A DNA stretch of 64,000 nucleotides from Bacillota bacterium (GTDB lineage: Bacteria; Bacillota; Clostridia; Christensenellales; UBA1242): assembly GCA_009787915.1 (NCBI GenBank), contig WQSK01000001.1, positions 7,119 through 71,118 on the forward strand. Reading direction: 5' to 3'. The translations under genes were made by a program, and so were the position numbers. Positions 1 through 64,000 of the stretch are shown piece by piece; position 1 is the stretch's first letter, and each line of letters begins with the position of its first letter. Below the pieces are notes generated by a model. That model saw only the letters and a list, made by a program, of their open reading frames with translations, was not told the origin of the DNA and ran no database searches.

Positions 1-202
1 TCCCCACGATGATAAGGCTTAATTGCGTCGCCATGCTAGACGACAATCCCATGCCTACAAACATGAGTGTCCAAAAGATACCGCCGATACCATTTACCAG
101 AAGGTACTTTCTTTTATCTTTGATTTGGTACGAGGCGAACTCGAAACTCATTGCTATTACCCCAAAGATTTGGGCGATGATGAACCATGCTGAAATTTCC
201 AT
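1..202 (-). CDS. membrane protein, N-terminal part (gene runs off the left edge); YgjV-like
   Basis: Minus-strand frame stays open to the window edge from ATG at 202-200: MEISAWFIIAQIFGVIAMSFEFASYQIKDKRKYLLVNGIGGIFWTLMFVGMGL. Hydrophobic, and resembles the 53319-53897 product. Absent from the ORF track because it is truncated. Confidence 0.4.
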   Translation of the reverse strand, partial: MEISAWFIIAQIFGVIAMSFEFASYQIKDKRKYLLVNGIGGIFWTLMFVGMGLSSSMATQLSLIIVG

Positions 203-312
203 TCTCCAAAGATACGCGCTACCCCTATTAATTGGAAGTAAAATATGGTAATAAAATAATGGTAGTTGGTAAAAAAGTAATGGTATACATAATATCTGTG
301 ATATAATGGTTT

Positions 313-735
313 GTGACTTGTAATAAATGTAAAAGCGATTACACGATAAAGTACGGTTTGCGTTCGGGCAAACAGTGCTACTTGTGCAAAGGTTGTGGTT
401 TTCAGTTTTCTACTGACCATGCTTTTTCTGACCACGAAAAACGTGTGGCATTGACACTTTGCTGTTTTGGGCTATCAATGCGAAAGATTGGGAAGTTGCT
501 TGGGTACAGCCACGTAACAATACGAAACTGGATACGGTCTTTTGAAGAAAAACGTGAGGAACCAAACGAGGATTACTTTATGGACCTTGACGAGATTTGC
601 GAGTTCCTAAAAAAAAGAAACAGCGACCCGCGGTTTAGTAAACGGTTTTCGTCTATGCAAGATGCGTTTACATGGAACGTAGAAAACGAGATGTCTAAGG
701 TCATTGAAAAGGTTATGTCATCCCTCACTATATAA
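313..735 (+). CDS. Zn-ribbon plus HTH protein, IS1 InsA-like (no DDE transposase ORF follows)
   Basis: CxxC...CxxC ribbon (CNKCKS...CYLCKGCGFQF) followed by an HTH-like segment (LSMRKIGKLLGYSHVTIRNWI). GTG start lies 5 nt after TGaTATAAT (302-307). Confidence 0.6.
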   Translation: MTCNKCKSDYTIKYGLRSGKQCYLCKGCGFQFSTDHAFSDHEKRVALTLCCFGLSMRKIGKLLGYSHVTIRNWIRSFEEKREEPNEDYFMDLDEICEFLKKRNSDPRFSKRFSSMQDAFTWNVENEMSKVIEKVMSSLTI

Positions 736-760
736 ACATAAACTATTGTAGGTACATATT

Positions 761-1120
761 ATGGAAGATTTTGAACTGGAAATAGAAACTTGCTGTGTGG
801 AACTTGGGGCAGTTGCGAGCAACACTGTGGACATAGACCTTGTAGAGGTCAATATTCAAAAGAGTGCAAGTTGCGGATGGACAATGCCAGGGGGTGTTAT
901 TACATTTTGTAATTTAATCACAAATCAAAGTGAAACCGACCTAGAGCAAGTAATCTTCCGCGATAAACTGGATACAAGATTTCAATATGTGCAAGACAGT
1001 TTCACGGTTGACGGGGTTTCAAAAACGCCAACCGTCGACAACAACACAATCGTGTACTGTATAGATTTTTTGCAAGGTCAATCATGTACAAATATTTGCT
1101 TTAAAGTAAAAACACTATGA
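761..1120 (+). CDS. hypothetical small protein, DUF11/conserved-repeat-domain-like
   Basis: Pattern GVITFCNLITNQSETDLEQVIFRDKLDTRFQYVQDSFTVDG resembles the TIGR01451/DUF11 fold signature. CC pair near the N-terminus. Confidence 0.4.
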   Translation: MEDFELEIETCCVELGAVASNTVDIDLVEVNIQKSASCGWTMPGGVITFCNLITNQSETDLEQVIFRDKLDTRFQYVQDSFTVDGVSKTPTVDNNTIVYCIDFLQGQSCTNICFKVKTL

Positions 1121-1136
1121 AAAAAGGAGCGTAATA

Positions 1137-1646
1137 ATGCCAATAATTTCAAATACTTCAGAGTTGTTATGCAGACCATGTTGTGGTTGCCCGCCCGAGA
1201 GTTGTCAGTGCGATTTTTCGGAACTCGAAGAACGTCTTGATAAACTCGAGGCGCAAATAGAAATCATAGGGCGGTCCGTCGAGATTTCCGATGTCAGAAC
1301 CGTGATGAGTTCAAACCCAAATATGTCAGGGCTTGGTACTTCGGTTATCAGTATCGGACCAACATATAACTATTGGGGCGAGGGTGCACTTAGCGTAGGG
1401 CATCAATGGGCTAATGGTACGACCTATTATTTATCGACCGTTGCAGATTTCCCAGAGTTGGCGTTTTATCAAGGTCAACCAACAATAGGAACCGTTTGGT
1501 TTACAGCCAGTGGCGGGATTCAGTCTATGCCTATATATGTTGACAGTACAGGAATTTATATAAAACCAACAAATAACTTAAACGCGACATCTGGAACGAC
1601 ATTCAAGTTTACCCTGACGTTAATCTTGACAAACGCCATGTTGTAA
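1137..1646 (+). CDS. hypothetical protein with Cys-rich N-terminus and short coiled coil
   Basis: GGAG-type RBS (aaaaggagcgtaataATG). N-terminus is CRPCCGCPPESCQC, then LEERLDKLEAQIEI. No recognised family. Confidence 0.5.
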   Translation: MPIISNTSELLCRPCCGCPPESCQCDFSELEERLDKLEAQIEIIGRSVEISDVRTVMSSNPNMSGLGTSVISIGPTYNYWGEGALSVGHQWANGTTYYLSTVADFPELAFYQGQPTIGTVWFTASGGIQSMPIYVDSTGIYIKPTNNLNATSGTTFKFTLTLILTNAML

Positions 1647-1661
1647 TGTTAGTTATTCGTC

Positions 1662-2213
1662 ATGGGTGAAGATTCAGAATTGTTAGACGAACTGGACGAA
1701 AACGGCCAGTTTTTAGGACACACAGTAAAGCGTGGAGATGCGCACAAGAACGGAAACTGGCATAGGGCGGTTGTTTTATATTTGGTGAGCAGTAAAAACC
1801 AAGTCCTTTTACAACGTCGTAGTTTAAAAAAGAAAAAGTGGCCAGGCTATTGGGATTTGACAAGCGGCGGTCACGTCGATGCGGGGGAGTTGGGCTTGGG
1901 CTCGGCTATTCGCGAGTTGGAAGAAGAACTTGGTATTTCGGTCGAGGTAAAAGATGTTCGATATATCGCAGGCCGTCGTACCCAGACGGAAAAGTTCGGG
2001 ATGGTTGACAAACATCATAATGAATACTATGTTGCTTTCAAAGACGTAGACGTTAAAGATATTAAACTTAACAAAGACGAAGTCGAGGAAGCAAAATGGT
2101 TTGATTTAAGCGAATTCAAAAAAATGGTAAAGGCCAAAGACGAGAAACTTACCGCGAAATGGGCGGCGTATGAATTTTTGCTTAAATACATAGACACATA
2201 TGGCAAGAATTGA
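1662..2213 (+). CDS. Nudix hydrolase
   Basis: Nudix box GGHVDAGELGLGSAIRELEEELGI (GX5EX7REUXEEXGU). Confidence 0.85.
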   Translation: MGEDSELLDELDENGQFLGHTVKRGDAHKNGNWHRAVVLYLVSSKNQVLLQRRSLKKKKWPGYWDLTSGGHVDAGELGLGSAIRELEEELGISVEVKDVRYIAGRRTQTEKFGMVDKHHNEYYVAFKDVDVKDIKLNKDEVEEAKWFDLSEFKKMVKAKDEKLTAKWAAYEFLLKYIDTYGKN

Positions 2214-2250
2214 TTTGCCAAAAACGATATAATTGGGTGATACTTTTGTT

Positions 2251-3336
2251 ATGAGCATAACAGAAGGAGCATTGCCAACGCCTCAGGAGTTAAGGGACCA
2301 CCTTGACTCTATTGTCGTTGGTCAGGAAGATGCAAAAAAGGTTTTGTCCGTTGCGGTGTATAATCACTATAAGCGCATTCGGTTCAAAGATTCAAATGCC
2401 GAGTCGGGTATTGAAATCAAAAAAAGTAACATCATGATGATTGGTCCTACGGGTTCGGGTAAGACGTATACTTTGCAGGCGCTGTCAAAAATGTTGGGGG
2501 TTCCACTCGCGATGGGTGACGCGACGGTTATTGTTACATCAAACGATATGGGTAAAGCCATCGAGGGGCTTATGAAACTTTTGCTTGATGCCGCGGGTGG
2601 GGACGTTCAAAAAGCCGAAGCAGGTATTGTTTTCATAGACGAGGTTGATAAACTCGTTACAGGTATAAATAAGGTGAAGGGTGAGTCTATTCAACAAGCA
2701 CTTCTTAAAGTTATCGAAGGAACGATAATGCAAATCACCATGGACGACGGGAGCAAAGTCGAACTTAATACCTTCAACATTTTGTTTATCGCAGGGGGTG
2801 CGTTTGTCAACTTGGCACCTATGGTTCAGATAAGATTGGGTGATGTCAGCGCAGGTCTTTTGACCGAAGAAGAACTTGTCAAACAATCCACGACCGAGGA
2901 CTTGTCAAAATTTGGTCTTATCCCCGAGTTTGTCGGTCGTTTGCCTGTTATTGTTGTTTTGACGGCACTTAAAAAAGACGCACTTATAGAAGCCCTTGTT
3001 CGACCAAAAAACAGTATCGTAAAACAATACACCCATATGTTTCAACTCGATGGTCTGGAACTTGTGTTCTTGGAAGAAACCCTTGAGGCCGTTGCGGAAA
3101 AAGCAATAGAGATGCAAACAGGGGCAAGGGGACTTAGAACAGTTTTGGAAAATGCTATGCGTGATATCATGTACCAGATTCCAAATGAAAAAGACCTTAA
3201 ACGCGTTATCATGACACCGCAATCAATTACGGGCGAGGCTAAACCGATTTTTGAATATCAACAATCTATAAAGCAGGGGGAATTGAACCCATTACCTCCA
3301 AAAGCAACAAGGAGTACATACGCACATGCAGACTGA
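2251..3336 (+). CDS. ClpX-like AAA+ ATPase paralog lacking the Zn-binding domain, GYVG pore loop and IGF loop
   Basis: Walker A GPTGSGKT, Walker B IVFIDEVDK, sensor-2 TGARGLR, ClpX-type LIPEFVGRLPV. The segment aligned to the GYVG loop reads SNDMG. ATG at 2251 preferred over the track TTG at 2233. Confidence 0.85.
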   Translation: MSITEGALPTPQELRDHLDSIVVGQEDAKKVLSVAVYNHYKRIRFKDSNAESGIEIKKSNIMMIGPTGSGKTYTLQALSKMLGVPLAMGDATVIVTSNDMGKAIEGLMKLLLDAAGGDVQKAEAGIVFIDEVDKLVTGINKVKGESIQQALLKVIEGTIMQITMDDGSKVELNTFNILFIAGGAFVNLAPMVQIRLGDVSAGLLTEEELVKQSTTEDLSKFGLIPEFVGRLPVIVVLTALKKDALIEALVRPKNSIVKQYTHMFQLDGLELVFLEETLEAVAEKAIEMQTGARGLRTVLENAMRDIMYQIPNEKDLKRVIMTPQSITGEAKPIFEYQQSIKQGELNPLPPKATRSTYAHAD

Positions 3337-4096
3337 AACAATTAATTATAATAATGGCGACAAATATGTTGGTGACATCGTGGGCGGAAAGCGCGAGGGT
3401 TTTGGCAAGTATACCATAAAAGACGGTGGCACCTATTCGGGGCAATGGGGTGACGACCGAAAACAGGGGCGCGGAAAGTTTGATTATCCAAGTGGTGCGG
3501 TGTACGAGGGCTATTGGCACAATGACCAAAAGCAAGGACTTGGGTCTTATTATTTTTCTAACGGGGATATTTATGTTGGGAACTTTGAAAACGATATGCC
3601 GAACGGGCAAGGCACATACGCATGGCGTATAAACGGTGATAGGTACGAGGGGGACTTTGTAGACGGGGTTCCGCACGGTGAAGGCACACATATGTTTACC
3701 GACGGAAATGTTTATCAGGGTGCTTTTGAAGAAGGCTTTATGCAGGGAGAGGGTGTTTTCTATTATAAAAGCGGCGGCAGGTATACTGGGGCTTGGAAAA
3801 ACGACAAACGTCACGGGAAAGGTGTTTTGTCACTCAGTGAAAAAACAGGTTATAACGGCGACTGGGTCGATGACATGCGTCATGGAAAAGGTGTGTACCA
3901 CCTTGCAAACGGCGAGTTCTATGACGGGAGTTTCAGCCAAGGCAAGATGAATGGCACAGGCAGATACCATTATGCAAACGGAGATGTCTTGGACGGGATT
4001 TGGCACAGCGACATCAAGAACGGGAAAGGCACCTATATATACGCAGACGGTAGGCGCGAGGACCACATATATCAAGGCGACGGCCGTGTAGGTTAG
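3326..4096 (+). CDS. MORN-repeat protein
   Basis: About 10 tandem YxGxWxxxxxxGxG repeats (YEGYWHNDQKQGLG, YTGAWKNDKRHGKG and others). Overlaps the stop of the ClpX-like gene by 11 nt. Confidence 0.85.
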   Translation: MQTETINYNNGDKYVGDIVGGKREGFGKYTIKDGGTYSGQWGDDRKQGRGKFDYPSGAVYEGYWHNDQKQGLGSYYFSNGDIYVGNFENDMPNGQGTYAWRINGDRYEGDFVDGVPHGEGTHMFTDGNVYQGAFEEGFMQGEGVFYYKSGGRYTGAWKNDKRHGKGVLSLSEKTGYNGDWVDDMRHGKGVYHLANGEFYDGSFSQGKMNGTGRYHYANGDVLDGIWHSDIKNGKGTYIYADGRREDHIYQGDGRVG

Positions 4097-4097
4097 T

Positions 4098-4613
4098 ATG
4101 GAACTTATCGACACATATGACAAAGACGGTAACCATGCTGGCGTAATGGACAAGTTTGTTGCAATTGAAACTTTGCAACGGTTTAAGTGTGTTCATGTTT
4201 GGATTATAAACAGTAAGGGCGAGGTCTTGGTTCAAAAGCGTTCTGCAAACAAACGCAGTCATCCGAACGAGTGGGACGTTTCGGTCGGTGGGTTTATTCT
4301 TGCGGGTGAAGAAATTTTGGACGCGTGCGTGCGCGAAGTTTTCGAGGAGTTAGGTATCAACTTGACAAAAGAGAAGTTCGTGTTTCAATGTGCAATACAA
4401 AAGACAAAGGGTTTGATACCTTATTTGTTTCTTGTAAAGCAAGACATTGAAATCAAAGACATGAAATTACAAACCTGTGAAGTTTCGCAAGTAAAATGGC
4501 TTTCATTTAAAGATTTTGAAAAGTTTTTTGCCTCGAGAGAGTTTGTACCCCACAGCGAATATTATAGAAGCACAGTGCTTGGGTTTATCAAAAGAGGTGT
4601 TCAAGGGTTATGA
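4098..4613 (+). CDS. Nudix hydrolase
   Basis: Nudix box GGFILAGEEILDACVREVFEELGI. Same subfamily look as the 1662-2213 product. Confidence 0.8.
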   Translation: MELIDTYDKDGNHAGVMDKFVAIETLQRFKCVHVWIINSKGEVLVQKRSANKRSHPNEWDVSVGGFILAGEEILDACVREVFEELGINLTKEKFVFQCAIQKTKGLIPYLFLVKQDIEIKDMKLQTCEVSQVKWLSFKDFEKFFASREFVPHSEYYRSTVLGFIKRGVQGL

Positions 4614-6571
4614 GTTCGTTTAAAAAACTTTGGGGAAACGACATCTTTAATTTCTCGATGCTGAGGGCACTTAACCATGTCATTATGATGTTCGCCACGG
4701 TCTTTTTGAATTTGTACTTTTACGACCTAAGTGAAGGCTCGATGACACCCATCGCTATTTATAACTTGGTGTTTTTCACGGCATGCGGTCTTGTTATATT
4801 CCTTTGCCGAAACATAAACAAGGGCGGAAACAAGATGCTTCTTATTCGCGTATCGTTGGTTTTATACGCGGTGTGCTTTGTTGTGATTGCAATATTGCGC
4901 GAGGACGTCATTAACTTTGTCTGGTTGGTGGGTATATTGTTGGGCGGACAGCACGGGATGTATTTCTCGGCCAAGAACCCGCTGGAGGGCGAGATTATCT
5001 CTAACAAAATCCGTGTGCGCTATATGGGAATCATGGTTGTGGTCAATAGTGTCTTAAGTATTTTGTTTCCGCTTGTGTTTGGCGGGATTTTGACGTACCA
5101 GGCGTATTACCATGTTTCAATAGTTGTGGCTGTGTTTGTTTTGATAGCGTTATTTTTTGCGTGCCGAATCAAAAGCCCAAGTACAAACAGAGGCGAAAAA
5201 ACAAAGATGCGGGAATACCTGCGTGAACTTAAAAAACCCGAGAACAAACCCATACGGATTTTTGGCTGGGCGTACTTTTTCGGAGGCATGACCGTGTTGG
5301 GTGGTGCAATGGCATCAATATTAACTATTATAAAGTTCCAGGTCTTTGACACAAATATGGCACTAGGTGCCGCAACATCGGCGTTCACAGTCTTTTCTAT
5401 TATAAGTGGCTTCGTCATGAGCAAATTTATAAACGAACGAAACAGAAACCGATTCTTGCTATCCGTGTTTTTCTTGCAAGCAATCGCCGTGTTGATTGTG
5501 GCTTTTTACACAAACACAGGAACGATAATTGCGTTCAGTATCGTCAACGCGTTTTGCCTCGGTATGATTACGGGGCTTGTATCTGCCCAGTTTTTTAATT
5601 ATATAAATCACAAAAGCATCAAAGAAAAATATAAAATAGAATATATCGTGGTTATAGAGATGTTCATAGCCGCGGGTCGTATCTTGGGCTTTACCATTAT
5701 GGTGTTGGGCGGGGTTTTCTTTTCTTATATTTTGCTGCAAATAATCTTGGTGGTTATGGTTGTTTCATTATTTATGTTTGTTGTATTATCCTGTATTGTG
5801 AAAAACAAAATGTGCGACCAAAGAAAAGACGTCTTGGTTTTTGACTGTGACGGGACAATTACCCATGTTAAGGATAACAAGATTTCGGACTTTACATATG
5901 ACGCAATCAAAAAGGCTCAAGAAAAATACATCATCGTTTTTGCAACGGGGAGGAATCTGACCTATTTCAAACAAATGTTTGGGGACAAACCCGTAATAGG
6001 GGACTATGCGGTACTGAACGACGGGGCAAGTGTTTATGATTTGAACGGGGAAAAACTTTTGTTTGCCGACTATATCAAAAAGGACAAGTTAAAGTTGCTC
6101 CTTGAAAACCTAAACCACTGCACGCGTATTACGACCCATGATATAGAACATAAACATATTGAAACCAAAGACCTTGATATTAACGAGGTTCTAAAAGGTG
6201 ATGTTTTGCGTCTTGACCTGACACCAACAGGGCAAGACAAACCCGATGTTATTGTATCAGAACTAAACGCCCTCGGTACAAAGTTAAACATCCACAAAAT
6301 GAAAGACAGTATCCGCCCAAATTCTTGGGTAGTGGTGACTTGCGGTTTGGTGAACAAAGGAAACGGGCTTAAACGGCTGGCGAAAGTTAAAGGCTTTGAT
6401 TTGAAACGTGCAACGGCATTTGGCGATAGTTATAATGATATATCTTTCTTTGAAATATGTGGGAAAACAGTTGCCGTGGAAAACGCCGAGGCGGAACTTC
6501 TCGCTGTCGCTGGAAAAACAATCGGGACAAACGAGGATGACGCTGTGGCTAAATACATTATTGCGTTATAG
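4610..6571 (+). CDS. fusion protein: multi-pass (MFS-like) membrane domain plus C-terminal Cof-type HAD phosphatase
   Basis: About 400 aa of repeated hydrophobic helices, then HAD motif I VFDCDGTIT and motif IV FGDSYNDISFF with a Cof-like cap. Confidence 0.75.
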   Translation: MSSFKKLWGNDIFNFSMLRALNHVIMMFATVFLNLYFYDLSEGSMTPIAIYNLVFFTACGLVIFLCRNINKGGNKMLLIRVSLVLYAVCFVVIAILREDVINFVWLVGILLGGQHGMYFSAKNPLEGEIISNKIRVRYMGIMVVVNSVLSILFPLVFGGILTYQAYYHVSIVVAVFVLIALFFACRIKSPSTNRGEKTKMREYLRELKKPENKPIRIFGWAYFFGGMTVLGGAMASILTIIKFQVFDTNMALGAATSAFTVFSIISGFVMSKFINERNRNRFLLSVFFLQAIAVLIVAFYTNTGTIIAFSIVNAFCLGMITGLVSAQFFNYINHKSIKEKYKIEYIVVIEMFIAAGRILGFTIMVLGGVFFSYILLQIILVVMVVSLFMFVVLSCIVKNKMCDQRKDVLVFDCDGTITHVKDNKISDFTYDAIKKAQEKYIIVFATGRNLTYFKQMFGDKPVIGDYAVLNDGASVYDLNGEKLLFADYIKKDKLKLLLENLNHCTRITTHDIEHKHIETKDLDINEVLKGDVLRLDLTPTGQDKPDVIVSELNALGTKLNIHKMKDSIRPNSWVVVTCGLVNKGNGLKRLAKVKGFDLKRATAFGDSYNDISFFEICGKTVAVENAEAELLAVAGKTIGTNEDDAVAKYIIAL

Positions 6572-6625
6572 GCGTATTGACACGCGCATAAAATAGTATA
6601 TATTGTTTCAAGGAGTGGCTGAGGA

Positions 6626-6946
6626 ATGAAAGAAAGAAACATCTGGATTATGGTTTTGTTGACGGTCGTGACGGCAGGGTTTTATTTGCTTTTTTGGAAC
6701 GCGATGTTCCAAGGGCAACTAAAAGAACAAACTAAAAAAGGCTTTGGCCCGATAGTTCATTTGTTGATGTTGGTTTTTACATTTGGGATTTATGCGATTT
6801 ATTGGCAATATGCGGCGGGGTCACGCCTTGCTGAAATTGGGGCAAAAGACAGGTCGGTTTTGTATCTTGCGCTTTGTTTTATTTGGATGTCGTGGCTTAA
6901 CCCGTTTTTGATGCAGAACCAGGCAAACAATATCCACAAGGCATAA
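6626..6946 (+). CDS. small membrane protein, DUF4234-like
   Basis: AAGGAG RBS. Two TM segments carrying a GFYLLFW / GIYAIYW pattern. Confidence 0.5.
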   Translation: MKERNIWIMVLLTVVTAGFYLLFWNAMFQGQLKEQTKKGFGPIVHLLMLVFTFGIYAIYWQYAAGSRLAEIGAKDRSVLYLALCFIWMSWLNPFLMQNQANNIHKA

Positions 6947-6961
6947 ATTGGTAGGTGTAAA

Positions 6962-7225
6962 ATGAACGAAAGAACACTTGAACAAAGAATTGACGAAATT
7001 GAACAGCGCAACCAGCGGGTTGAAAATGATAAGGCATGGGAACGCAGTATATTCCGTATCGGGTTTATTCTGGCTTTGACCTATGGGTTTGCGGTTTTGT
7101 ATATTTGGTTGGCCGATACAACAAATCCGTTCCTTGGTGCGGTGGTTCCGACTGTTGGCTTTTTATTATCGGTTCAATCGTTAAAGTTGGTTAAGATTGT
7201 GTGGCTTAAAATTAGAAACAAATAG
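6962..7225 (+). CDS. small membrane protein
   Basis: AGGTG RBS. N-terminal charged helix followed by two hydrophobic helices. Confidence 0.45.
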   Translation: MNERTLEQRIDEIEQRNQRVENDKAWERSIFRIGFILALTYGFAVLYIWLADTTNPFLGAVVPTVGFLLSVQSLKLVKIVWLKIRNK

Positions 7226-7257
7226 ACAATGAAACATATTTACTGTACAATCTTTGT

Positions 7258-8835
7258 ATGGAAAAAAAGAAGGTACTTGTTGGTCTTTCGTGGCCGTACG
7301 CGAACAGTCGCTTGCACATTGGGAATGTTGCCTCGAGTTTACCTGCGGATGCGATTGCGCGCTATCACCGTATGATTGGGAATCGGGTGTCTTTTGTGAC
7401 GGGCTCGGATTGTTACGGTACGCCGATTACTGTGAGGGCAAGCAAAGAGGGTTTGACCCCGACCGAGATTGCGGAAAAATATCACGCACATCATGCCGCG
7501 GATTTTAAGGCTTTTGATTTTTCATTTGATAATTATGACAAGACTTTGTCGGCGCGCCACCACAAATTTGTCCGTGAGTTCCACGAACAAATGTACAAAG
7601 GCGACATGGTTTATGAAAAGGCGGCTCCACAGTTTTATTGCGACAAGTGTAAAAAGTTTTTGCCAGACAGATATGTAGAGGGGATTTGTCCGCATTGTAA
7701 AAAGGCGTCTAAAGGGGATTCATGTGATTCTTGCGGAAAGATTTTAGAACCTGAGGAATTGCTTTCACCAAAATGTATTACTTGTAACGGTACACCTGTT
7801 GCAAAAGACCAGACACAACTGTATATCAAATTTTCTTCAATGCAAAAAGCCATAGAAAAATATTATAAGGAACGCTGTGATAAATGGACGACCAATGCCG
7901 TTGGGTTGACGGGTCGGTATTTGAACGAGGGGTTACGTGACCGCGCGATTACTCGAAGCATTGAATGGGGGATTGATGTTCCGAAAAAAGGTTTTGAGGA
8001 CAAACGCATTTATATTTGGGCGGAAAACGTGTTGGGATATCTGTCTGCTTCGGAACCAGAGTTTTTTTCAAAACAGAGCAAAGACAATTTGCACTATTAT
8101 GTCCATGGCAAAGACAACATTCCGTTCCATGCGATTATTTTGCCTGGCTTGATAATGGCGCATGGCGGGGGATATCATTTGCCTGATATGATTGTTGCAA
8201 ACGAATATGTGACAATCTGCGGAGATAAGATATCCAAAAGCAAGGGAAATTTTATAAGTGCACATACGCTTCATGAAAACCTTGATGTTGATATGGTGCG
8301 ATATTTCTTTTTGCGTGTTATGAACGACAAGCGTGACACAAATTTCACAGCCGAAGATTTTGTTAATACAATAAATGGTGAGTTGGTTAATAATTTTGGT
8401 AATTTGGTTAATAGGACGCTTTCGTTTGTCGCGACGAAATTCGACCGTGTTATTCCAAAATCCACAAATGACAAAGTGGTTCTTGGAGAAATCAAGAATA
8501 TAAAAACCCAGTATAATGACTTAATGATGTTGGGGAGAACGAGTTTGGCACTTAAAGTTGTTATGGATTTGGTGAACTTTGGGAACAAGTATTTTGCGGA
8601 CAACAAACCGTGGACACTTGTTGGCGATGTACCAACCGCCGACCTTAAAAAAGCCCAAGCCGTAATCGGAAATGTCGTGTCAATAATATTAGAATGCACA
8701 GTAATGCTTTCCCCATTCATTCCGCGTGGAACCGCAAAGGTTTTGTCTTGGATAGGCGGGGACAAGTTGGGGGATATCGAGGTGTTGTATCAAAGGCTTG
8801 ATTTAAAAGATATTAAGGAGAAATTAAAGATATGA
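7258..8835 (+). CDS. metG: methionyl-tRNA synthetase (short form, no C-terminal tRNA-binding domain)
   Basis: HIGH-type LHIGN, KMSKS-type KISKSKGN, Zn knuckles CPHCKK...CDSCGK. Confidence 0.95.
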   Translation: MEKKKVLVGLSWPYANSRLHIGNVASSLPADAIARYHRMIGNRVSFVTGSDCYGTPITVRASKEGLTPTEIAEKYHAHHAADFKAFDFSFDNYDKTLSARHHKFVREFHEQMYKGDMVYEKAAPQFYCDKCKKFLPDRYVEGICPHCKKASKGDSCDSCGKILEPEELLSPKCITCNGTPVAKDQTQLYIKFSSMQKAIEKYYKERCDKWTTNAVGLTGRYLNEGLRDRAITRSIEWGIDVPKKGFEDKRIYIWAENVLGYLSASEPEFFSKQSKDNLHYYVHGKDNIPFHAIILPGLIMAHGGGYHLPDMIVANEYVTICGDKISKSKGNFISAHTLHENLDVDMVRYFFLRVMNDKRDTNFTAEDFVNTINGELVNNFGNLVNRTLSFVATKFDRVIPKSTNDKVVLGEIKNIKTQYNDLMMLGRTSLALKVVMDLVNFGNKYFADNKPWTLVGDVPTADLKKAQAVIGNVVSIILECTVMLSPFIPRGTAKVLSWIGGDKLGDIEVLYQRLDLKDIKEKLKI

Positions 8836-9977
8836 AAAAAACTTTTTTGCAAAATGTAAAAGGCACGTTTGACGCAGGGTGGGAAACACAAAGTATCCGT
8901 AACCACGTAACGGGGGTTTTAAGAAAGAACTTTGAGGCTTTTGGTTATTTGCCGTTGGAAACCGCAAAGGTTAATAACCTGTCTTTGCTTACGTACAAGT
9001 ACGACCCCGATGCCGAGATTGTTCGCGAGATTTACAAAATCCGTGACCAAGGCGATAGGGATTTGGGGCTTAGGTTTGATTTGACCGTGCCACTTTGCAA
9101 GTACATTGCGAACAACCAAAGTATCAAGTTGCCGATGAAACGATACGAGATTGGAAAAGTCTGGCGCAATGGACCTGTGAAAATGGGGCGCACGCGCGAG
9201 TTTTATCAATGCGACGTTGACGCGGTTGGGATTGACGGTCAACACATCGAGGCGGAACTTATATCTTTGGCAATCAAATGTTGTTTAGAGTTGGGAATAA
9301 AACCACTGGTTAAATACGGGAATAGAAAGTTACTCCCGTACTCGGACAAAATTATTTCTATAATCGACAAAATGGCAAAGGTTACGCATAAGGCACTTAT
9401 TGACGATTTGTCCAAGCACATGAAACCGAAAGAGGCCGAAGAACTTATCCACAACGTAAAAAACGCGCCAAAGATTCCCGAGGTTTTGGATTTGGAGTTT
9501 GCCCTTGGCGAACTTGGAGTTTTAGAATATTGCGAGTACGCCCCATATTTGGCGAGAGGGCTTAATGTTTATACGGGCACCGTTTACGAGTTGTATGACA
9601 GTTCGGGCAAAATACAAAGTTCAATCGGTGGAGGCGGTCGCTATGACAAAATCATTGGGAACTTTATTGATAATGGAAAACAATATCCCGCGGTTGGACT
9701 GTCACTTGGGCTTGAACCCCTTATGGCGGTGATAACCCAAACTCACCAGACAAAGAGTCCGATTGACCTTATGTTAATCCCGCTTGGTACAGAATCTTTT
9801 GCTCAAAAAATTGCAAATGATTTGCGGGCAAAGGGGCAAAACGTGTTGGTATATCTTGGGGCGAAAAATTTAGCAAAGGCTTTTGAATATGCGGCGGCGT
9901 ATGGTATAAAAAACTGTGCCGTAATCGGGCCAGACGAAGCAAAGGGCAAGGAACTGGTTATAAAGGTGGTGAACTAA
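8832..9977 (+). CDS. hisS: histidyl-tRNA synthetase (DLTVP-type)
   Basis: LRFDLTVPLCKY, motif 2 GRTREFYQCDVDAVG, motif 3 GGGGRYD, C-terminal anticodon-binding-like domain. Overlaps the metG stop by 4 nt. Confidence 0.85.
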   Translation: MKKTFLQNVKGTFDAGWETQSIRNHVTGVLRKNFEAFGYLPLETAKVNNLSLLTYKYDPDAEIVREIYKIRDQGDRDLGLRFDLTVPLCKYIANNQSIKLPMKRYEIGKVWRNGPVKMGRTREFYQCDVDAVGIDGQHIEAELISLAIKCCLELGIKPLVKYGNRKLLPYSDKIISIIDKMAKVTHKALIDDLSKHMKPKEAEELIHNVKNAPKIPEVLDLEFALGELGVLEYCEYAPYLARGLNVYTGTVYELYDSSGKIQSSIGGGGRYDKIIGNFIDNGKQYPAVGLSLGLEPLMAVITQTHQTKSPIDLMLIPLGTESFAQKIANDLRAKGQNVLVYLGAKNLAKAFEYAAAYGIKNCAVIGPDEAKGKELVIKVVN

Positions 9978-9978
9978 C

Positions 9979-10956
9979 ATGGTTGTTAAAAAAAATGTGA
10001 TACTTACAGGCGTTAAACCGTCGGGCACCTTACATTTAGGGAATTACCTTGGTGCCATTGCCCCTGCAATCAAGAGTGCAAACGAATCGACCGACAAAAG
10101 TTATTTTTTTATCGCAGACGCACATGCGCTTACAACGGTCAAGAATGCAAAAGAACTCTCGACCGCGATAAGGCACATTGCTTGTGTGTGGTTGGCGTGC
10201 GGACTTGATGTGAAAAAGACCGCGTTTTATCGCCAATCGGATATTCCCGAGATTTTTGAACTGGCTACAATAATAAGCAACGTTACCCCAAAGGGTTTGT
10301 TAAACCGCGCTCATGCTTATAAAACCGTTGTTCAAAATGCCGTAGATAAAAATCAAGACCCTGACAAAGATGTGAACGTAGGTTTGTTTACTTATCCTGT
10401 TTTACAGGCCGCAGATATTATGATTGTGGATACGTCAATAGTTCCTGTGGGGCAAGACCAAAAACAACACATCGAAATTGCCGCGGACATTGCAAAGTCT
10501 TTCAACGCCGTTTATGGAAACACACTTGTTGTTCCGAAAGATTTAATCAAGCCCGATGTCGGAACTATTGCAGGACTTGACGGGCGCAAGATGTCCAAGA
10601 GTTACGGGAATGTGATTCCATTGTTTTGTTCAGAGCAAGATTTGCTTAAAGCAATTAAACGAATTGAAACGGATTCGTCTTTGCCAACTGACCCAAAGCC
10701 GAAAGACCACCTTATATATGTATTGTACAAACATTTTACGGGGAAAGATTTGGACCCTTGTATTGGTTGGGGGGATGCGAAGCAAAGATTGTTCGACGCC
10801 GTAAACAAAGTCATCACCCCGATGAGAGAGCGATATAATTATCTTATGGAAAACTATGGCGAGGTTGAAAAGATTTTGGCTTTGGGCGCGGTGGAAACCC
10901 GAAAGGTCGCGCGCGAAACATTGAACCGCGTGCGAAAGGCGGTTGGGATATCATGA
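9979..10956 (+). CDS. trpS: tryptophanyl-tRNA synthetase
   Basis: GVKPSGTLHLGNYLGA and KMSKS (GRKMSKSYGN). Confidence 0.95.
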   Translation: MVVKKNVILTGVKPSGTLHLGNYLGAIAPAIKSANESTDKSYFFIADAHALTTVKNAKELSTAIRHIACVWLACGLDVKKTAFYRQSDIPEIFELATIISNVTPKGLLNRAHAYKTVVQNAVDKNQDPDKDVNVGLFTYPVLQAADIMIVDTSIVPVGQDQKQHIEIAADIAKSFNAVYGNTLVVPKDLIKPDVGTIAGLDGRKMSKSYGNVIPLFCSEQDLLKAIKRIETDSSLPTDPKPKDHLIYVLYKHFTGKDLDPCIGWGDAKQRLFDAVNKVITPMRERYNYLMENYGEVEKILALGAVETRKVARETLNRVRKAVGIS

Positions 10957-12404
10957 TTAAGTTTTATAATACGCTCTCCCGAGAGAAACAAGAGTTTGTC
11001 CCTATAGACAAAAAAAATAAAATCGTAAAGATGTATTCTTGTGGACCCACGGTTTATAATACCGCTACGATTGGGAACTTGCGTGCATATGTGATTGCGG
11101 ATATTTTGAAAAAGACCATAAACGCGTATGGATATAAAATTTATGATGTCATGAACCTGACCGATGTTGGGCATCTTGTGTCAGACGGCGATGACGGCGA
11201 GGACAAAGTTGAAAAGGCCGCACGGGCGCAAGGTATCACTGCCTCGGAGTTAGCCAAAAGATATACCGACCAATATTTTGTTGATTGTGAGAAACTTAAC
11301 ATCCGTCGCCCCCAAGTTGTTGCCCCCGCCACAGGTTTCATCAAACAAATGGTTGATATGGTAGAGCAACTTGAGAAAAAAGGTTTTGCCTACACAATAA
11401 AAGATGGTGTGTATTTTGATTCTTCAAAAGTTCCGACTTATAACAAACTAAGTCGCCAGCCGATTGAATCAAACATTGCGGGTGCAAGGATTGCTATGGG
11501 CGAAAAACGTAACCCTCATGATTTTGCCCTCTGGAAAATCGTCGACCCAAAGAGTTTACAGCAATGGGAAACCAAGTGGGGCAAACACGGTGCGCCTGCG
11601 TGGCATATTGAGTGCAGTGCTATTGCGCGCGAATTTTTGGGCGACACGTTTGATATTCACACGGGCGGGATTGACCATATACCGACACATCACACAAACG
11701 AGATTGCCCAGACCGAGAGTCTGACGGGCAAGCCAATGGCGAACTTTTGGATGCATAACGAGTTCATGACGGTGGACGGCAAAAAGATGTCAAAGTCTTT
11801 GGGAAATGGTTTTATGTTGTCTGACATAGAAAAAAAAGGAATCGACCCAATCGCGTTTAGATATATGTGTTTGTTGACGCACTATAGGTCGATTTTTAAT
11901 TTTACATGGGAAGGTCTGCAAAGTGCCCAAACCGCGCTTGACAATCTCGTAAAGCAATTGGCCAGGCATAAGGTTGCTGTCAAGGCTAATTCCCTCTCGC
12001 CTGCGGAACTCGGCTTGCGCCTCAAACAGTCCTCGGCTTCAAGTGAACAAGCCTCACCAGCAACCTTTTCACCGATGGTTGTGCTTTGGGATGATTTGAA
12101 TACCCCGAGGGCGGTTGCCTTGTTGTGGGACGCGGTTAAGGGCGCACCCTCGCGTGTGGTGTATGACATGGCGATTGCGTTGGATTCGGTTTTGTCACTT
12201 GATTTAGAAACGCGTGTTCAAAAGTTTTTGGCTTCACAAAAGAGCGCGGATGTTCCGAAAAAAGTTTTGGATTTGGCAAAGGCTCGGCATGAAAAGAAAC
12301 TTGCAAAAGATTGGGCAGGTGCCGATAAATTGCGTGATGAAGTATTGACTTTGGGGTACATTATTAAAGATACTAGGGATGGTTACGAGGTAATAAACAA
12401 ATGA
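10953..12404 (+). CDS. cysS: cysteinyl-tRNA synthetase
   Basis: YSCGPTVYNTATIGNLR, HIECS, KMSKSLGN. Overlaps the trpS stop by 4 nt. Confidence 0.95.
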   Translation: MIKFYNTLSREKQEFVPIDKKNKIVKMYSCGPTVYNTATIGNLRAYVIADILKKTINAYGYKIYDVMNLTDVGHLVSDGDDGEDKVEKAARAQGITASELAKRYTDQYFVDCEKLNIRRPQVVAPATGFIKQMVDMVEQLEKKGFAYTIKDGVYFDSSKVPTYNKLSRQPIESNIAGARIAMGEKRNPHDFALWKIVDPKSLQQWETKWGKHGAPAWHIECSAIAREFLGDTFDIHTGGIDHIPTHHTNEIAQTESLTGKPMANFWMHNEFMTVDGKKMSKSLGNGFMLSDIEKKGIDPIAFRYMCLLTHYRSIFNFTWEGLQSAQTALDNLVKQLARHKVAVKANSLSPAELGLRLKQSSASSEQASPATFSPMVVLWDDLNTPRAVALLWDAVKGAPSRVVYDMAIALDSVLSLDLETRVQKFLASQKSADVPKKVLDLAKARHEKKLAKDWAGADKLRDEVLTLGYIIKDTRDGYEVINK

Positions 12405-13135
12405 AAGTAAAACTCTACGGGACGGGAAGTTCGGCGGCAAAGAATTTCAGCGCATGTGCGTTTATTAATGACGAGGTTCTTTTTGATTGCCCAAATGGTT
12501 TGGTGCAAAAACTCCGCAATGACGACGTGGATTTTGACAAGGTTAAAGTCCTTATTTTGTCGCACTTTCACGGTGACCATGATTTTGATGTTCCGTTTTT
12601 TTTAGGGGCGATGGGTTTCAACCCAAGAGGTCGCAAATTAACAATCATCGCACCAAAGGGTTTTGCAAAGCGTCACAAGGTTTTATGCGACATGATTTGG
12701 CCAGGTATCTTTGGCTTTAAGGTGGCGAAGAAAAATATCGACCTAACGATATTGGAAGCCAAAGACAAAAGAGTTTTCAATATAGAGGGGTACGAGATTA
12801 AGGCATACTCTGTGTCACACTGTGAGGAGCAGGGTTGCGTTGCATATGGTTTTAAAATAACAAAAGACGGAAAAACGATTTCTTTCAGCGGTGACACTTC
12901 GATGACGGATAATGTTAGGGCTTTGGTTGATGGGGTGGATATGGCGTTTATCGAATGCACAGGCGCACCTTTATCAGAGCGGGTTCCCGTGCATATCGAT
13001 GTTCCAGAGTTTTTGGCGCTTAAAAAAGATTTTCCAGATGTTAAATTGGTTCCAATACACATGTCGGATAAGAGCAAAGAGGCTCTTGAAAAACTAGGTG
13101 TCAAGGTTCCAGAGGATGGGGATGAATATAATTGA
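12401..13135 (+). CDS. MBL-fold metallo-hydrolase (RNase Z/BN-like)
   Basis: HxHxDH motif LSHFHGDHDFD. Overlaps the cysS stop by 4 nt. Confidence 0.75.
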   Translation: MKVKLYGTGSSAAKNFSACAFINDEVLFDCPNGLVQKLRNDDVDFDKVKVLILSHFHGDHDFDVPFFLGAMGFNPRGRKLTIIAPKGFAKRHKVLCDMIWPGIFGFKVAKKNIDLTILEAKDKRVFNIEGYEIKAYSVSHCEEQGCVAYGFKITKDGKTISFSGDTSMTDNVRALVDGVDMAFIECTGAPLSERVPVHIDVPEFLALKKDFPDVKLVPIHMSDKSKEALEKLGVKVPEDGDEYN

Positions 13136-13583
13136 CGACAACCGCAAGGCAAGGTTTGACTATGCCATAGATGACAAATTCGAGGCGGGGTTGTCGTTGC
13201 TTGGGTGGGAAGTCAAATCCGCGCGCGCTGGAAACGTTAATCTTAAGGACAGTTTCGTTTATTTTCAGGTTGCATCAAACGGGGGAATAAGTGCTATACT
13301 TAAAAACGCGCATTTCTCTCCGTTTCAATTCGGTGATGTATCAACCCAGGAAACGCGCAGGGATAGGCAACTTTTGTTAAACATACATGAGATTAAAAAA
13401 ATCCATAACGCAGTTAAAACAAAAGGCGTGACATGTGTACCTCTTAGGCTGTATTTTAATAAAAGTGGTCGCGTGAAACTCGAGATTGCTATTGGAAAAG
13501 GGAAACATACTTATGACAAAAAACAAACACAGAAAGAACGTGATATTGCCCGCGAAACACGTCGGGCAATCGAAGGGATGTAG
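13116..13583 (+). CDS. smpB: SsrA-binding protein
   Basis: NRKARFDYAIDDKFEAGLSLLGWEVKS and a C-terminal basic tail. ATG at 13116 preferred over the track GTG at 13098. Confidence 0.9.
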   Translation: MGMNIIDDNRKARFDYAIDDKFEAGLSLLGWEVKSARAGNVNLKDSFVYFQVASNGGISAILKNAHFSPFQFGDVSTQETRRDRQLLLNIHEIKKIHNAVKTKGVTCVPLRLYFNKSGRVKLEIAIGKGKHTYDKKQTQKERDIARETRRAIEGM

Positions 13584-13586
13584 CAT

Positions 13587-14522
13587 ATGAGAAAAGAAGG
13601 ACAAAAAGTTAAAAACGTAAATGGCTTTAGCCGAGTGGCGACGTTGCTTGTAGGCACACGTAGGTGCGAGGCTACGAACTATTTTACAAAAGAAGTGTTG
13701 TGCAAAAAATTCGATGATTATATAGAGTTAAAAAAGAAAGAAGGCAAAGAATACAACTATCGCGATATTGCGCTCGCGGTTTTGGTGCGGATTTTTTATT
13801 TAAGACCCCAATTGAACCGCTTTGTTGTAAAGGGCAAAATCTATCAGCGTCATCATGTTGATGTGGCGTGCACCGTGCACAAGAATTTAAGAACAGGCGA
13901 AAAGGAAACGGCGATTAAATGCAGGTTCCACGGCAACGAAACATTGGACGAGGTCAAAGAACGTGTTGACTCGGCACTTAAAAAAGCGGTGTTCGAGGAA
14001 AACTCTACGGACAAGTTCGTTGACAGCCTTTTGGGTCGCGCACCGAACTTTTTGTTGCGCTTTATCGTTTGGACATTTAGGATTCGCGATAGGTGGGGAT
14101 TATTGTCAGACAAATTCATGTTTGAAACCAGCCCAATGCACACAAGCATTTTCTACGGCGACCTCAAAAGTATCCACCTAGGGGCAACTTGGCACCATTT
14201 GTACGAGTTCGGGAATTGTGGTTTTTTCCTAACAATGGGAAAGGAAACATGGAAACCCGTTGTATGCCAAAAGACACAAAAAATCACCGCAGAAAAAGTG
14301 GTGGAACTAGGGATTTCTATTGACGAGCGATTTATCGACGGTCTGACCTATAGCCAAATGCTTAAGACGATTGACAGGATTTTAGAGGACCTAACAGTTT
14401 TGGAAACTCCTGCACTCCCCGAGGACAGAAAATGGCCATATAACACAAGCGAGAAATTAAAACGCCTTCCGCGCCGTGCGAAAAAACAGGCAAGGCGTGC
14501 GGGCTTGACAATCGCCTCATAA
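13587..14522 (+). CDS. stand-alone 2-oxoacid dehydrogenase acyltransferase catalytic-domain-like protein
   Basis: C-terminal region resembles the E2/CAT fold. The expected DHRxxDG motif reads DERFIDG, so the catalytic His is replaced. No lipoyl domain. Confidence 0.5.
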   Translation: MRKEGQKVKNVNGFSRVATLLVGTRRCEATNYFTKEVLCKKFDDYIELKKKEGKEYNYRDIALAVLVRIFYLRPQLNRFVVKGKIYQRHHVDVACTVHKNLRTGEKETAIKCRFHGNETLDEVKERVDSALKKAVFEENSTDKFVDSLLGRAPNFLLRFIVWTFRIRDRWGLLSDKFMFETSPMHTSIFYGDLKSIHLGATWHHLYEFGNCGFFLTMGKETWKPVVCQKTQKITAEKVVELGISIDERFIDGLTYSQMLKTIDRILEDLTVLETPALPEDRKWPYNTSEKLKRLPRRAKKQARRAGLTIAS

Positions 14523-14540
14523 CGTGATATAAATTTCTCA

Positions 14541-15404
14541 ATGGTTTTAACGAAAGAATATTTACACAAAGTACATAATGTTTTCTCTGATGTAAAAACG
14601 ATTTGCAGGGAGTTGCCATGCCATGCGGACGGGACAAAAAGAGATATTCCGTACCCGAAGACAACACCGTTTTCATTGTTTGGAAGTGTGAACAGGGATA
14701 CAAGTTCTGTCGGTTTTGAAATCGGAGATATTCATACAAGGCTTGATGTATGGAAATACACTTTGCCAGCAGAGCAAGAATACCCGCACATATGGTTGCG
14801 CAAGACCGACACCAATGAGAAGATTGATGATTATGAAAAACTTTGTTTTCTAATCGATTTTTCAAGTAAAGGGATTCAAACATATGCGTCGAACTATGGA
14901 CTTTTGGAACCTTTGTCTGAGTCGAAAAAACAAAGGCTTGTTGAAATACTTGATGAAGATTGCAAACATCTTTTACACCAAACGGATGCAGAAAATATCG
15001 GAGGGATTCTTGCCAACGGGTTGCACCTCAACGGTGAAACGGGCGAGTATTCACATTTTGCTGATAAAAATTCTCGCCTTTATTATACAACTTATCCACT
15101 TGAAAAGGAGGAGGCCTCTGACCCACTTCGCTTAACGCATAGTATTTATGGGAATCAATATAACCCGCGCATGGTTTTATTGGGCTTACCAAACCAACTT
15201 GGGGATGTCGAGAACGAAAAATTCCGCGAAAGAATTGCCGTGATGTCGCCTTATGCAAAACGACATATTATCCCACCCGAGTTCGTGCGCGGGGTCGTTG
15301 ATTTTAGGGGTAACTTTGAATCAAATCCCAATTGGATTCTTTCGCGTGGCAATGCCGACGAGTTGCTTAATAAACACAGAGAACGAATGCATATAACCAC
15401 TTGA
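14541..15404 (+). CDS. hypothetical protein
   Basis: Long + strand ORF in the operon direction. The overlapping antisense ORF 14362-14883 is judged spurious. Confidence 0.5.
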   Translation: MVLTKEYLHKVHNVFSDVKTICRELPCHADGTKRDIPYPKTTPFSLFGSVNRDTSSVGFEIGDIHTRLDVWKYTLPAEQEYPHIWLRKTDTNEKIDDYEKLCFLIDFSSKGIQTYASNYGLLEPLSESKKQRLVEILDEDCKHLLHQTDAENIGGILANGLHLNGETGEYSHFADKNSRLYYTTYPLEKEEASDPLRLTHSIYGNQYNPRMVLLGLPNQLGDVENEKFRERIAVMSPYAKRHIIPPEFVRGVVDFRGNFESNPNWILSRGNADELLNKHRERMHITT

Positions 15405-16138
15405 CTTTTTGCCCGAAAGTGGAAAGGGATTTTTGGGTATTGCAATGTAACAAAATTTATGGTAGGGTTGTTTTGATGATTAAAGTTTTTATTGGACTTA
15501 GAACACTGATTGAACACGGCTATTTAAATGGTGACGTATCAAAACGTTTGCCGCGTGAGGCCTTTTATGGTGACGAATATCACAAGGTATTTATTGGGGC
15601 AAGTGAAGATGTCTTTTTTGATGTTGTGCCTGGTGACACATCTGGTCGTTCTGGCACAGGTGACACAATGCGAGTCCTTAAATCATGGGAAAATGGTGAG
15701 GTTTATAAACCGCCTTACAAAATCGATGTTTGTACTTTGCAACTTAAAAACAACCTGAACCCGCCAACCATATGTATGGCGACCGAGTTAGAAAAAAAAC
15801 TTGGCGGGATTCCGTTTACCATATTTTATAGTCGGGGCCTTAGGGGCAACAACACGGGTGCGATTGTAACTGCTGTTGATTTGCGAAAAACGAGAACTGT
15901 TATAGAGAAGATGGACCTTGGTTCCCATGGTACCGATATTCTTGATGTGCAAATCACAACAGACCCGAACGAATATTGGAGTACAACATACGTAGAGGTT
16001 GACGGCAAAAAAGACGAAGGAATAGAAAAGCGATATTACGAGAAAGAGGTAATTACCGAGCATAGAAAATCCCTCATAGAATTTGATGCGGATGGCGATA
16101 AAATTGTGCGGTCGTCTTTATTGACGTTTGGACTTTGA
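15401..16138 (+). CDS. hypothetical protein (start uncertain: TTG 15401 overlapping the upstream stop, or ATG 15476)
   Basis: ORF only. The TTGA overlap with the preceding stop suggests coupling. Confidence 0.45.
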   Translation: MTFCPKVERDFWVLQCNKIYGRVVLMIKVFIGLRTLIEHGYLNGDVSKRLPREAFYGDEYHKVFIGASEDVFFDVVPGDTSGRSGTGDTMRVLKSWENGEVYKPPYKIDVCTLQLKNNLNPPTICMATELEKKLGGIPFTIFYSRGLRGNNTGAIVTAVDLRKTRTVIEKMDLGSHGTDILDVQITTDPNEYWSTTYVEVDGKKDEGIEKRYYEKEVITEHRKSLIEFDADGDKIVRSSLLTFGL

Positions 16139-16156
16139 TAATGTTATCATATCGGC

Positions 16157-17479
16157 ATGATTGATATTAATTTGATACGGGAAGGTTCCGAGGCGGTGGC
16201 AAAAACCCTTGCAAAGCGCGGGTACGAAATTGAACAGGTTTCAAAGATGTTTGCGGAACTTTTGAAACTTGATGCAAAAAAGCGCAAGATTCAAACCGAG
16301 GGGGAGAACCTGAGAGCCGAGCGCAATCGTTTGAACGACCAAATATCGAAAGCCAAAGATGCCACAGAGCGCACAAACTTGATTGCAGGAACAAAGGTTT
16401 TGTCAGAAAAAATATCCAAAATCAATATTGACAAAATCGAGAAGAAAATTTTTGATATAATGGCGGGGATTCCGAATTTGCCAATGGAAGAAGTCCAATC
16501 AGGTGGCAAGGAAAAAAACCGTGTAGTCGAAACGATTGGTGTTAAACCGACTTTTGATTTTAAACCAAAAGACCATGTTGAACTGTGTACAAGTTTGGGT
16601 CTTATTGATTACGAGCGTGCGGCGAAAATCAGCGGGCGCGGAACCTGGGTCTACACAAACATGGGTGCGAGGTTAGAGTGGGCACTTTTGAACTACTTTG
16701 TAGATTTTCACACACGAAATGGGTACGAGTTTATAATGCCTCCGCACCTTTTGAATTACCAAAGCGGATATGCCGCGGGTCAGTTTCCAAAGTTTGCTGA
16801 AAACATTTTTTGTACAAGCGCAGGTGCAGGTATTGGAACCAAAGGTGGGAAAGCCCCAAAGTTCAGCGACCCCGATTTTAGGTTTTTGTTGCCGACATCC
16901 GAAACCGCGATTATAAACCTTCATCGCGATGAGATTATTCCACAGGACAAACTCCCGATTAAATATTTTGGGTTTTCACCATGTTACAGGCGCGAGATTG
17001 GGAACTATGGTAACTCCGAACGCGGTATGATTCGCGGTTTTCAATTCCATAAAATAGAGCAATTTATCTTTTGCAACAAAGAGGACGATGAACAATACTT
17101 TTTGGAAATCGTTTCAAATGCCGAGGAACTTGTTAGGGGGCTTGGACTCCATGCACGGACTGTTGCGCTTGCCGCTGGTGATGTTGGCGGGGCTATGGCA
17201 AAAACATATGACATCGAGGTCTATATCCCAAGCATGACCAGTATCGAGGGCGGGTTTAAGGAGGTTAGTTCTTGTTCGACCGCCCAGCAATATCAGGCGC
17301 GTCGTGCGGCGATAAGAACAAAAAGAACAACGACCGAGTTTGTTCATACGCTTAATGCAAGTGGTTTGGCGACCAGTCGTTTAATTCCTGCGATTGTTGA
17401 ACAGTTCCAGACCGCGGACGGACGTGTTCGTGTGCCAGAGGTTTTGCAAAAATATTTGGGAGGCGCAAAGTTTTTGTGA
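16157..17479 (+). CDS. serS: seryl-tRNA synthetase
   Basis: N-terminal coiled-coil arm and class II core (FRFLLPTSE, CYRREIG, TLNASGLATSR). Confidence 0.95.
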   Translation: MIDINLIREGSEAVAKTLAKRGYEIEQVSKMFAELLKLDAKKRKIQTEGENLRAERNRLNDQISKAKDATERTNLIAGTKVLSEKISKINIDKIEKKIFDIMAGIPNLPMEEVQSGGKEKNRVVETIGVKPTFDFKPKDHVELCTSLGLIDYERAAKISGRGTWVYTNMGARLEWALLNYFVDFHTRNGYEFIMPPHLLNYQSGYAAGQFPKFAENIFCTSAGAGIGTKGGKAPKFSDPDFRFLLPTSETAIINLHRDEIIPQDKLPIKYFGFSPCYRREIGNYGNSERGMIRGFQFHKIEQFIFCNKEDDEQYFLEIVSNAEELVRGLGLHARTVALAAGDVGGAMAKTYDIEVYIPSMTSIEGGFKEVSSCSTAQQYQARRAAIRTKRTTTEFVHTLNASGLATSRLIPAIVEQFQTADGRVRVPEVLQKYLGGAKFL

Positions 17480-17499
17480 CAACCACATATATATAGAAC

Positions 17500-18183
17500 A
17501 TGATGATTCGTGTCGTATGTGTTTTGTTTGCCGTAGCAATTATTACTTCTTTGTTTGTGGACTTTCGGTCACGCCCAGTTCATGCGCGGACGGCGGATTT
17601 TCATGTTGTGATTGACGCTGGTCACGGCGGGCATGACGGTGGGGCGGTAGGAAAAAACGGAACTCGCGAGGCCGATGTTGTTTTGGCTATTGCAAGGTTT
17701 TTGGAGAGCGAACTTAAAAGCATTGGTATAGGTACGACTATGACAAGGACGACCGAGGCAGATTTGGCGGCCCCTATGGCAAGAAATCGCAAGCGTAGTG
17801 ACATGGATGCGCGCCGTAGAATTATCGAGTCGGTTCAACCCGATTTGGTGGTTTCAATACACCTAAACAGTCTGCCATCGCACCCTGGGGTTCGGGGCTT
17901 TCAGGCATTTTTCAACCAAAGCGGCGAAATCAGTAGACACTTTGCCGAGTCCCTTCAGGCGCATTTTAACAATCTGCCATTGCAGGGCAATCGCCGCGCG
18001 TCCACGGGGGATTTTTATATTTTGAACTCTACGGGTTTTCCGTCGGTGCTTTTGGAGTGTGGGTTTTTGTCTAACCCAAATGACGAGGCACTTTTAAGGA
18101 CAACCGAGTATCAACAGTTTTTGGCGGCAAACATTGCGGAGGCGATAGACCAGGCGCGGAGAAATGTTCCTCCAGTCAGATAA
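17500..18183 (+). CDS. N-acetylmuramoyl-L-alanine amidase (Amidase_3, CwlD-like, N-terminal TM anchor)
   Basis: VVIDAGHGGHDGGAVG, SIHLNS, ECGFLSN. Confidence 0.85.
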   Translation: MMIRVVCVLFAVAIITSLFVDFRSRPVHARTADFHVVIDAGHGGHDGGAVGKNGTREADVVLAIARFLESELKSIGIGTTMTRTTEADLAAPMARNRKRSDMDARRRIIESVQPDLVVSIHLNSLPSHPGVRGFQAFFNQSGEISRHFAESLQAHFNNLPLQGNRRASTGDFYILNSTGFPSVLLECGFLSNPNDEALLRTTEYQQFLAANIAEAIDQARRNVPPVR

Positions 18184-18242
18184 TTTTGCACTCACTTTTG
18201 GTTGCCAAAAAAAGTTTGCGGTTATAGAATATCTATATTCAT

Positions 18243-20090
18243 ATGAAAAAGAATCGGCGCCCGTCCTACACAAAAGGTATCAAACGCTATGCGGTATATT
18301 TTTTGTTGTCCATGGCGGCGTTAGAGGCGTTGGCACTTTATTTCCCGATTTTGTTACAGCGCGTCACGATTACGGCGGAACAACAATTTATGGCGGAGTC
18401 CACAGACATAGCCCCGTTGGTGTGGCAGTCGCTTTTGGTACTTGGATTCATTGTCGTGATTTTTGCGGTGTTCTTTTTGACAGAGTGGCTTGGTGCAGTT
18501 TATACAAACAAATATTCGGCAAACATAAGGGCGGCGCTTTACCAAAAGTTCAGCAAACTGTCAGGGGAGCAAATCGACAGAATTGGTGTAGCAAAAATTT
18601 TGCCTACTATTATGAACGACACAAACTGGTTACGGACATACCACCGTCGCAAGATATCCATGCTTGTGTTTTTTCCTGTGGCTATTGTTGGGAGTATAAT
18701 CTTTTTGTTTACCCTAAGTTGGATTTACGCAGTGTTTGCGTTGGCAACAATTCCGTTTGTTGGATTGTTTTATTTTTTAAACATCAAAAGAATGGGCAGG
18801 TTCGTTCCACCAAGCGTTGAATCGTATGATGAGATGTACCTCAACATGAAAGAGGGGATAAGAGGCGCGCGTGATATTCGTATATTAGGTAAAGCAGATG
18901 AAAGGGCGCAGGATTTTGAAGGGCACGTTGCCAACAACCGCCGCCAAGCCTTGGCAACAACACGCGGTCATGCGATGAGTACAGGCTTTCATGCGATATT
19001 GTTTACGCTTGTTACGGTTCTTATCATTTTGTTTGCGTCCACTGGCCAACTGACACAGGGTGAATATAGAACCATTGTTTACCTTTCGACCGCTATACAA
19101 TATATCAACCGTATTTGGGCGGGGTCGCACCAAATCTTTGTTTGGTTCCTTGACACAATCCCTAGATGTAAATATACATACAAACGACTTGACGCTTACT
19201 ATGCTATGACCGAGGAAAAAGAACCTTGCGGGCTAAATAGTTTGCCTGTATACAAAAAAAACACGGTCAAGTTAAACAATGTTTCTTATAAGAAACAACT
19301 TTCTTGTGTGAACATTGAGATTCCAGAGGGCAAATTTGTCGGTATCGTCGGAGGTATCGGGAGTGGAAAAAGCATCCTTGGGAGTTTGCTTTTGCAACTT
19401 GACCAGCCAGAGGACGGTCTTATTACATTTAACGAAATTGATATAGCACAGATTAATCCAAGTTTTTGGAGGCGCGATTTTGTAAGTTACTGTCACAACG
19501 CACAAATTATACCTGGGACGATTCGTGATAACTTAAAGATACTTAACCCGTCGCTGACTGATGAACAAATTTTGGATGTGTTCAAAGAACTTGGGGCTAT
19601 GCGTTTTGTAAAACAGTTTGATAATTTCTTGGACTTTGAAATCAAAGACGGGTCTTTGGTTCCCGAGGGTATCAAAAACGTTATCTCTTTGGTAAGAACG
19701 GTTTTGAAACCAGCAAGCCTTTATGTGTTCAACCAATGTTTCGAACACGTTAGGGATTCTTATATACAAAAACTGATAGCGAAACTTAAACGCGAGAAAA
19801 AGACCGCGGTTTTCATGTCGCTTAATGTGACGGTATGTAAAGCGTGTCAACGTCTTTATGTTCTTAAAAATGGTGAAGTTACTGGGCAGGGTACACATGC
19901 GGGGCTTATGAGGTCAAACCCAGGGTATCGCGAGTTCCACGCATCCAACATCGGTACAATGGTTTACGAGGATGATAAAATTGCACAAGAGGTTCCGACA
20001 ACCACGGGCGAGGAGGATACAGTCCAAACGGTAAACCTAACAGAGGAAACCCACGTTCAGGTTTCTGCGGAGGCGGCGGGAAAACTATGA
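18243..20090 (+). CDS. ABC exporter half-transporter (TMD-NBD) with degenerate NBD
   Basis: Six-TM domain. Walker A GGIGSGKS is intact, but the signature position reads LVPEG, Walker B reads LYVFNQ, and the switch His is absent. Confidence 0.85.
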   Translation: MKKNRRPSYTKGIKRYAVYFLLSMAALEALALYFPILLQRVTITAEQQFMAESTDIAPLVWQSLLVLGFIVVIFAVFFLTEWLGAVYTNKYSANIRAALYQKFSKLSGEQIDRIGVAKILPTIMNDTNWLRTYHRRKISMLVFFPVAIVGSIIFLFTLSWIYAVFALATIPFVGLFYFLNIKRMGRFVPPSVESYDEMYLNMKEGIRGARDIRILGKADERAQDFEGHVANNRRQALATTRGHAMSTGFHAILFTLVTVLIILFASTGQLTQGEYRTIVYLSTAIQYINRIWAGSHQIFVWFLDTIPRCKYTYKRLDAYYAMTEEKEPCGLNSLPVYKKNTVKLNNVSYKKQLSCVNIEIPEGKFVGIVGGIGSGKSILGSLLLQLDQPEDGLITFNEIDIAQINPSFWRRDFVSYCHNAQIIPGTIRDNLKILNPSLTDEQILDVFKELGAMRFVKQFDNFLDFEIKDGSLVPEGIKNVISLVRTVLKPASLYVFNQCFEHVRDSYIQKLIAKLKREKKTAVFMSLNVTVCKACQRLYVLKNGEVTGQGTHAGLMRSNPGYREFHASNIGTMVYEDDKIAQEVPTTTGEEDTVQTVNLTEETHVQVSAEAAGKL

Positions 20091-20106
20091 CGAATGTAAT
20101 GAGGAA

Positions 20107-20137
20107 CAAGGTTCTTGAACGTAGTGAGAGGTTCTTA
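20107..20137. repeat. degenerate copy D of the hairpin family
   Basis: CAAGGTTCT TGAACGTAGTGAG AGGTTCTTA sits between the two ABC genes. Flanks are conserved but the inner stem is broken. Confidence 0.45.
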
Positions 20138-21870
20138 TGAAAAATTTATTAAGAATCTTTTCGTTTTTTAGTTTCATGAAGTGGCGCATTATTGCGGTAC
20201 TGATTGTAGGTGCAATCAGTATCATTATGTTTGCGTTCATGCCGACATTTTTGCGGGGTGCTTTTGACACCTTGCGAGGGTGGTTGGGGGATGCAGGGGT
20301 TCCGCTACCACTCCATTCAGTTGTCCAGTATCTAATTATCTTTTTGGTTCTTGCCGTGTTGAATGCGCTGTTTGATATTTTTTGTCAGTTTACGATACTT
20401 AGATGTGAAAACGACATCATGGTCAAAAAGATTACCGAAGTCAAAAGAAAACTTGACACCGTGCCTATATCGTTTTTACAAAAATTCACCGTTGGGGATT
20501 TGTCACGACGGGTTGCGACCTTGACACCTATGATTATCAATAACTTCCTTGTGACATTTTATACAATGGCGCGTGTTGCGGTGTTCTTTATAACTTCGGC
20601 GATTATGATGTTTATGATTAACTGGATACTGGCAATTGTTGTTATTCTTTCAATCCCAATTTGTGTTATTGCTGCACGTCTTATTTCCAAGAAAACCCAA
20701 AAATATTTTAACAACTTCTTTACTGTGGCAAGCACAACATTTACGCACATTGACCAAAAGTTCTCGCTTAAAGAATTTCAGACTATTCATGGTCTTGATG
20801 ACGGAACAAATAGTAAATTCAAAGAAATCAACGCCGACCACGCAAAGTCTATGACCGCCGAGGAAACCGCACTTTCTTTTAACGCCGTGTATATAAGGTT
20901 TATTCAGGATTTTATGACCTTGTTGGTTACGTTCCTGTTTGCTGTGTTGTATGTGACCCAGGCTATACCAACCGAGTTCGGGGTGTTGCCCGCATTTGTT
21001 TTATTTTCAAACAGGTTTTTGGCCAACGCCGTTATTGTTACAACTGCGACAAATCTATTGCAACATATTGTCACCAACGCGCCTAGGGTTTTCGAGATTT
21101 TGGACTTTGAAACAAGTATCACCGAAAAAGAACACATCGAGATACCGCGCATTCGTTCGGCGATTAAGTTCAACAATGTGTCGCTTATGCACGGAGAAAA
21201 AAGAAACCTTGACCGAATTTCGTTTAACATTCCGCAAGGTTCATCCGTTGCATTTGTTGGACCTGCAGGCGGGGGCAAGTCGTATGTCGTTGACCTCTTG
21301 GCCAAGTTGGAAAAACCATCAAGCGGGGCAATAACCGTGGATGGTATAAGTTTGGACGAGATTGAGAGCAGAAGTTACTATAAATGCGTGGGGATTGCTT
21401 TTGAACAGCCGTTTATTTTCCGAGGCACGGTTGCCGAAAACCTGTTGTATGGTATTCGTCGCGAACTCCCTGAAAACGTTATGTCTGTTACAGAAAAACT
21501 TGGAAGTAACGGATTTATTGAGGAACTTGAAAACGGGTATGAAACATTTTTGACAGACAGTACCTCTGTTATTGGGCATGGGCAAAAGCAGGCACTTTGT
21601 GTGGCGCGTTTGATTTTACAAAACCCAGACGTTGCGATATTTCACCAGTCTTTGTCGGCGACCGACCCTGTGACGGAAAAACAGGTCTATGAAAAAATCA
21701 TGAAGCACAAAAAAAATCAGACTACAATTTTTGTTACCCACCGTCTTGCCAGCGCGGAAAATTGTGACATGATTTATTATATGGATAATGGAAAAATCGT
21801 AGAGCACGGAACCCATGCGGAACTTATGGCAATGAAAAAGAAGTATTATAAGGCCTTTACGGGGGAGTAA
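20137..21870 (+). CDS. ABC exporter half-transporter (TMD-NBD)
   Basis: Walker A GPAGGGKS, Q-loop, signature-like IGHGQKQ, Walker B position AIFHQS (D-E replaced by H-Q), switch VTHRL. Confidence 0.85.
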   Translation: MKNLLRIFSFFSFMKWRIIAVLIVGAISIIMFAFMPTFLRGAFDTLRGWLGDAGVPLPLHSVVQYLIIFLVLAVLNALFDIFCQFTILRCENDIMVKKITEVKRKLDTVPISFLQKFTVGDLSRRVATLTPMIINNFLVTFYTMARVAVFFITSAIMMFMINWILAIVVILSIPICVIAARLISKKTQKYFNNFFTVASTTFTHIDQKFSLKEFQTIHGLDDGTNSKFKEINADHAKSMTAEETALSFNAVYIRFIQDFMTLLVTFLFAVLYVTQAIPTEFGVLPAFVLFSNRFLANAVIVTTATNLLQHIVTNAPRVFEILDFETSITEKEHIEIPRIRSAIKFNNVSLMHGEKRNLDRISFNIPQGSSVAFVGPAGGGKSYVVDLLAKLEKPSSGAITVDGISLDEIESRSYYKCVGIAFEQPFIFRGTVAENLLYGIRRELPENVMSVTEKLGSNGFIEELENGYETFLTDSTSVIGHGQKQALCVARLILQNPDVAIFHQSLSATDPVTEKQVYEKIMKHKKNQTTIFVTHRLASAENCDMIYYMDNGKIVEHGTHAELMAMKKKYYKAFTGE

Positions 21871-21974
21871 TTTGTGTCAAAATTTGCATTAATTTTTGTG
21901 CGAAAAAGTGCCAAAACCCTTGTCATTTTTACCCCTGTGTGTTATAGTCAGTAACTAACGGAGGTGCACTTTAA

Positions 21975-23885
21975 GTGGCAAAAACAAATACTGAATACAA
22001 AGCATCAGACATTCAGGTCTTGGAAGGTCTTGACCCTGTTCGCAAGCGTCCTGGTATGTATATCGGGAGCACGGACGAGCGTGGTCTTCACCACCTTATC
22101 GTAGAGTTGGTCGACAACTGTGTTGATGAAGCATTGGCGGGATATTGTGATGTTATTACTGTTTCGATTTTGAAAGATGGTTCCGTAAACGTTACCGATA
22201 ATGGTCGCGGTATTCCTGTGGGTATTCACCCGACGGAAAAAGTTTCCAGTGTCGAGGTTGTTCTTACAAAACTCCACGCAGGCGGCAAGTTCGGCGGAAG
22301 CGGTTATAAAATCTCTGGTGGTTTGCATGGTGTTGGTGTTTCTGTTGTTAATGCGCTCTCTGAATGGCTGGATGTCGAAGTTTGGCAAGACGGAAAAGCC
22401 CACAAAATGACGTTCAACCGTGGTATTCCTCAGCGTCCGTTGGCGGAAACAGGTAAAACAAGCAAGCGCGGGACAAGTGTCACCTTTATGCCTGATTCTG
22501 ATATCTTTGATACAGTTGACTTTAACTATGACCAAATGCGCGGAAGGCTCCGTGAAGTTGCGTTTCTTAATAAGGGGCTTAGGGTTATTGCTTCTGACGC
22601 ACGACCAGGACGTGAGAGAAAAGACGAGTTCTGCTTTAAAGGCGGTATCGTTGAATATGTCGAGTACCTTAACCGTAACAAAGAACTTGTTTTGGCACAG
22701 ACAATTTATATGCAGAAAAAAGGCAACGACACCGAGGTTGAAATTGCTTTTGGTTACAATGATGGATACGGTGAAAACATTCATACCTATGCAAACAATA
22801 TCAATACCGAGGAGGGCGGGGTTCACCTCATTGGTTTCCGAAACGCACTTAACAAAATTGTTAATGAGTACGGGAAAAAAGCAAACTTGTTAAAAGACAG
22901 TGATAAGTTAAGTATTGACGATACCCTTGAAGGTATTTGTGCGGTTATTTCGGTTAAACTTAGAAACCCGCAGTTCGAGGGGCAAACAAAAACAAAACTT
23001 GGAAACAGTTTCATGCGTGCAGAGGTCGAACACGCAATGCAAGAAAACTTTACAACGTTTTTGGAGGAAAATCCAAAACAAGCAAAAGAACTTATCAACA
23101 AGTTTATCGTCGCGCGTAATGCACGTGATGCCGCGCGTAATGCCAAAGACCTTATCCGCAGAAAATCGGTTTTGGAAACAACGACTTTGCCAGGCAAGTT
23201 GGCGGATTGTACAGAAAGAAAAGCAGAACTTTGCGAGATATATATTGTTGAGGGGGAGTCTGCTGGTGGTACCGCAAAACAAGGTCGTAACCGTCGCTTC
23301 CAAGCCATTCTGCCACTTAAGGGTAAAATTTTGAACGTTGAAAAAGCACGCCTTGGTCGTGTTTTGGAAAACGCCGAGATTAAAAACATGATTACGGCTT
23401 TTGGTTGTGGAATCCAAGAGGATTTTGAACTTAGCAAATTGCGTTACGGCAAAATCATATGTATGACCGATGCTGACGTTGACGGTTCACACATTCGTAT
23501 ATTGTTGCTTACGTTCTTTTATCGTTTCATGCGACCGCTTATTGAAAATGGCCATGTCTATATTGCACAACCACCATTGTTCAAAGTATCACGCGGGAAA
23601 AGTGAACAATATTTTTACTCAGACGCCGAGTTGGACAAACACTTTGCCAAGAATTCAAAAAGCGGTTGTACTATTCAACGCTATAAGGGTCTTGGTGAGA
23701 TGAATGCCGAGCAACTTTGGACAACAACAATGTCGCCTGAAAATCGTACTTTGTTACAGGTCAACATGGAAGATGCGTTTATGGCTGATGAAATATTTAC
23801 AACACTTATGGGTGAAAAGCCTGAACTTCGTCGTGACTTTATTAACGAGCACGCCGCCAAGTACACAGGCAAGGTGGATGTATAA
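21975..23885 (+). CDS. gyrB: DNA gyrase subunit B
   Basis: GGAGG RBS and GTG start. YKASDIQVLEGLDPVRKRPGMYIGS, EGESAGG, PLKGKILNVEKA. Confidence 0.97.
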   Translation: MAKTNTEYKASDIQVLEGLDPVRKRPGMYIGSTDERGLHHLIVELVDNCVDEALAGYCDVITVSILKDGSVNVTDNGRGIPVGIHPTEKVSSVEVVLTKLHAGGKFGGSGYKISGGLHGVGVSVVNALSEWLDVEVWQDGKAHKMTFNRGIPQRPLAETGKTSKRGTSVTFMPDSDIFDTVDFNYDQMRGRLREVAFLNKGLRVIASDARPGRERKDEFCFKGGIVEYVEYLNRNKELVLAQTIYMQKKGNDTEVEIAFGYNDGYGENIHTYANNINTEEGGVHLIGFRNALNKIVNEYGKKANLLKDSDKLSIDDTLEGICAVISVKLRNPQFEGQTKTKLGNSFMRAEVEHAMQENFTTFLEENPKQAKELINKFIVARNARDAARNAKDLIRRKSVLETTTLPGKLADCTERKAELCEIYIVEGESAGGTAKQGRNRRFQAILPLKGKILNVEKARLGRVLENAEIKNMITAFGCGIQEDFELSKLRYGKIICMTDADVDGSHIRILLLTFFYRFMRPLIENGHVYIAQPPLFKVSRGKSEQYFYSDAELDKHFAKNSKSGCTIQRYKGLGEMNAEQLWTTTMSPENRTLLQVNMEDAFMADEIFTTLMGEKPELRRDFINEHAAKYTGKVDV

Positions 23886-23897
23886 GGAGATAGGGAT

Positions 23898-26438
23898 ATG
23901 AGTGATATGGATAAAGAAAACGAAGAAATTAAACCTGTTAAAAACAGTAAAGAACCTGAACCCGTCGTGGACAATACTCGCATTATCAAAGTGCGGATTG
24001 AAGACGAGGTCAAGGACTCTTTCATGTTGTATGCGATGATGGTTAATATGTCGCGTGCTATTCCAGATGCGCGTGATGGTCTGAAACCTGTTCACCGTCG
24101 TATTTTGTACGCGATGCACGAACTTAATATCACCAGTGACAAGCCCCACAAAAAATCCGCCCGTATCGTTGGTGAAACAATGGGTAAATATCACCCGCAT
24201 GGTGATAGTGCGATTTATGACTCTTTGGTTCGTATGGCACAACCTTGGTCTATGTCGGAAATCCTTATTGATGGTCATGGTAACTTTGGTTCGATTGACG
24301 ATGACCCTCCTGCTGCTATGCGTTATACCGAGGCCCGCCTAAGCCAAATCTCGAACGAACTCTTGCGCGAGATTGACAAAAACACGGTTGACTTTAAACC
24401 GAACTTTGACGAGTCCGAAGAAGAGCCAACAGTTCTTCCTGCGCGTTACCCAAACCTTTTGGTCAACGGGGCAGAGGGTATCGCGGTTGGTATGGCAACA
24501 AGTATTCCTCCGCACAACATCACCGAAGTTATCAACGGTGTTATTGCTGTTATTGATGATGAGGAAGTTTCTATTGATGCACTTACAAAAATTATACCTG
24601 CACCTGATTTCCCGACTGGTGGTATTATTATGGGGCGTCAGGCAATCAAGCACGCCTATAAGACAGGTCGCGGCGGTGTGGTAATTCGTGCAAAAGCAGA
24701 TATTGAACAAGACGCAAACGGTAAACAACGTATTGTTATCACAGAGATTCCGTTCCAAGTTGTGAAAAGTACACTTATTAAAAACATCGCAGATATTGCG
24801 GTTGGTAAAGACAAAAAAATCGAGGGCGTCACAGATGTTCATGAACAATCTGACCGTGATGGCTTGCGTATCGTTATTGACCTTAAACGCGAGGCTCAGG
24901 CCGCTGTTGTTTTAAACCAACTTTACAAACACACACAAATGCAGACTTCTATTGGTATTACGTTTTTGGCGCTTGTTAATAATACTCCGAAATATTTGAA
25001 CCTTAAAGAAATGCTCGTGCATTACCTTGAACACCAAAAAGAAGTTATCATGCGACGAACAAAATTTGACCTTGATGCCGCGGAAGCGCGCGCACATATT
25101 TTGGAAGGTTTGGTTATTGCGCTTGCAAACATTGATGAGGTTATCAAAATTATCAAGTCCGCAGATGACCGTCACGATGCTCAAGAAAAATTGATGAAGA
25201 AGTTTATCTTGTCGGAAAAACAATCCAGTGCGATTTTGGATATGCGTTTGCATCGTTTGGCGAAACTCGAGGTCGACAAAATAAAAAAAGAACTTGCTGA
25301 ACTTAAACTTCTTATCGCGGATTTAAAGTCTATTCTTTCTTCGCCAAAACGTGTTCTCGAGATTATCAAAAACGAACTTATTGAAATCCGTGAAAAATAT
25401 GGACATGACCGCAGAACTGAACTTGTTCATGACTTTGGCGAAATCGAAATTGCCGACCTTATTGAAAAAGAAGACGTTGTTGTTTCAATGTCGCACTATG
25501 GTTATATCAAACGCCTTCCGTTGGCCGAGTACAAGGCTCAACGTCGCGGTGGTCGTGGTTCAAACACGCATACTACAAAAGAAGAAGACTTTGTTGAAAA
25601 CCTTTTTGTTACAAATACTCATCATGATTTGATGTTCTTTACAAACGTGGGTAAAGTTTACTGTATCAAAGCCTATGAAGTTCCAGAGGCCGCGAAAGCA
25701 ACAAAGGGCCGCGCGATTGTGAACCTTTTGCAAATTGACACAAACCCTGATGCCGAACAAAAAGAACGTGTCACCGCCGTTATCCCGATTGAGAATTTTG
25801 ATAATGGGCACCTTATGATGGCGACGGCAGACGGTCTTATCAAAAAGACAGCGATTTCTGAATTCAAAAAAATCCGCCGTGTTGGTAAAGCCGCGATTAC
25901 GCTTAAAGACGGGGATGAGTTGATTTCTGTGCAACTTACAAGCGGTCGTGATGAAATATTGATGGCTGCGTCAAGTGGTAAATGTATTCGTTTCAGTGAG
26001 GAAGATGTCCGCAACATGGGTCGTACAGCGAGTGGTGTTAAATCTATTAAACTCGATGACGACGGCAAAGACAAAGTTGTTGACATGACGGTGCTTATGC
26101 CAGGTTATGAAATTTTGACGGTTTCGCAAAACGGTTATGGCAAACGGAGTGATGTCGAGGACTATCGCCTCCAAAGCCGTGCAGGAAAAGGTGTTAAGGC
26201 GGGTATCTTTAATGAAAAAACAGGGATGCTTGTCAACCTTAAACAGGTTAAACCAGAACAGGATGTTATGCTTATCAGTGACTGTGGGACAATTATCCGT
26301 ACCCGTGCGCGTGAGATTTCAAAAATCAGCCGTGACACCCAAGGTGTTCGCATCATGAAAGTCGCAGGGGATGCAAAAGTTGTTTGCGTCGCAATCGCCC
26401 AAGCCGAACAAGAGGACGGCGAAGGCGCAACGGAATAA
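23898..26438 (+). CDS. gyrA: DNA gyrase subunit A
   Basis: [35 protein letters not shown]-terminal beta-pinwheel repeats. Confidence 0.97.
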
Positions 26439-26456
26439 AAATCTCCTTAAATTTGT

Positions 26457-27380
26457 TTGAGTTTTACCCCCCCCCATGCTATAACTGGGGCAGTGTTCTT
26501 TGTGCTCATCGCCATAATGGTTTTGGCGTTTACGGCGGAGGGCCTGCTTTGGAAATCGAACAAAAGAGATAAGTACACATCAATGCTTGGTATCTCGGTT
26601 TGGTCGTCAATCGCAGGTATTGTTTTTGGTGCAATCTGGACCGCAATTGACCCAAGCATTTGGCACGACGTCACTTGGCGTCAGGTAGGTTTGACTTTTG
26701 TTATAAGTATCTTTATGTCGGTGCGATTGTTTTCATGGCTTGGGGTTTTGAAACGCATGCACATTTCAATCGCCGAGCCATTGTCGTTATTGCCGATTGT
26801 TGTAATTGTTCCGCTCTCGTGGTGGTTGTTTGGTGGGACACTTATATGGATAGAGATAACTCTGCTGGTCGTAATATTGTTGTTTGGTTCAAAGTTTGGT
26901 TACTTTCAAACAAAACACGAGATTTCAAACTGTGAATGTGGCAAGTTCAAAAAAGGTTTGCTGTTTTTGGTGCTTTGGGCATCGGCGGCAATACCGTCAG
27001 ATTTGTTAATACAATACGTATCGGAATCGGGTCTAAGCCCAGGTGCATACCAGTTAATGCGCAGGTCAATGATTACCGCCATTGTTGGGGTTGCGCTTTT
27101 TGCATTTAACCGAAAAAAGTTTAAACCCGCGTTATTGACAGGGCTCAAGTGTCCAAACTTTGCCCTTATTGCGGTCACATCCGTAATCGGTGGGGCAACG
27201 TATTTTGCACTCGCAGGAACCATGAATGTTGGTGTTTTGAACGCAATCAATGTGGCGACCACCGTGTTAATTGTACTTGGCGGGGCGTTATTTTTCCGTG
27301 AACGCCTCAGATGGTACAACTATATTTTTGTTTCGATAATCCTAGGCAGTATTGTGGCTTTGAGCATAGTTGGGTCTTGA
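26457..27380 (+). CDS. multi-pass membrane protein (DMT/EamA-like?); start uncertain
   Basis: About 10 hydrophobic helices. The 5' end contains a C9 homopolymer (26467-26475). An alternative in-frame ATG lies about 60 nt downstream. Confidence 0.5.
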   Translation: MSFTPPHAITGAVFFVLIAIMVLAFTAEGLLWKSNKRDKYTSMLGISVWSSIAGIVFGAIWTAIDPSIWHDVTWRQVGLTFVISIFMSVRLFSWLGVLKRMHISIAEPLSLLPIVVIVPLSWWLFGGTLIWIEITLLVVILLFGSKFGYFQTKHEISNCECGKFKKGLLFLVLWASAAIPSDLLIQYVSESGLSPGAYQLMRRSMITAIVGVALFAFNRKKFKPALLTGLKCPNFALIAVTSVIGGATYFALAGTMNVGVLNAINVATTVLIVLGGALFFRERLRWYNYIFVSIILGSIVALSIVGS

Positions 27381-27413
27381 TTTTTGCCGTGACTTGTGAT
27401 ATAGTCAATCAAA

Positions 27414-28124
27414 ATGGCAACACCTAAAATGACAAAGAGGCTTCATGTATATTACCTCAAGTGGGGAACTTTTGTGGACCTTTGGGAAAAAGATTACACG
27501 CTTGCGAATTCTGCGAACGATACCGCCAAGAATCATGGACTGACATTAGAGGGATTTATAGAAAATGCGTTGCAAAAATTCGGAATCAAAGTCGGGCATA
27601 TCACAACGGGTATGGAGCGTCGGGCACGTGAGGCGCGATTGAATATGAAAGTGGATTTGATTGGAAAGGATACCACTAAGTTAAGGAGTGACAACAAAAA
27701 ACTGTATCAACGCGTTGAAAATCACCGAAAGAAAGAACGTAAGAAAACCAGCGCAAGCATTGGGATATCCGATTTTTATACCGCGCAAACAGGAAAGGTG
27801 TACAAGCCTGAACTTGCCGAGAAAAAGAAATGTAATGCAACGCATAACTCCAGTCACTGGCGACACCTCAAAGCCGAAAAAGAGTTGCGTGCCAAGTTGT
27901 TTACTTTTTTCGATAGGAACAATCAAACATTTGACGGGATGTTTGGGAAAGACAAAAATTTGTACAAAACTGTTGGTAATAGGGCGAGGTATTTTTGCGA
28001 ACCAAAAGTTTATCTGGCACAACTGGCGGAGGAGTTTAGGGCATTCAACAATGCGGTTGCGTCTATACCCACCGACATAACGTTTAGCAGGTTATTCAAG
28101 GGTTCACTTGAAATGGACAGATAA
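27414..28124 (+). CDS. hypothetical basic protein
   Basis: ORF preceded by TGaTATAGT (27400-27405) 8 nt upstream. No recognised family. Confidence 0.5.
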   Translation: MATPKMTKRLHVYYLKWGTFVDLWEKDYTLANSANDTAKNHGLTLEGFIENALQKFGIKVGHITTGMERRAREARLNMKVDLIGKDTTKLRSDNKKLYQRVENHRKKERKKTSASIGISDFYTAQTGKVYKPELAEKKKCNATHNSSHWRHLKAEKELRAKLFTFFDRNNQTFDGMFGKDKNLYKTVGNRARYFCEPKVYLAQLAEEFRAFNNAVASIPTDITFSRLFKGSLEMDR

Positions 28125-28127
28125 TAC

Positions 28128-28156
28128 TTGACTTATATATAAGAATGTGTTATATG
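28128..28156 (+). promoter_or_regulatory. rpsL promoter placed for a leaderless transcript
   Basis: TTGACT (28128-33), 17-nt spacer, TGtTATATG (-10 at 28151-56), then 7 nt to ATG 28164 with no SD. Confidence 0.6.
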
Positions 28157-28163
28157 TATCTTT

Positions 28164-28538
28164 ATGCCAACAGTAAATCAACTTGTAAAAGGTGGGCGCA
28201 AGCCAAGGACTTTTAAATCAAAGTCCCCTATTTTGGACAGCAACCCACAAAGACGTGGTGTTTGTATCCAGGTCAAAACAATGACACCGAAGAAACCGAA
28301 CTCGGCTCTTAGGAAAGTTGCCCGTGTGCGTTTGTCGAACAAACAGGAAGGTACCTGCTATATCGGCGGTATCGGACACAACCTGCAAGAGCACAGTGTT
28401 GTCCTTGTTCGTGGCGGTAGGGTTAAGGACTTGCCAGGTGTTCGTTATCACATTGTGCGTGGTACTCTTGATGCAGGTGGTGTTGCGAAACGCAAACAAG
28501 CCCGTTCAAAGTACGGCGCGAAAAGGGATAAAAAATAA
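28164..28538 (+). CDS. rpsL: 30S ribosomal protein S12
   Basis: [13 protein letters not shown]...[18 protein letters not shown]. Confidence 0.97.
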
Positions 28539-28792
28539 TGGATGCAGGCGATATTAAATTGACTCACTTTGGTGATGGTTGGGCTCAGATTCCCAAAAAG
28601 ACCACAATTACTGATAAGGAACTTGAGGAATATTTCCAGAGTTTGTCGCCAGATAAGGCTCAGCAAATGCTTGAAAAGATTACAAAAATCGTTTCAAAGA
28701 AATTTGGTCCGTCGATGGGACGTAGCCCACAAGAGGGATATGAGAAAGCACTCGGCAGAGAGCGCAAACCAGCACAAATGAGTGAGGCTTAA
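28538..28792 (+). CDS. hypothetical 84-aa protein inserted between rpsL and rpsG
   Basis: ATG overlaps the rpsL stop (TAATG). Helical, charged sequence. No recognised family. Confidence 0.45.
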   Translation: MDAGDIKLTHFGDGWAQIPKKTTITDKELEEYFQSLSPDKAQQMLEKITKIVSKKFGPSMGRSPQEGYEKALGRERKPAQMSEA

Positions 28793-28848
28793 AACAAAAT
28801 ATAGTACCCGATAGGCAGGGGAAGTAAGAAAAAAAGGAGAAATTAAAA

Positions 28849-29319
28849 ATGCCAAGAAGAAGTGGAATTGCACCAAGAGATGTGTTGCCAGACCCAAGGT
28901 TTGGGTCAAAAGTAATTACAAAAGTAATTAACCAAGTCATGCACGACGGGAAAAAAGGGATTGCACAAGGAATTGTGTACGAAGCCCTCGACCGTGCGAA
29001 CAAAAAACTTAATGTAGAGCAAATGACGATTTTCAACCAAGTTTTGGAAAACGTATCCCCGTTATTGGAAACAAAAGCGCGCCGTGTAGGTGGTTCAAAC
29101 TATCAAGTTCCTATGGAGGTTCGCCCTGTTCGCCGTCAGACACTTGCAATTCGTTGGATTGTGAAATATGCACGTGAACGTAGCGAGCGCACTATGGCAG
29201 AGCGTCTTGCGGGTGAATTTGTTGATGCTTATAACCAAACAGGTGGGGCTTTCAAGAAAAAAGAAGAAGTCCATCGTATTGCTGAATCGAACAAAGCGTT
29301 TGCGCATTATAAATGGTAA
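28849..29319 (+). CDS. rpsG: 30S ribosomal protein S7
   Basis: GGAG RBS. MPRRSGIAPRDVLPDPRFGS...KMAEANKAFAHY-type C-terminus. Confidence 0.97.
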   Translation: MPRRSGIAPRDVLPDPRFGSKVITKVINQVMHDGKKGIAQGIVYEALDRANKKLNVEQMTIFNQVLENVSPLLETKARRVGGSNYQVPMEVRPVRRQTLAIRWIVKYARERSERTMAERLAGEFVDAYNQTGGAFKKKEEVHRIAESNKAFAHYKW

Positions 29320-29336
29320 AAATATATTGTTCTAAG

Positions 29337-29364
29337 AGCGCACTCACGTATGGGTGCGTTTTTT
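29337..29364 (+). terminator. putative intrinsic terminator after rpsG
   Basis: Stem 29339-29343 / 29354-29358 (CGCAC/GTGCG) plus flanking pairs, followed by a T-run at 29359-29364. Confidence 0.5.
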
Positions 29365-29377
29365 CATATATAACGCT

Positions 29378-29902
29378 ATGGAAAAAAAGTGTTTCATGGG
29401 CGCAGTTACGGCAGATGGTTTTGTTGGTTTCTTTAAAGAAATCGTTGATATGTATGGGCTAAAAAAACTGTACATTATAAAGGGTGGCTCTGGTGTGGGT
29501 AAGAGTACTTTCATGCGGAAGTTCGCCGAGTTGTTTCCCCTAAACCCAAAGATGCTTGTTTATTGCAGCAATGACCCAAAGTCCCTAGACGGTGTTATCA
29601 TAGAGGACCTTGGAATCGGGATGATTGACGGGACGGCACCGCATATGACCGACCCAAAGTATCCAGGTCTTTGCGAAGAGATTATTGATTTGGCTGGGTT
29701 TATCGATTCCGAGAGGCTGGCGTCAACCGCGACCATTCAGGCGGTAAAGCAACGTGCTGATGAAAAAACGGTTGCTTATAACGAAGCATACACCGCATTG
29801 GCAAGGGCACGAACTGCGCACGCAAAACTTGAATCAATGTATACGGGTGCTGTGGATTTTGAATCTATAGATAAATTCTTTGACGCAAAGTTTCGGTCTT
29901 GA
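29378..29902 (+). CDS. P-loop NTPase, uncharacterised
   Basis: Walker A GGSGVGKST. ATG at 29378 preferred because a TATATA -10 lies 5 nt upstream. Confidence 0.6.
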   Translation: MEKKCFMGAVTADGFVGFFKEIVDMYGLKKLYIIKGGSGVGKSTFMRKFAELFPLNPKMLVYCSNDPKSLDGVIIEDLGIGMIDGTAPHMTDPKYPGLCEEIIDLAGFIDSERLASTATIQAVKQRADEKTVAYNEAYTALARARTAHAKLESMYTGAVDFESIDKFFDAKFRS

Positions 29903-29967
29903 AATTATTCTGAATAATTTTTGTTATTGAACACACAATATCACTACCTATATTCCAGAGAAAGGGG

Positions 29968-30207
29968 GTGATATTAATGAAAGGTTTTTCTATTGCAGCA
30001 CTTATCGTTCTTGCAGTTGGTCTTACAATGGCAATTGTCGGAGCAATCTTCAACGACATCGCATGGACAGGTAACTTCCAACCAACAAATCTTGCTGATG
30101 TTATGCAAACAATCGGTTACATAGCAGCGGCTCTTGCTGGTATCGTGCTTGTTGCTCTTGGCGTTTCTCACGCAGTACGTGACGGCGAACATCACGGCAA
30201 AAAGTAA
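29968..30207 (+). CDS. small 2-TM membrane protein
   Basis: AAGGGGG RBS and two hydrophobic helices. Confidence 0.5.
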   Translation: MILMKGFSIAALIVLAVGLTMAIVGAIFNDIAWTGNFQPTNLADVMQTIGYIAAALAGIVLVALGVSHAVRDGEHHGKK

Positions 30208-30230
30208 TCGTTTAAAAACGATAGAAAAAA

Positions 30231-30269
30231 AGCCCGACTCTTGACAGTTGGGCTTTTTTGTGATATATA
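30231..30269 (+). promoter_or_regulatory. hairpin terminator fused to a consensus promoter (module copy 1)
   Basis: Stem AGCCCGAC (30231-38) / GTTGGGCT (30247-54) followed by a T-run. The loop carries TTGACA (30241-46), then a 17-nt spacer, then TGaTATATA (-10 at 30264-69). Confidence 0.65.
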
Positions 30270-30313
30270 TTTTTTATGGATATATTAAAAAAACAAAAAA
30301 GACTATTGGCAAA

Positions 30314-30796
30314 ATGCTTACTGACCCAGAGATTACGGAAACAACACCTGAGGCGTATCATTATACTGGGCTTGGTGAATCGCTTAGGTTTGATGGTGGT
30401 TCGCTTGAGTACGCGAAATATTCAGATGGCATGTTTGGCGAATTTTGTTCGGTGTTTAAACATAAGGATGCGGACATATCGAGGTTGAATGTCGAAGTCA
30501 GCGAAATACATGATGTGGTAGGTATTGATAATAATTTCTTTCGTGTGGACGGATACCCTGTGCTTAAAGAGGAGTTTGATTTTAAAAAATCGACCGTAAA
30601 GGTTGATGTGTCTAATTTCAAAACGCCTGCACCGCTGGATGAAATTGACCAGTCTATGTACGATTTGCTGAACGAGGAATTGGAACCAAGACAAATGACA
30701 AGACCTATGACTGAGGCCGACAAAAGATATGTCGAGTTTAAACTTGATTGTGCGCTTGCCCGTGTCAAGAAAATTGAAGAAGATTTTACGTTGTAA
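30314..30796 (+). CDS. hypothetical acidic protein
   Basis: ORF. ATG at 30314 preferred, because the track start at 30248 lies inside the terminator/promoter module. Confidence 0.5.
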   Translation: MLTDPEITETTPEAYHYTGLGESLRFDGGSLEYAKYSDGMFGEFCSVFKHKDADISRLNVEVSEIHDVVGIDNNFFRVDGYPVLKEEFDFKKSTVKVDVSNFKTPAPLDEIDQSMYDLLNEELEPRQMTRPMTEADKRYVEFKLDCALARVKKIEEDFTL

Positions 30797-30824
30797 TTTA
30801 AAAAACAATGTGTTAATGTAAGAT

Positions 30825-32393
30825 ATGATTTCAGCAATTAATGTTTCTTTGCAGTACGGAAAGCGTGTGCTTTTCAAAGACGTGAACCTAAAATTCGTGG
30901 CGGGCGAATGCTATGGCATCATCGGTGCGAACGGTTCGGGCAAGTCCACCTTTTTAAAAATCCTGGGTGGCGAGATAAACCCAAACAAGGGCGAAATCGT
31001 AATTGAAAAGCGTCGCCGTATGTCGGTTTTGGCTCAGGACCAAAATGCTTTCAACGATATGACGGCCATAGAGTGCGTTATAGGCGGGCATGAAAAACTT
31101 TTTAAGTTGTTAAAAGAACAAGAAACACTTTATGCACTTGGTGAGGACATCACGGATGCGCAGGGGATTCGTTTGGCTGATATTATGAACGAGTTCACGG
31201 CACTCGACGGTTGGGAGGCAGAGGGTAATGCGGCGAGCATGCTTAACGGCATGAAAATCCCGTCCGATATTCAAACAAAACTTATGAAAGATATTGACCC
31301 TAAATTAAAGGTCAAGATTTTGTTGGCGAGGGCCCTCTTTGGTAACCCAGATATCTTGGTTATGGACGAGCCCACAAACAACCTAGACCTAGCAGGGGTT
31401 CGTTGGTTGGAGAACTTTTTGTTGGATTTCAAAAACACGGTTATTATCGTTTCGCACAACCGACATTTCTTGAACAAAGTCTGTACCCATATTTGTGACG
31501 TTGATTACTCGCAAATCAATATGTTTGTTGGGAATTATGACTTTTGGTATGAAACCAGCCAGTTGATTTTGCGCCAGCAAAAAGAGGCAAACAAGAAGGC
31601 ATCCGACCGCGCGGAAGAATTAAAAAGTTTCATCGCTCGATTTAGTGCAAACGCGTCAAAAAGCAAACAGGCTACGAGTAGAAAAAAGGAGTTGGAGAAA
31701 CTCACAATCGAGGACATCAAGCCATCAAGCCGCAAATACCCGTATGTTAATTTTGAAATGGAACGCGACTTGGGTAACGAAGTGTTGGCGGTTGAAAACC
31801 TAACACTTGATGGGTTTTTTAAAAATGTTTCTTTTAGACTAAACAAAGGTGAAAGGGTTGCGGTGCTTTCGGAAAACTCGCAAACTGCGTCAAAGTTTTT
31901 TGATTGTCTTATGGGAAAAATTAAACCGACTTCGGGAACTGTTACATTTGGTAAAACCGTAAACCCGTCGTATCTTCCGTCGAACAACGATAGTTACTTT
32001 AAGGGGAACAAGTTAAGCCTAGTGGATTGGTTAAAACAATATTCCACCGAAACGCACGAGAGTTTCATTCGTGGGTGGCTTGGGCGTATGTTGTTTAGCG
32101 GGGAAGAAGCCCTTAAGCAGGTAAACGTCCTATCGGGTGGTGAAAAGGTTAGATGTATGTTGGCAAAAACCATGTTGGAAAAAGGAAACTTTCTTATATT
32201 GGACGAACCAACAAACCACCTTGATTTGGAATCAATTACGGGACTTAACGACGGTATGAAAAAATTCAAAGGCGTCATGATGTTCGCGACCCAAGACGAA
32301 GAAATTATGGCTACAGTTGCAAACAGAATTATGGAAATAAACCCCTCTAAATTTGTTGACAAAATGTCGACTTATGGGGAATACTTAGGTTGA
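30825..32393 (+). CDS. ABC-F family ATPase (two NBDs, no TMD)
   Basis: Two Walker A motifs (GANGSGKST, and a second NBD) and two signature motifs (LSGGEKVR), separated by a linker. No membrane domain. Confidence 0.9.
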   Translation: MISAINVSLQYGKRVLFKDVNLKFVAGECYGIIGANGSGKSTFLKILGGEINPNKGEIVIEKRRRMSVLAQDQNAFNDMTAIECVIGGHEKLFKLLKEQETLYALGEDITDAQGIRLADIMNEFTALDGWEAEGNAASMLNGMKIPSDIQTKLMKDIDPKLKVKILLARALFGNPDILVMDEPTNNLDLAGVRWLENFLLDFKNTVIIVSHNRHFLNKVCTHICDVDYSQINMFVGNYDFWYETSQLILRQQKEANKKASDRAEELKSFIARFSANASKSKQATSRKKELEKLTIEDIKPSSRKYPYVNFEMERDLGNEVLAVENLTLDGFFKNVSFRLNKGERVAVLSENSQTASKFFDCLMGKIKPTSGTVTFGKTVNPSYLPSNNDSYFKGNKLSLVDWLKQYSTETHESFIRGWLGRMLFSGEEALKQVNVLSGGEKVRCMLAKTMLEKGNFLILDEPTNHLDLESITGLNDGMKKFKGVMMFATQDEEIMATVANRIMEINPSKFVDKMSTYGEYLG

Positions 32394-33004
32394 TGGCAAA
32401 AGTAAAGAGAGAAAAGAACAAAAACACCGCTGTCAAAGCGGAGGCCTCATGGGTGGAATTTTATTCCGACATTAAGGTGCCTGAACTCAAGAAATTGATG
32501 TTGGCACGCAGAAATGAAACCACTGGTAAAATCGGCAAAGACCCAGATAAGTACAAAGCATTGTGCAAAGAAGAGGACAAGTTGTTTGAGGAAATCCTTG
32601 AGGGCATTAAAAACAATGCCTCTATGACTACGCCTGAAAAGATTAAGGTTTTGGAACAAATTGATTCAAAAGACTCTCCTTTTGAATTGGAGCATACATC
32701 GGCATTGCATTTCCTTAAGAAAAAATTGTCGAATTCGACAAACCCATTGGATACCGACGGTGTTGACGAGGTCGATGATTCGGACCCTGTCGGTACAGGG
32801 CGCGAAGACTTTTTTGGGAAGTTGGGGAGTTCTATCATAAGCCTTTATAATGAAGGAAAGGCAGGTCAAGGTTTGACATTTGTCGAGTACCGAAAAAACG
32901 TTATGAACGCTCTCCACGAAAAGGGTACGCTAAGCAAGGTTGCTCATAAACAAATGATGGGTGTTCTTGGAGAAGATGAAGAAACGCTGGAGGTAGAAGT
33001 ATAA
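32390..33004 (+). CDS. hypothetical acidic protein
   Basis: ORF overlapping the upstream stop by 4 nt. Confidence 0.5.
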   Translation: MMAKVKREKNKNTAVKAEASWVEFYSDIKVPELKKLMLARRNETTGKIGKDPDKYKALCKEEDKLFEEILEGIKNNASMTTPEKIKVLEQIDSKDSPFELEHTSALHFLKKKLSNSTNPLDTDGVDEVDDSDPVGTGREDFFGKLGSSIISLYNEGKAGQGLTFVEYRKNVMNALHEKGTLSKVAHKQMMGVLGEDEETLEVEV

Positions 33005-33249
33005 TGAAGAATAGTGTTTTGGCGGTTCCAGGTGTCAACAAAGGTTTGTTAGACGGAAAAGTTTGTGAATTTTTTGCGTATGGTGTCGAGGTAAAAAAAC
33101 TTGGCAACGGTGTGACCAAGCAACTTGGTTTGTTCCACAAGTTGGGTGAACTCAACCCATTTATATATGAGATAACAGGTGAAAGTTATACACGTGTTTC
33201 GGAAGCCGATGCACAATATAAAGAACTGGCTGCTGCTTTCGGCGGTTAA
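33004..33249 (+). CDS. hypothetical small protein
   Basis: ATG overlaps the upstream stop (TAATG). Confidence 0.4.
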   Translation: MKNSVLAVPGVNKGLLDGKVCEFFAYGVEVKKLGNGVTKQLGLFHKLGELNPFIYEITGESYTRVSEADAQYKELAAAFGG

Positions 33250-33250
33250 G

Positions 33251-33445
33251 CAGGGACGGCAAAGGTTGCGTCGGGGAGCGGATTTAGTTTTTGCAGTTTG
33301 CAATCTTTTCCCGAAAATCGCTTCAAGACAATTTATTGAGATTTATAACTAAAGAGTATAAAAGCCTTGAAAGTGATTTCTCGGCAAAAGTGCAAACCTT
33401 GCAAAAACTAAATCCGCTCCCCTCGCAACCTTTTACTGCCCCCTA
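33251..33445. repeat. 195-nt near-perfect long inverted repeat / hairpin
   Basis: The 5' arm (33251-33328) pairs with the 3' arm (33366-33445). The pairing includes a 23-bp perfect block (33274-33296 with 33401-33423). AT-rich apical loop of about 37 nt. Confidence 0.8.
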
Positions 33446-33492
33446 TTTAAAAAAGAATGTATTAAATTTTTGTCTTTGCACACATTAGTTCT

Positions 33493-34200
33493 ATGTACAA
33501 AGACGATAAAACAACGGAACACAAAAGAGATACTCACGGTAACGTGGTACAAGACAAACGTGGACGCAGACGCGGTCCATCTGGGTTTTTAACAGCCCTC
33601 GGGGTAACAATGGCATTGGCCCTAACACTCACAGGGTTGCTACTTCATACGAGCATCCAACAAAACGAGGCTAACCTTGCCCGTATTCAAAACCTCCAGC
33701 AGGAAAATGCGATGATACGCAGTTCTCTTGAACATGCGAACGAGTCATTGACGCGCTCTGCGGTAACAGAGCAAACCGCCGAACCAACAACTGATGTTGT
33801 TTCAGAGCCAGTTGCAGAAGAACTTTCACTTGAGCCAGTTGCTGTTGAACAAACAGAGCAACCTGTGACAGCGCAAGAACCTGTTGTAACCCCACTTGTA
33901 GACCCAGCGGTTGAATCCGTACCTGCACCGACAGAACAAGTTGCCGAGCCTGCTGTATCTGTTTTTAAACAAACCACGCCTATTGCACCTGTGGTAAAAC
34001 CAGTTGTAGAAGTCGAAGTGGATGTGGATGCCTCGCCCGTAATCAAAGCGAGCCCAGTTGTAACCAGCAACCCTGCTATGGTGACAGAACAACCAGTTTC
34101 TCAATTCGCAAGGGCAGTACCGTTGCCAGCAGAGATTGTTTGCGAAGATGGTGTTTGCACAAAAATATTAGATGTTGACAACCGAGGCTCAGAAAGATAA
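33493..34200 (+). CDS. membrane-anchored protein with Pro/Val/Glu-rich extended region
   Basis: Basic N-terminus, one TM (FLTALGVTMALALTLTGLLL), coiled coil, then low-complexity EPV/PVV repeats. Confidence 0.55.
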   Translation: MYKDDKTTEHKRDTHGNVVQDKRGRRRGPSGFLTALGVTMALALTLTGLLLHTSIQQNEANLARIQNLQQENAMIRSSLEHANESLTRSAVTEQTAEPTTDVVSEPVAEELSLEPVAVEQTEQPVTAQEPVVTPLVDPAVESVPAPTEQVAEPAVSVFKQTTPIAPVVKPVVEVEVDVDASPVIKASPVVTSNPAMVTEQPVSQFARAVPLPAEIVCEDGVCTKILDVDNRGSER

Positions 34201-34209
34201 TATAGACCT

Positions 34210-37200
34210 ATGACTAACTTTAGAAGAAGAAGTGTTTTGCGAAAGTTTGCGGTATTGGGCATTGCATCAATATTCGTTTTGACAGGTTTCATTGGCGGGG
34301 CATTCGTGCCGTTGGTTCAACGTGCTATGGCTGCATCATTGGTTCCAAACATGAGGATTCAAAATCTCCCACGTCCAAGTGTCGAAATCGGAACACGTAT
34401 CCACGAGGCTGGTATTCCAACTGTTAGTGGTTTAGGCGGTGGCGACATTGTTTACATGGCACTTGTTCGCGGTGGAATTACAGAATTTCGTGCGCGCACA
34501 ACTGCGAACTGGAGTAACACGGGTGTCGACATGGTTGTGCCTCTGACAGCAGAATACAATCGCCGTGCAGTTTATTCATGGAGAATTTATCTTCAGCGTC
34601 CTGCAATCTCACCTGCTACTGGTTTCAGATACGACCTTCTTCATTCTCATAACATAGATGTTTACCAAGGTCAGTTCCGTTTTGAAATCCCGACCTCTGC
34701 AAGACATTACCACGATGGTAACGCTATAAGTTTCATCCCTAACGTGGCAATTCCTGGGCAACGTGTTCTTATGCCACTTCCTAACCAATTTATCGACAAT
34801 GCGGGGAATGATTTGTTTGATAACAATACCCCTGACGTTGCATTGATGCGTCGGGCAATTTTGGCGGACTGGAATCGTAACCAAATCCCAGGTGTGGCGG
34901 ATAGTGATGACCCAGCAAACGATGCGGTCAACACACAAATCGCGAACGACCCGAACCTTTTCCGCAGACTTGTTTGGGCAAACACAACAATTCAGTTCTT
35001 TGGCCCAGGTAAAGGCGCGGCTCCAAGACAAATATACACAGGTAACCAAGTAAACGACGCAACTGGTACCAATGCATCACGTGTTTTCCAAAGTTCACTC
35101 CGTGGTGAGTTCCGTGCCCAGTTTGAATTCAACCACCCACGTATTCAATCAAGAACAAGCACAGATTCTTGGCAAGTAGAAGGTGTTACAATCAACACAG
35201 GCGGTACATCTGTCACAGCCAACGAAGCAAACATCCGCGAAAACGTAGTGTTTACTATGCCACCTGCTTTTGGTGCTATGTCTGGTGCTTTTACATTGAA
35301 CCAATATTTCCAATTGCCATTGCCAACTATCAACATTGCGACACGCTCTGACACAGACGCTCTTGACCTTCCTATGGGGCACGTTTCTTTCCCAAACACA
35401 AACTCTATGGTAAGTTACACATTTATTACCGTAGAACATTTTGACCTCCAAAATAACAGAACAAATCTTTACAACAACATTCGTTTGACCGCAGAGAACG
35501 GATACCGTTTCCGTCCAACAACGTTTGGTTCTTTCCGATTTGTTTATCACACAACAACACCATTTGGTGTAGGTTTCGTAGAACAAATTGGTGCAAACGA
35601 CCCTCAATATCACAACCGTGTTGTAGTTGTACAAGATGGCGGGCAAAGTTTCATCCAATATACTCCGCACAACCTTTTCCGTATTACAAACAACGCTGTT
35701 GCACCGTCACTTAGATGGACGCTCCCGTTCAACTATCATTTGGTTTCAACATTGACAGGTGACGATGCGGCTGCGGTTACTGCGTACAACGCGGCGATGT
35801 ATAACACTGCTCTTCATATTCTTCCAACTCATACAATTGCTTTGGCCGAGGCAAACCCATTGTTCAATCTTGCGGCAAACAGCCCAGACCGTATTCTTGA
35901 ACACATTGTTCCAAGTTCAAACACGGCTATCGTTGAAAGAACACAACGCGATGGTGCTTTGTTTAACAACGCGCCTGACCTTTCACACTTTATGCCAGGT
36001 ATGGGAAGTACACCTGTAACAATCATCCCTACAAACGGACAAATTGTTATTCCTGCATTGTTGGGACTTAACAACGTTTCATCAAGCCGACAACTTACAT
36101 ACAGCATCACAATCACACGCAGACGTACCGACTCGGCAGATACCGACAGTGTTCAATTCACAACATCTCCGACTGCACAACTTGTAAATGATACAGACCG
36201 TTCTGTTTTCCGTCTTGATAACAGAAGGCCACTTATCATTGAATTCGGTCAAGGAACCGCAGAAGTACAACGCGGACGTTTCACAAACGGCACACAAAGC
36301 GAAGTACATATAAGAAGTTTCGGCAACACACAAATCCCAGTCGCGCAAACATATGAAATCGCAATTGAAATTATTGACAACGCTTCTGTTTTGGGCTCTG
36401 GCGGAAACATGATGACACCTACAATCAGACACTCTTTCAGAATCGATGACAACATTGGTAACACGGTTACCGACCACCAAGAACTCCGCCCGTCTTTCAG
36501 CGGTACCCCAAACCCAGTTCGCACAGGTCTTTATGTTCGTGACACACTTAACTTCCGTGAACTTGGTGTATGGTGTGATTCTTCAAACAATGTTGCAGTA
36601 GATTACTATATTGTTTGGAATACATCCGCTGGTGCTGCCGCCGACGGTTTCCAAACCAACGCTGTCCGTATCCAAGACAGACATATCCGTAGCAACACAA
36701 TCTTGTTCCCATTGGATGTACGTTCAAACCCTGATGCACAACCTCTTATTACTTATCTTGATGCAAACCCGTCGGCTTCGTTTACCATTGTTGCCATTGC
36801 AAGAAACAGACACGCACTTGTGAGCCAAGTTTATAATAATTTCCAACCACGTAGCGACACATACCCTGTAGACCCTACTGGTCGTAACGATGTGCTTACA
36901 TTTGACGAACTTCATACTTTCTTGACCGCAACAAATATTGTTGAAGCAAGAGATAATTTGCCTGCAGGAACAAACATTTCGTTCTCAAGGTTTACATTGA
37001 ACAACTTTGGTGGTGGGGTTGCACAAACACTTGCTCTAACACCAATAACAGGTGCCGTTCGCGACACACGTGTTAATATTACAGCAAATATCAGGAATGC
37101 GGCTGCTGGACAAATTGACACCAACATCAACGCGCAAGTTGTAACCCCGTCTGGCAGAACACTTACAGTTTCGGGTGCACCTTTTAACACATTGGTAACT

Positions 37201-39300
37201 CAAACTGGGACGGAGTTCAGAAACTTGACAAACCTATCGTTCTTGCCAACCGAAAGGGGTACGCATACGTTGATTATCACCGCAAGAAACAGGGCAAATG
37301 TTACCGTATACACACACGAGTTTGAAGTAGGCGGTACGGCGACAGTTATACCTGTGCTTGAGGGCGGGGCAACAACACTCCGTATCGGTCAAGTTGGTAA
37401 CTTGCCAAGGTTGTATGTTTTCTATAATGATATTAGACACATTGTTGGTTCTGATAACAGAAGTATTGTTCCAGAAGCAACCCCAAATGGTACACCTATC
37501 GGGACATTCAACACACGTGTTCTTGCAACCAGCGACGAAAGTTGGATTCCAAGCGTCCACTGGGATTCAGGAACAGTGTTCTTCCTAAGCGAGGATACAT
37601 ACACACTTGTATTTGAAATTTATCTAAACAGCGCTCCTGCTACTCCTATCACAGTTTATCGTCCTATCACAGTTACAGGTTTGACATCGGATGACTTTGA
37701 TGTATCGCTTGACAGTTTCAGACAAGATTATCTTGCCCTCCCAGGTCGTGGTTTCACACACGCGAGTCCAACAGGCAGCGCAGGAACTTTCCGTGACTAT
37801 AACATTTTGCCAGACTTTGTAAACCAAATCGCTGGTGACATGACACTTTCTGATTTCCAACTTGACCAAGGTATGGTGCATAACAATGTTGTTGGTGCTA
37901 CAGGGAGCCAACGTGATTCGTTCAGTTTCGGTCGTATCGTGCTTCCAAACGTTGCTCCTAATTTCAATGACCTCGTTCGTGCAGGTATGACACATCTTAG
38001 ACCTGATGACATCCGTACTCGTACAACAGTTACACACAGCCGACGTCCAGCAACACCAATTTTTGATTCTGCCACAGGTACAGAGCAACACTTGATTGTC
38101 AACGGTTCACTTGCGGAACACTATTATTTCTTCCCAAGCGGTACTGTTGAGGTTCCAGTAGACGAAAGACGCAGACCAGGTGACGTCGGTATGCCTGCAA
38201 CAATTCCAACTCCAACACCATCACTTGCAGACGCAGTTGCACAAAATTTACGCAAAGTCGTTGACTACTATGGTAATGCTTGGTTCAGGGCAACTGCTGT
38301 GGCAACAGATACAGATTGGTTCACGTTTGACGATTATATCTATAACCCAAGCCGACTTGTTGACCGTTCACAATCTCCTGATGGTATCTACACAATTGTT
38401 TACACGGTCACAATTCGCGGTATCAGCCAAACACGTGAATTCCGTATTGCGGTCGGTGACGTTGCAATTCCTATAATCACATTCTTGGCTGATGAAGATG
38501 AACTCTTTGCCGACCGTGACCCAGGTGGCATGTTCACAATTGAAACCGCACGTGACTTGGCGGTCAACCCAGCGGGCGGAAGAACAACAATCCAAGAAGA
38601 AGGTTTCTTTGCACCTTGGTGGGTTGCGCACAACATGGAAATCCGTATTACCCGACCAAACGGTGACAACGTATCTTGGACAACCGACACAACTGCACCG
38701 ATTGACGGAGCAAACCTATTCCGTACCCCTGCAGAGCAACTGATTAATTTCTATGACAGCATGGAAGCGGTTGCGGGTGCAAACCCTCCTGCCGTAGGAA
38801 CAAACCAATGGGGCTTCCCAATCACCAACGCAAATGACGAGATGAGCATGATTCGACGCGGTGCTGGTGACCGTGAGGGCAGACAATGGAGGTTTAGATT
38901 CCAAGACAGTGGGGACTATACAATCACATTTGAAATTCAAAGTGACAGTGGGCAACGTACTTCGGTTTCAAGAACAGTTCGTATCAGCACTCCTGAAACA
39001 CCGACCCGTATTGCTGCACAAACAATTTGGGGCGCCGTGTTGATTGTTATATCTTCAGGTTTGTTAATTGGTGTTATAGTTTACTTTATCCAAACTGGAC
39101 GCAAGACAAAATTCCAGGGTACAGGCGGTAAACCAACCACTCCTGGACCAAAAGGTGAAAAGAAGTTCATGGACCGCTTTAAGAAAAAAGACAAAGCGGA
39201 CGCGCCTAAGGTCGAGGCTCCGAAAAAGGTTGATGCGCCAAAAGCGGATAAGGCTCCGAAAGCCGTTGCGGCCGACGAAGTCAAACCAAGTGACGAGTAA
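34210..39300 (+). CDS. giant (1696 aa) surface protein: signal peptide, large ectodomain, C-terminal TM and Lys-rich tail
   Basis: Signal-like N-terminus ending AMA. C-terminal helix WGAVLIVISSGLLIGVIVYFI followed by a KKDKADAPK-type tail. Confidence 0.8.
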   Translation: MTNFRRRSVLRKFAVLGIASIFVLTGFIGGAFVPLVQRAMAASLVPNMRIQNLPRPSVEIGTRIHEAGIPTVSGLGGGDIVYMALVRGGITEFRARTTANWSNTGVDMVVPLTAEYNRRAVYSWRIYLQRPAISPATGFRYDLLHSHNIDVYQGQFRFEIPTSARHYHDGNAISFIPNVAIPGQRVLMPLPNQFIDNAGNDLFDNNTPDVALMRRAILADWNRNQIPGVADSDDPANDAVNTQIANDPNLFRRLVWANTTIQFFGPGKGAAPRQIYTGNQVNDATGTNASRVFQSSLRGEFRAQFEFNHPRIQSRTSTDSWQVEGVTINTGGTSVTANEANIRENVVFTMPPAFGAMSGAFTLNQYFQLPLPTINIATRSDTDALDLPMGHVSFPNTNSMVSYTFITVEHFDLQNNRTNLYNNIRLTAENGYRFRPTTFGSFRFVYHTTTPFGVGFVEQIGANDPQYHNRVVVVQDGGQSFIQYTPHNLFRITNNAVAPSLRWTLPFNYHLVSTLTGDDAAAVTAYNAAMYNTALHILPTHTIALAEANPLFNLAANSPDRILEHIVPSSNTAIVERTQRDGALFNNAPDLSHFMPGMGSTPVTIIPTNGQIVIPALLGLNNVSSSRQLTYSITITRRRTDSADTDSVQFTTSPTAQLVNDTDRSVFRLDNRRPLIIEFGQGTAEVQRGRFTNGTQSEVHIRSFGNTQIPVAQTYEIAIEIIDNASVLGSGGNMMTPTIRHSFRIDDNIGNTVTDHQELRPSFSGTPNPVRTGLYVRDTLNFRELGVWCDSSNNVAVDYYIVWNTSAGAAADGFQTNAVRIQDRHIRSNTILFPLDVRSNPDAQPLITYLDANPSASFTIVAIARNRHALVSQVYNNFQPRSDTYPVDPTGRNDVLTFDELHTFLTATNIVEARDNLPAGTNISFSRFTLNNFGGGVAQTLALTPITGAVRDTRVNITANIRNAAAGQIDTNINAQVVTPSGRTLTVSGAPFNTLVTQTGTEFRNLTNLSFLPTERGTHTLIITARNRANVTVYTHEFEVGGTATVIPVLEGGATTLRIGQVGNLPRLYVFYNDIRHIVGSDNRSIVPEATPNGTPIGTFNTRVLATSDESWIPSVHWDSGTVFFLSEDTYTLVFEIYLNSAPATPITVYRPITVTGLTSDDFDVSLDSFRQDYLALPGRGFTHASPTGSAGTFRDYNILPDFVNQIAGDMTLSDFQLDQGMVHNNVVGATGSQRDSFSFGRIVLPNVAPNFNDLVRAGMTHLRPDDIRTRTTVTHSRRPATPIFDSATGTEQHLIVNGSLAEHYYFFPSGTVEVPVDERRRPGDVGMPATIPTPTPSLADAVAQNLRKVVDYYGNAWFRATAVATDTDWFTFDDYIYNPSRLVDRSQSPDGIYTIVYTVTIRGISQTREFRIAVGDVAIPIITFLADEDELFADRDPGGMFTIETARDLAVNPAGGRTTIQEEGFFAPWWVAHNMEIRITRPNGDNVSWTTDTTAPIDGANLFRTPAEQLINFYDSMEAVAGANPPAVGTNQWGFPITNANDEMSMIRRGAGDREGRQWRFRFQDSGDYTITFEIQSDSGQRTSVSRTVRISTPETPTRIAAQTIWGAVLIVISSGLLIGVIVYFIQTGRKTKFQGTGGKPTTPGPKGEKKFMDRFKKKDKADAPKVEAPKKVDAPKADKAPKAVAADEVKPSDE

Positions 39301-39331
39301 TCTTTTTTGACCAGACAACAGAATAACAAAG

Positions 39332-39355
39332 CGGGGGTGGGAAACTCCCGTTTTT
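39332..39355 (+). terminator. intrinsic terminator of the giant gene
   Basis: Stem CGGGGG (39332-37) / CTCCCG (39345-50), 7-nt loop, T5 run at 39351-55. Confidence 0.7.
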
Positions 39356-39360
39356 GTTTA

Positions 39361-39437
39361 ATCTGGGTTTTTAACTGGGATATTTCTGGGTTTAATCCAG
39401 GTTTTTTCTGGGTTATTCTTGGGTTTAATCTGGGTTC
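39361..39437. repeat. seven phased 11-bp tandem repeats, consensus (T)TCTGGGTTTAA
   Basis: GG(G) cores end at 39367, 39379, 39390, 39401, 39412, 39423 and 39434, giving intervals of 12, 11, 11, 11, 11 and 11. Confidence 0.85.
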
Positions 39438-39507
39438 CGCGAACCCATTCCCCAGTCGCTTTGCAACACCTCTTTTGCAAAAACCCCCGCCCTAACGGGC
39501 ACCTTAG

Positions 39508-39616
39508 AAAAACCCCCGTCTGCCTTACGGCATCCACCCCCTTTACAAAGGGGGAATTTTTACCCGAGCCCATTCCCCCTTTCTTAAAGGGGGTGTCGCA
39601 GAGCGACGGGGGTTTT
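39508..39616. other. GC-rich multi-hairpin element (possible four-way junction)
   Basis: Closing helix AAAAACCCCCGTC (39508-20) / GACGGGGGTTTT (39605-16). It encloses hairpins TGCC-TTAC-GGCA (39521-32), CCCCCTTT..AAAGGGGG (39536-53) and CCCCCTTT-CTT-AAAGGGGG (39575-93). Confidence 0.5.
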
Positions 39617-39660
39617 AAAAAGCGCGCGCCCGTAAGAGGGGATGTTTACTGCCAATTCGC

Positions 39661-39752
39661 TTGACATATTATACCACACAATATATAATAATACTATACC
39701 TCGCTGCCACTTGACTTTTTACCCTAAGGGGTAAGGGGTAAGGGGTTTTTTA
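39661..39752 (+). promoter_or_regulatory. consensus promoter plus conserved 5' leader with three AAGGGGT heptads (copy 1)
   Basis: TTGACA (39661-66), 17-nt spacer, TATAAT (39684-89). The leader begins ATACCTCGCTGCCACTTG and ends TTACCCTAAGGGGTAAGGGGTAAGGGGTTTTTT. Confidence 0.7.
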
Positions 39753-39788
39753 TTGCCTAAATTTCCCCTCAATCAAAAGGAGAAATTT

Positions 39789-40682
39789 ATGACGAACGTA
39801 GATGCGGAACAAACAGGTTTCAGTAGAAAAGACATTGAAAACAAAGTAGGCACGATAAGGGCGAATGCCGAAAAACTTCTTGAGGATTATAATGCCCGCG
39901 CGGTTGTGTTCGACCCGAAAGAAATTGCCAAAGCGGAAACAGGATATGTACAGGGCGGGACCAACTGGGACGGCAGGGGTTTCATGGAGGACATCTTGAG
40001 GCCTATGACACAGGTCGAGGTGAATCGGGTCATGGTGAACTTGCAACAAAATATTTTGGAAATCCTTGATGCGGAAAAGAATCCAGAGTTAAACTCGGGG
40101 GAACTTAAAGGCAAAACCGTTATGGGAAAGTTTGGTTCCACAGTCAATGGGTTCAAGGAACATAGAAATGTGTTTTCGCACCTCTTGTATCACAATATTT
40201 TGGCGAACGATACAAAGGACTGGGGCGGGAACAATAGTTCAAAGGGCAAATTGCTCTATCATTATGCGGACCTGAGGCGGGATGATTACGAAAGCCCAAT
40301 AGAACAATCTAATTCAATGACCCGTGCATTAAAGTTTTTAAACAGTCACGAAAATGGATGTGACCATCGCATCGATGGTATAAAATCTGTTTACTGCGGT
40401 TTTGAATTTGACCGTGACGGAAATCATAGTTATGCTAACAAAAAACGCGAAAGAGAGATTGACACTATGGTCAAGAACTATGATATCAAGGGCCTGACCG
40501 AAGTCGTTGAGAATTTGCTTGTTGGGGCTTTGCCAAATACATGGGGAAATGAAACCGAGAGAAGAAATATCATCAGGCAATATGGTGACCTAACCGAGTT
40601 GGTCGAGTGCGTAAAAATGCATCAAAAAATACACGACAAAGGCTTTCAAGTTGACTTGTCTACGCCAGAGCCAGAACTTTAA
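39789..40682 (+). CDS. hypothetical protein
   Basis: Strong RBS (aaaggagaaatttATG). The alternative TTG at 39753 sits 7 nt after the last GGGG of the leader. Confidence 0.55.
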   Translation: MTNVDAEQTGFSRKDIENKVGTIRANAEKLLEDYNARAVVFDPKEIAKAETGYVQGGTNWDGRGFMEDILRPMTQVEVNRVMVNLQQNILEILDAEKNPELNSGELKGKTVMGKFGSTVNGFKEHRNVFSHLLYHNILANDTKDWGGNNSSKGKLLYHYADLRRDDYESPIEQSNSMTRALKFLNSHENGCDHRIDGIKSVYCGFEFDRDGNHSYANKKREREIDTMVKNYDIKGLTEVVENLLVGALPNTWGNETERRNIIRQYGDLTELVECVKMHQKIHDKGFQVDLSTPEPEL

Positions 40683-40730
40683 TTGTGTTTAACAATCCGC
40701 CCGCATGGACATAACTGTGTGGGAGGAACT

Positions 40731-40967
40731 ATGATTGCCGTAAAAAACTTACAGAATCTAAACGAAATCTTGTTACAGGAAGAATTGTTGCAGGCCGTTG
40801 CAACGCATTATCTTGACATGGTGTCGGACAAAAACGCCACGAAACTTTTGGAAGAAATAATTAAGACCAGCAAAAAGAACCACGCCGAGGTTATAAGTTA
40901 TCTGGAGCACGACCTTGGGAAAAAGCCGTTGTCAGGTGGGTTGGTGAATAAGGGAGGTAAAAAATGA
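40731..40967 (+). CDS. hypothetical small helical protein
   Basis: GGAGG RBS before ATG 40731. Overlaps the next gene by 4 nt. Confidence 0.45.
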   Translation: MIAVKNLQNLNEILLQEELLQAVATHYLDMVSDKNATKLLEEIIKTSKKNHAEVISYLEHDLGKKPLSGGLVNKGGKK

Positions 40968-41224
40968 AAGCCTTGAACGACAAATTTATGATGCAGGATG
41001 TTTTGGCGCACTTGCGTGACTTGATGACGCAGGGCGGTATGGCAATTCAGCATTCGAACTGTAAAAACATGCGCGCTGTGGTTGAAAACGTCACCAAGCG
41101 CACGACCGAGAACCAATTTTTGGTTTTCAAATACATGAACGAAAACAATATGTACCCAATCAAAAACGTGACCGACCAGGAACTTTGCGAGGTCATAAAT
41201 TGCCACACTAAACAGGCTAACTGA
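40964..41224 (+). CDS. Coat_F-domain (spore coat protein F-like) protein
   Basis: LNDKFMMQDVLAHLRDL...NCKNMRAVVENV...FLVFKYMNENNMYP matches my recollection of the CotF family pattern. Confidence 0.6.
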   Translation: MKALNDKFMMQDVLAHLRDLMTQGGMAIQHSNCKNMRAVVENVTKRTTENQFLVFKYMNENNMYPIKNVTDQELCEVINCHTKQAN

Positions 41225-41294
41225 TTTGTGTATATCTTTGTTTATAAAACCCTGCACGGCGCGGGGTTTTTTGTTGCTTTGGAAAAACTTTCTA

Positions 41295-41381
41295 TTGACT
41301 CGCTCTGGTTCACGTGTCATAATATACACATACCTCGTTGCTACTCGGCCTCGCAAGGGGCAAGGGGCAAGGGGCTTTTTT
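41295..41381 (+). promoter_or_regulatory. consensus promoter plus conserved 5' leader with three AAGGGGC heptads (copy 2)
   Basis: TTGACT (41295-300), 17-nt spacer, TGtCATAAT (-10 at 41318-23). The leader reads ATACCTCGTTGCTACTCGGCCTCGCAAGGGGCAAGGGGCAAGGGGCTTTTTT and is followed by ATG 41382. Confidence 0.7.
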
Positions 41382-41936
41382 ATGCAAAAAATTCTTCATT
41401 ACATACTTAGTTTCATTATTGGTGCGGGTATCGGATATTTGTTCTTTTGGCTATTCGACGGCTGGGGTTGGACGGCGACTCCGTTCGCGATAATAATCGC
41501 ATTTTTCATTATTGGGTGGCTGGACGAAAGAGGGGATTCTGTGGATTTCTATGAAGAAGATGAAGAACCAGAATCCAAAAAATTGGGAGATTGGACGTTG
41601 GGCGAATTACGTGACGAGTGTGCAGAGTTAAATATCAAAGGATATGGAACTATGACGAAAGACGAGTTGATACATGCCATATGCAAGCATGATTTTGAAA
41701 ACGAATTTACTCCTGACGAAATGCGCAAGCATTTGAAAAGTCGTGGGCTTGAAGCCGATGGGTTGACACGGAAAGAAATGATTGACTTGAACAACGCGTA
41801 TGACAACGACGAAGAAGATTACGAAAATTATACGCTCGAGTATCTAAAAGAACTATGTGATGAAAACAAAATTGGATACAAGTCTGGGAGTGGTAAAGAT
41901 GAACTCGTTAAATTACTTGAAAAACATGACCTTTAG
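41382..41936 (+). CDS. 2-TM membrane protein with three HeH/Rho_N/SAP-like motifs
   Basis: N-terminal helices, then three repeats of the L..ELR..C.ELNIKGYG.MTKDELI type. Track start 41226 rejected because it covers the promoter and leader. Confidence 0.6.
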   Translation: MQKILHYILSFIIGAGIGYLFFWLFDGWGWTATPFAIIIAFFIIGWLDERGDSVDFYEEDEEPESKKLGDWTLGELRDECAELNIKGYGTMTKDELIHAICKHDFENEFTPDEMRKHLKSRGLEADGLTRKEMIDLNNAYDNDEEDYENYTLEYLKELCDENKIGYKSGSGKDELVKLLEKHDL

Positions 41937-41951
41937 TGGTATAATAACATT

Positions 41952-42296
41952 ATGCTGGACAAACAAACATCAAAGTTTTTAAAAGTCATCGCGAAGATTT
42001 GCGAGGACGGAAGTTACAAGATTATTGAAAAGTCATTTTTGTCTGCCTACACAGCGTCGGTTGACCAAATGATTCGGTTTTTGCAAGACAATGAAATGAT
42101 TGACGTCAAGTACAGCGACGAGGGTGTTTATTGCTTATCAGTTTTACCAAAAGGTCGCGTGACAATTGAAACGGCTCGAACTGGTGGACGCAATCCAAAA
42201 ATTGGGAATAGAAATCTTTTGATTTTAATCGGCGTAGCATTTCTTGCAAGTTTCATAGGCGCCTTTTTGGGAACACTTTTAGCAGGGGTGTTTTAA
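41952..42296 (+). CDS. small protein: wHTH-like N-domain plus C-terminal TM
   Basis: ORF with C-terminal helix LLILIGVAFLASFIGAFLGTLLAGV. Paralogous architecture to the next gene. Confidence 0.5.
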   Translation: MLDKQTSKFLKVIAKICEDGSYKIIEKSFLSAYTASVDQMIRFLQDNEMIDVKYSDEGVYCLSVLPKGRVTIETARTGGRNPKIGNRNLLILIGVAFLASFIGAFLGTLLAGVF

Positions 42297-42689
42297 ATGC
42301 TTAACCGAATTGAAACGCGAATCATGGATTATATTTTTTCGCGGTGCCGTGGAAAGAGGACGGTGCTTTTGCCACCCAAAGATATTTTGGACGGTATCGC
42401 GGTCGATAGTCGGGGCAATGTAATCACAAAATTTGAAATCACAAAAAAGCAACTGGAAGTCCACATGAAAAACATCGTGTTGGACGGCTATGTGGATTTT
42501 TCAAAAACCGCAGACAAGGACGGGGCCGAGTCTTTTGTTGTGACCCTGACCACAAGGGGCGAGGCATTTCGTCGTGAACGGAGCGATATCGTCCGAACCC
42601 GTTGGAGGTCTATTGGTTGGAAGATTTTTTTGACGCTCATAGGGGCGGGCTTGTCATCTATTGTTTGGCTTATCGTTAGGGCGTTGTAA
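42297..42689 (+). CDS. small protein: wHTH-like N-domain plus C-terminal TM
   Basis: ATG directly follows the upstream stop. C-terminal helix IFLTLIGAGLSSIVWLIV. Confidence 0.5.
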   Translation: MLNRIETRIMDYIFSRCRGKRTVLLPPKDILDGIAVDSRGNVITKFEITKKQLEVHMKNIVLDGYVDFSKTADKDGAESFVVTLTTRGEAFRRERSDIVRTRWRSIGWKIFLTLIGAGLSSIVWLIVRAL

Positions 42690-42691
42690 TT

Positions 42692-44701
42692 ATGGCAAAG
42701 TTTAAACTCGTTTCTAAATACACCCCGACGGGTGACCAGCCTCAGGCAATTGCATCGCTTGTGGACGGTGTAAAAAAGGGGGCTCGCGACCAAGTTTTGC
42801 TGGGTGTTACGGGGAGCGGAAAAACCTTTACAATGGCGAATGTCATAAAACAACTGGGCAAGCCCGCACTTGTTATTGCGCATAACAAAACTTTGGCGGC
42901 CCAGTTGTGTAACGAGTTCCGCGCGTACTTTCCCGAAAACCGTGTAGAGTATTTTGTAAGTTACTATGATTACTATCAACCCGAAGCGTATTTGCCGTCG
43001 ACCGATACTTATATTGAAAAAGATATGGCTATAAATTCCGAGATTGATAAACTTCGCCACAGTGCGACGTGTTCTTTGGCGACACGAAAGGATGTTATTA
43101 TTGTGGCTTCGGTGTCGTGTATCTATGGTCTTGGCGGTCCAAAAAATTATTATGATATGGCGATATCACTAAGACCTGGTGAAAAAATGACGAGGGGGCA
43201 ACTTATCAACAATCTTGTCAAAATACAATACAAGCGTGCAGGTGATGATATTGAACGCTCGACGTTCCGTTCCAAGGGCGATGTTGTTGACATTATTCCG
43301 TCGTATACAACCCAGACGATGATACGTGTTTGCTTTATGGGGGATTTAATCGAATCCGTTACCGAAATGGATGCCCTCACGATGACAACAATTGCGGCGG
43401 TAAACCATGCTGCGATTTTTCCTGCGACTCACTATGTGGTGGGCTCGGACCAACTGGATGGTGCAATCAAACAAATTCGCACAGACCTTGATGATAGACT
43501 GGACCATTTAAAAAACAAAAACCTTATGATAGAGGAACATCGTTTGCGTCAACGCACAAACTATGACATAGAGATGATTCGCGAGATGGGGCATTGTACT
43601 GGGATAGAAAATTATAGCCGATACTTTGACGGGAGAAAACCTGGGGAGCCACCATATACTTTGGTGTCGTATTTCGGTGATGATTTTATCACGTTTATTG
43701 ACGAGAGCCATATAACCGTCCCGCAAATCCGCGGTATGTACAATGGCGATAGGGCGAGGAAAACGACACTTGTGGATTTCGGGTTTAGATTGCCATCGGC
43801 TTTTGACAACCGACCATTGAATTTTACCGAGTTCAACAAACGTATCGGTCAGACTATCTATGTTTCCGCGACACCCGCAGAATACGAAGTTGAACGCGCC
43901 GACGGTGCGGTAATTGAACAGGTTATTCGACCAACAGGTTTGGTTGACCCCGAGATTTTCATACGACCAAAGGGCAACCAAGTCACGGATTTGGTACAGG
44001 AAATCAAGACTTTGACAGAAAAACGCAGAGGCGAAGTTGAACCCACGCGAAGCGACCAGGTCCAGCGGTACGTTGGCGCCAAAGTTTTGGTTACGACGCT
44101 CACAAAAAAGATGGCCGAGGATTTGACTGCGCACATGACATCAAACGGGATTCGCGTGCGGTATTTACACAGCGACATTCATACGCTCGAACGTGTTGAC
44201 CTTATCCAGGCACTTAGAAAAGACGAGTTTGATGTTGTCGTTGGGATTAACCTCTTGCGAGAGGGTTTGGATATTCCCGAGGTCGAACTTGTGGCAATTT
44301 TGGATGCGGATAAAGAGGGTCTGTTTCGGTCGCGCAGGTCTTTGATTCAGACGATTGGGCGGGCGGCCAGAAATGCTAAGGCTCGTGTTATTTTATATGC
44401 CGACAAAATGACCGACAGTATGACCGCCGCGATTAATGAAACTGAGCGCAGGCGCAAAATTCAACAGGCTTATAACAAAAAACACGGCATAACACCAAAG
44501 ACGGTTTTTTCCGAGAGCAAAAATACTCTGTACGTTACCGACAAAGACCAAAAGGATGCGCGCAAACTTTCCCGCGAACAAATACGGGACGAAATCGAGA
44601 AGTTGACCGCCCTTATGAACATTGCGTCTAGGTCTTTGGATTTTGAAACCGCGATTAAGTTTAGGGAAGAAATCACAAGATTGAAAGGGCAAAGGGGTTG
44701 A
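42692..44701 (+). CDS. uvrB: excinuclease ABC subunit B
   Basis: GDQPQAI, GVTGSGKTFT, helicase motifs, C-terminal UVR domain (FETAIKFREEI). Confidence 0.97.
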   Translation: MAKFKLVSKYTPTGDQPQAIASLVDGVKKGARDQVLLGVTGSGKTFTMANVIKQLGKPALVIAHNKTLAAQLCNEFRAYFPENRVEYFVSYYDYYQPEAYLPSTDTYIEKDMAINSEIDKLRHSATCSLATRKDVIIVASVSCIYGLGGPKNYYDMAISLRPGEKMTRGQLINNLVKIQYKRAGDDIERSTFRSKGDVVDIIPSYTTQTMIRVCFMGDLIESVTEMDALTMTTIAAVNHAAIFPATHYVVGSDQLDGAIKQIRTDLDDRLDHLKNKNLMIEEHRLRQRTNYDIEMIREMGHCTGIENYSRYFDGRKPGEPPYTLVSYFGDDFITFIDESHITVPQIRGMYNGDRARKTTLVDFGFRLPSAFDNRPLNFTEFNKRIGQTIYVSATPAEYEVERADGAVIEQVIRPTGLVDPEIFIRPKGNQVTDLVQEIKTLTEKRRGEVEPTRSDQVQRYVGAKVLVTTLTKKMAEDLTAHMTSNGIRVRYLHSDIHTLERVDLIQALRKDEFDVVVGINLLREGLDIPEVELVAILDADKEGLFRSRRSLIQTIGRAARNAKARVILYADKMTDSMTAAINETERRRKIQQAYNKKHGITPKTVFSESKNTLYVTDKDQKDARKLSREQIRDEIEKLTALMNIASRSLDFETAIKFREEITRLKGQRG

Positions 44702-44732
44702 CTTTTCGGACAAAACATGGTATGATTAACCC

Positions 44733-45149
44733 ATGATTAACTTTATTAAAGGCCTATTTAAAAAAGATGGAGCGTCTTTTATTGAAAAATTTGCCGAGCA
44801 CGTAAACGAAGAAGAGCATTGTATAAACAAACGCGACTATGTGGCAAAGGTTGTGTCGGATATGTACCACAAAGAAAAAGTCCAGAACGCAATTGGTATG
44901 AAAGTTGTAGAGAGCGGGGAAATTGTTATCGCTAATATTAAAACCACTCGTGGTGAAAATGGCATTGTATCTGAGTTCATTGGTGACACACTTCCACCTA
45001 TAACAACGACGTCTGATGTAATAACAAAATTAAAACTCGCAACGTTTGCTTTTACGTGCGATGAATGCAAGGTCAAGACTCCTCTTGGAGAATGTAATGC
45101 AAACCGACCGCCTTTAGACAAAATTTTCCACCAAGTCGAAGAGGCTTGA
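44733..45149 (+). CDS. hypothetical protein
   Basis: ORF preceded by TTGACT, 17-nt spacer, TGgTATGAT, then a 6-nt gap to the ATG. Confidence 0.5.
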   Translation: MINFIKGLFKKDGASFIEKFAEHVNEEEHCINKRDYVAKVVSDMYHKEKVQNAIGMKVVESGEIVIANIKTTRGENGIVSEFIGDTLPPITTTSDVITKLKLATFAFTCDECKVKTPLGECNANRPPLDKIFHQVEEA

Positions 45150-45208
45150 AATTATCGGTTTTTGTTTACATGTTGTGTTTTTACAGGGCGTAGGCTATAA
45201 TCAAATAT

Positions 45209-48019
45209 ATGATTCAAAAGATTGTTGTTAAGGGTGCGCGCGAAAATAATTTGAAAAACCTTGATGTCGAGATTCCGCGCGGAAAACTGGTTGTAATGAC
45301 GGGTGTGTCAGGGAGCGGTAAATCGACCCTCGCGTTTGGTACTATTTTTGCGGAAGGGCAACGCCGTTTTATGGAAAGTTTGTCATCCTATGCGCGCCAG
45401 TTTTTGGGCAACAGCGGTAAACCCGCGGTTGATAGTATCGAGGGCTTAAGTCCGTGTATTGCGATTAACCAAAAAACCACAAGCCACAATCCGCGCTCTA
45501 CGGTTGGAACGGTTACCGAAATTTATGATTACCTAAGATTGCTGTATTCCCGTATCGGGGAGGCCTATTGCCCTGATTGTGGGAAAAAAATCTCGCGCCA
45601 AAGCATTGACCAAATTGTTACGGGGGCGTTTTCGGCTTTTAAAGAAAAGTTAGTTTTGATAGAGGCACCTGTTGCCCGTGGTCAAAAAGGTACGTTTCAA
45701 AAAGAATTCGAGAGTTACCGCCGTTCGGGCTACGCGCGCGTAAAGGTAGACGGTAATGTATATATGTTGGATGAGCCTATTGATTTGGACAAAAATATCC
45801 GCCACACTATTTCGGTTATTGTAGACCGTGTTAAAGTTATTGATGACGAACGAAGCCGTATAACCGAATCGGTCGAGTCTGCGGTTCGTTTGACCGACGG
45901 TTTGGTTGTGTTCTCGCACGAGGACGATGAAAAATTGTTTAGCAACAAACACTCTTGCGTAGATTGCGGTATCAGTATCGAGGATTTGGAACCGCGTGCT
46001 TTTAGTTTCAACAGCCCATTTGGCGCGTGCAACAATTGCACAGGGCTTGGGTTTACTTTTGAAATTGACGAGAGCATGATTATACCCGATAAGGACAAAT
46101 CTTTGGCAGATGGCGCAATTGTTGCAAGTGGCTGGAACTTTGACGGCGGTAAAGTAACAGATATGACGTTCAAAGCAATCAGCAAGCACTTTAACATTAG
46201 CATGAGCACAAAAGTAAAAGACCTCCCACCAGATGTGATGCACAAAATTCTTTATGGGTGTGACGAGAAGATAAACTATGTTTGGGATAGTCAAACCCAA
46301 CACCACGAATACATGGGCAAGTACGAGGGGATAATTCCGAACCTCAAACGTCGATTCAAGGAAACCCAAAGCGAATGGATGCGCGCCGAGATTGGGAAAC
46401 TTATGTTGAAAACAACTTGTCCAAAATGCAATGGGATGAGGCTACGTAGAGAGTCGCTTGCCGTACGTGTTGGCGGAGTAAACATTTCTGAACTTTGCCA
46501 CAAGTCAATTAAAGACACAATTCTGTTTTTTGAAAATTTGAGTTTGTCAAAAACCCACCAAACGACCGCAGAGCGTATAATCAAAGAAGTTCGCGAACGT
46601 CTTAACTTTTTGTCGAATGTCGGTTTGCATTATCTGACGCTTGCAAGGGGTTCAGATACTTTAAGCGGTGGTGAGAGTCAGCGTATTCGTTTGGCTACAC
46701 AAATCGGGAGCGGGCTTGTCGGGGTTTTGTATATTTTGGATGAACCAAGTGTTGGACTTCACCAGCACGATAATGACAAGTTGTTAAAAACCCTTAAGCG
46801 ACTTCGTGATTTGGGGAACACATTGATTGTTGTCGAACACGATGAAGACACAATTAGGGAAAGTGACTTTATCGTTGATATCGGCCCTCGCGCAGGTGTG
46901 CAAGGCGGGAAACTTGTGGCTGCGGGTACGGTTGCGGAAGTTTCCGCGTGTAAAGAAAGTTTGACAGGGCAGTATCTCTGTGGAACCAGAAAAATCGAGG
47001 TACCGAAACAATACAGACCTCTGTCAGAAAAATATATTGAAATCACAGGCGCGTCGGAGAACAACCTTAAGGGCGTTGATGTCAAGTTTCCGCTTGGTGT
47101 CTTGACCGCCGTAACGGGCGTTTCGGGGAGTGGGAAAAGTTCTTTGGTAAACAAAACTTTGTATCCTGCGCTACACAATATTTTGCATAAAGGGATTGCG
47201 AGTGTAGGCAAGCATGATATGTTGTCGGGCTTTGAGCATATTGACAAAATCATCAACATCGACCAATCCCCAATCGGGCGAACCCCGCGCAGTAACCCCG
47301 CGACATATACCGAGGTATTTGGGCCTATCCGTGATTTGTTTGCAAACACACGCGATGCGAAAGAGAGGGGTTTTGCCCCTGGGCGGTTTAGTTTCAACGT
47401 TCGCGGAGGGCGGTGCGATAATTGTGACGGTGATGGGATTAAAAAAATCGAGATGCACTTTCTCCCTGACGTTTTTGTTCCTTGCGAGGTTTGTTTAGGA
47501 AAACGATTCAACCGCGAAACCTTGGAGGTTCGTTACAAGGGCAAGACTATCCACGACGTTTTGGAAATGACGGTTGATGAAGCCGTTGTATTTTTTGAAC
47601 CGATACCGCAAATTTACAAAAAACTGAAAACCATAAAAGACGTTGGTCTTGGCTATGTTTGTTTGGGGCAGGCGGCAACGACACTTAGTGGTGGAGAGGC
47701 ACAACGGGTGAAACTTGCGAAAGAATTGTCGAAAACAAGCACGGGAAAAACCCTGTATATTTTGGACGAGCCAACAACGGGCTTGCACAGTTACGACGTG
47801 CATAAACTTATTGGGATTATTCAACGTTTGGTTGACGCAAAAAATACTGTCGTGGTAATAGAGCACAACCTTGATGTTATTAAGGTCTGTGACCACATCA
47901 TCGACCTTGGTCCAAGCGGCGGTGATGACGGCGGTACGATTATTGCAACGGGAAATCCACGCGAGATTGCCAAGGTGAAAAACAGTTTAACTGGACAACA
48001 CCTTGCAAAGATGGTGTGA
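45209..48019 (+). CDS. uvrA: excinuclease ABC subunit A
   Basis: Two ABC NBDs (GVSGSGKST/S), Zn modules (CxxC), LSGGE signatures. Confidence 0.97.
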   Translation: MIQKIVVKGARENNLKNLDVEIPRGKLVVMTGVSGSGKSTLAFGTIFAEGQRRFMESLSSYARQFLGNSGKPAVDSIEGLSPCIAINQKTTSHNPRSTVGTVTEIYDYLRLLYSRIGEAYCPDCGKKISRQSIDQIVTGAFSAFKEKLVLIEAPVARGQKGTFQKEFESYRRSGYARVKVDGNVYMLDEPIDLDKNIRHTISVIVDRVKVIDDERSRITESVESAVRLTDGLVVFSHEDDEKLFSNKHSCVDCGISIEDLEPRAFSFNSPFGACNNCTGLGFTFEIDESMIIPDKDKSLADGAIVASGWNFDGGKVTDMTFKAISKHFNISMSTKVKDLPPDVMHKILYGCDEKINYVWDSQTQHHEYMGKYEGIIPNLKRRFKETQSEWMRAEIGKLMLKTTCPKCNGMRLRRESLAVRVGGVNISELCHKSIKDTILFFENLSLSKTHQTTAERIIKEVRERLNFLSNVGLHYLTLARGSDTLSGGESQRIRLATQIGSGLVGVLYILDEPSVGLHQHDNDKLLKTLKRLRDLGNTLIVVEHDEDTIRESDFIVDIGPRAGVQGGKLVAAGTVAEVSACKESLTGQYLCGTRKIEVPKQYRPLSEKYIEITGASENNLKGVDVKFPLGVLTAVTGVSGSGKSSLVNKTLYPALHNILHKGIASVGKHDMLSGFEHIDKIINIDQSPIGRTPRSNPATYTEVFGPIRDLFANTRDAKERGFAPGRFSFNVRGGRCDNCDGDGIKKIEMHFLPDVFVPCEVCLGKRFNRETLEVRYKGKTIHDVLEMTVDEAVVFFEPIPQIYKKLKTIKDVGLGYVCLGQAATTLSGGEAQRVKLAKELSKTSTGKTLYILDEPTTGLHSYDVHKLIGIIQRLVDAKNTVVVIEHNLDVIKVCDHIIDLGPSGGDDGGTIIATGNPREIAKVKNSLTGQHLAKMV
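48000..48019 (+). repeat. 20-bp direct repeat, copy 1 (3' end of uvrA)
   Basis: ACCTTGCAAAGATGGTGTGA, identical to 48911-48930. Confidence 0.9.
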
Positions 48020-48020
48020 T

Positions 48021-48897
48021 ATGGCAATAGACTTACATGTTCATACCAACCACAGTGACGGACTTTCGTCCGTGAAGGATACACTTATTGGTTTTGAAAA
48101 CCACGCTTTTGATGTGATTTCTATTACTGACCACGACTCGATTGGTGCATATGCGGAACTGGAAAATCCCGACGTGCGAAAATTTTTTAGTGGAAAAATC
48201 TTGAATGGATGCGAAGTGACAGCGTTAGTAGGGGGGTACTGGTGCATATACTTGCATACGGTTTGATTTGAATCTGGCAAGAAAGTACTTCAAAGATATT
48301 CCACTGAGCCCAATAGTTGGACAATACGTAACAAATAAAATCAATGAAAAGTTAGATACCCTTGGAATTTCCGAACGCATGGTCTACAGCGGTGAATCTG
48401 ATTTAGGTAATGACCATGGGCTTGGAAAAGAATTTAAAAGGGTCCTCAGAAATAACAAAGATATACTGCCCCATGACTTTGATGTCGAAATGAAAGAAGC
48501 ATGGTGGTCACATTTTACAAACAAAGCAAGCATTTTCTATGTGGACTTTTCGGAAATATACCCACAATGGCGCGATGTAATTGATTCAATTCACAAATGT
48601 GGTGGAGTCGCAATCTTGGCACACCCATACGGCTATGGTCGTGAAATGAACGCCGTAATAAAAACCTTAATTGAGCACATCGATGGCATTGAATGTTACA
48701 GGTCGAAGGGTGAGTTGACCCCTGAACAAATTGATTATCTTTTGTCAATATGTAAAGGGAAAGATTTATATATCACAGGAGGCAGTGATTGGCATGGTTC
48801 AAAAAGCGGGAAAGATGCACCCCGCATCCCAAGAAGGAATAAAACAACAGTTCCAACAGAATTATTAAACAGGTTTAGCAGCAAGCATTTTTCTTAA
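48021..48897 (+). pseudogene. PHP-domain phosphoesterase, disrupted by two -1 homopolymer frameshifts
   Basis: MAIDLHVHTNHSDG...ITDHD in frame 0. The conserved GVLVHILAYG appears only in another frame after the G6 run (48231-36). A second shift at the T-run (48262-64) leads into the DLNLARKYF... ORF (48268-48897). Confidence 0.75.
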
Positions 48898-48910
48898 TTC
48901 GATTGCCCAA

Positions 48911-48930
48911 ACCTTGCAAAGATGGTGTGA
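48911..48930 (+). repeat. 20-bp direct repeat, copy 2
   Basis: ACCTTGCAAAGATGGTGTGA, identical to the uvrA 3' end. Immediately followed by TGgTATAAT (48938-43). Confidence 0.9.
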
Positions 48931-48948
48931 GAAATGGTATAATTCTGT

Positions 48949-49500
48949 ATGAATATTGGTGTAGACGTAGATGGTGTTTTGACAAGGCTTGTTGAATTTG
49001 TGCGGGCGAGGACAGGACTCGAAAAATTTGAAGATTACTATGGTTTTGTTCAATCGTTTGTTGGAAACGGGTCAAACAAAGATTTTTGGGCTGGGAGCAT
49101 TTGGGATTATACAAAGTTACCGCCGATTGATGGTGCGGTTAAAAACTTGAAGAAGTTGCGACAAGACGGGCACAAGATAATCATAAATACTAACCGTTGG
49201 TTTTACGAGAGGGAAGATGAACTGGGTAACAAAATGCGTGAGGCTGTTCACAAGTGGTTTGATAAATACGAAGTGCCTTATGACGAGTTTGTCTTTGCAA
49301 AAGGGGACAAAGCGAAAGTTGTGAAAGAATATAAACTTGATATCCATATTGATGATGCTCCGCACGAGATTCAGGTTGTTAGACCGCATATACCTGTGAT
49401 TGTTTTTGACGCGGATTATAACAAAGAGTTCGCAGGCGAAAATATTATCAGGGTCAAAAACTGGGATGAAATATACAGGGTAATAAGTTCTTGGGGTTGA
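48949..49500 (+). CDS. HAD-superfamily 5'(3')-deoxyribonucleotidase-like hydrolase
   Basis: Motif I IGVDVDGVLT. NT5C-like size and layout. Confidence 0.65.
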   Translation: MNIGVDVDGVLTRLVEFVRARTGLEKFEDYYGFVQSFVGNGSNKDFWAGSIWDYTKLPPIDGAVKNLKKLRQDGHKIIINTNRWFYEREDELGNKMREAVHKWFDKYEVPYDEFVFAKGDKAKVVKEYKLDIHIDDAPHEIQVVRPHIPVIVFDADYNKEFAGENIIRVKNWDEIYRVISSWG

Positions 49501-49515
49501 GTGGGTGATTACACA

Positions 49516-50016
49516 ATGAGTGACTTTCATACAATAGAATCCGCACGCGGTCAGTTCCCGTTGACTCTGCACCCCGACAAGCGCGAAAGTTGGGACACAG
49601 GTAAATTTCCGCGTGTAATGATAATGACACCGAGGCTGATTTTGGAAGGAACCGACGAGGGCCAGTGTGTGGAACTTGATGTTTATATGAAATCAACTTA
49701 TCACGAGGATATAGTTGAGGATTATGCTTTTGACGGGTCTTTGCGGCTGCATAAGAGCGGCGAGGTCGAATACTATATTGACAGGGGTTTTAAGGGCAAC
49801 GGGTTTGCTACTGAGGCAGTAGAGGGGGCGAAACTCTTTTTGGCGCAGAGGAAGATTTCCCCGTTTTTGCGTATCAAAGAAAGTAATCTTGACAGCCAGA
49901 AGGTTGCCCTGAAAACTGGTTTTTATCATGCGGAAACAATTAAAGCGGTAACACCCGAAGAAGATAAAAAGTTGTACAGGCTTGCGTTGGCGCAAAAAAC
50001 CGTTGACGCATTGTGA
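49516..50016 (+). CDS. GNAT family N-acetyltransferase
   Basis: RGFKGNGFATEAVEGAKLFL acetyl-CoA-binding-like motif and SQKVALKTGF. Confidence 0.65.
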   Translation: MSDFHTIESARGQFPLTLHPDKRESWDTGKFPRVMIMTPRLILEGTDEGQCVELDVYMKSTYHEDIVEDYAFDGSLRLHKSGEVEYYIDRGFKGNGFATEAVEGAKLFLAQRKISPFLRIKESNLDSQKVALKTGFYHAETIKAVTPEEDKKLYRLALAQKTVDAL

Positions 50017-51000
50017 TTAAACTTTTCGCACCCATTGCCCAAGTTCTTCGTCCTTAACGACTGGGGATTTGTTAGACGACAAAAATTTACAAATCTGATA
50101 GACATCAATCCAGATTTCGCCGTTGCCGTCTTCTTGGGATTCGTCAAGGATTATTTGCATCCCAAAGTGGAGGTGCGGTTTGGCTTCTGGCATATTTGTA
50201 TTTTCCTTGGAGGAATAACCTGTGCGCCCCAAAAAACCCACAATGTCGCCTGCATTAACTTTGGTTCCGATTTCAAAGTGCATAGGGTAGGGGTTGTCTT
50301 TTTTAAGATGGGCATAGTAGTAGTATCTTTTTGTGTCATCGGACCGAATTCCGACGCGCCAACCGCCATATCGATTCCAACCAAGTTCCGTGATTGTACC
50401 GCCTTCGACCGCGATGATTGGGGTACCGACACCGCCGAACAGGTCATGCCCTAAGTGCTTGCGTTTGAAACCATATGAACGGCCTACGCCAAAGTCATCA
50501 TACCCCGTGTGCCAAAAGTCTTTTGCTATGGGGTGGAAACCAATTGTGTTTCCTGTCAGAGGGTCAATTATTCCATCCAAAACCGCGTGGAAACTCTCGA
50601 CGTAATATTTAAAGTATTTATTATCTGCGTACTTGTCGAGGCTCGCGGTATTACCTGCTTTGATTTCACCAACAAGTTTGTCCAAAACAGGGCCGTCGGT
50701 TTTAAAGTTGAACTTGTTACCGTTTTTTGTCGCAACGAAAGCGAGCAATTCGCACGTCCCAATGTTGTCAATTTGGTTTTCTAGGAACTTCTTATGCGCG
50801 GATTGTGCTTTTTTGATAATCTTTGACGAGGCGTTAAAATCAATCCAGCGAATGTTCGACTTTTCAATTGATTCTTGTGATTCTTCGGTGGATTGGGTTT
50901 CTTCAGTTACTTCAGCGAAGTTGCAATTTCGGTCTGTAGAAAAACCGAATAAAAAGGCCGAAGATATCAACAAGCAAAAAAGGGCGGTGAATTTTCTCAT
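50017..51000 (-). CDS. M23 family metallopeptidase (secreted)
   Basis: Signal peptide. HLGHDLFGGVGTPI and PHLHFGMQI Zn-ligand motifs. Confidence 0.85.
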   Translation of the reverse strand: MRKFTALFCLLISSAFLFGFSTDRNCNFAEVTEETQSTEESQESIEKSNIRWIDFNASSKIIKKAQSAHKKFLENQIDNIGTCELLAFVATKNGNKFNFKTDGPVLDKLVGEIKAGNTASLDKYADNKYFKYYVESFHAVLDGIIDPLTGNTIGFHPIAKDFWHTGYDDFGVGRSYGFKRKHLGHDLFGGVGTPIIAVEGGTITELGWNRYGGWRVGIRSDDTKRYYYYAHLKKDNPYPMHFEIGTKVNAGDIVGFLGRTGYSSKENTNMPEAKPHLHFGMQIILDESQEDGNGEIWIDVYQICKFLSSNKSPVVKDEELGQWVRKV

Positions 51001-51048
51001 TGGATTAATATGTGCAAAAAATTGACTTTTATAACATTACCTGCAAAA

Positions 51049-51088
51049 AGCCCGACCTCTTGACAGTTGGGTTTTTTTGTGTTATAAT
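51049..51088 (+). promoter_or_regulatory. hairpin fused to a consensus promoter (module copy 2)
   Basis: Stem AGCCCGAC (51049-56) / GTTGGGTT (51066-73) followed by a T-run. TTGACA (51060-65), 17-nt spacer, TGtTATAAT (-10 at 51083-88). About 93 percent identical to 30231-30269. Confidence 0.65.
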
Positions 51089-51094
51089 CATAGC

Positions 51095-51421
51095 ATGAAT
51101 TTAGAAACTGGAATACAAGAAATTAAAGAGTTAGTTAAGAAATATCAGAACGGAGAAATCAGCCTCGAAGTATTTGGGCAGGAGCGCAAGGCAATAGAGA
51201 ATGGACATGCCCAAAATTTGTACTCCCAGTGGCGAAAAACCGCAGACGCAGTTACATCAAGAGTGCAAAGGCAAAATGATGAAGCCGAAAAAGAACTAAT
51301 GACGAAGATTAATGGTGGTGTTTGTCCGCCAGAATATTGCGGTCATCTGAATCCAAGCAGATTCAGTATTTGCAAAGCCCCAAGTTGCCTAAACCCAAAG
51401 TGTGTTGAACCCAAATTTTAG
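51095..51421 (+). CDS. hypothetical protein with Cys-rich C-terminus
   Basis: ATG lies 6 nt after the TATAAT. The track GTG at 51077 is rejected because it sits inside the promoter. Confidence 0.5.
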   Translation: MNLETGIQEIKELVKKYQNGEISLEVFGQERKAIENGHAQNLYSQWRKTADAVTSRVQRQNDEAEKELMTKINGGVCPPEYCGHLNPSRFSICKAPSCLNPKCVEPKF

Positions 51422-51434
51422 TGCTTAAATTAAG

Positions 51435-51511
51435 TGGTAGGGATGAGTGGACTCGAACCACCGACCACCGCCTTATCAGAGCGGTGCTCTAACCAACTGA
51501 GCTACATCCCT
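51435..51511 (-). tRNA. tRNA-Ile (anticodon GAU)
   Basis: Hand-folded cloverleaf: acceptor AGGGATG/CATCCCT, D-arm GCTCAGTTGGTTAGAGC, anticodon loop CTGATAA, T-arm GGTGGTTCGAGTCCACT, encoded CCA. Confidence 0.9.
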
Positions 51512-51525
51512 ACGAGTGCAACGAG

Positions 51526-51569
51526 TAGGGATGCAAGGTTCTGACGTAGTCAGGTTCTTTCAATCCCTA
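51526..51569. repeat. covarying hairpin family, copy A
   Basis: TAGGGAT G CAAGGTT CTGAC GTA GTCAG GTTCTTT CA ATCCCTA. The outer stem has the same sequence as the tRNA-Ile acceptor stem. Confidence 0.7.
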
Positions 51570-51603
51570 TGAACGAGTGCAATAAACTTTTATATCATAC
51601 TGT

Positions 51604-52161
51604 ATGCGACAAGTCAAGCCTGTTGCACTAGTTGGCTTGATGTTTTGTGAAAGGGTGTGCTATGATGGTGGCATGATTATTTGCAAAGGAATACTTGGCG
51701 AGGAGAAAACGATTGAGGCGAAGGACCTTAAATTTGCGGTATCGGTTTATGCCGTTGCGATTCGTGAAAACAAGATTTTGATTTCCCCGCAATGGTGTGA
51801 TAACGGATATGACTTCCCAGGCGGACATATCGATTTGGGCGAGGTCCACACAGACGCCCTTGTGCGCGAGGTCAAAGAAGAAACTGGTATGGATATAAAA
51901 CCTGGTAACCCGATTGCGGTGGGTACGTCTTTTTTTGTGACGCCTAGGCGTAAAGAATGTCATCAATCGGTACAAATTTATTTTGAAGCAACTGTTGTGG
52001 GCGGGGAGATTTCGACCTCTGGCTTTGACGAAGGGGAGTCGGCATATGCCAAGGAAGCAAAATTTGTTACTTTAAAAGAACTAAAAAAAATGAAGTGGAT
52101 GAATACAAACCAAAAACCTATGACCGAGATTTTGCGGTATCTTGAAGGCAAGACAAAATGA
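51604..52161 (+). CDS. Nudix hydrolase
   Basis: Nudix box GGHIDLGEVHTDALVREVKEETGM. ATG lies 5 nt after TATCAT (51593-98). Confidence 0.8.
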   Translation: MRQVKPVALVGLMFCERVCYDGGMIICKGILGEEKTIEAKDLKFAVSVYAVAIRENKILISPQWCDNGYDFPGGHIDLGEVHTDALVREVKEETGMDIKPGNPIAVGTSFFVTPRRKECHQSVQIYFEATVVGGEISTSGFDEGESAYAKEAKFVTLKELKKMKWMNTNQKPMTEILRYLEGKTK

Positions 52162-52880
52162 TTGCAAAAATTACGGATGATAAAACCATTGTTGTTTATG
52201 ACAAGAGCCAATTCGATTGGTACGCAATAAGGAACTCGGGTCAGATTTTTGTTGACCCGCCATGTGTTGTTACCGAGGAATCCAACAAAATTGTGATTAA
52301 AGCAACTGGTAAAAAAGACAGTCGGTGGCTTTTTGATTTCTTTGATTTAGGAACGGATTACAATGCGATAAAAAAAGACTTGGCGGGCTTTGGACTCTTG
52401 TGCGACGCGATGAAGTTTGGTTTCGGAATCAGGATTTTAAAACAACCCTTTGTGTCTTGCGCGATTTCGTTTATAATCTCGGCGAACAACAATATAAAAA
52501 GGTTCGCCAAAACAATCGAACAAATTGATTTTGATGATTTGGAAAAATATACGGTGGAGGACTTTGCAAGGATGGGGTGCGGATATCGTGCGCCGTATCT
52601 ATATAACGCTGTGCGCCAACTTAAAAGTATGTCGTTCGAGGAACTAAAAACTTTTGACAACGCGCGATTGAGAAAAACCCTTATGAGCATATCGGGGGTT
52701 GGGCCTAAGGTCGCGGATTGTATTATGTTGTTTGCTTTTCACAGGTTGGATGTGGCACCCGTGGATACGTGGATTGCGCGCGCGAACTTGCCCCAAACAA
52801 TCATGGGGCATAGGTACGCAGGGGTTGCGCAACAATACGTGTTTTACTATTTACAACACTTAAAAAAATCGTTAAAATAA
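52158..52880 (+). CDS. ogg: 8-oxoguanine DNA glycosylase (HhH-GPD, OGG type)
   Basis: ISGVGPKVADCIMLFAF...VAPVDTWI, giving the HhH, catalytic Lys and Asp pattern. Confidence 0.8.
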   Translation: MIAKITDDKTIVVYDKSQFDWYAIRNSGQIFVDPPCVVTEESNKIVIKATGKKDSRWLFDFFDLGTDYNAIKKDLAGFGLLCDAMKFGFGIRILKQPFVSCAISFIISANNNIKRFAKTIEQIDFDDLEKYTVEDFARMGCGYRAPYLYNAVRQLKSMSFEELKTFDNARLRKTLMSISGVGPKVADCIMLFAFHRLDVAPVDTWIARANLPQTIMGHRYAGVAQQYVFYYLQHLKKSLK

Positions 52881-52884
52881 AATC

Positions 52885-53322
52885 ATGCAAATAATAGTCA
52901 ATGTTGTTATTGAAAAAGAGGGCAAAGTCCTTATGGTTCAAGAAAACTGGGGCAAGTTCGTAGGGGTTTGGAATTTCCCAGCAGGACGCCTTGACGAAAA
53001 CGAGGGGGTCTTTGCCGCCGCAATTCGTGAGGCAAAAGAAGAAACAGGCTATGACGTTGAGTTGACAGGTGTGTTGGATATCCAGAATTGTGTCTATCCC
53101 GACAGACACGTTATCCATATTATTTTTACCGCTAAAATTATTGGAGGGGAAATTAAGTTCGACCCCAAAGAAATCATGGATGTAAAATTTATCGAGATTA
53201 AAAAACTTTTGGGTATGGGGGATAAAGAATTGCGGTCAAGCATTTGTCGAAAGGCAACGATTCAGAGGTTGGCGGACAAAAAGGTTTTTCCACTTGAAAT
53301 AGTTAGGGATTTCAAAATATGA
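52885..53322 (+). CDS. Nudix hydrolase
   Basis: Nudix box GRLDENEGVFAAAIREAKEETGY. Confidence 0.8.
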   Translation: MQIIVNVVIEKEGKVLMVQENWGKFVGVWNFPAGRLDENEGVFAAAIREAKEETGYDVELTGVLDIQNCVYPDRHVIHIIFTAKIIGGEIKFDPKEIMDVKFIEIKKLLGMGDKELRSSICRKATIQRLADKKVFPLEIVRDFKI

Positions 53323-53897
53323 TTGAATTTTTTCAAATTCATGTTCCGATGTGGGTTTGGGGGATTAGTCAGGCAGTTGGCTTTGTGGGCATGGTTATAA
53401 TTTTTATCGCGCTCCAACAAAAGTCGAAAACACGACAACTTTATTTACAGTCTTTGGCATTGGTTTTTGCCGTTATAGCAAACTCTTTGATTCTTAACAT
53501 GATACTGGTTGCGAACCTATCTGTGAATGTTATTAAAAATTTTACTTATGCCGTACTTGATTCCCGAAAGGATAAAATAAAAAATTGGACCAAACATTTC
53601 TTTTTTGCCCTGTTCACGGTTTTAAGTTTTACCGTAACATTTCTTGTGTGGTTGTTTTTTAGGGATACCTGGACTTGGTTAAACCTTATAATACTTGTCA
53701 GTGTCGTGGTGATGAATTATGCAAAAGTATACAAAAGCGTCCATTGGGTCAAGTGGGGGATGTTTGCAAATGGTTGGTTGCTTTTGATAAATGCGTTTAT
53801 GTTTGCAAATATAATGGGAGGGATTTCTTCGTTAATAATAATAGTTTCGGTCATAGTCTTTTATATAAAAAGAAAAGAAAAAGAAATTAGGAGTTGA
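53319..53897 (+). CDS. inner-membrane protein, YgjV-like
   Basis: Six hydrophobic helices. N-terminus is similar to the partial gene at 1-202. Confidence 0.5.
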   Translation: MIEFFQIHVPMWVWGISQAVGFVGMVIIFIALQQKSKTRQLYLQSLALVFAVIANSLILNMILVANLSVNVIKNFTYAVLDSRKDKIKNWTKHFFFALFTVLSFTVTFLVWLFFRDTWTWLNLIILVSVVVMNYAKVYKSVHWVKWGMFANGWLLLINAFMFANIMGGISSLIIIVSVIVFYIKRKEKEIRS

Positions 53898-53929
53898 TTT
53901 TGTAAAACATTTATACTATAAATAGTATC

Positions 53930-54142
53930 ATGACTGAACACACTGAAACGCAGAGAATGAAAGACGGAAATTATCTTATTATAAAGTGGAATGTAAGCCC
54001 CATGGGTAGTTGGGAGGTCCGTGCCGCGGAGGTAAAAGATAAAGAAGTGGTCTGGGCTAGGAATGCGCTTGCTGCGGGTGAATCAACAAAGAAAAAAGAT
54101 TTATCTATCGCCAGGGGAAAAATGTACGAAGAACTACACTAA
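53930..54142 (+). CDS. hypothetical small protein
   Basis: ORF preceded by TTGATT, 17-nt spacer, TATAAA, then a 7-nt gap to the ATG. Confidence 0.45.
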   Translation: MTEHTETQRMKDGNYLIIKWNVSPMGSWEVRAAEVKDKEVVWARNALAAGESTKKKDLSIARGKMYEELH

Positions 54143-54694
54143 CCCGACGATTGCGATTATCATTAATATGACTCCGCTGAGCCAAGATAGGTCGATTGTC
54201 GTTCGTTCTTTTACTTTGCCACCAATATATTGTCCGACGGCAAAAACCAATGGGTCGGTTATTAGGGATAGGACGATTGCCGCGATTATAAAGGGAAGTC
54301 CTAGACTGGCAATAGTCGCCCCGAACCCAACCGCGAACCCGTCGAAGGATAGGGCTATGCCGATTGCAAAGGTTTCCCTCCATGTAAATTTTGTGTTTTC
54401 GGTGTTTTGTTCTCCGCGTGAAACAAACCATTGGGTCAACTTTATTATTCCAAAACAAAAAAGTATTCCAAACGAAACCCACTTTGTAATTTCGGGGTCG
54501 ATGATTGGCCTTAATAGATAACCTGAAAAAAGTCCCGCGCCGATTACGATGGTACCCAAAAGGTTTATTACAAAGATTTTTGATGGGGGGACTTTGTTTT
54601 TGCCTGTGCCATATCCAAACCCGCATGCGAATAGGTCAACCGATATGACTAAAATAAAGCCGATTACGACCCACGCGATATGTATGGACTCCAT
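54134..54694 (-). CDS. YtaF/MntP-family membrane protein
   Basis: SVDLFACGFGYG and SFDGFAVGFG duplicated DUF204-type motifs. Confidence 0.65.
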   Translation of the reverse strand: MESIHIAWVVIGFILVISVDLFACGFGYGTGKNKVPPSKIFVINLLGTIVIGAGLFSGYLLRPIIDPEITKWVSFGILFCFGIIKLTQWFVSRGEQNTENTKFTWRETFAIGIALSFDGFAVGFGATIASLGLPFIIAAIVLSLITDPLVFAVGQYIGGKVKERTTIDLSWLSGVILMIIAIVGLV

Positions 54695-54707
54695 GCCTCA
54701 GGTTATG

Positions 54708-55415
54708 TTAAAGGCTTAGTCCTTGTGAAATATCTTTTTTCAGGTTAATAGGGAATTTGTCGTTTAATTCAAATCGTTCGTCGGTCAGGGCAAGGTTTGT
54801 GAATATACTGCCAATCAAGCCCTGCATTTTGCTATAGACATTTACATGTTTAATTGTCTTGTCGGATTTTAAAACTTTGTTATCTTTTTCCAAACTGCAA
54901 TGGCAGGGTATCGCAACCGCTGGTGTCCCTGTCTTTGTGGCAAAATCAAACTGGTCAACAAGGGCAAGGCAAACCCTTTTCGATATTAACAAATCCATGT
55001 TTTGGTTTACATGTGGCGGATAAAAATAACTTTGTGAGGAAAAACACTCTGGCAAAACTTCAGGTTTTTGGCACGTATGTTCCCAGACATACATAGATTC
55101 GAGTTGCGCCCGAAAAGCATCCCACACGCCAATTGCCTCTACCAAAGTGTCGCCTGGACCAATATGTCCAAGGCTTTTCATATTTTTGATACCAGGTAAC
55201 AGTTTAAGAATCTTGTTTATCTTTAATGCAGACTCGGCGTTATAAGCAATTGCGTTCTTGCACATATCTGCCTCCTCGTCTAACTCGCTTAAAACGAATG
55301 TCTTGAATTTATAGAATCCCAAAAAGTTCTTGAAACTCAATCTGCTTTTCAAAAATTTGTCGATAAACTCTTGTGCCAGGATAGTTTTTCTGCATAATTC
55401 GATTGTACTCATCAT
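54708..55415 (-). CDS. hypothetical protein
   Basis: ORF. ATG at 55415/55412 preferred because it lies downstream of TGtTATATT. The track start at 55517 would overlap the upstream gene by 73 nt. Confidence 0.5.
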   Translation of the reverse strand: MMSTIELCRKTILAQEFIDKFLKSRLSFKNFLGFYKFKTFVLSELDEEADMCKNAIAYNAESALKINKILKLLPGIKNMKSLGHIGPGDTLVEAIGVWDAFRAQLESMYVWEHTCQKPEVLPECFSSQSYFYPPHVNQNMDLLISKRVCLALVDQFDFATKTGTPAVAIPCHCSLEKDNKVLKSDKTIKHVNVYSKMQGLIGSIFTNLALTDERFELNDKFPINLKKDISQGLSL

Positions 55416-55444
55416 GCTTAATATAACACAAAAACCTAGAAAAA

Positions 55445-55975
55445 TCAATACTTTTTTAAAAGTACCGCGTAAGGGCTGGTTGTCTTTGCCAGAGGTTTTT
55501 CTATTTTGACATCCCAATTTTGACCGAGCGATGAAACAAATTTTTCAACCTCAACCGCTTCGCTATCACCGCCTGTGTGACCTGGGTAGACAACAATCGC
55601 GATTCTTCCGTTGGGGGAGAGTTTACCGCAAAGTTTTTTCAACGCCATGATAGTTGTATCGGGCTTTGTAATTACAGATTTGTCCGAGCGGGGCAGATAC
55701 CCCAAGTTAAAAATCGCGGCCTTGATTTCGCCGTCAATATATTTGTCAAGGTTCTCGTGCCCGTCCTTTAAAAGGGTCGCGGAAAGATTGTTTTGCGATA
55801 ACAACTTGCCCGTGTTTGTGATAGCCAAATCTTGCACGTCAAAAGCGAACACTTTTGCACCTTGTGAGGCTAAAAACACTGTGTCGTGACCATTGCCCAT
55901 TGTCGCATCTACAACTATGTCGCCTTGGTGGATGACTTGTTTCAGGAAATCGTGCGCGATTTGTATTGGATTCAT
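55445..55975 (-). CDS. mnmM: SAM-dependent methyltransferase, YtqB/MnmM-like
   Basis: GDIVVDATMGNGHDTVFLA and AAIFNLGYLPRSDKS closely match my recollection of B. subtilis YtqB. Confidence 0.75.
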   Translation of the reverse strand: MNPIQIAHDFLKQVIHQGDIVVDATMGNGHDTVFLASQGAKVFAFDVQDLAITNTGKLLSQNNLSATLLKDGHENLDKYIDGEIKAAIFNLGYLPRSDKSVITKPDTTIMALKKLCGKLSPNGRIAIVVYPGHTGGDSEAVEVEKFVSSLGQNWDVKIEKPLAKTTSPYAVLLKKY

Positions 55976-56032
55976 AAAAATTATGTTATCACGTATTGAT
56001 TATTTAAAACAAGTGTGATAAAGTGTAATGTT

Positions 56033-56045
56033 CGGAGGGTTACCG
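56033..56045 (+). repeat. fragment copy of the tRNA-Ser 5' end (13 nt)
   Basis: CGGAGGGTTACCG equals 56173-56185. Confidence 0.8.
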
Positions 56046-56088
56046 CTAGGAGCGCAAGCGACGTCGGGAACCTGAAGGAACGAAGTTA

Positions 56089-56113
56089 CGGAGGGTTACC
56101 GAAGTGGTCATAA
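56089..56113 (+). repeat. fragment copy of the tRNA-Ser 5' end (25 nt, acceptor plus D-arm)
   Basis: CGGAGGGTTACCGAAGTGGTCATAA equals 56173-56197. Confidence 0.85.
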
Positions 56114-56147
56114 GAACCTGGCTTGCGCCAGAACCTTGGACCACTCC
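56101..56147. repeat. covarying hairpin family, copy C (opposite orientation to A and B)
   Basis: GAAGTGGTC ATAAGAACC TGGC TTGC GCCA GAACCTTG GACCACTCC. Confidence 0.7.
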
Positions 56148-56173
56148 GTGGTATAATCGTTCCAAAATTGCTC

Positions 56174-56262
56174 GGAGGGTTACCGAAGTGGTCATAACGG
56201 GGCGGTCTTGAAAACCGTTAGGGTGCAAGCCCACAAGAGTTCGAATCTCTTACCCTCCTCCA
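56174..56262 (+). tRNA. tRNA-Ser (anticodon UGA), class II with long variable arm
   Basis: Hand-folded: acceptor GGAGGGT/ACCCTCC, anticodon loop CTTGAAA, variable arm GGGTGCAAGCCC, T-arm AGAGTTCGAATCTCT, discriminator T, encoded CCA. TGgTATAAT promoter at 56149-57. Confidence 0.9.
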
Positions 56263-57776
56263 AGCGATTTAATATGCGGACTGGAAAGTTCGTTGTAATC
56301 AATGCCTTGTTCGTGCAAGGTAATTTTAAGGTCGTTTAGGGTTATCGGATCGACTTTGTCAAAGTTATAAAACATAAAAATTCCGTGTTCCAAAACCCAA
56401 ATAGAATTAACAAATCCATGTATGATTTTCTTTTGGTACGTAGGGTCGTTTATATCTCCGCCAATAAATTGTTGCAGTCGTTTTCTATAATCTTCCGCAG
56501 TTCTCGGCAAGTTAGATATATGTCGGAGTTTTGACAACTCGATGTTTAAGTCACTTTTTTGTATCTCGAGGTCTTTGCTACGTTGGTTGATTTTTGAAAC
56601 TATTGTTTGACCTTGTGCCACAAGTAAAGTGTCAATCAATTTTTCAATTTCCCGGTCGATGACAGATATGCGTTTTTCGTACTCTTTAACCCGTTGCGTG
56701 GTTATATTATTGGCGTGATAATCAGAGAGCAATTTACTTGCACGTTCTATGTTCTTTGCGTTTGATATGAACTCGATAATGTCTTGGACAACCGACTTTT
56801 CTAACTCGGACTTGTTCTCGTTTGATTTATGACAATCCTTGAACTTGTGTCTGTTACTGCAAACATAGTATCTAAAATTTGTTTCGCCATTTCGGACTTT
56901 ACCGCAAACGCCATTCATAGTAGCACCACAATGTCCGCAGTATGCCTTGCCAGTCAAAAGATACTCGACCTTTGCTTTACCTTGGGCGGACAAACGCTTT
57001 TTCGTTGCACACATCTTTTGTACTTCTTCAAAAAGTTTATCGTCGATAAGCCTGGGGTATATGTTGGTGTATTCAACACCATGACGTTCAAGTATTCCGA
57101 TGTAGTTTTTGTTTTTCAAGTTGTGGTAAATGTTTGTGACACTCCAAGGCTCGCCACTTCTATTGCGTATACCTTTTTCGTTAAGTTCTTTGCAAATCTC
57201 TTTCTTAGGTTTTCCGCTTGCATAGTCTGAAAAAATCTTTTTCATAATTTCGGCTTTGGGTTTATCAATTTGAATTTTCTTGTCAACAACCTTGTACCCA
57301 TACGTCACAATTCCGCCAGTCCAGTTCCCCTTGTCAAGATTGATTTGATTGCCACGTTTAATTTTCTGAGAGAGTTCCACTGAATAGAACTGGTTGTAAC
57401 CCTCTATGACACTTTCTAACAAAATGCCCTCTGGCGAGTCCGCTATGGCTTCCGTTGCCGACACGACCTTAACGCCTGCTTCTTTAAGTTGTCGTTTATA
57501 AACCACACTTTCATATTTGTCCCTAGAAAATCGGTCAAGTTTATACACCAAAATCACGTCAAATATTTCTTGTTTGCTGTCCGAAATCATGCGTTGAAAT
57601 TCAGGACGTTTGTCATTAGTCCCCGTCATAGCACGATCAACATACTCGCCTACAATGGCGAGATTTTGTCGTTGGGCAAATTCCCCACAGACTTTAACCT
57701 GTCCTTCAATCGACTGTTCCGTTTGGTTGTTGGAACTGTACCTTGCGTAGATTACTGCTTTGTTCATTTTACACAC
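56250..57776 (-). CDS. large serine recombinase
   Basis: N-terminal resolvase domain AVIYARYSSNNQ...SIEGQ, recombinase domain, Zn-ribbon (CGHCG...C..RYYVC), coiled coil. The last codons overlap the tRNA-Ser 3' end. Confidence 0.9.
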   Translation of the reverse strand: MCKMNKAVIYARYSSNNQTEQSIEGQVKVCGEFAQRQNLAIVGEYVDRAMTGTNDKRPEFQRMISDSKQEIFDVILVYKLDRFSRDKYESVVYKRQLKEAGVKVVSATEAIADSPEGILLESVIEGYNQFYSVELSQKIKRGNQINLDKGNWTGGIVTYGYKVVDKKIQIDKPKAEIMKKIFSDYASGKPKKEICKELNEKGIRNRSGEPWSVTNIYHNLKNKNYIGILERHGVEYTNIYPRLIDDKLFEEVQKMCATKKRLSAQGKAKVEYLLTGKAYCGHCGATMNGVCGKVRNGETNFRYYVCSNRHKFKDCHKSNENKSELEKSVVQDIIEFISNAKNIERASKLLSDYHANNITTQRVKEYEKRISVIDREIEKLIDTLLVAQGQTIVSKINQRSKDLEIQKSDLNIELSKLRHISNLPRTAEDYRKRLQQFIGGDINDPTYQKKIIHGFVNSIWVLEHGIFMFYNFDKVDPITLNDLKITLHEQGIDYNELSSPHIKSLGGG

Positions 57777-57810
57777 TCCTTTTTGCCCTTAACAAGCAAC
57801 CGATCGTAGG

Positions 57811-57941
57811 GCTGCCTTTTGGGCTTAGCCGACAAACCGCACAACCGCCCAAGGCAGTCAAGGTGGAAGTTCCAAGGGAAAACTACCTTGACGGTCTTGG
57901 GCGTGTTGTGCTACCAACATCGGCTATGCCCAAAAGGGAGC
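57811..57941. other. 130-nt extended imperfect hairpin, single-strand-origin-like
   Basis: Nested helices: 57815-24/57928-37, 57826-32/57920-26, 57839-45/57905-11, 57846-53/57896-903 and 57857-64/57885-92. Confidence 0.6.
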
Positions 57942-58402
57942 ACACCAACTGTACCACAAGTGATGGGAAAAGTTAGGTTTTTGCTGTGTAAAGTATTGGT
58001 TTTGTGTAGGTAAAGTCATGGGACAAATTAAAAACGATTTTTTAAAATTCTAGTAGTCAAAATGGGTACTTCTTGCGTTCTCCATGTAGGGAAAGTTTTT
58101 TTGATTTACCCCCTCACTTTTGACCTTTGTCGTGACCTACTGTTAAGGCAAAAGAAAAACAAATGACAGCAAATCTTTAAGAGGTGGCTGTGCAAAAAAC
58201 TATTCGAGTACAAATCGGCAGTTATCGGCTTCGTGACAAAGTTACGAGGTCGCTTTTGCCATGCGTGCCGATTTATGCAGAAGTCACAACAAAGGTAGCA
58301 GTAAGTCTTGCGGAACGAGTGGCAAGCCTTCTAGTCGATTGCTATCAAATGAGCAAAGCGAATGAGCCGAGAGTGTGCAAACACACTTGCGACCGCACAG
58401 TG

Positions 58403-58488
58403 GTGGCGAGAGACGAGGCTTGCCCGTCTCCGCCACGTGCGCCGCAAGGGGTTGCTAGCGAAGCGGTTGTCATACTTGATATTGGCAA
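58403..58488 (+). other. GC-rich 12-bp hairpin plus small hairpin presenting ACTTGATATT in its loop; candidate nick/double-strand origin
   Basis: Stem 58403-15 / 58425-36. TGTCA (58469-73) / TGGCA (58484-88) flank the loop TACTTGATAT. The element lies 34 nt upstream of the rep ATG. Confidence 0.45.
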
Positions 58489-58521
58489 CACTTAAAAATT
58501 CTAAAAGAGGTGGATAATCAC

Positions 58522-59448
58522 ATGGACAAGTTCATGTCAAAACGTGTTGAGAGGGTTTTGAAACCTAACGCACATTTATTATCTAAACAAAAGAGAGAGC
58601 AAGTAAATACTCGGATAAATCGGTTTAAGTTCTTTACTGAAATCATTTACTATCACGAACCTTTTGATATCCTGACTGGTAAGAAAGATTATAACTGGGT
58701 AGATACTGAAACTGGCAAAATCATCTCAGCGAGTAAACGAAAAGAGATAACAGACCAAGAGCAAATTGACGAATACGCAAGTCGTGGCGAGATTTTGGAA
58801 ATCGACAACGGATTTGACCGCAGTCAATACGAGAGTTGTCGCAGAGCAAAAGACAATTTTTATGGATATGCTTTGTGTAATGACTGGGTTTATTTTTGTA
58901 CTTTTACGATTGCGAAAAGCGAACATGACCATGATGACAAAGCAACAAAATACTACTGGCAAATGTTCCGCCAAAAGTTACAAAAGAGATTTCCAACTGT
59001 TAAGATCCTTGCAGTTCCTGAACGCCACGCCAAAGGCAACATTCATTTTCATGCTTTACTTGGGGATTGTGACTTAGAAAATATTTTAGTCGTGGCAATC
59101 AACCCACACACAAGCGAACCTGTATTACAAAGTGGTCGACAAGTTTATAATTTGCCACTCTGGGACAAAGGTTTTTCAACTGTTGTTAAAATCGACCAAG
59201 AGAGTATTGAAAACCAGTTGAAAGCAATCAACTACATTATTGGATATGTGACCAAGCAAGAGAACAGCATTGGGCTTAATCAGAAACGCTATTATCGAAC
59301 TAGAAACTTGGATTTCAAAAACACCGAGATAAAGTTTACTGACAAAGCGAAATATGAGAGTCTGCTATTAAGTACGTTTGATATAAACGCAAAACTCGTC
59401 AAACACAAAGAGAACGACAGAATGATTGTTTTTAGGGTGTACAATTAA
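58522..59448 (+). CDS. HUH rolling-circle replication initiator (two-Tyr, phiX gpA / gokushovirus VP4-like)
   Basis: Motif 1 FCTFTIA, motif 2 HFHALLG, motif 3 [11 protein letters not shown] 58522 follows an AGAGG RBS. Confidence 0.75.
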
Positions 59449-59473
59449 GAAGGTTAATGGTACAATCACAACG

Positions 59474-60451
59474 ATGAAAATCGTTTCATTTTTTGCAGGT
59501 GCTGGGGGTCTTGACCTTGGCTTTGAAAAAGCGGGGTTTCACACTGTTTGGGCGAATGAATACGATAAAACAATTTGGGCTACTTATGAAAAAAATTTTC
59601 CTAATTCTAAACTTGATAAACGAAGCATAACAGATGTATCTCCCAAAGAAGTTCCCGATTGTGACGGAATCATTGGCGGACCGCCATGTCAAAGTTGGAG
59701 TGAAGCCGGTGCGGGGCGTGGCATTGATGACGATAGGGGTAAATTGTTTTTAGACTATATTAGGATATTAAAAGATAAAAAGCCAAAGTTTTTCTTGTGT
59801 GAAAATGTGGGCGGTATGCTTTTAGATAAACACAAAGTTAATTTCGATAAGTTTATTTCCGAGTTTGAAAGTGCAGGATATAATGTTTCTTGGCAACTTG
59901 TTGACGCTAATGATTTTGATGTCCCTCAAAATCGCAAGCGTGTCATCATCGTGGGATATAGAAAAGATTTAAATAAAAAGTTTGAATTTCCACCTGTGCA
60001 AGAATATAAACCAAATTTGAAAGACGCTATATGGGATTTGCGACAAGCCCAACCTGCTAAACAGCATAATAAGTCATGGGGGCTTGAATTACCAATTCCG
60101 AATCACGAATATATGAATGGCGGATTCTCTACAATCTTTATGTCACGTAATCGTGTACGTTCTTGGGACGAACCTTCTTTCACTATCCAAGCAGGTGGCA
60201 GACACGCCCCTATCCACCCACAAGCCCCTAAAATGCTTTTTGTCGAACAAAACAAAAGAATATTCGTTCCCGGTAAAGAAGATGATTATAGGCGGTTGTC
60301 CGTGCGTGAGTGTGCAAGAATACAAACATTCCCCGATAGTTTTATTTTTATTTATAATGACATTGCCGACGGTTACAAAATGGTGGGTAATGCCGTGCCA
60401 GTAAACCTAGCGTATGCGATTGCAAAAAAGATAAAGGAAGATTTGAAATGA
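59474..60451 (+). CDS. DNA (cytosine-5) methyltransferase, M.HaeIII-like
   Basis: Motif [46 protein letters not shown]. The TRD segment [33 protein letters not shown] resembles M.HaeIII as I recall it. Confidence 0.9.
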
Positions 60452-61404
60452 GAACAACAATAAACTCAACAATTAAAGGCAAGGCATATGAATACGCTTG
60501 CGTGTTGGCGATAAAGGAACTTGTCACGCCTATTCGTCCAGTTGAAATCATAGCGAATTCAAGTCTTGAAATAGCAGAACAAAGATATAACGAAATCACG
60601 CAAGACGAGCAAGCCGAAATGTTGAGATCCGCAAAAGCGGGCATGAGCAAAATTATTGAAATGGAACCCAAAGTAACCGACGACGGAGATGATAAATTGA
60701 CCATATCGCTACAACCCGATAATTTGGCGAAAGGTGGGGATATTCGTGATGTCCTGATTATCCGACGTTCAATCAAGTGGGAAATCGGAGTTTCGGTTAA
60801 ACATAACCACGAGGCGTTAAAACACTCACGGCTTTCGATGAGTATTGATTTTGGCAAACTTTGGCTTGGTGCAAATTGTTCCAAAGATTACTTCACTGAA
60901 ATAAAACCTTTGTTTGACATGTTGTCAAAAGAAAAGTCTTGCGGGAAATTGTGGTCGCAGTTGCCAAGCAAGGAGAATGCCGTATATGTTCCGTTATTAA
61001 CTGCTTTCAAAAATGAGTTTATTAAACTTAATTCTCAAAACGAAGACGTAACCGAAAATCTAATTCGCTATCTGCTTGGAAGCAACGGGAAAGACTATTA
61101 CAAACTTATCCACCGCAATAATAACATTGCTACGATTATTCCATTTAACTTGTTCGGCACATTAAACACAAGCGGTAAAAACAAGCCAACTATAACTATC
61201 CCAAATATCGAATTACCTACGCGAATTATTGAGTTTGATTTCAAAGAAAAATCACAAACCACGTTGATATTAACAATGAATAATGGTTGGTCAATTTCTT
61301 TCCGAATTCACAATGCAAGTTCCAAAGTTGAAACAAGTTTGAAATTCGATATTAATTTACAAAGCAAGCCCGAAAAAATGTTTTATATAGATGTTAAGTG
61401 GTAA
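60448..61404 (+). CDS. putative cognate type II restriction endonuclease
   Basis: ATGA overlap with the MTase stop. 318 aa. No independent motif recognised, so the call rests on position and size. Confidence 0.5.
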
Positions 61405-61485
61405 GTACCTAAATAGTTCCAAACTTGAAGATAATTTTATATTGTCTTTGAGTAGAATTCGTGGTAGTATCTGGGTGGAGGCATT

Positions 61486-62553
61486 TTGAGAAAGAAAAAT
61501 CCTAGATACAAAGAATATTTGAGACGCAAAAGTAGGAAGAAAGGAGTGCGTAAAGCTGAACGCCGTTACCATAAACCATGCACTAGTAGGAAGAAAGAAG
61601 CTATCAAAATAAAAAAATATAAAAAAACTGATAGATGCCACTTACAAAAGATTAAAGAAAAGAGTTTTAGTCTTCCAGAGGATTTTAGCTTGCTTAGTAA
61701 TCCAGAAGACGTGAAGAGCACTTTTCACTGTATTCGTGAATTCATGATTGCGAATAGAGGTCTGCGCATGAAGATAAAAATCGATGCTAGAAATATTAAA
61801 AATGCAACAGCAGATGCAGTAATGTACCTACTCGCGATGCTTAGAGACAAGCGGAATCAAAATGAAGGTATTAGGTGGTCTGGAGACCTCCCGCTAGTAG
61901 ATGGAGCAAGACGTGTATTTATGGAGTCAGGATTTCTTAGCTACGTTAATAGCTTAAATAATATTATCAAAAACGCCGATAAGGTTGCGATTAAAAATGG
62001 AAAAGAGGTTAAATCAGATCTTGCAAAAGCCATATGCGATTGGGTTATAGACAAAATTGGGTGTACTAGAAATGAAACGAAATTTTTGCAGAAGACTATT
62101 GTAGAGCTTATGGAAAACACGAAAGCACATGCTTACACTGATGACACAGATCTTTTAAAAGATTGGTATTTGTTTGTCGAAAAGCGCAGCTCGAAATTTG
62201 AGTTTGTATTTCTTGACACAGGTGGCAGTATACCTTCGACCATTAAAAAGAGATTTGGAGAAAAGGTTTTTGGTGCTAGGCAAGTAGATTTGATTGAGTC
62301 TGCTTTGGAGGGCGGAGAATTTCGTTCAACTACAAAACTTAAGCATCGAAACAAAGGCTTGCCAAATATTAAACAAAAAATTGAATATGGACATATTAAA
62401 AGTATGGTGATATTATCTAATAGGGCGAAGTGTGAACTGTATAAAGAAAATAATAATCTAGTTATAAAAAAAGATGAGCAAAAAAATAAATTATATGGTA
62501 CGCTATACTACTGGGAAGTAGACACTGTGAAATTGAAAGGAGAAGCATGTTAA
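61486..62553 (+). CDS. GHKL (anti-sigma-kinase-like) ATPase with an extremely basic ~60-aa N-terminus
   Basis: GGAGG RBS and TTG start. N-box IVELMENTKAHAY, G1-like FLDTGGSIP, G2-like NKGLPNI. The first 60 aa are about half Lys/Arg. Confidence 0.6.
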   Translation: MRKKNPRYKEYLRRKSRKKGVRKAERRYHKPCTSRKKEAIKIKKYKKTDRCHLQKIKEKSFSLPEDFSLLSNPEDVKSTFHCIREFMIANRGLRMKIKIDARNIKNATADAVMYLLAMLRDKRNQNEGIRWSGDLPLVDGARRVFMESGFLSYVNSLNNIIKNADKVAIKNGKEVKSDLAKAICDWVIDKIGCTRNETKFLQKTIVELMENTKAHAYTDDTDLLKDWYLFVEKRSSKFEFVFLDTGGSIPSTIKKRFGEKVFGARQVDLIESALEGGEFRSTTKLKHRNKGLPNIKQKIEYGHIKSMVILSNRAKCELYKENNNLVIKKDEQKNKLYGTLYYWEVDTVKLKGEAC

Positions 62554-62885
62554 TGGAAAAGATTAAGATAAATGTCGCACATGACTTTACTGAGATACCG
62601 GGTCCACGCTATAAAAAGGATGGTAAATTTTCTGGCGAGGAATTTAGGGATAAACACCTAATCCCTAACTACGATAAGGCAAAGGCTAATGGTGTAAAGA
62701 TAATGGTCAATCTTGACGGTGGGTATGGCTATCCAGTTTCTTTTCTCGAGGAATCTTTTGGTGGACTCGCAAGGATTTATAGAGACGATAATGTTGTGGG
62801 TATGTTTGATTTTGTTTCAAAAGAGGAGCCATCTTTGATAGATGATATCAGAAAATATATATTGGATGCGAATAAGAGGGTTTGA
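62547..62885 (+). CDS. STAS-like DUF4325 protein
   Basis: KIMVNLDGGYGYPVSFLEESFGGL fits the DUF4325 pattern. The start overlaps the upstream stop (ATG 62547, or TAATG at 62553). Confidence 0.6.
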   Translation: MLMEKIKINVAHDFTEIPGPRYKKDGKFSGEEFRDKHLIPNYDKAKANGVKIMVNLDGGYGYPVSFLEESFGGLARIYRDDNVVGMFDFVSKEEPSLIDDIRKYILDANKRV

Positions 62886-62886
62886 A

Positions 62887-63480
62887 ATGTCAACAAGAAT
62901 AATACAGAGGATATTTTTAATAATAGGTATATTTATCATTATTTCTCTAATTGTTTGGCTAGTACTTGCTTCGAGACTTGACATAAACAAAGAGTCTTTT
63001 TATCATATTTCTTTGTCGGAAGGTATACCAATTATTCTAATTGCCGTGGCAACGATGTTTCTGTCTTTTTGGTTTTCTAATAAAATCTCCGATGAGAAAA
63101 AGCAAAAAGAAACTATATATGAGTATCTTAAAAAGATTATAACCATGTTTGAGAAGATAGATTCTATTGTCGAGGCTTATGATTTAACATCGGCTGCTAA
63201 AATAAGAAATTTCACATGTTGCATGCAAGTTGTTAGTGCGTTTAGAAAGTTAAGCAATACAGTAGATACACTCAAAAAAATGGATGCGGAGCGCTTTTGT
63301 AAAGATGATTTATGTGCGTTAGAGTCACATATTAAGGAATTTAATGACTACATCACTGGGTTCAAGTTTGAAAATGATGTATCGGCCAAGTCGAGGAACG
63401 CTTTGATAATTAAAGTCGGAAAATTTACAAGTGACGCTGGTAATATAATTTTCATATTCGGAGTAAACCTATTTAGATAA
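62887..63480 (+). CDS. 2-TM membrane protein with ~110-aa cytoplasmic helical domain
   Basis: ATG lies 1 nt after the upstream stop. TM1 IFLIIGIFIIISLIVWLVLA, TM2 IPIILIAVATMFLSFWF. Confidence 0.6.
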   Translation: MSTRIIQRIFLIIGIFIIISLIVWLVLASRLDINKESFYHISLSEGIPIILIAVATMFLSFWFSNKISDEKKQKETIYEYLKKIITMFEKIDSIVEAYDLTSAAKIRNFTCCMQVVSAFRKLSNTVDTLKKMDAERFCKDDLCALESHIKEFNDYITGFKFENDVSAKSRNALIIKVGKFTSDAGNIIFIFGVNLFR

Positions 63481-63562
63481 TGAACCTCCCAACAACGCCA
63501 CGGCAGATAAACAACCTTGACAGTTCGTTTATTACGTCGTATGCTCCTCCAAGCGAAGCGCA

Positions 63563-63606
63563 GGAGAGGACAAGGTTCTCGCAGAAGCGAGGTTCTTACC
63601 CTCCTC
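63563..63606. repeat. covarying hairpin family, copy B (at the right junction of the element)
   Basis: GGAGAGGA CAAGGTT CTCGC AGAA GCGAG GTTCTTA CCCTCCTCC. The 3' strand is the duplicated tRNA-Ser 3' end. Confidence 0.7.
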
Positions 63607-63666
63607 CAAAATATGCTCGAAATTTGTGCCGAAAGTTCAGCAGAACCCAACCACGATGATTGATAT

Positions 63667-64000
63667 TTACAAAAAATATTCTTCTGCGTTTGACAATTGT
63701 TCTTTGAGTTCATCATAGTCATGCACTATACCGCCTCTGCGCAGGTGTGAATTCAAGTCACTTCTTACATTTCGTTTTGCATAGTCCAAAAACTCTGGTG
63801 TGGCAGAAACAGTTTTGTCCATTCCAAATTTTTCAGATATTAAAAAGTCGTTCGTCGCAAACTCAAGATATTCCCACAAATCTTTTTCCGAAAGATGTTT
63901 TAGGTCGATTCTTTGACTCTCACGTTTGATTTTATAATCTTGCAGTTTTTTGTATTCATGTAGCGCAGTTCTGTACTTTTCTATTAGTTGATATTTTTTA
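63667..64000 (-). CDS. hypothetical protein, C-terminal part (gene runs off the right edge)
   Basis: The minus-strand frame of the 63667-63879 ORF stays open to position 64000 (KYQLIEKYRTALHEYKKLQDYKIKRESQRIDLKHLSEKDLWEY...). It contains an RSDLNSH (Rx5H) segment. Confidence 0.5.
   Translation of the reverse strand, partial: KKYQLIEKYRTALHEYKKLQDYKIKRESQRIDLKHLSEKDLWEYLEFATNDFLISEKFGMDKTVSATPEFLDYAKRNVRSDLNSHLRRGGIVHDYDELKEQLSNAEEYFL

Follow-up and report, generated by a model that had tools for sequence, protein, structure and literature searches.

In bacteriophage phiX174 the origin lies inside gene A, without a flanking inverted repeat, and its core CTTGATA is the experimentally defined nick site. 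The initiator, gpA (513 aa), carries the motif YVAKY, with tyrosines Y343 and Y347. Rep_1 plasmids conserve the same core as the nick site of their dso (PMC10378824). In pC194 and pUB110 it precedes rep and stands on the rep strand; in pC194, whose origin sequence is given in PMC7072734, it is flanked by the short inverted repeat CTTAT/ATAAG (PMC7072734; PMC10378824). CTTG/ATA is a general nick site, common to pC194-type plasmids and phiX174.

Initiators of inoviruses and plectroviruses belong to Pfam family PF23343. In the inovirus bajarodino virus 1, the sequence GTGTCCTT-TACTTGACAAT-AAGGACAC stands upstream of rep; the nick lies in a hairpin, and further hairpins precede it. The classical Ff nick sequence differs. 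The 1.4-kb staphylococcal plasmids pAvY-B1/B2 and p908_2260 are autonomous, with a single annotated ORF and no recombinase; a 9-bp hairpin displays TACTTGACA, at or inside the annotated 5' end of the ORF.

Streptococcal IMEs (Rel_PHA00330, Rel_PF01719, MobT) are small islands flanked by direct repeats, often at tRNA 3' ends, and encode an integrase of the tyrosine or serine type together with an RCR-type Rep and cargo, restriction-modification systems among others; most also carry a TcpA coupling protein (PMC5357655, PMC5704250). The excerpts of these two papers drawn on here give no nick site for the relaxases.

Here we describe a candidate nick site in a 64,000-nucleotide stretch of a Bacillota contig (the window), to which all positions refer. 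We estimate at roughly 80% the probability that a decamer shared with phiX174 is the cleavage site (dso or nic) of the HUH Rep encoded just downstream, and that both form a module of a 7.35-kb element inserted by its recombinase at a tRNA-Ser gene. Many bacteria, as well as tiny plasmids and filamentous phages, have the same sequence beside related genes; judging from sequence, rolling-circle replication or transfer of the integrated element therefore very probably starts with a nick at the hairpin site.

An integrated element at a tRNA-Ser gene

The element comprises a recombinase, Rep, and cargo genes between perfect repeats:

56174–56262, + strand: tRNA-Ser(TGA), the integration target (ARAGORN; Rfam tRNA, 54 bits)
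56248–56263, + strand: left direct repeat TCTTACCCTCCTCCAA, attL core (exact 16-nt repeat, k-mer search)
56250–57776, − strand: large serine recombinase (Pfam Resolvase, Recombinase, and Zn_ribbon_recom)
58522–59448, + strand: Rep, a 308-aa two-tyrosine HUH endonuclease (PF23343, phrog_3419, gpA alignment, predicted structure)
59474–60451, + strand: cargo C5 cytosine methyltransferase (PF00145; PADLOC MTase_II)
60448–61404, + strand: cargo HaeIII-family restriction endonuclease (PF09556; PADLOC REase_II)
61486–63480, + strand: cargo proteins of 355 aa (phrog_3364), 112 aa (DUF4325, STAS-like), and 212 aa
63594–63609, + strand: right direct repeat TCTTACCCTCCTCCAA, attR core (same 16-bp repeat)

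A site-specific recombinase together with 16-bp direct repeats at the tRNA-Ser 3' end identifies the 7.35-kb island as an integrative element. The left end of the element supplies the 3' end of the tRNA gene; the attL core lies within this end and shares sequence with the end of the recombinase gene (its final four codons and its stop codon). This overlap recurs in relative L065 (tRNA-Pro) and in Saccharibacteria locus L074 (tRNA-Arg); no direct repeats of at least 11–12 nt were found around either of them. The recombinase, which probably starts at an ATG at 57767, is most similar to CcrB/CcrA (NCBIfam, below the Ccr cut-off). Distant relatives of Rep also are paired with a recombinase, either serine or tyrosine.

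Contigs L071 and L072 match the window without a difference over the stretch that they share with it. The 7.7-kb L071 was considered as a possible circle and rejected: its ends do not overlap, and it crosses attR and so represents the integrated form. The attP junction expected of a circle (…GCGAGGT-TCTTACCCTCCTCCAA-GCGATTTAA…) was not found in viral contigs.

A two-tyrosine Rep with a gpA-like core

Rep, preceded by the ribosome-binding site AAGAGGTGG (58505–58513), scores 49.1 bits on Pfam PF23343, REP_ORF2-G2P (cut-off 27.8), a domain carried by all 27 of 27 homologues. HUH motifs I–III occur in order (FCTFT, HFHAL, and NYIIGYVTK). The family alignment shows no variation at T127, T129, H175, or H177, and conservation of at least 90% at Y238 and Y242.

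A preliminary description of the locus, made from the sequence, had noted in Rep a gpA-type YxxxY motif (YIIGY). The motif is present, and its near-invariant tyrosines align with those of gpA YVAKY, within a shared Y-x3-Y-V-x-K pattern. Profile-sequence alignment (hhalign) of the family against gpA covers motifs I–III and sets Y238/Y242 on Y343/Y347 (probability 85%, E = 6e-6). Conversely, gpA, which also matches PF05840, exceeds the PF23343 threshold (33.5 bits versus 27.8). The homology is confined to the catalytic core: the two proteins differ in length (308 versus 513 aa) and in their N-terminal regions, and Rep has no PF05840 (Phage_GPA) match at E <= 0.01. Among annotated proteins, Rep has its nearest relatives not in gpA proper but in the ORF2/G2P-type "replication initiator" proteins of inoviruses.

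The AlphaFold2 model (pLDDT 88) matches ORF2/G2P and Microvirus initiators in BFVD, with E values down to 2.5e-15; by fold, Microviridae initiators are further from Rep than are those of inoviruses. Foldseek against the PDB returned weak HUH matches only (Helitron 7lcc, AAV Rep, and SIRV1 ORF119; E >= 0.025), and no match came from a PDB sequence search, NCBIfam, or PADLOC. Rep is not a Rep_1 protein, having no PF01446 match and a Tyr-x3-Tyr rather than a Glu-x3-Tyr motif; pC194 RepA uses Glu210 and Tyr214 (PMC5703833), whereas the family of the window Rep keeps two tyrosines.

The decamer and the phiX174 origin

58475–58481, + strand: nick core CTTGATA (phiX174 record, Rep_1 dso papers, family conservation)

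The decamer ACTTGATATT lies at 58474–58483 on the + strand, exactly where it had been reported, and occurs once in the 64-kb window, both strands considered. Shuffled sequences yield 0.23 copies per window over both strands, which for the 745-bp spacer that precedes rep, counted on one strand, comes to about 1e-3, so the initial estimate of 1 in 1000 was right. The phiX174 origin also had been quoted correctly: NC_001422 reads CAACTTGATATTAATAACACTATAGACCAC, with rep_origin annotated at A4306. The decamer is identical to phiX174 positions 4301–4310, across the annotated nick G4305/A4306.

The match widens to 19 of 30 origin positions, mainly on the 3' side of the nick, including AACACT at equal spacing (CTTGATA-N6-ACACT in both); of the 20 positions beyond the decamer, 9 agree (P about 0.05). 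Eight of the ten positions in the phiX174 recognition sequence CAACTTG^ATA are found here: ACTTGATA is identical, and the mismatches are the two bases at the 5' end. The phage origin's AT-rich spacer and its right-hand binding part (TTAATAACACTATAGACCAC) are not reproduced; besides the two T residues of the decamer, only AACACT and three scattered bases match. By analogy with G4305/A4306, cleavage is predicted between G58478 and A58479, the exact bond being placed on that analogy. The settings differ: phiX174 is a virus, and the window element is an integrated island.

Conservation of the site among Rep loci

58473–58499, + strand: 27-nt block TACTTGATATTGGCAACACTTAAAAAT, conserved, made up of the nick core and its 3' flank and presumed to be the region that Rep recognises

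The block is identical at 27 of 27 positions in three relatives (L065, L066, and L067) whose Rep is only 70% identical, and is the only BLAST-detectable conserved DNA of the 745-bp spacer in relatives. The window has a single occurrence of the family pattern TACTTGAYA-N6-ACAC, where 0.01 would be expected.

A search of homologous loci, proposed at the outset as a check, found a conserved copy, either CTTGATA itself or a sequence one base different from it in TACTTGAYA context, on the Rep strand, a few tens of nt 5' of the Rep ORF. Such copies occur in Firmicutes and Saccharibacteria MAGs, in tiny staphylococcal plasmids, and in an inovirus. When Reps were joined into clusters at >=70% identity (n = 24), exact CTTGATA on the Rep strand between −150 and +20 of the ORF was found in 13 of the 24 clusters, versus 0.019 expected per locus; most of the others carry TACTCGATA, TACTTGACA, or TACTTGATT at the same place. 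With the decamer present in phiX174 and a copy conserved in homologous loci, neither of the findings that could have overturned the preliminary proposal was obtained.

Autonomous staphylococcal plasmids of 1.4–2.3 kb, which have one annotated ORF and a distant Rep homologue (25–29% identity for pAvY-B1/B2 and p908_2260), read GTTGGTCGT-cTACTTGACAt-ACGACCAAC, the core here being CTTGACA rather than CTTGATA. Bajarodino virus 1 reads GTGTCCTT-taCTTGACAat-AAGGACAC, 50 nt 5' of the initiator gene. The site is thus shared by replicons obliged to use this type of Rep. Viral contigs contained a single exact match to TACTTGATAWTGGCAACAC, which lies within a 3397-aa ORF (L077) and was rejected as chance.

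Together, the Rep-gpA core homology, the conserved block, and the site's presence at relatives' Rep loci support the candidate nick-site reading. Sequence comparison supports its assignment to the CTTG/ATA type of rolling-circle nick site (dso or oriT), a known mechanism in a little-studied family of elements.

Hairpins at and upstream of the site

57811–57941, no strand: hairpin A, a 130-nt nested imperfect hairpin by the recombinase start (−51.5 kcal/mol, z = −9.6; inverted repeats I1/I2)
58394–58441, core 58403–58436, no strand: GC-rich hairpin B (fold; equivalents in relatives)
58466–58489, + strand: nick-site hairpin, stem GTTGTCA/TGGCAAC, loop TACTTGATAT

The preliminary description had displayed the core in a 10-nt loop between arms TGTCA and TGGCA. 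The loop has 10 nt (TACTTGATAT, 58473–58482), and the arms exist, but one base to the left of where they had been put, at 58468–58472 and 58483–58487. The best stem has 7 bp, one of them G.T: GTTGTCA (58466–58472) with TGGCAAC (58483–58489). Taken alone, it is a weak stem (−3.3 kcal/mol, z = −1.6), with equally good folds in 15 of 200 shuffles.

Comparison with relatives puts the display in proportion: it is seen in particular clades, is absent in phiX174 and some relatives, and is weakest in the window. The core usually lies in a hairpin loop with covarying arms; stems in relatives span 6–17 bp, and the arms are compensatory between clades. The covariation score is 0.271, compared with 0.145 +/- 0.023 in shuffles (0 of 500 reach it), and exceeds that of every slid register. 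This single fixed-register test pairs only 64% of cells because loop length varies between clades and the window register is shifted by one base. In the fold comparison, a flanking hairpin was absent from phiX174 and from Lachnospiraceae relatives of the CTTGACA type. Saccharibacteria copies are polymorphic at one left-arm position, without compensation.

Hairpin B had been described as a 12-bp GC hairpin at 58403–58436. It is real; its stem has 14 bp with one bulge, and it reaches 58394–58441 (111-nt segment, z = −2.7). The family consistently places a GC hairpin 10–60 nt 5' of the nick core, and equivalents, often bearing a GGTGG motif, occur in L065, L027, L028, L032, L034, L035, L036, L001, L003, and L008. 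Candidate roles are Rep binding or minus-strand priming. Hairpin A is kept in L065 and L034, with covarying basal stems and a common apical GCAGTCAAGGTGGA; candidate functions for it are those of a lagging-strand origin (sso), a packaging-type signal, or a leader of the recombinase. In most relatives, the most stable structure of the upstream 1.2 kb adjoins the nick site.

A dso accompanied by a structured sso is the layout expected from pC194 and pUB110, from which the window locus differs in that its Rep is not Rep_1 and its element is integrative. Hairpins A and B have no sequence homology to known sso. The spacer has no Rfam match at the gathering threshold (the only hits are two tRNAs elsewhere in the window), and 57700–58600 has none at E <= 1, so both hairpins fall outside known RNA families. 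A CS-6-like TAGCGA at 58455–58460 is a lone 6-mer, too short to support ssoA. A 103-aa ORF at 58184–58495, annotated as a gene in one assembly, shares sequence with both hairpin B and the nick site and is probably non-coding: its Cys/Arg-rich product has no Pfam or PADLOC match, it is richer in G+C than neighbouring genes, and it lacks a counterpart in L065, whose 55-aa ORF is unrelated.

Replication origin or something else

The alternative that survives best, although we consider it doubtful, is that the site serves chiefly as an oriT: Rep would be a non-canonical relaxase that pilots the excised IME into a co-resident mating pore, with maintenance replication secondary. Streptococcal IMEs often pair an integrase with a putative relaxase resembling an RCR initiator (Rep_trans, Rep_2, PHA00330, or Viral_Rep), and the Rep_1 initiators of pC194 and pUB110 mediate mobilisation by ICEBs1 (PMC5357655, PMC5704250, PMC5714925). 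The window element, with integrase, direct repeats, Rep, and cargo only, resembles such an IME, as does the Rep–recombinase pairing in distant relatives. However, its 7.35 kb contain no TcpA, VirD4, or other transfer gene, and homologous Reps that are the sole annotated gene of 1.4-kb plasmids, or the initiators of inoviruses, must replicate DNA.

Alternatively, the site could be the (+)-strand origin of an integrative filamentous-phage satellite, or of a defective derivative, whose single-stranded circles are packaged by a helper inovirus; in the manner of Ff, hairpin A would signal packaging and the minus strand would start at hairpin B. The order of long hairpin, GC hairpin, nick hairpin, and rep mimics the Ff intergenic region. 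The best annotated phage matches of Rep are inoviruses (bajarodino viruses with Zot genes), 30–35% identical over the core within an overall inovirus range of 26–35%; one of these viruses has the same hairpin geometry, with arms GTGTCC/GGACAC. Pfam places Rep in the ORF2/G2P family, and 7.35 kb falls within the sizes of bajarodino-type inoviruses (4.7–8.8 kb). Against this, the element lacks Zot, coat, or any other morphogenesis gene, and its cargo is typical of genomic islands; we judge this explanation unlikely.

It is similarly improbable that the site is a genuine origin by descent, now inactive in a decaying island. Close relatives L026 and L065 have a perfect left arm, GTGTTGCC; that of the window (GGTTGTCA) has diverged from it, leaving the weakest stem of the family, and the right arm is unchanged; hence the hairpin may be dispensable in this element, or the copy may be decaying. 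No excised form was seen in contigs L071/L072 or in the attP search of viral contigs. Yet the recombinase, Rep, and restriction-modification ORFs are intact, the direct repeats are perfect, and the nick core and 3' recognition block are 100% conserved; moreover, phiX174 and some relatives work, or persist, hairpin-free.

A transcription signal for rep is a far weaker explanation, and we give it little credence. TTGATA and TTGACA resemble the sigma-70 −35 hexamer, about 45 nt 5' of the rep start codon, and the palindrome might be an operator for a repressor or for Rep; Rep_1 initiators repress their own promoter by coating the dso (PMC5703833). The promoter version is rejected because the −10 element is missing: none lies at 16–18 nt in the window or in relatives, and a promoter scan made no call at the site. 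Furthermore, the same core is the defined nick site of phiX174 and the dso core of Rep_1 plasmids, and the motif accompanies two-tyrosine Rep homologues in replicons with nothing else to replicate them. Autoregulation through the nick site would be additional to cleavage.

Finally, although a given 10-mer has odds of about 1e-3 in the spacer and many windows were scanned, a chance match to phiX174 is effectively refuted by the unique 27-nt footprint and by the 13 of 24 independent Rep clusters (0.019 expected per locus), beside a homologous Rep.

A model for nicking

The preferred reading, cleavage of the decamer by the adjoining Rep, suggests the following course. The recombinase would excise the element as a supercoiled circle, presumably a prerequisite. 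Rep would recognise the conserved block TACTTGATATTGGCAACAC, and negative supercoiling, Rep binding, or both would expose the core as the loop of the small hairpin. One tyrosine, probably either Y238 or Y242, would cut CTTG^ATA between G58478 and A58479 and stay on the 5' A. The 3'-OH of the G would then prime a leading strand that runs to the right, first through rep and the cargo, then across the att junction and through the recombinase gene. The second tyrosine would cut the regenerated site, and the displaced + strand would be sealed to a circle, as in the two-tyrosine flip-flop of phiX174. Hairpins B and A, displaced last, may prime the complementary strand in an sso role. The same nick could equally feed a strand into a helper conjugation pore.

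A broader scheme is conceivable, but we hold it to be speculative and rather improbable. The region would be an Ff-like origin (packaging-type hairpin A, minus-origin hairpin B, plus-origin nick hairpin, and G2P-like Rep) of widespread, unnamed "integrative satellites" that target tRNA genes by serine recombinase and export restriction-modification, Mrr-like, and type I restriction-modification cargo as single-stranded circles, through helper filamentous phage or a conjugation pore, in hosts from Firmicutes to ultra-small Saccharibacteria. One ancestral CTTG/ATA site would then link the origins of microviruses, inoviruses, pC194-type plasmids, and islands.

Implications

The rolling-circle mechanism itself is textbook. 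What the locus offers is a concrete, testable candidate origin or nic site for an uncharacterised Rep family, the PF23343 members in integrated elements, for which the literature searched gave no nick site. The CTTG/ATA core and a gpA-like two-tyrosine core are kept together in phiX174, small inoviruses, 1.4-kb staphylococcal plasmids, and tRNA-integrating islands of Firmicutes and Saccharibacteria. Where TACTTGAYA-N6-ACAC stands beside a PF23343 gene, it can serve for annotating origins and for finding the limits of islands. For poorly tractable gut Firmicutes, the 1.7-kb hairpin-origin-rep module offers a candidate for a minimal replicon or for a cassette that produces single-stranded DNA.

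Island Context

Rep, the product of the ORF at 58522-59448, lies within a 7.35-kb island bounded by perfect direct repeats:

56248-56263: left direct repeat TCTTACCCTCCTCCAA, perfect 16-bp match; 3' end of tRNA-Ser(TGA)
63594-63609: right direct repeat, same sequence
56250-57776, minus strand: large serine recombinase, Ccr-like; first island gene

The last four codons and the stop codon of the recombinase gene lie inside the left repeat, overlapping the tRNA end. The recombinase gene is followed by the 745-bp spacer, the Rep gene, the two genes of a HaeIII-type restriction-modification system, and three more of unknown function. The same overlap of recombinase and tRNA 3' ends beside Rep recurs in two other loci encoding Rep relatives: L065 (tRNA-Pro) and the Saccharibacteria MAG L074 (tRNA-Arg). 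In another relative the partner of Rep is a tyrosine integrase. Relatives also carry defence-like cargo: an Mrr-like nuclease and a type I restriction-modification system.

Directly after the HaeIII-type pair, two genes with a stop/start overlap (61486-62885) encode a 355-aa protein (phrog_3364) and a 112-aa DUF4325 STAS-like protein. They may form a second defence module; no match came from PADLOC for the pair, or from Pfam for the 355-aa protein. Just upstream of the intact tRNA-Ser are two partial copies of its 5' end (56034-56045, 12 nt; 56090-56113, 24 nt; GGAGGGTTACCGAAGTGGTCATAA), which may have been left by earlier rearrangements or integrations there.

The Probable Nick-Site Decamer

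The preliminary description placed a phiX174-type nick decamer in a hairpin loop upstream of rep, quoting the phage origin. The decamer, ACTTGATATT, is indeed found at 58474-58483, the sole copy on either strand of the whole window. Dinucleotide-preserving shuffles predict 0.23 copies in 64 kb when both strands are counted, and a chance of about 1e-3 on one strand of the spacer, in line with the original estimate of 1 in 1000. Record NC_001422 reads CAACTTGATATTAATAACACTATAGACCAC, which contains the decamer, so the origin quoted there was accurate. Its rep_origin is annotated at A4306, placing the phiX174 nick at G4305/A4306. The window shares 19 of the 30 phiX174 origin positions: the decamer; AACACT, at equal spacing; and three isolated bases. 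This makes 9 of the 20 positions outside the decamer (P about 0.05). CTTGATA is the conserved double-strand origin nick site of Rep_1 (pC194-type) plasmids (PMC10378824); the pC194 origin sequence is TTCTTATCTTGATAATAAGGG (PMC7072734). The best-supported reading, with a probability of about 0.8, is that the decamer is the Rep cleavage site.

A gpA-Like Initiator

The rep ORF begins with ATG, is preceded by AAGAGGTGG, and encodes 308 aa. Rep matches Pfam PF23343 (REP_ORF2-G2P) at 49 bits (cut-off, 27.8) and phrog_3419, "rolling circle DNA replication initiation". A search of 5.8 billion proteins yielded only 27 homologues, almost all unnamed; all 27 contain PF23343. Their alignment displays the HUH motifs FCTFT, HFHAL, and NYIIGYVTK. 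The YxxxY motif (YIIGY) noted earlier as gpA-type bears out that label: Y238 and Y242 are each at least 90% conserved, and fall on Y343 and Y347 of phiX174 gpA in a profile-sequence alignment that covers motifs I-III (probability 85%, E = 6e-6). Moreover, gpA scores above threshold on both PF23343 and its own family, PF05840. The AlphaFold2 model of Rep is confident (pLDDT 88). Its matches in BFVD are viral initiators (E down to 2.5e-15), comprising ORF2/G2P-domain proteins and Microvirus "replication initiator" proteins; the PDB returned weak HUH folds only. Rep can therefore be classed as a gpA-like two-tyrosine HUH initiator outside PF05840.

Conservation of the Site

Loci encoding Rep relatives, 69 in all, were taken from genomes, viral contigs, and metagenomes. 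In most, CTTGATA precedes the Rep ORF by a few tens of nucleotides, on the same strand; among them are loci from Saccharibacteria with only 24-27% Rep identity. Joining the proteins at 70% identity or more gave 24 clusters, of which 13 had an exact CTTGATA between -150 and +20 of the ORF, as against a background expectation of 0.019 per locus. In most other clusters the corresponding place is taken by TACTCGATA, TACTTGACA, or TACTTGATT.

A BLAST search with the whole spacer against all loci found a single conserved block, 58473-58499 (TACTTGATATTGGCAACACTTAAAAAT), which is identical at 27 of 27 positions in L065, L066, and L067, where Rep is 70% identical; the rest of the spacer could not be aligned to these three. 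The pattern typical of the family, TACTTGAYA-N6-ACAC, occurs once in the window (0.01 expected). The conserved footprint is asymmetric, consisting of the core and its 3' flank; likewise, most of the 30-bp phiX174 origin lies 3' of the nick.

The Probable Nick-Site Hairpin

The best stem pairs GTTGTCA (58466-58472) with TGGCAAC (58483-58489), 7 bp including one G.T pair, and closes a 10-nt loop, TACTTGATAT. The loop size first proposed is therefore correct; its TGTCA/TGGCA arms had been placed one base off. By itself this stem is unremarkable (-3.3 kcal/mol, z = -1.6), and divergence of its left arm, with no change in the right, makes it the weakest among the relatives. In both the window's clade and the Saccharibacteria clade, a stem of 6-17 bp displays the core in its loop, with compensatory arm differences between clades: GTGTTGCC/GGCAACAC, GTGTCCCC/GGGGACAC, TGTCCCTA/TAGGGACA, and TGTCCTGTA/TACAGGATA. 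Aligned on the core, the sequences give a covariation score of 0.271, versus 0.145 +/- 0.023 in shuffles (0 of 500 reach 0.271), and higher than in any slid register. Overall, then, conservation of the right arm is one of sequence, presumably for Rep recognition, and that of the left arm only one of complementarity to it. The flanking hairpin is absent in phiX174 and in the CTTGACA-type (Lachnospiraceae) relatives.

One Rep cluster comprises 27 loci (L008, L011-L016, L044-L064), many from Saccharibacteria MAGs and others from metagenome contigs. Its origin is almost invariant (…GTTGTGNCCCTACTTGATATAGGGACACAACTTGCATAC…), with a perfect hairpin, ACTTTTGACGC-AAG-CGTCAAAAGT, ahead of it. A caveat on the pairing of the nick-site arms is that one left-arm position varies among the Saccharibacteria copies (G/T/C/A) without compensating change.

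Other Spacer Features

Folding confirms the strong GC hairpin previously reported at 58403-58436: it has 14 bp and a single bulge, and reaches out to 58394-58441. Rep relatives consistently have a GC hairpin in this position, just upstream of the nick core. Between the recombinase start and the origin lies a nested hairpin of 130 nt (57811-57941; -51.5 kcal/mol, z = -9.6). It is kept in L065 (about 4985-5140) and in another relative's locus, L034, with covarying stems and a common apical GCAGTCAAGGTGGA. Rfam gave no match for it; it may be a single-strand origin, a packaging-type signal, or a recombinase leader.

The rep ribosome-binding region (58497-58513, AATTCTAAAAGAGGTGG) is duplicated 326 nt upstream (58171-58187, AAATCTTTAAGAGGTGG), ahead of a G+C-rich 103-aa ORF (58184-58495; G+C about 0.5) that spans the GC hairpin and the nick site. 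This ORF is probably non-coding, because it matches no family and lacks a counterpart in relatives. At 5496-5663, L065 has in its place a 55-aa ORF that is unrelated and has a good ribosome-binding site.

Independent Replicons

Searches with tblastn turned up distant homologues of Rep on cryptic plasmids from staphylococci and Macrococcus, 1.4-2.3 kb long and with one annotated ORF each; pAvY-B1, pAvY-B2, and p908_2260 are examples. All three plasmids examined, each staphylococcal, have GTTGGTCGT-cTACTTGACAt-ACGACCAAC. Among phages, most matches are to viruses named "bajarodino" or "Dulem"; of the former, two records were examined, both classed as Inoviridae and both with Zot genes. In bajarodino virus 1, GTGTCCTT-taCTTGACAat-AAGGACAC lies 50 nt upstream of the initiator gene. 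These plasmids and inoviruses have no other replication initiator; therefore, the motif and Rep together are a working origin module there.

In pAvY-B1, pAvY-B2, and p908_2260 (L078-L080), the lone ORF, a PF23343-like Rep homologue, is annotated "hypothetical protein", and the TACTTGACA hairpin lies at or within its annotated 5' end. Their replication module therefore appears to be unannotated.

Model and Implications

In the proposed mechanism, the recombinase would excise the element, and Rep would then bind the conserved block. The hairpin loop would expose the core, and one tyrosine would cut CTTG^ATA at 58478/58479; synthesis would proceed rightwards from the 3'-OH. The second tyrosine would end the round, as in the phiX174 flip-flop, and the upstream hairpins would prime the complementary strand. 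The identity of the sequence, the homology of Rep, and their joint conservation at a fixed strand and position are observed directly, whereas the bond that is cut, the parts played by the tyrosines, the need for excision, and a single-strand origin function of the hairpins are inferred. The nick may serve to maintain the element by replication, to mobilise it by conjugation, or to export ssDNA in the manner of a phage. Mobilisation would follow the pattern proposed for streptococcal integrative mobilisable elements carrying PHA00330-, Rep_2-, or Rep_trans-type proteins (PMC5357655, PMC5704250).

The nick core and the mechanism are both classical. What is new is the assignment of a CTTGATA-type origin to an uncharacterised Rep family in tRNA-integrating islands, and the finding that site and gpA-like catalytic core go together in microvirus, inovirus, miniature plasmids, and islands.
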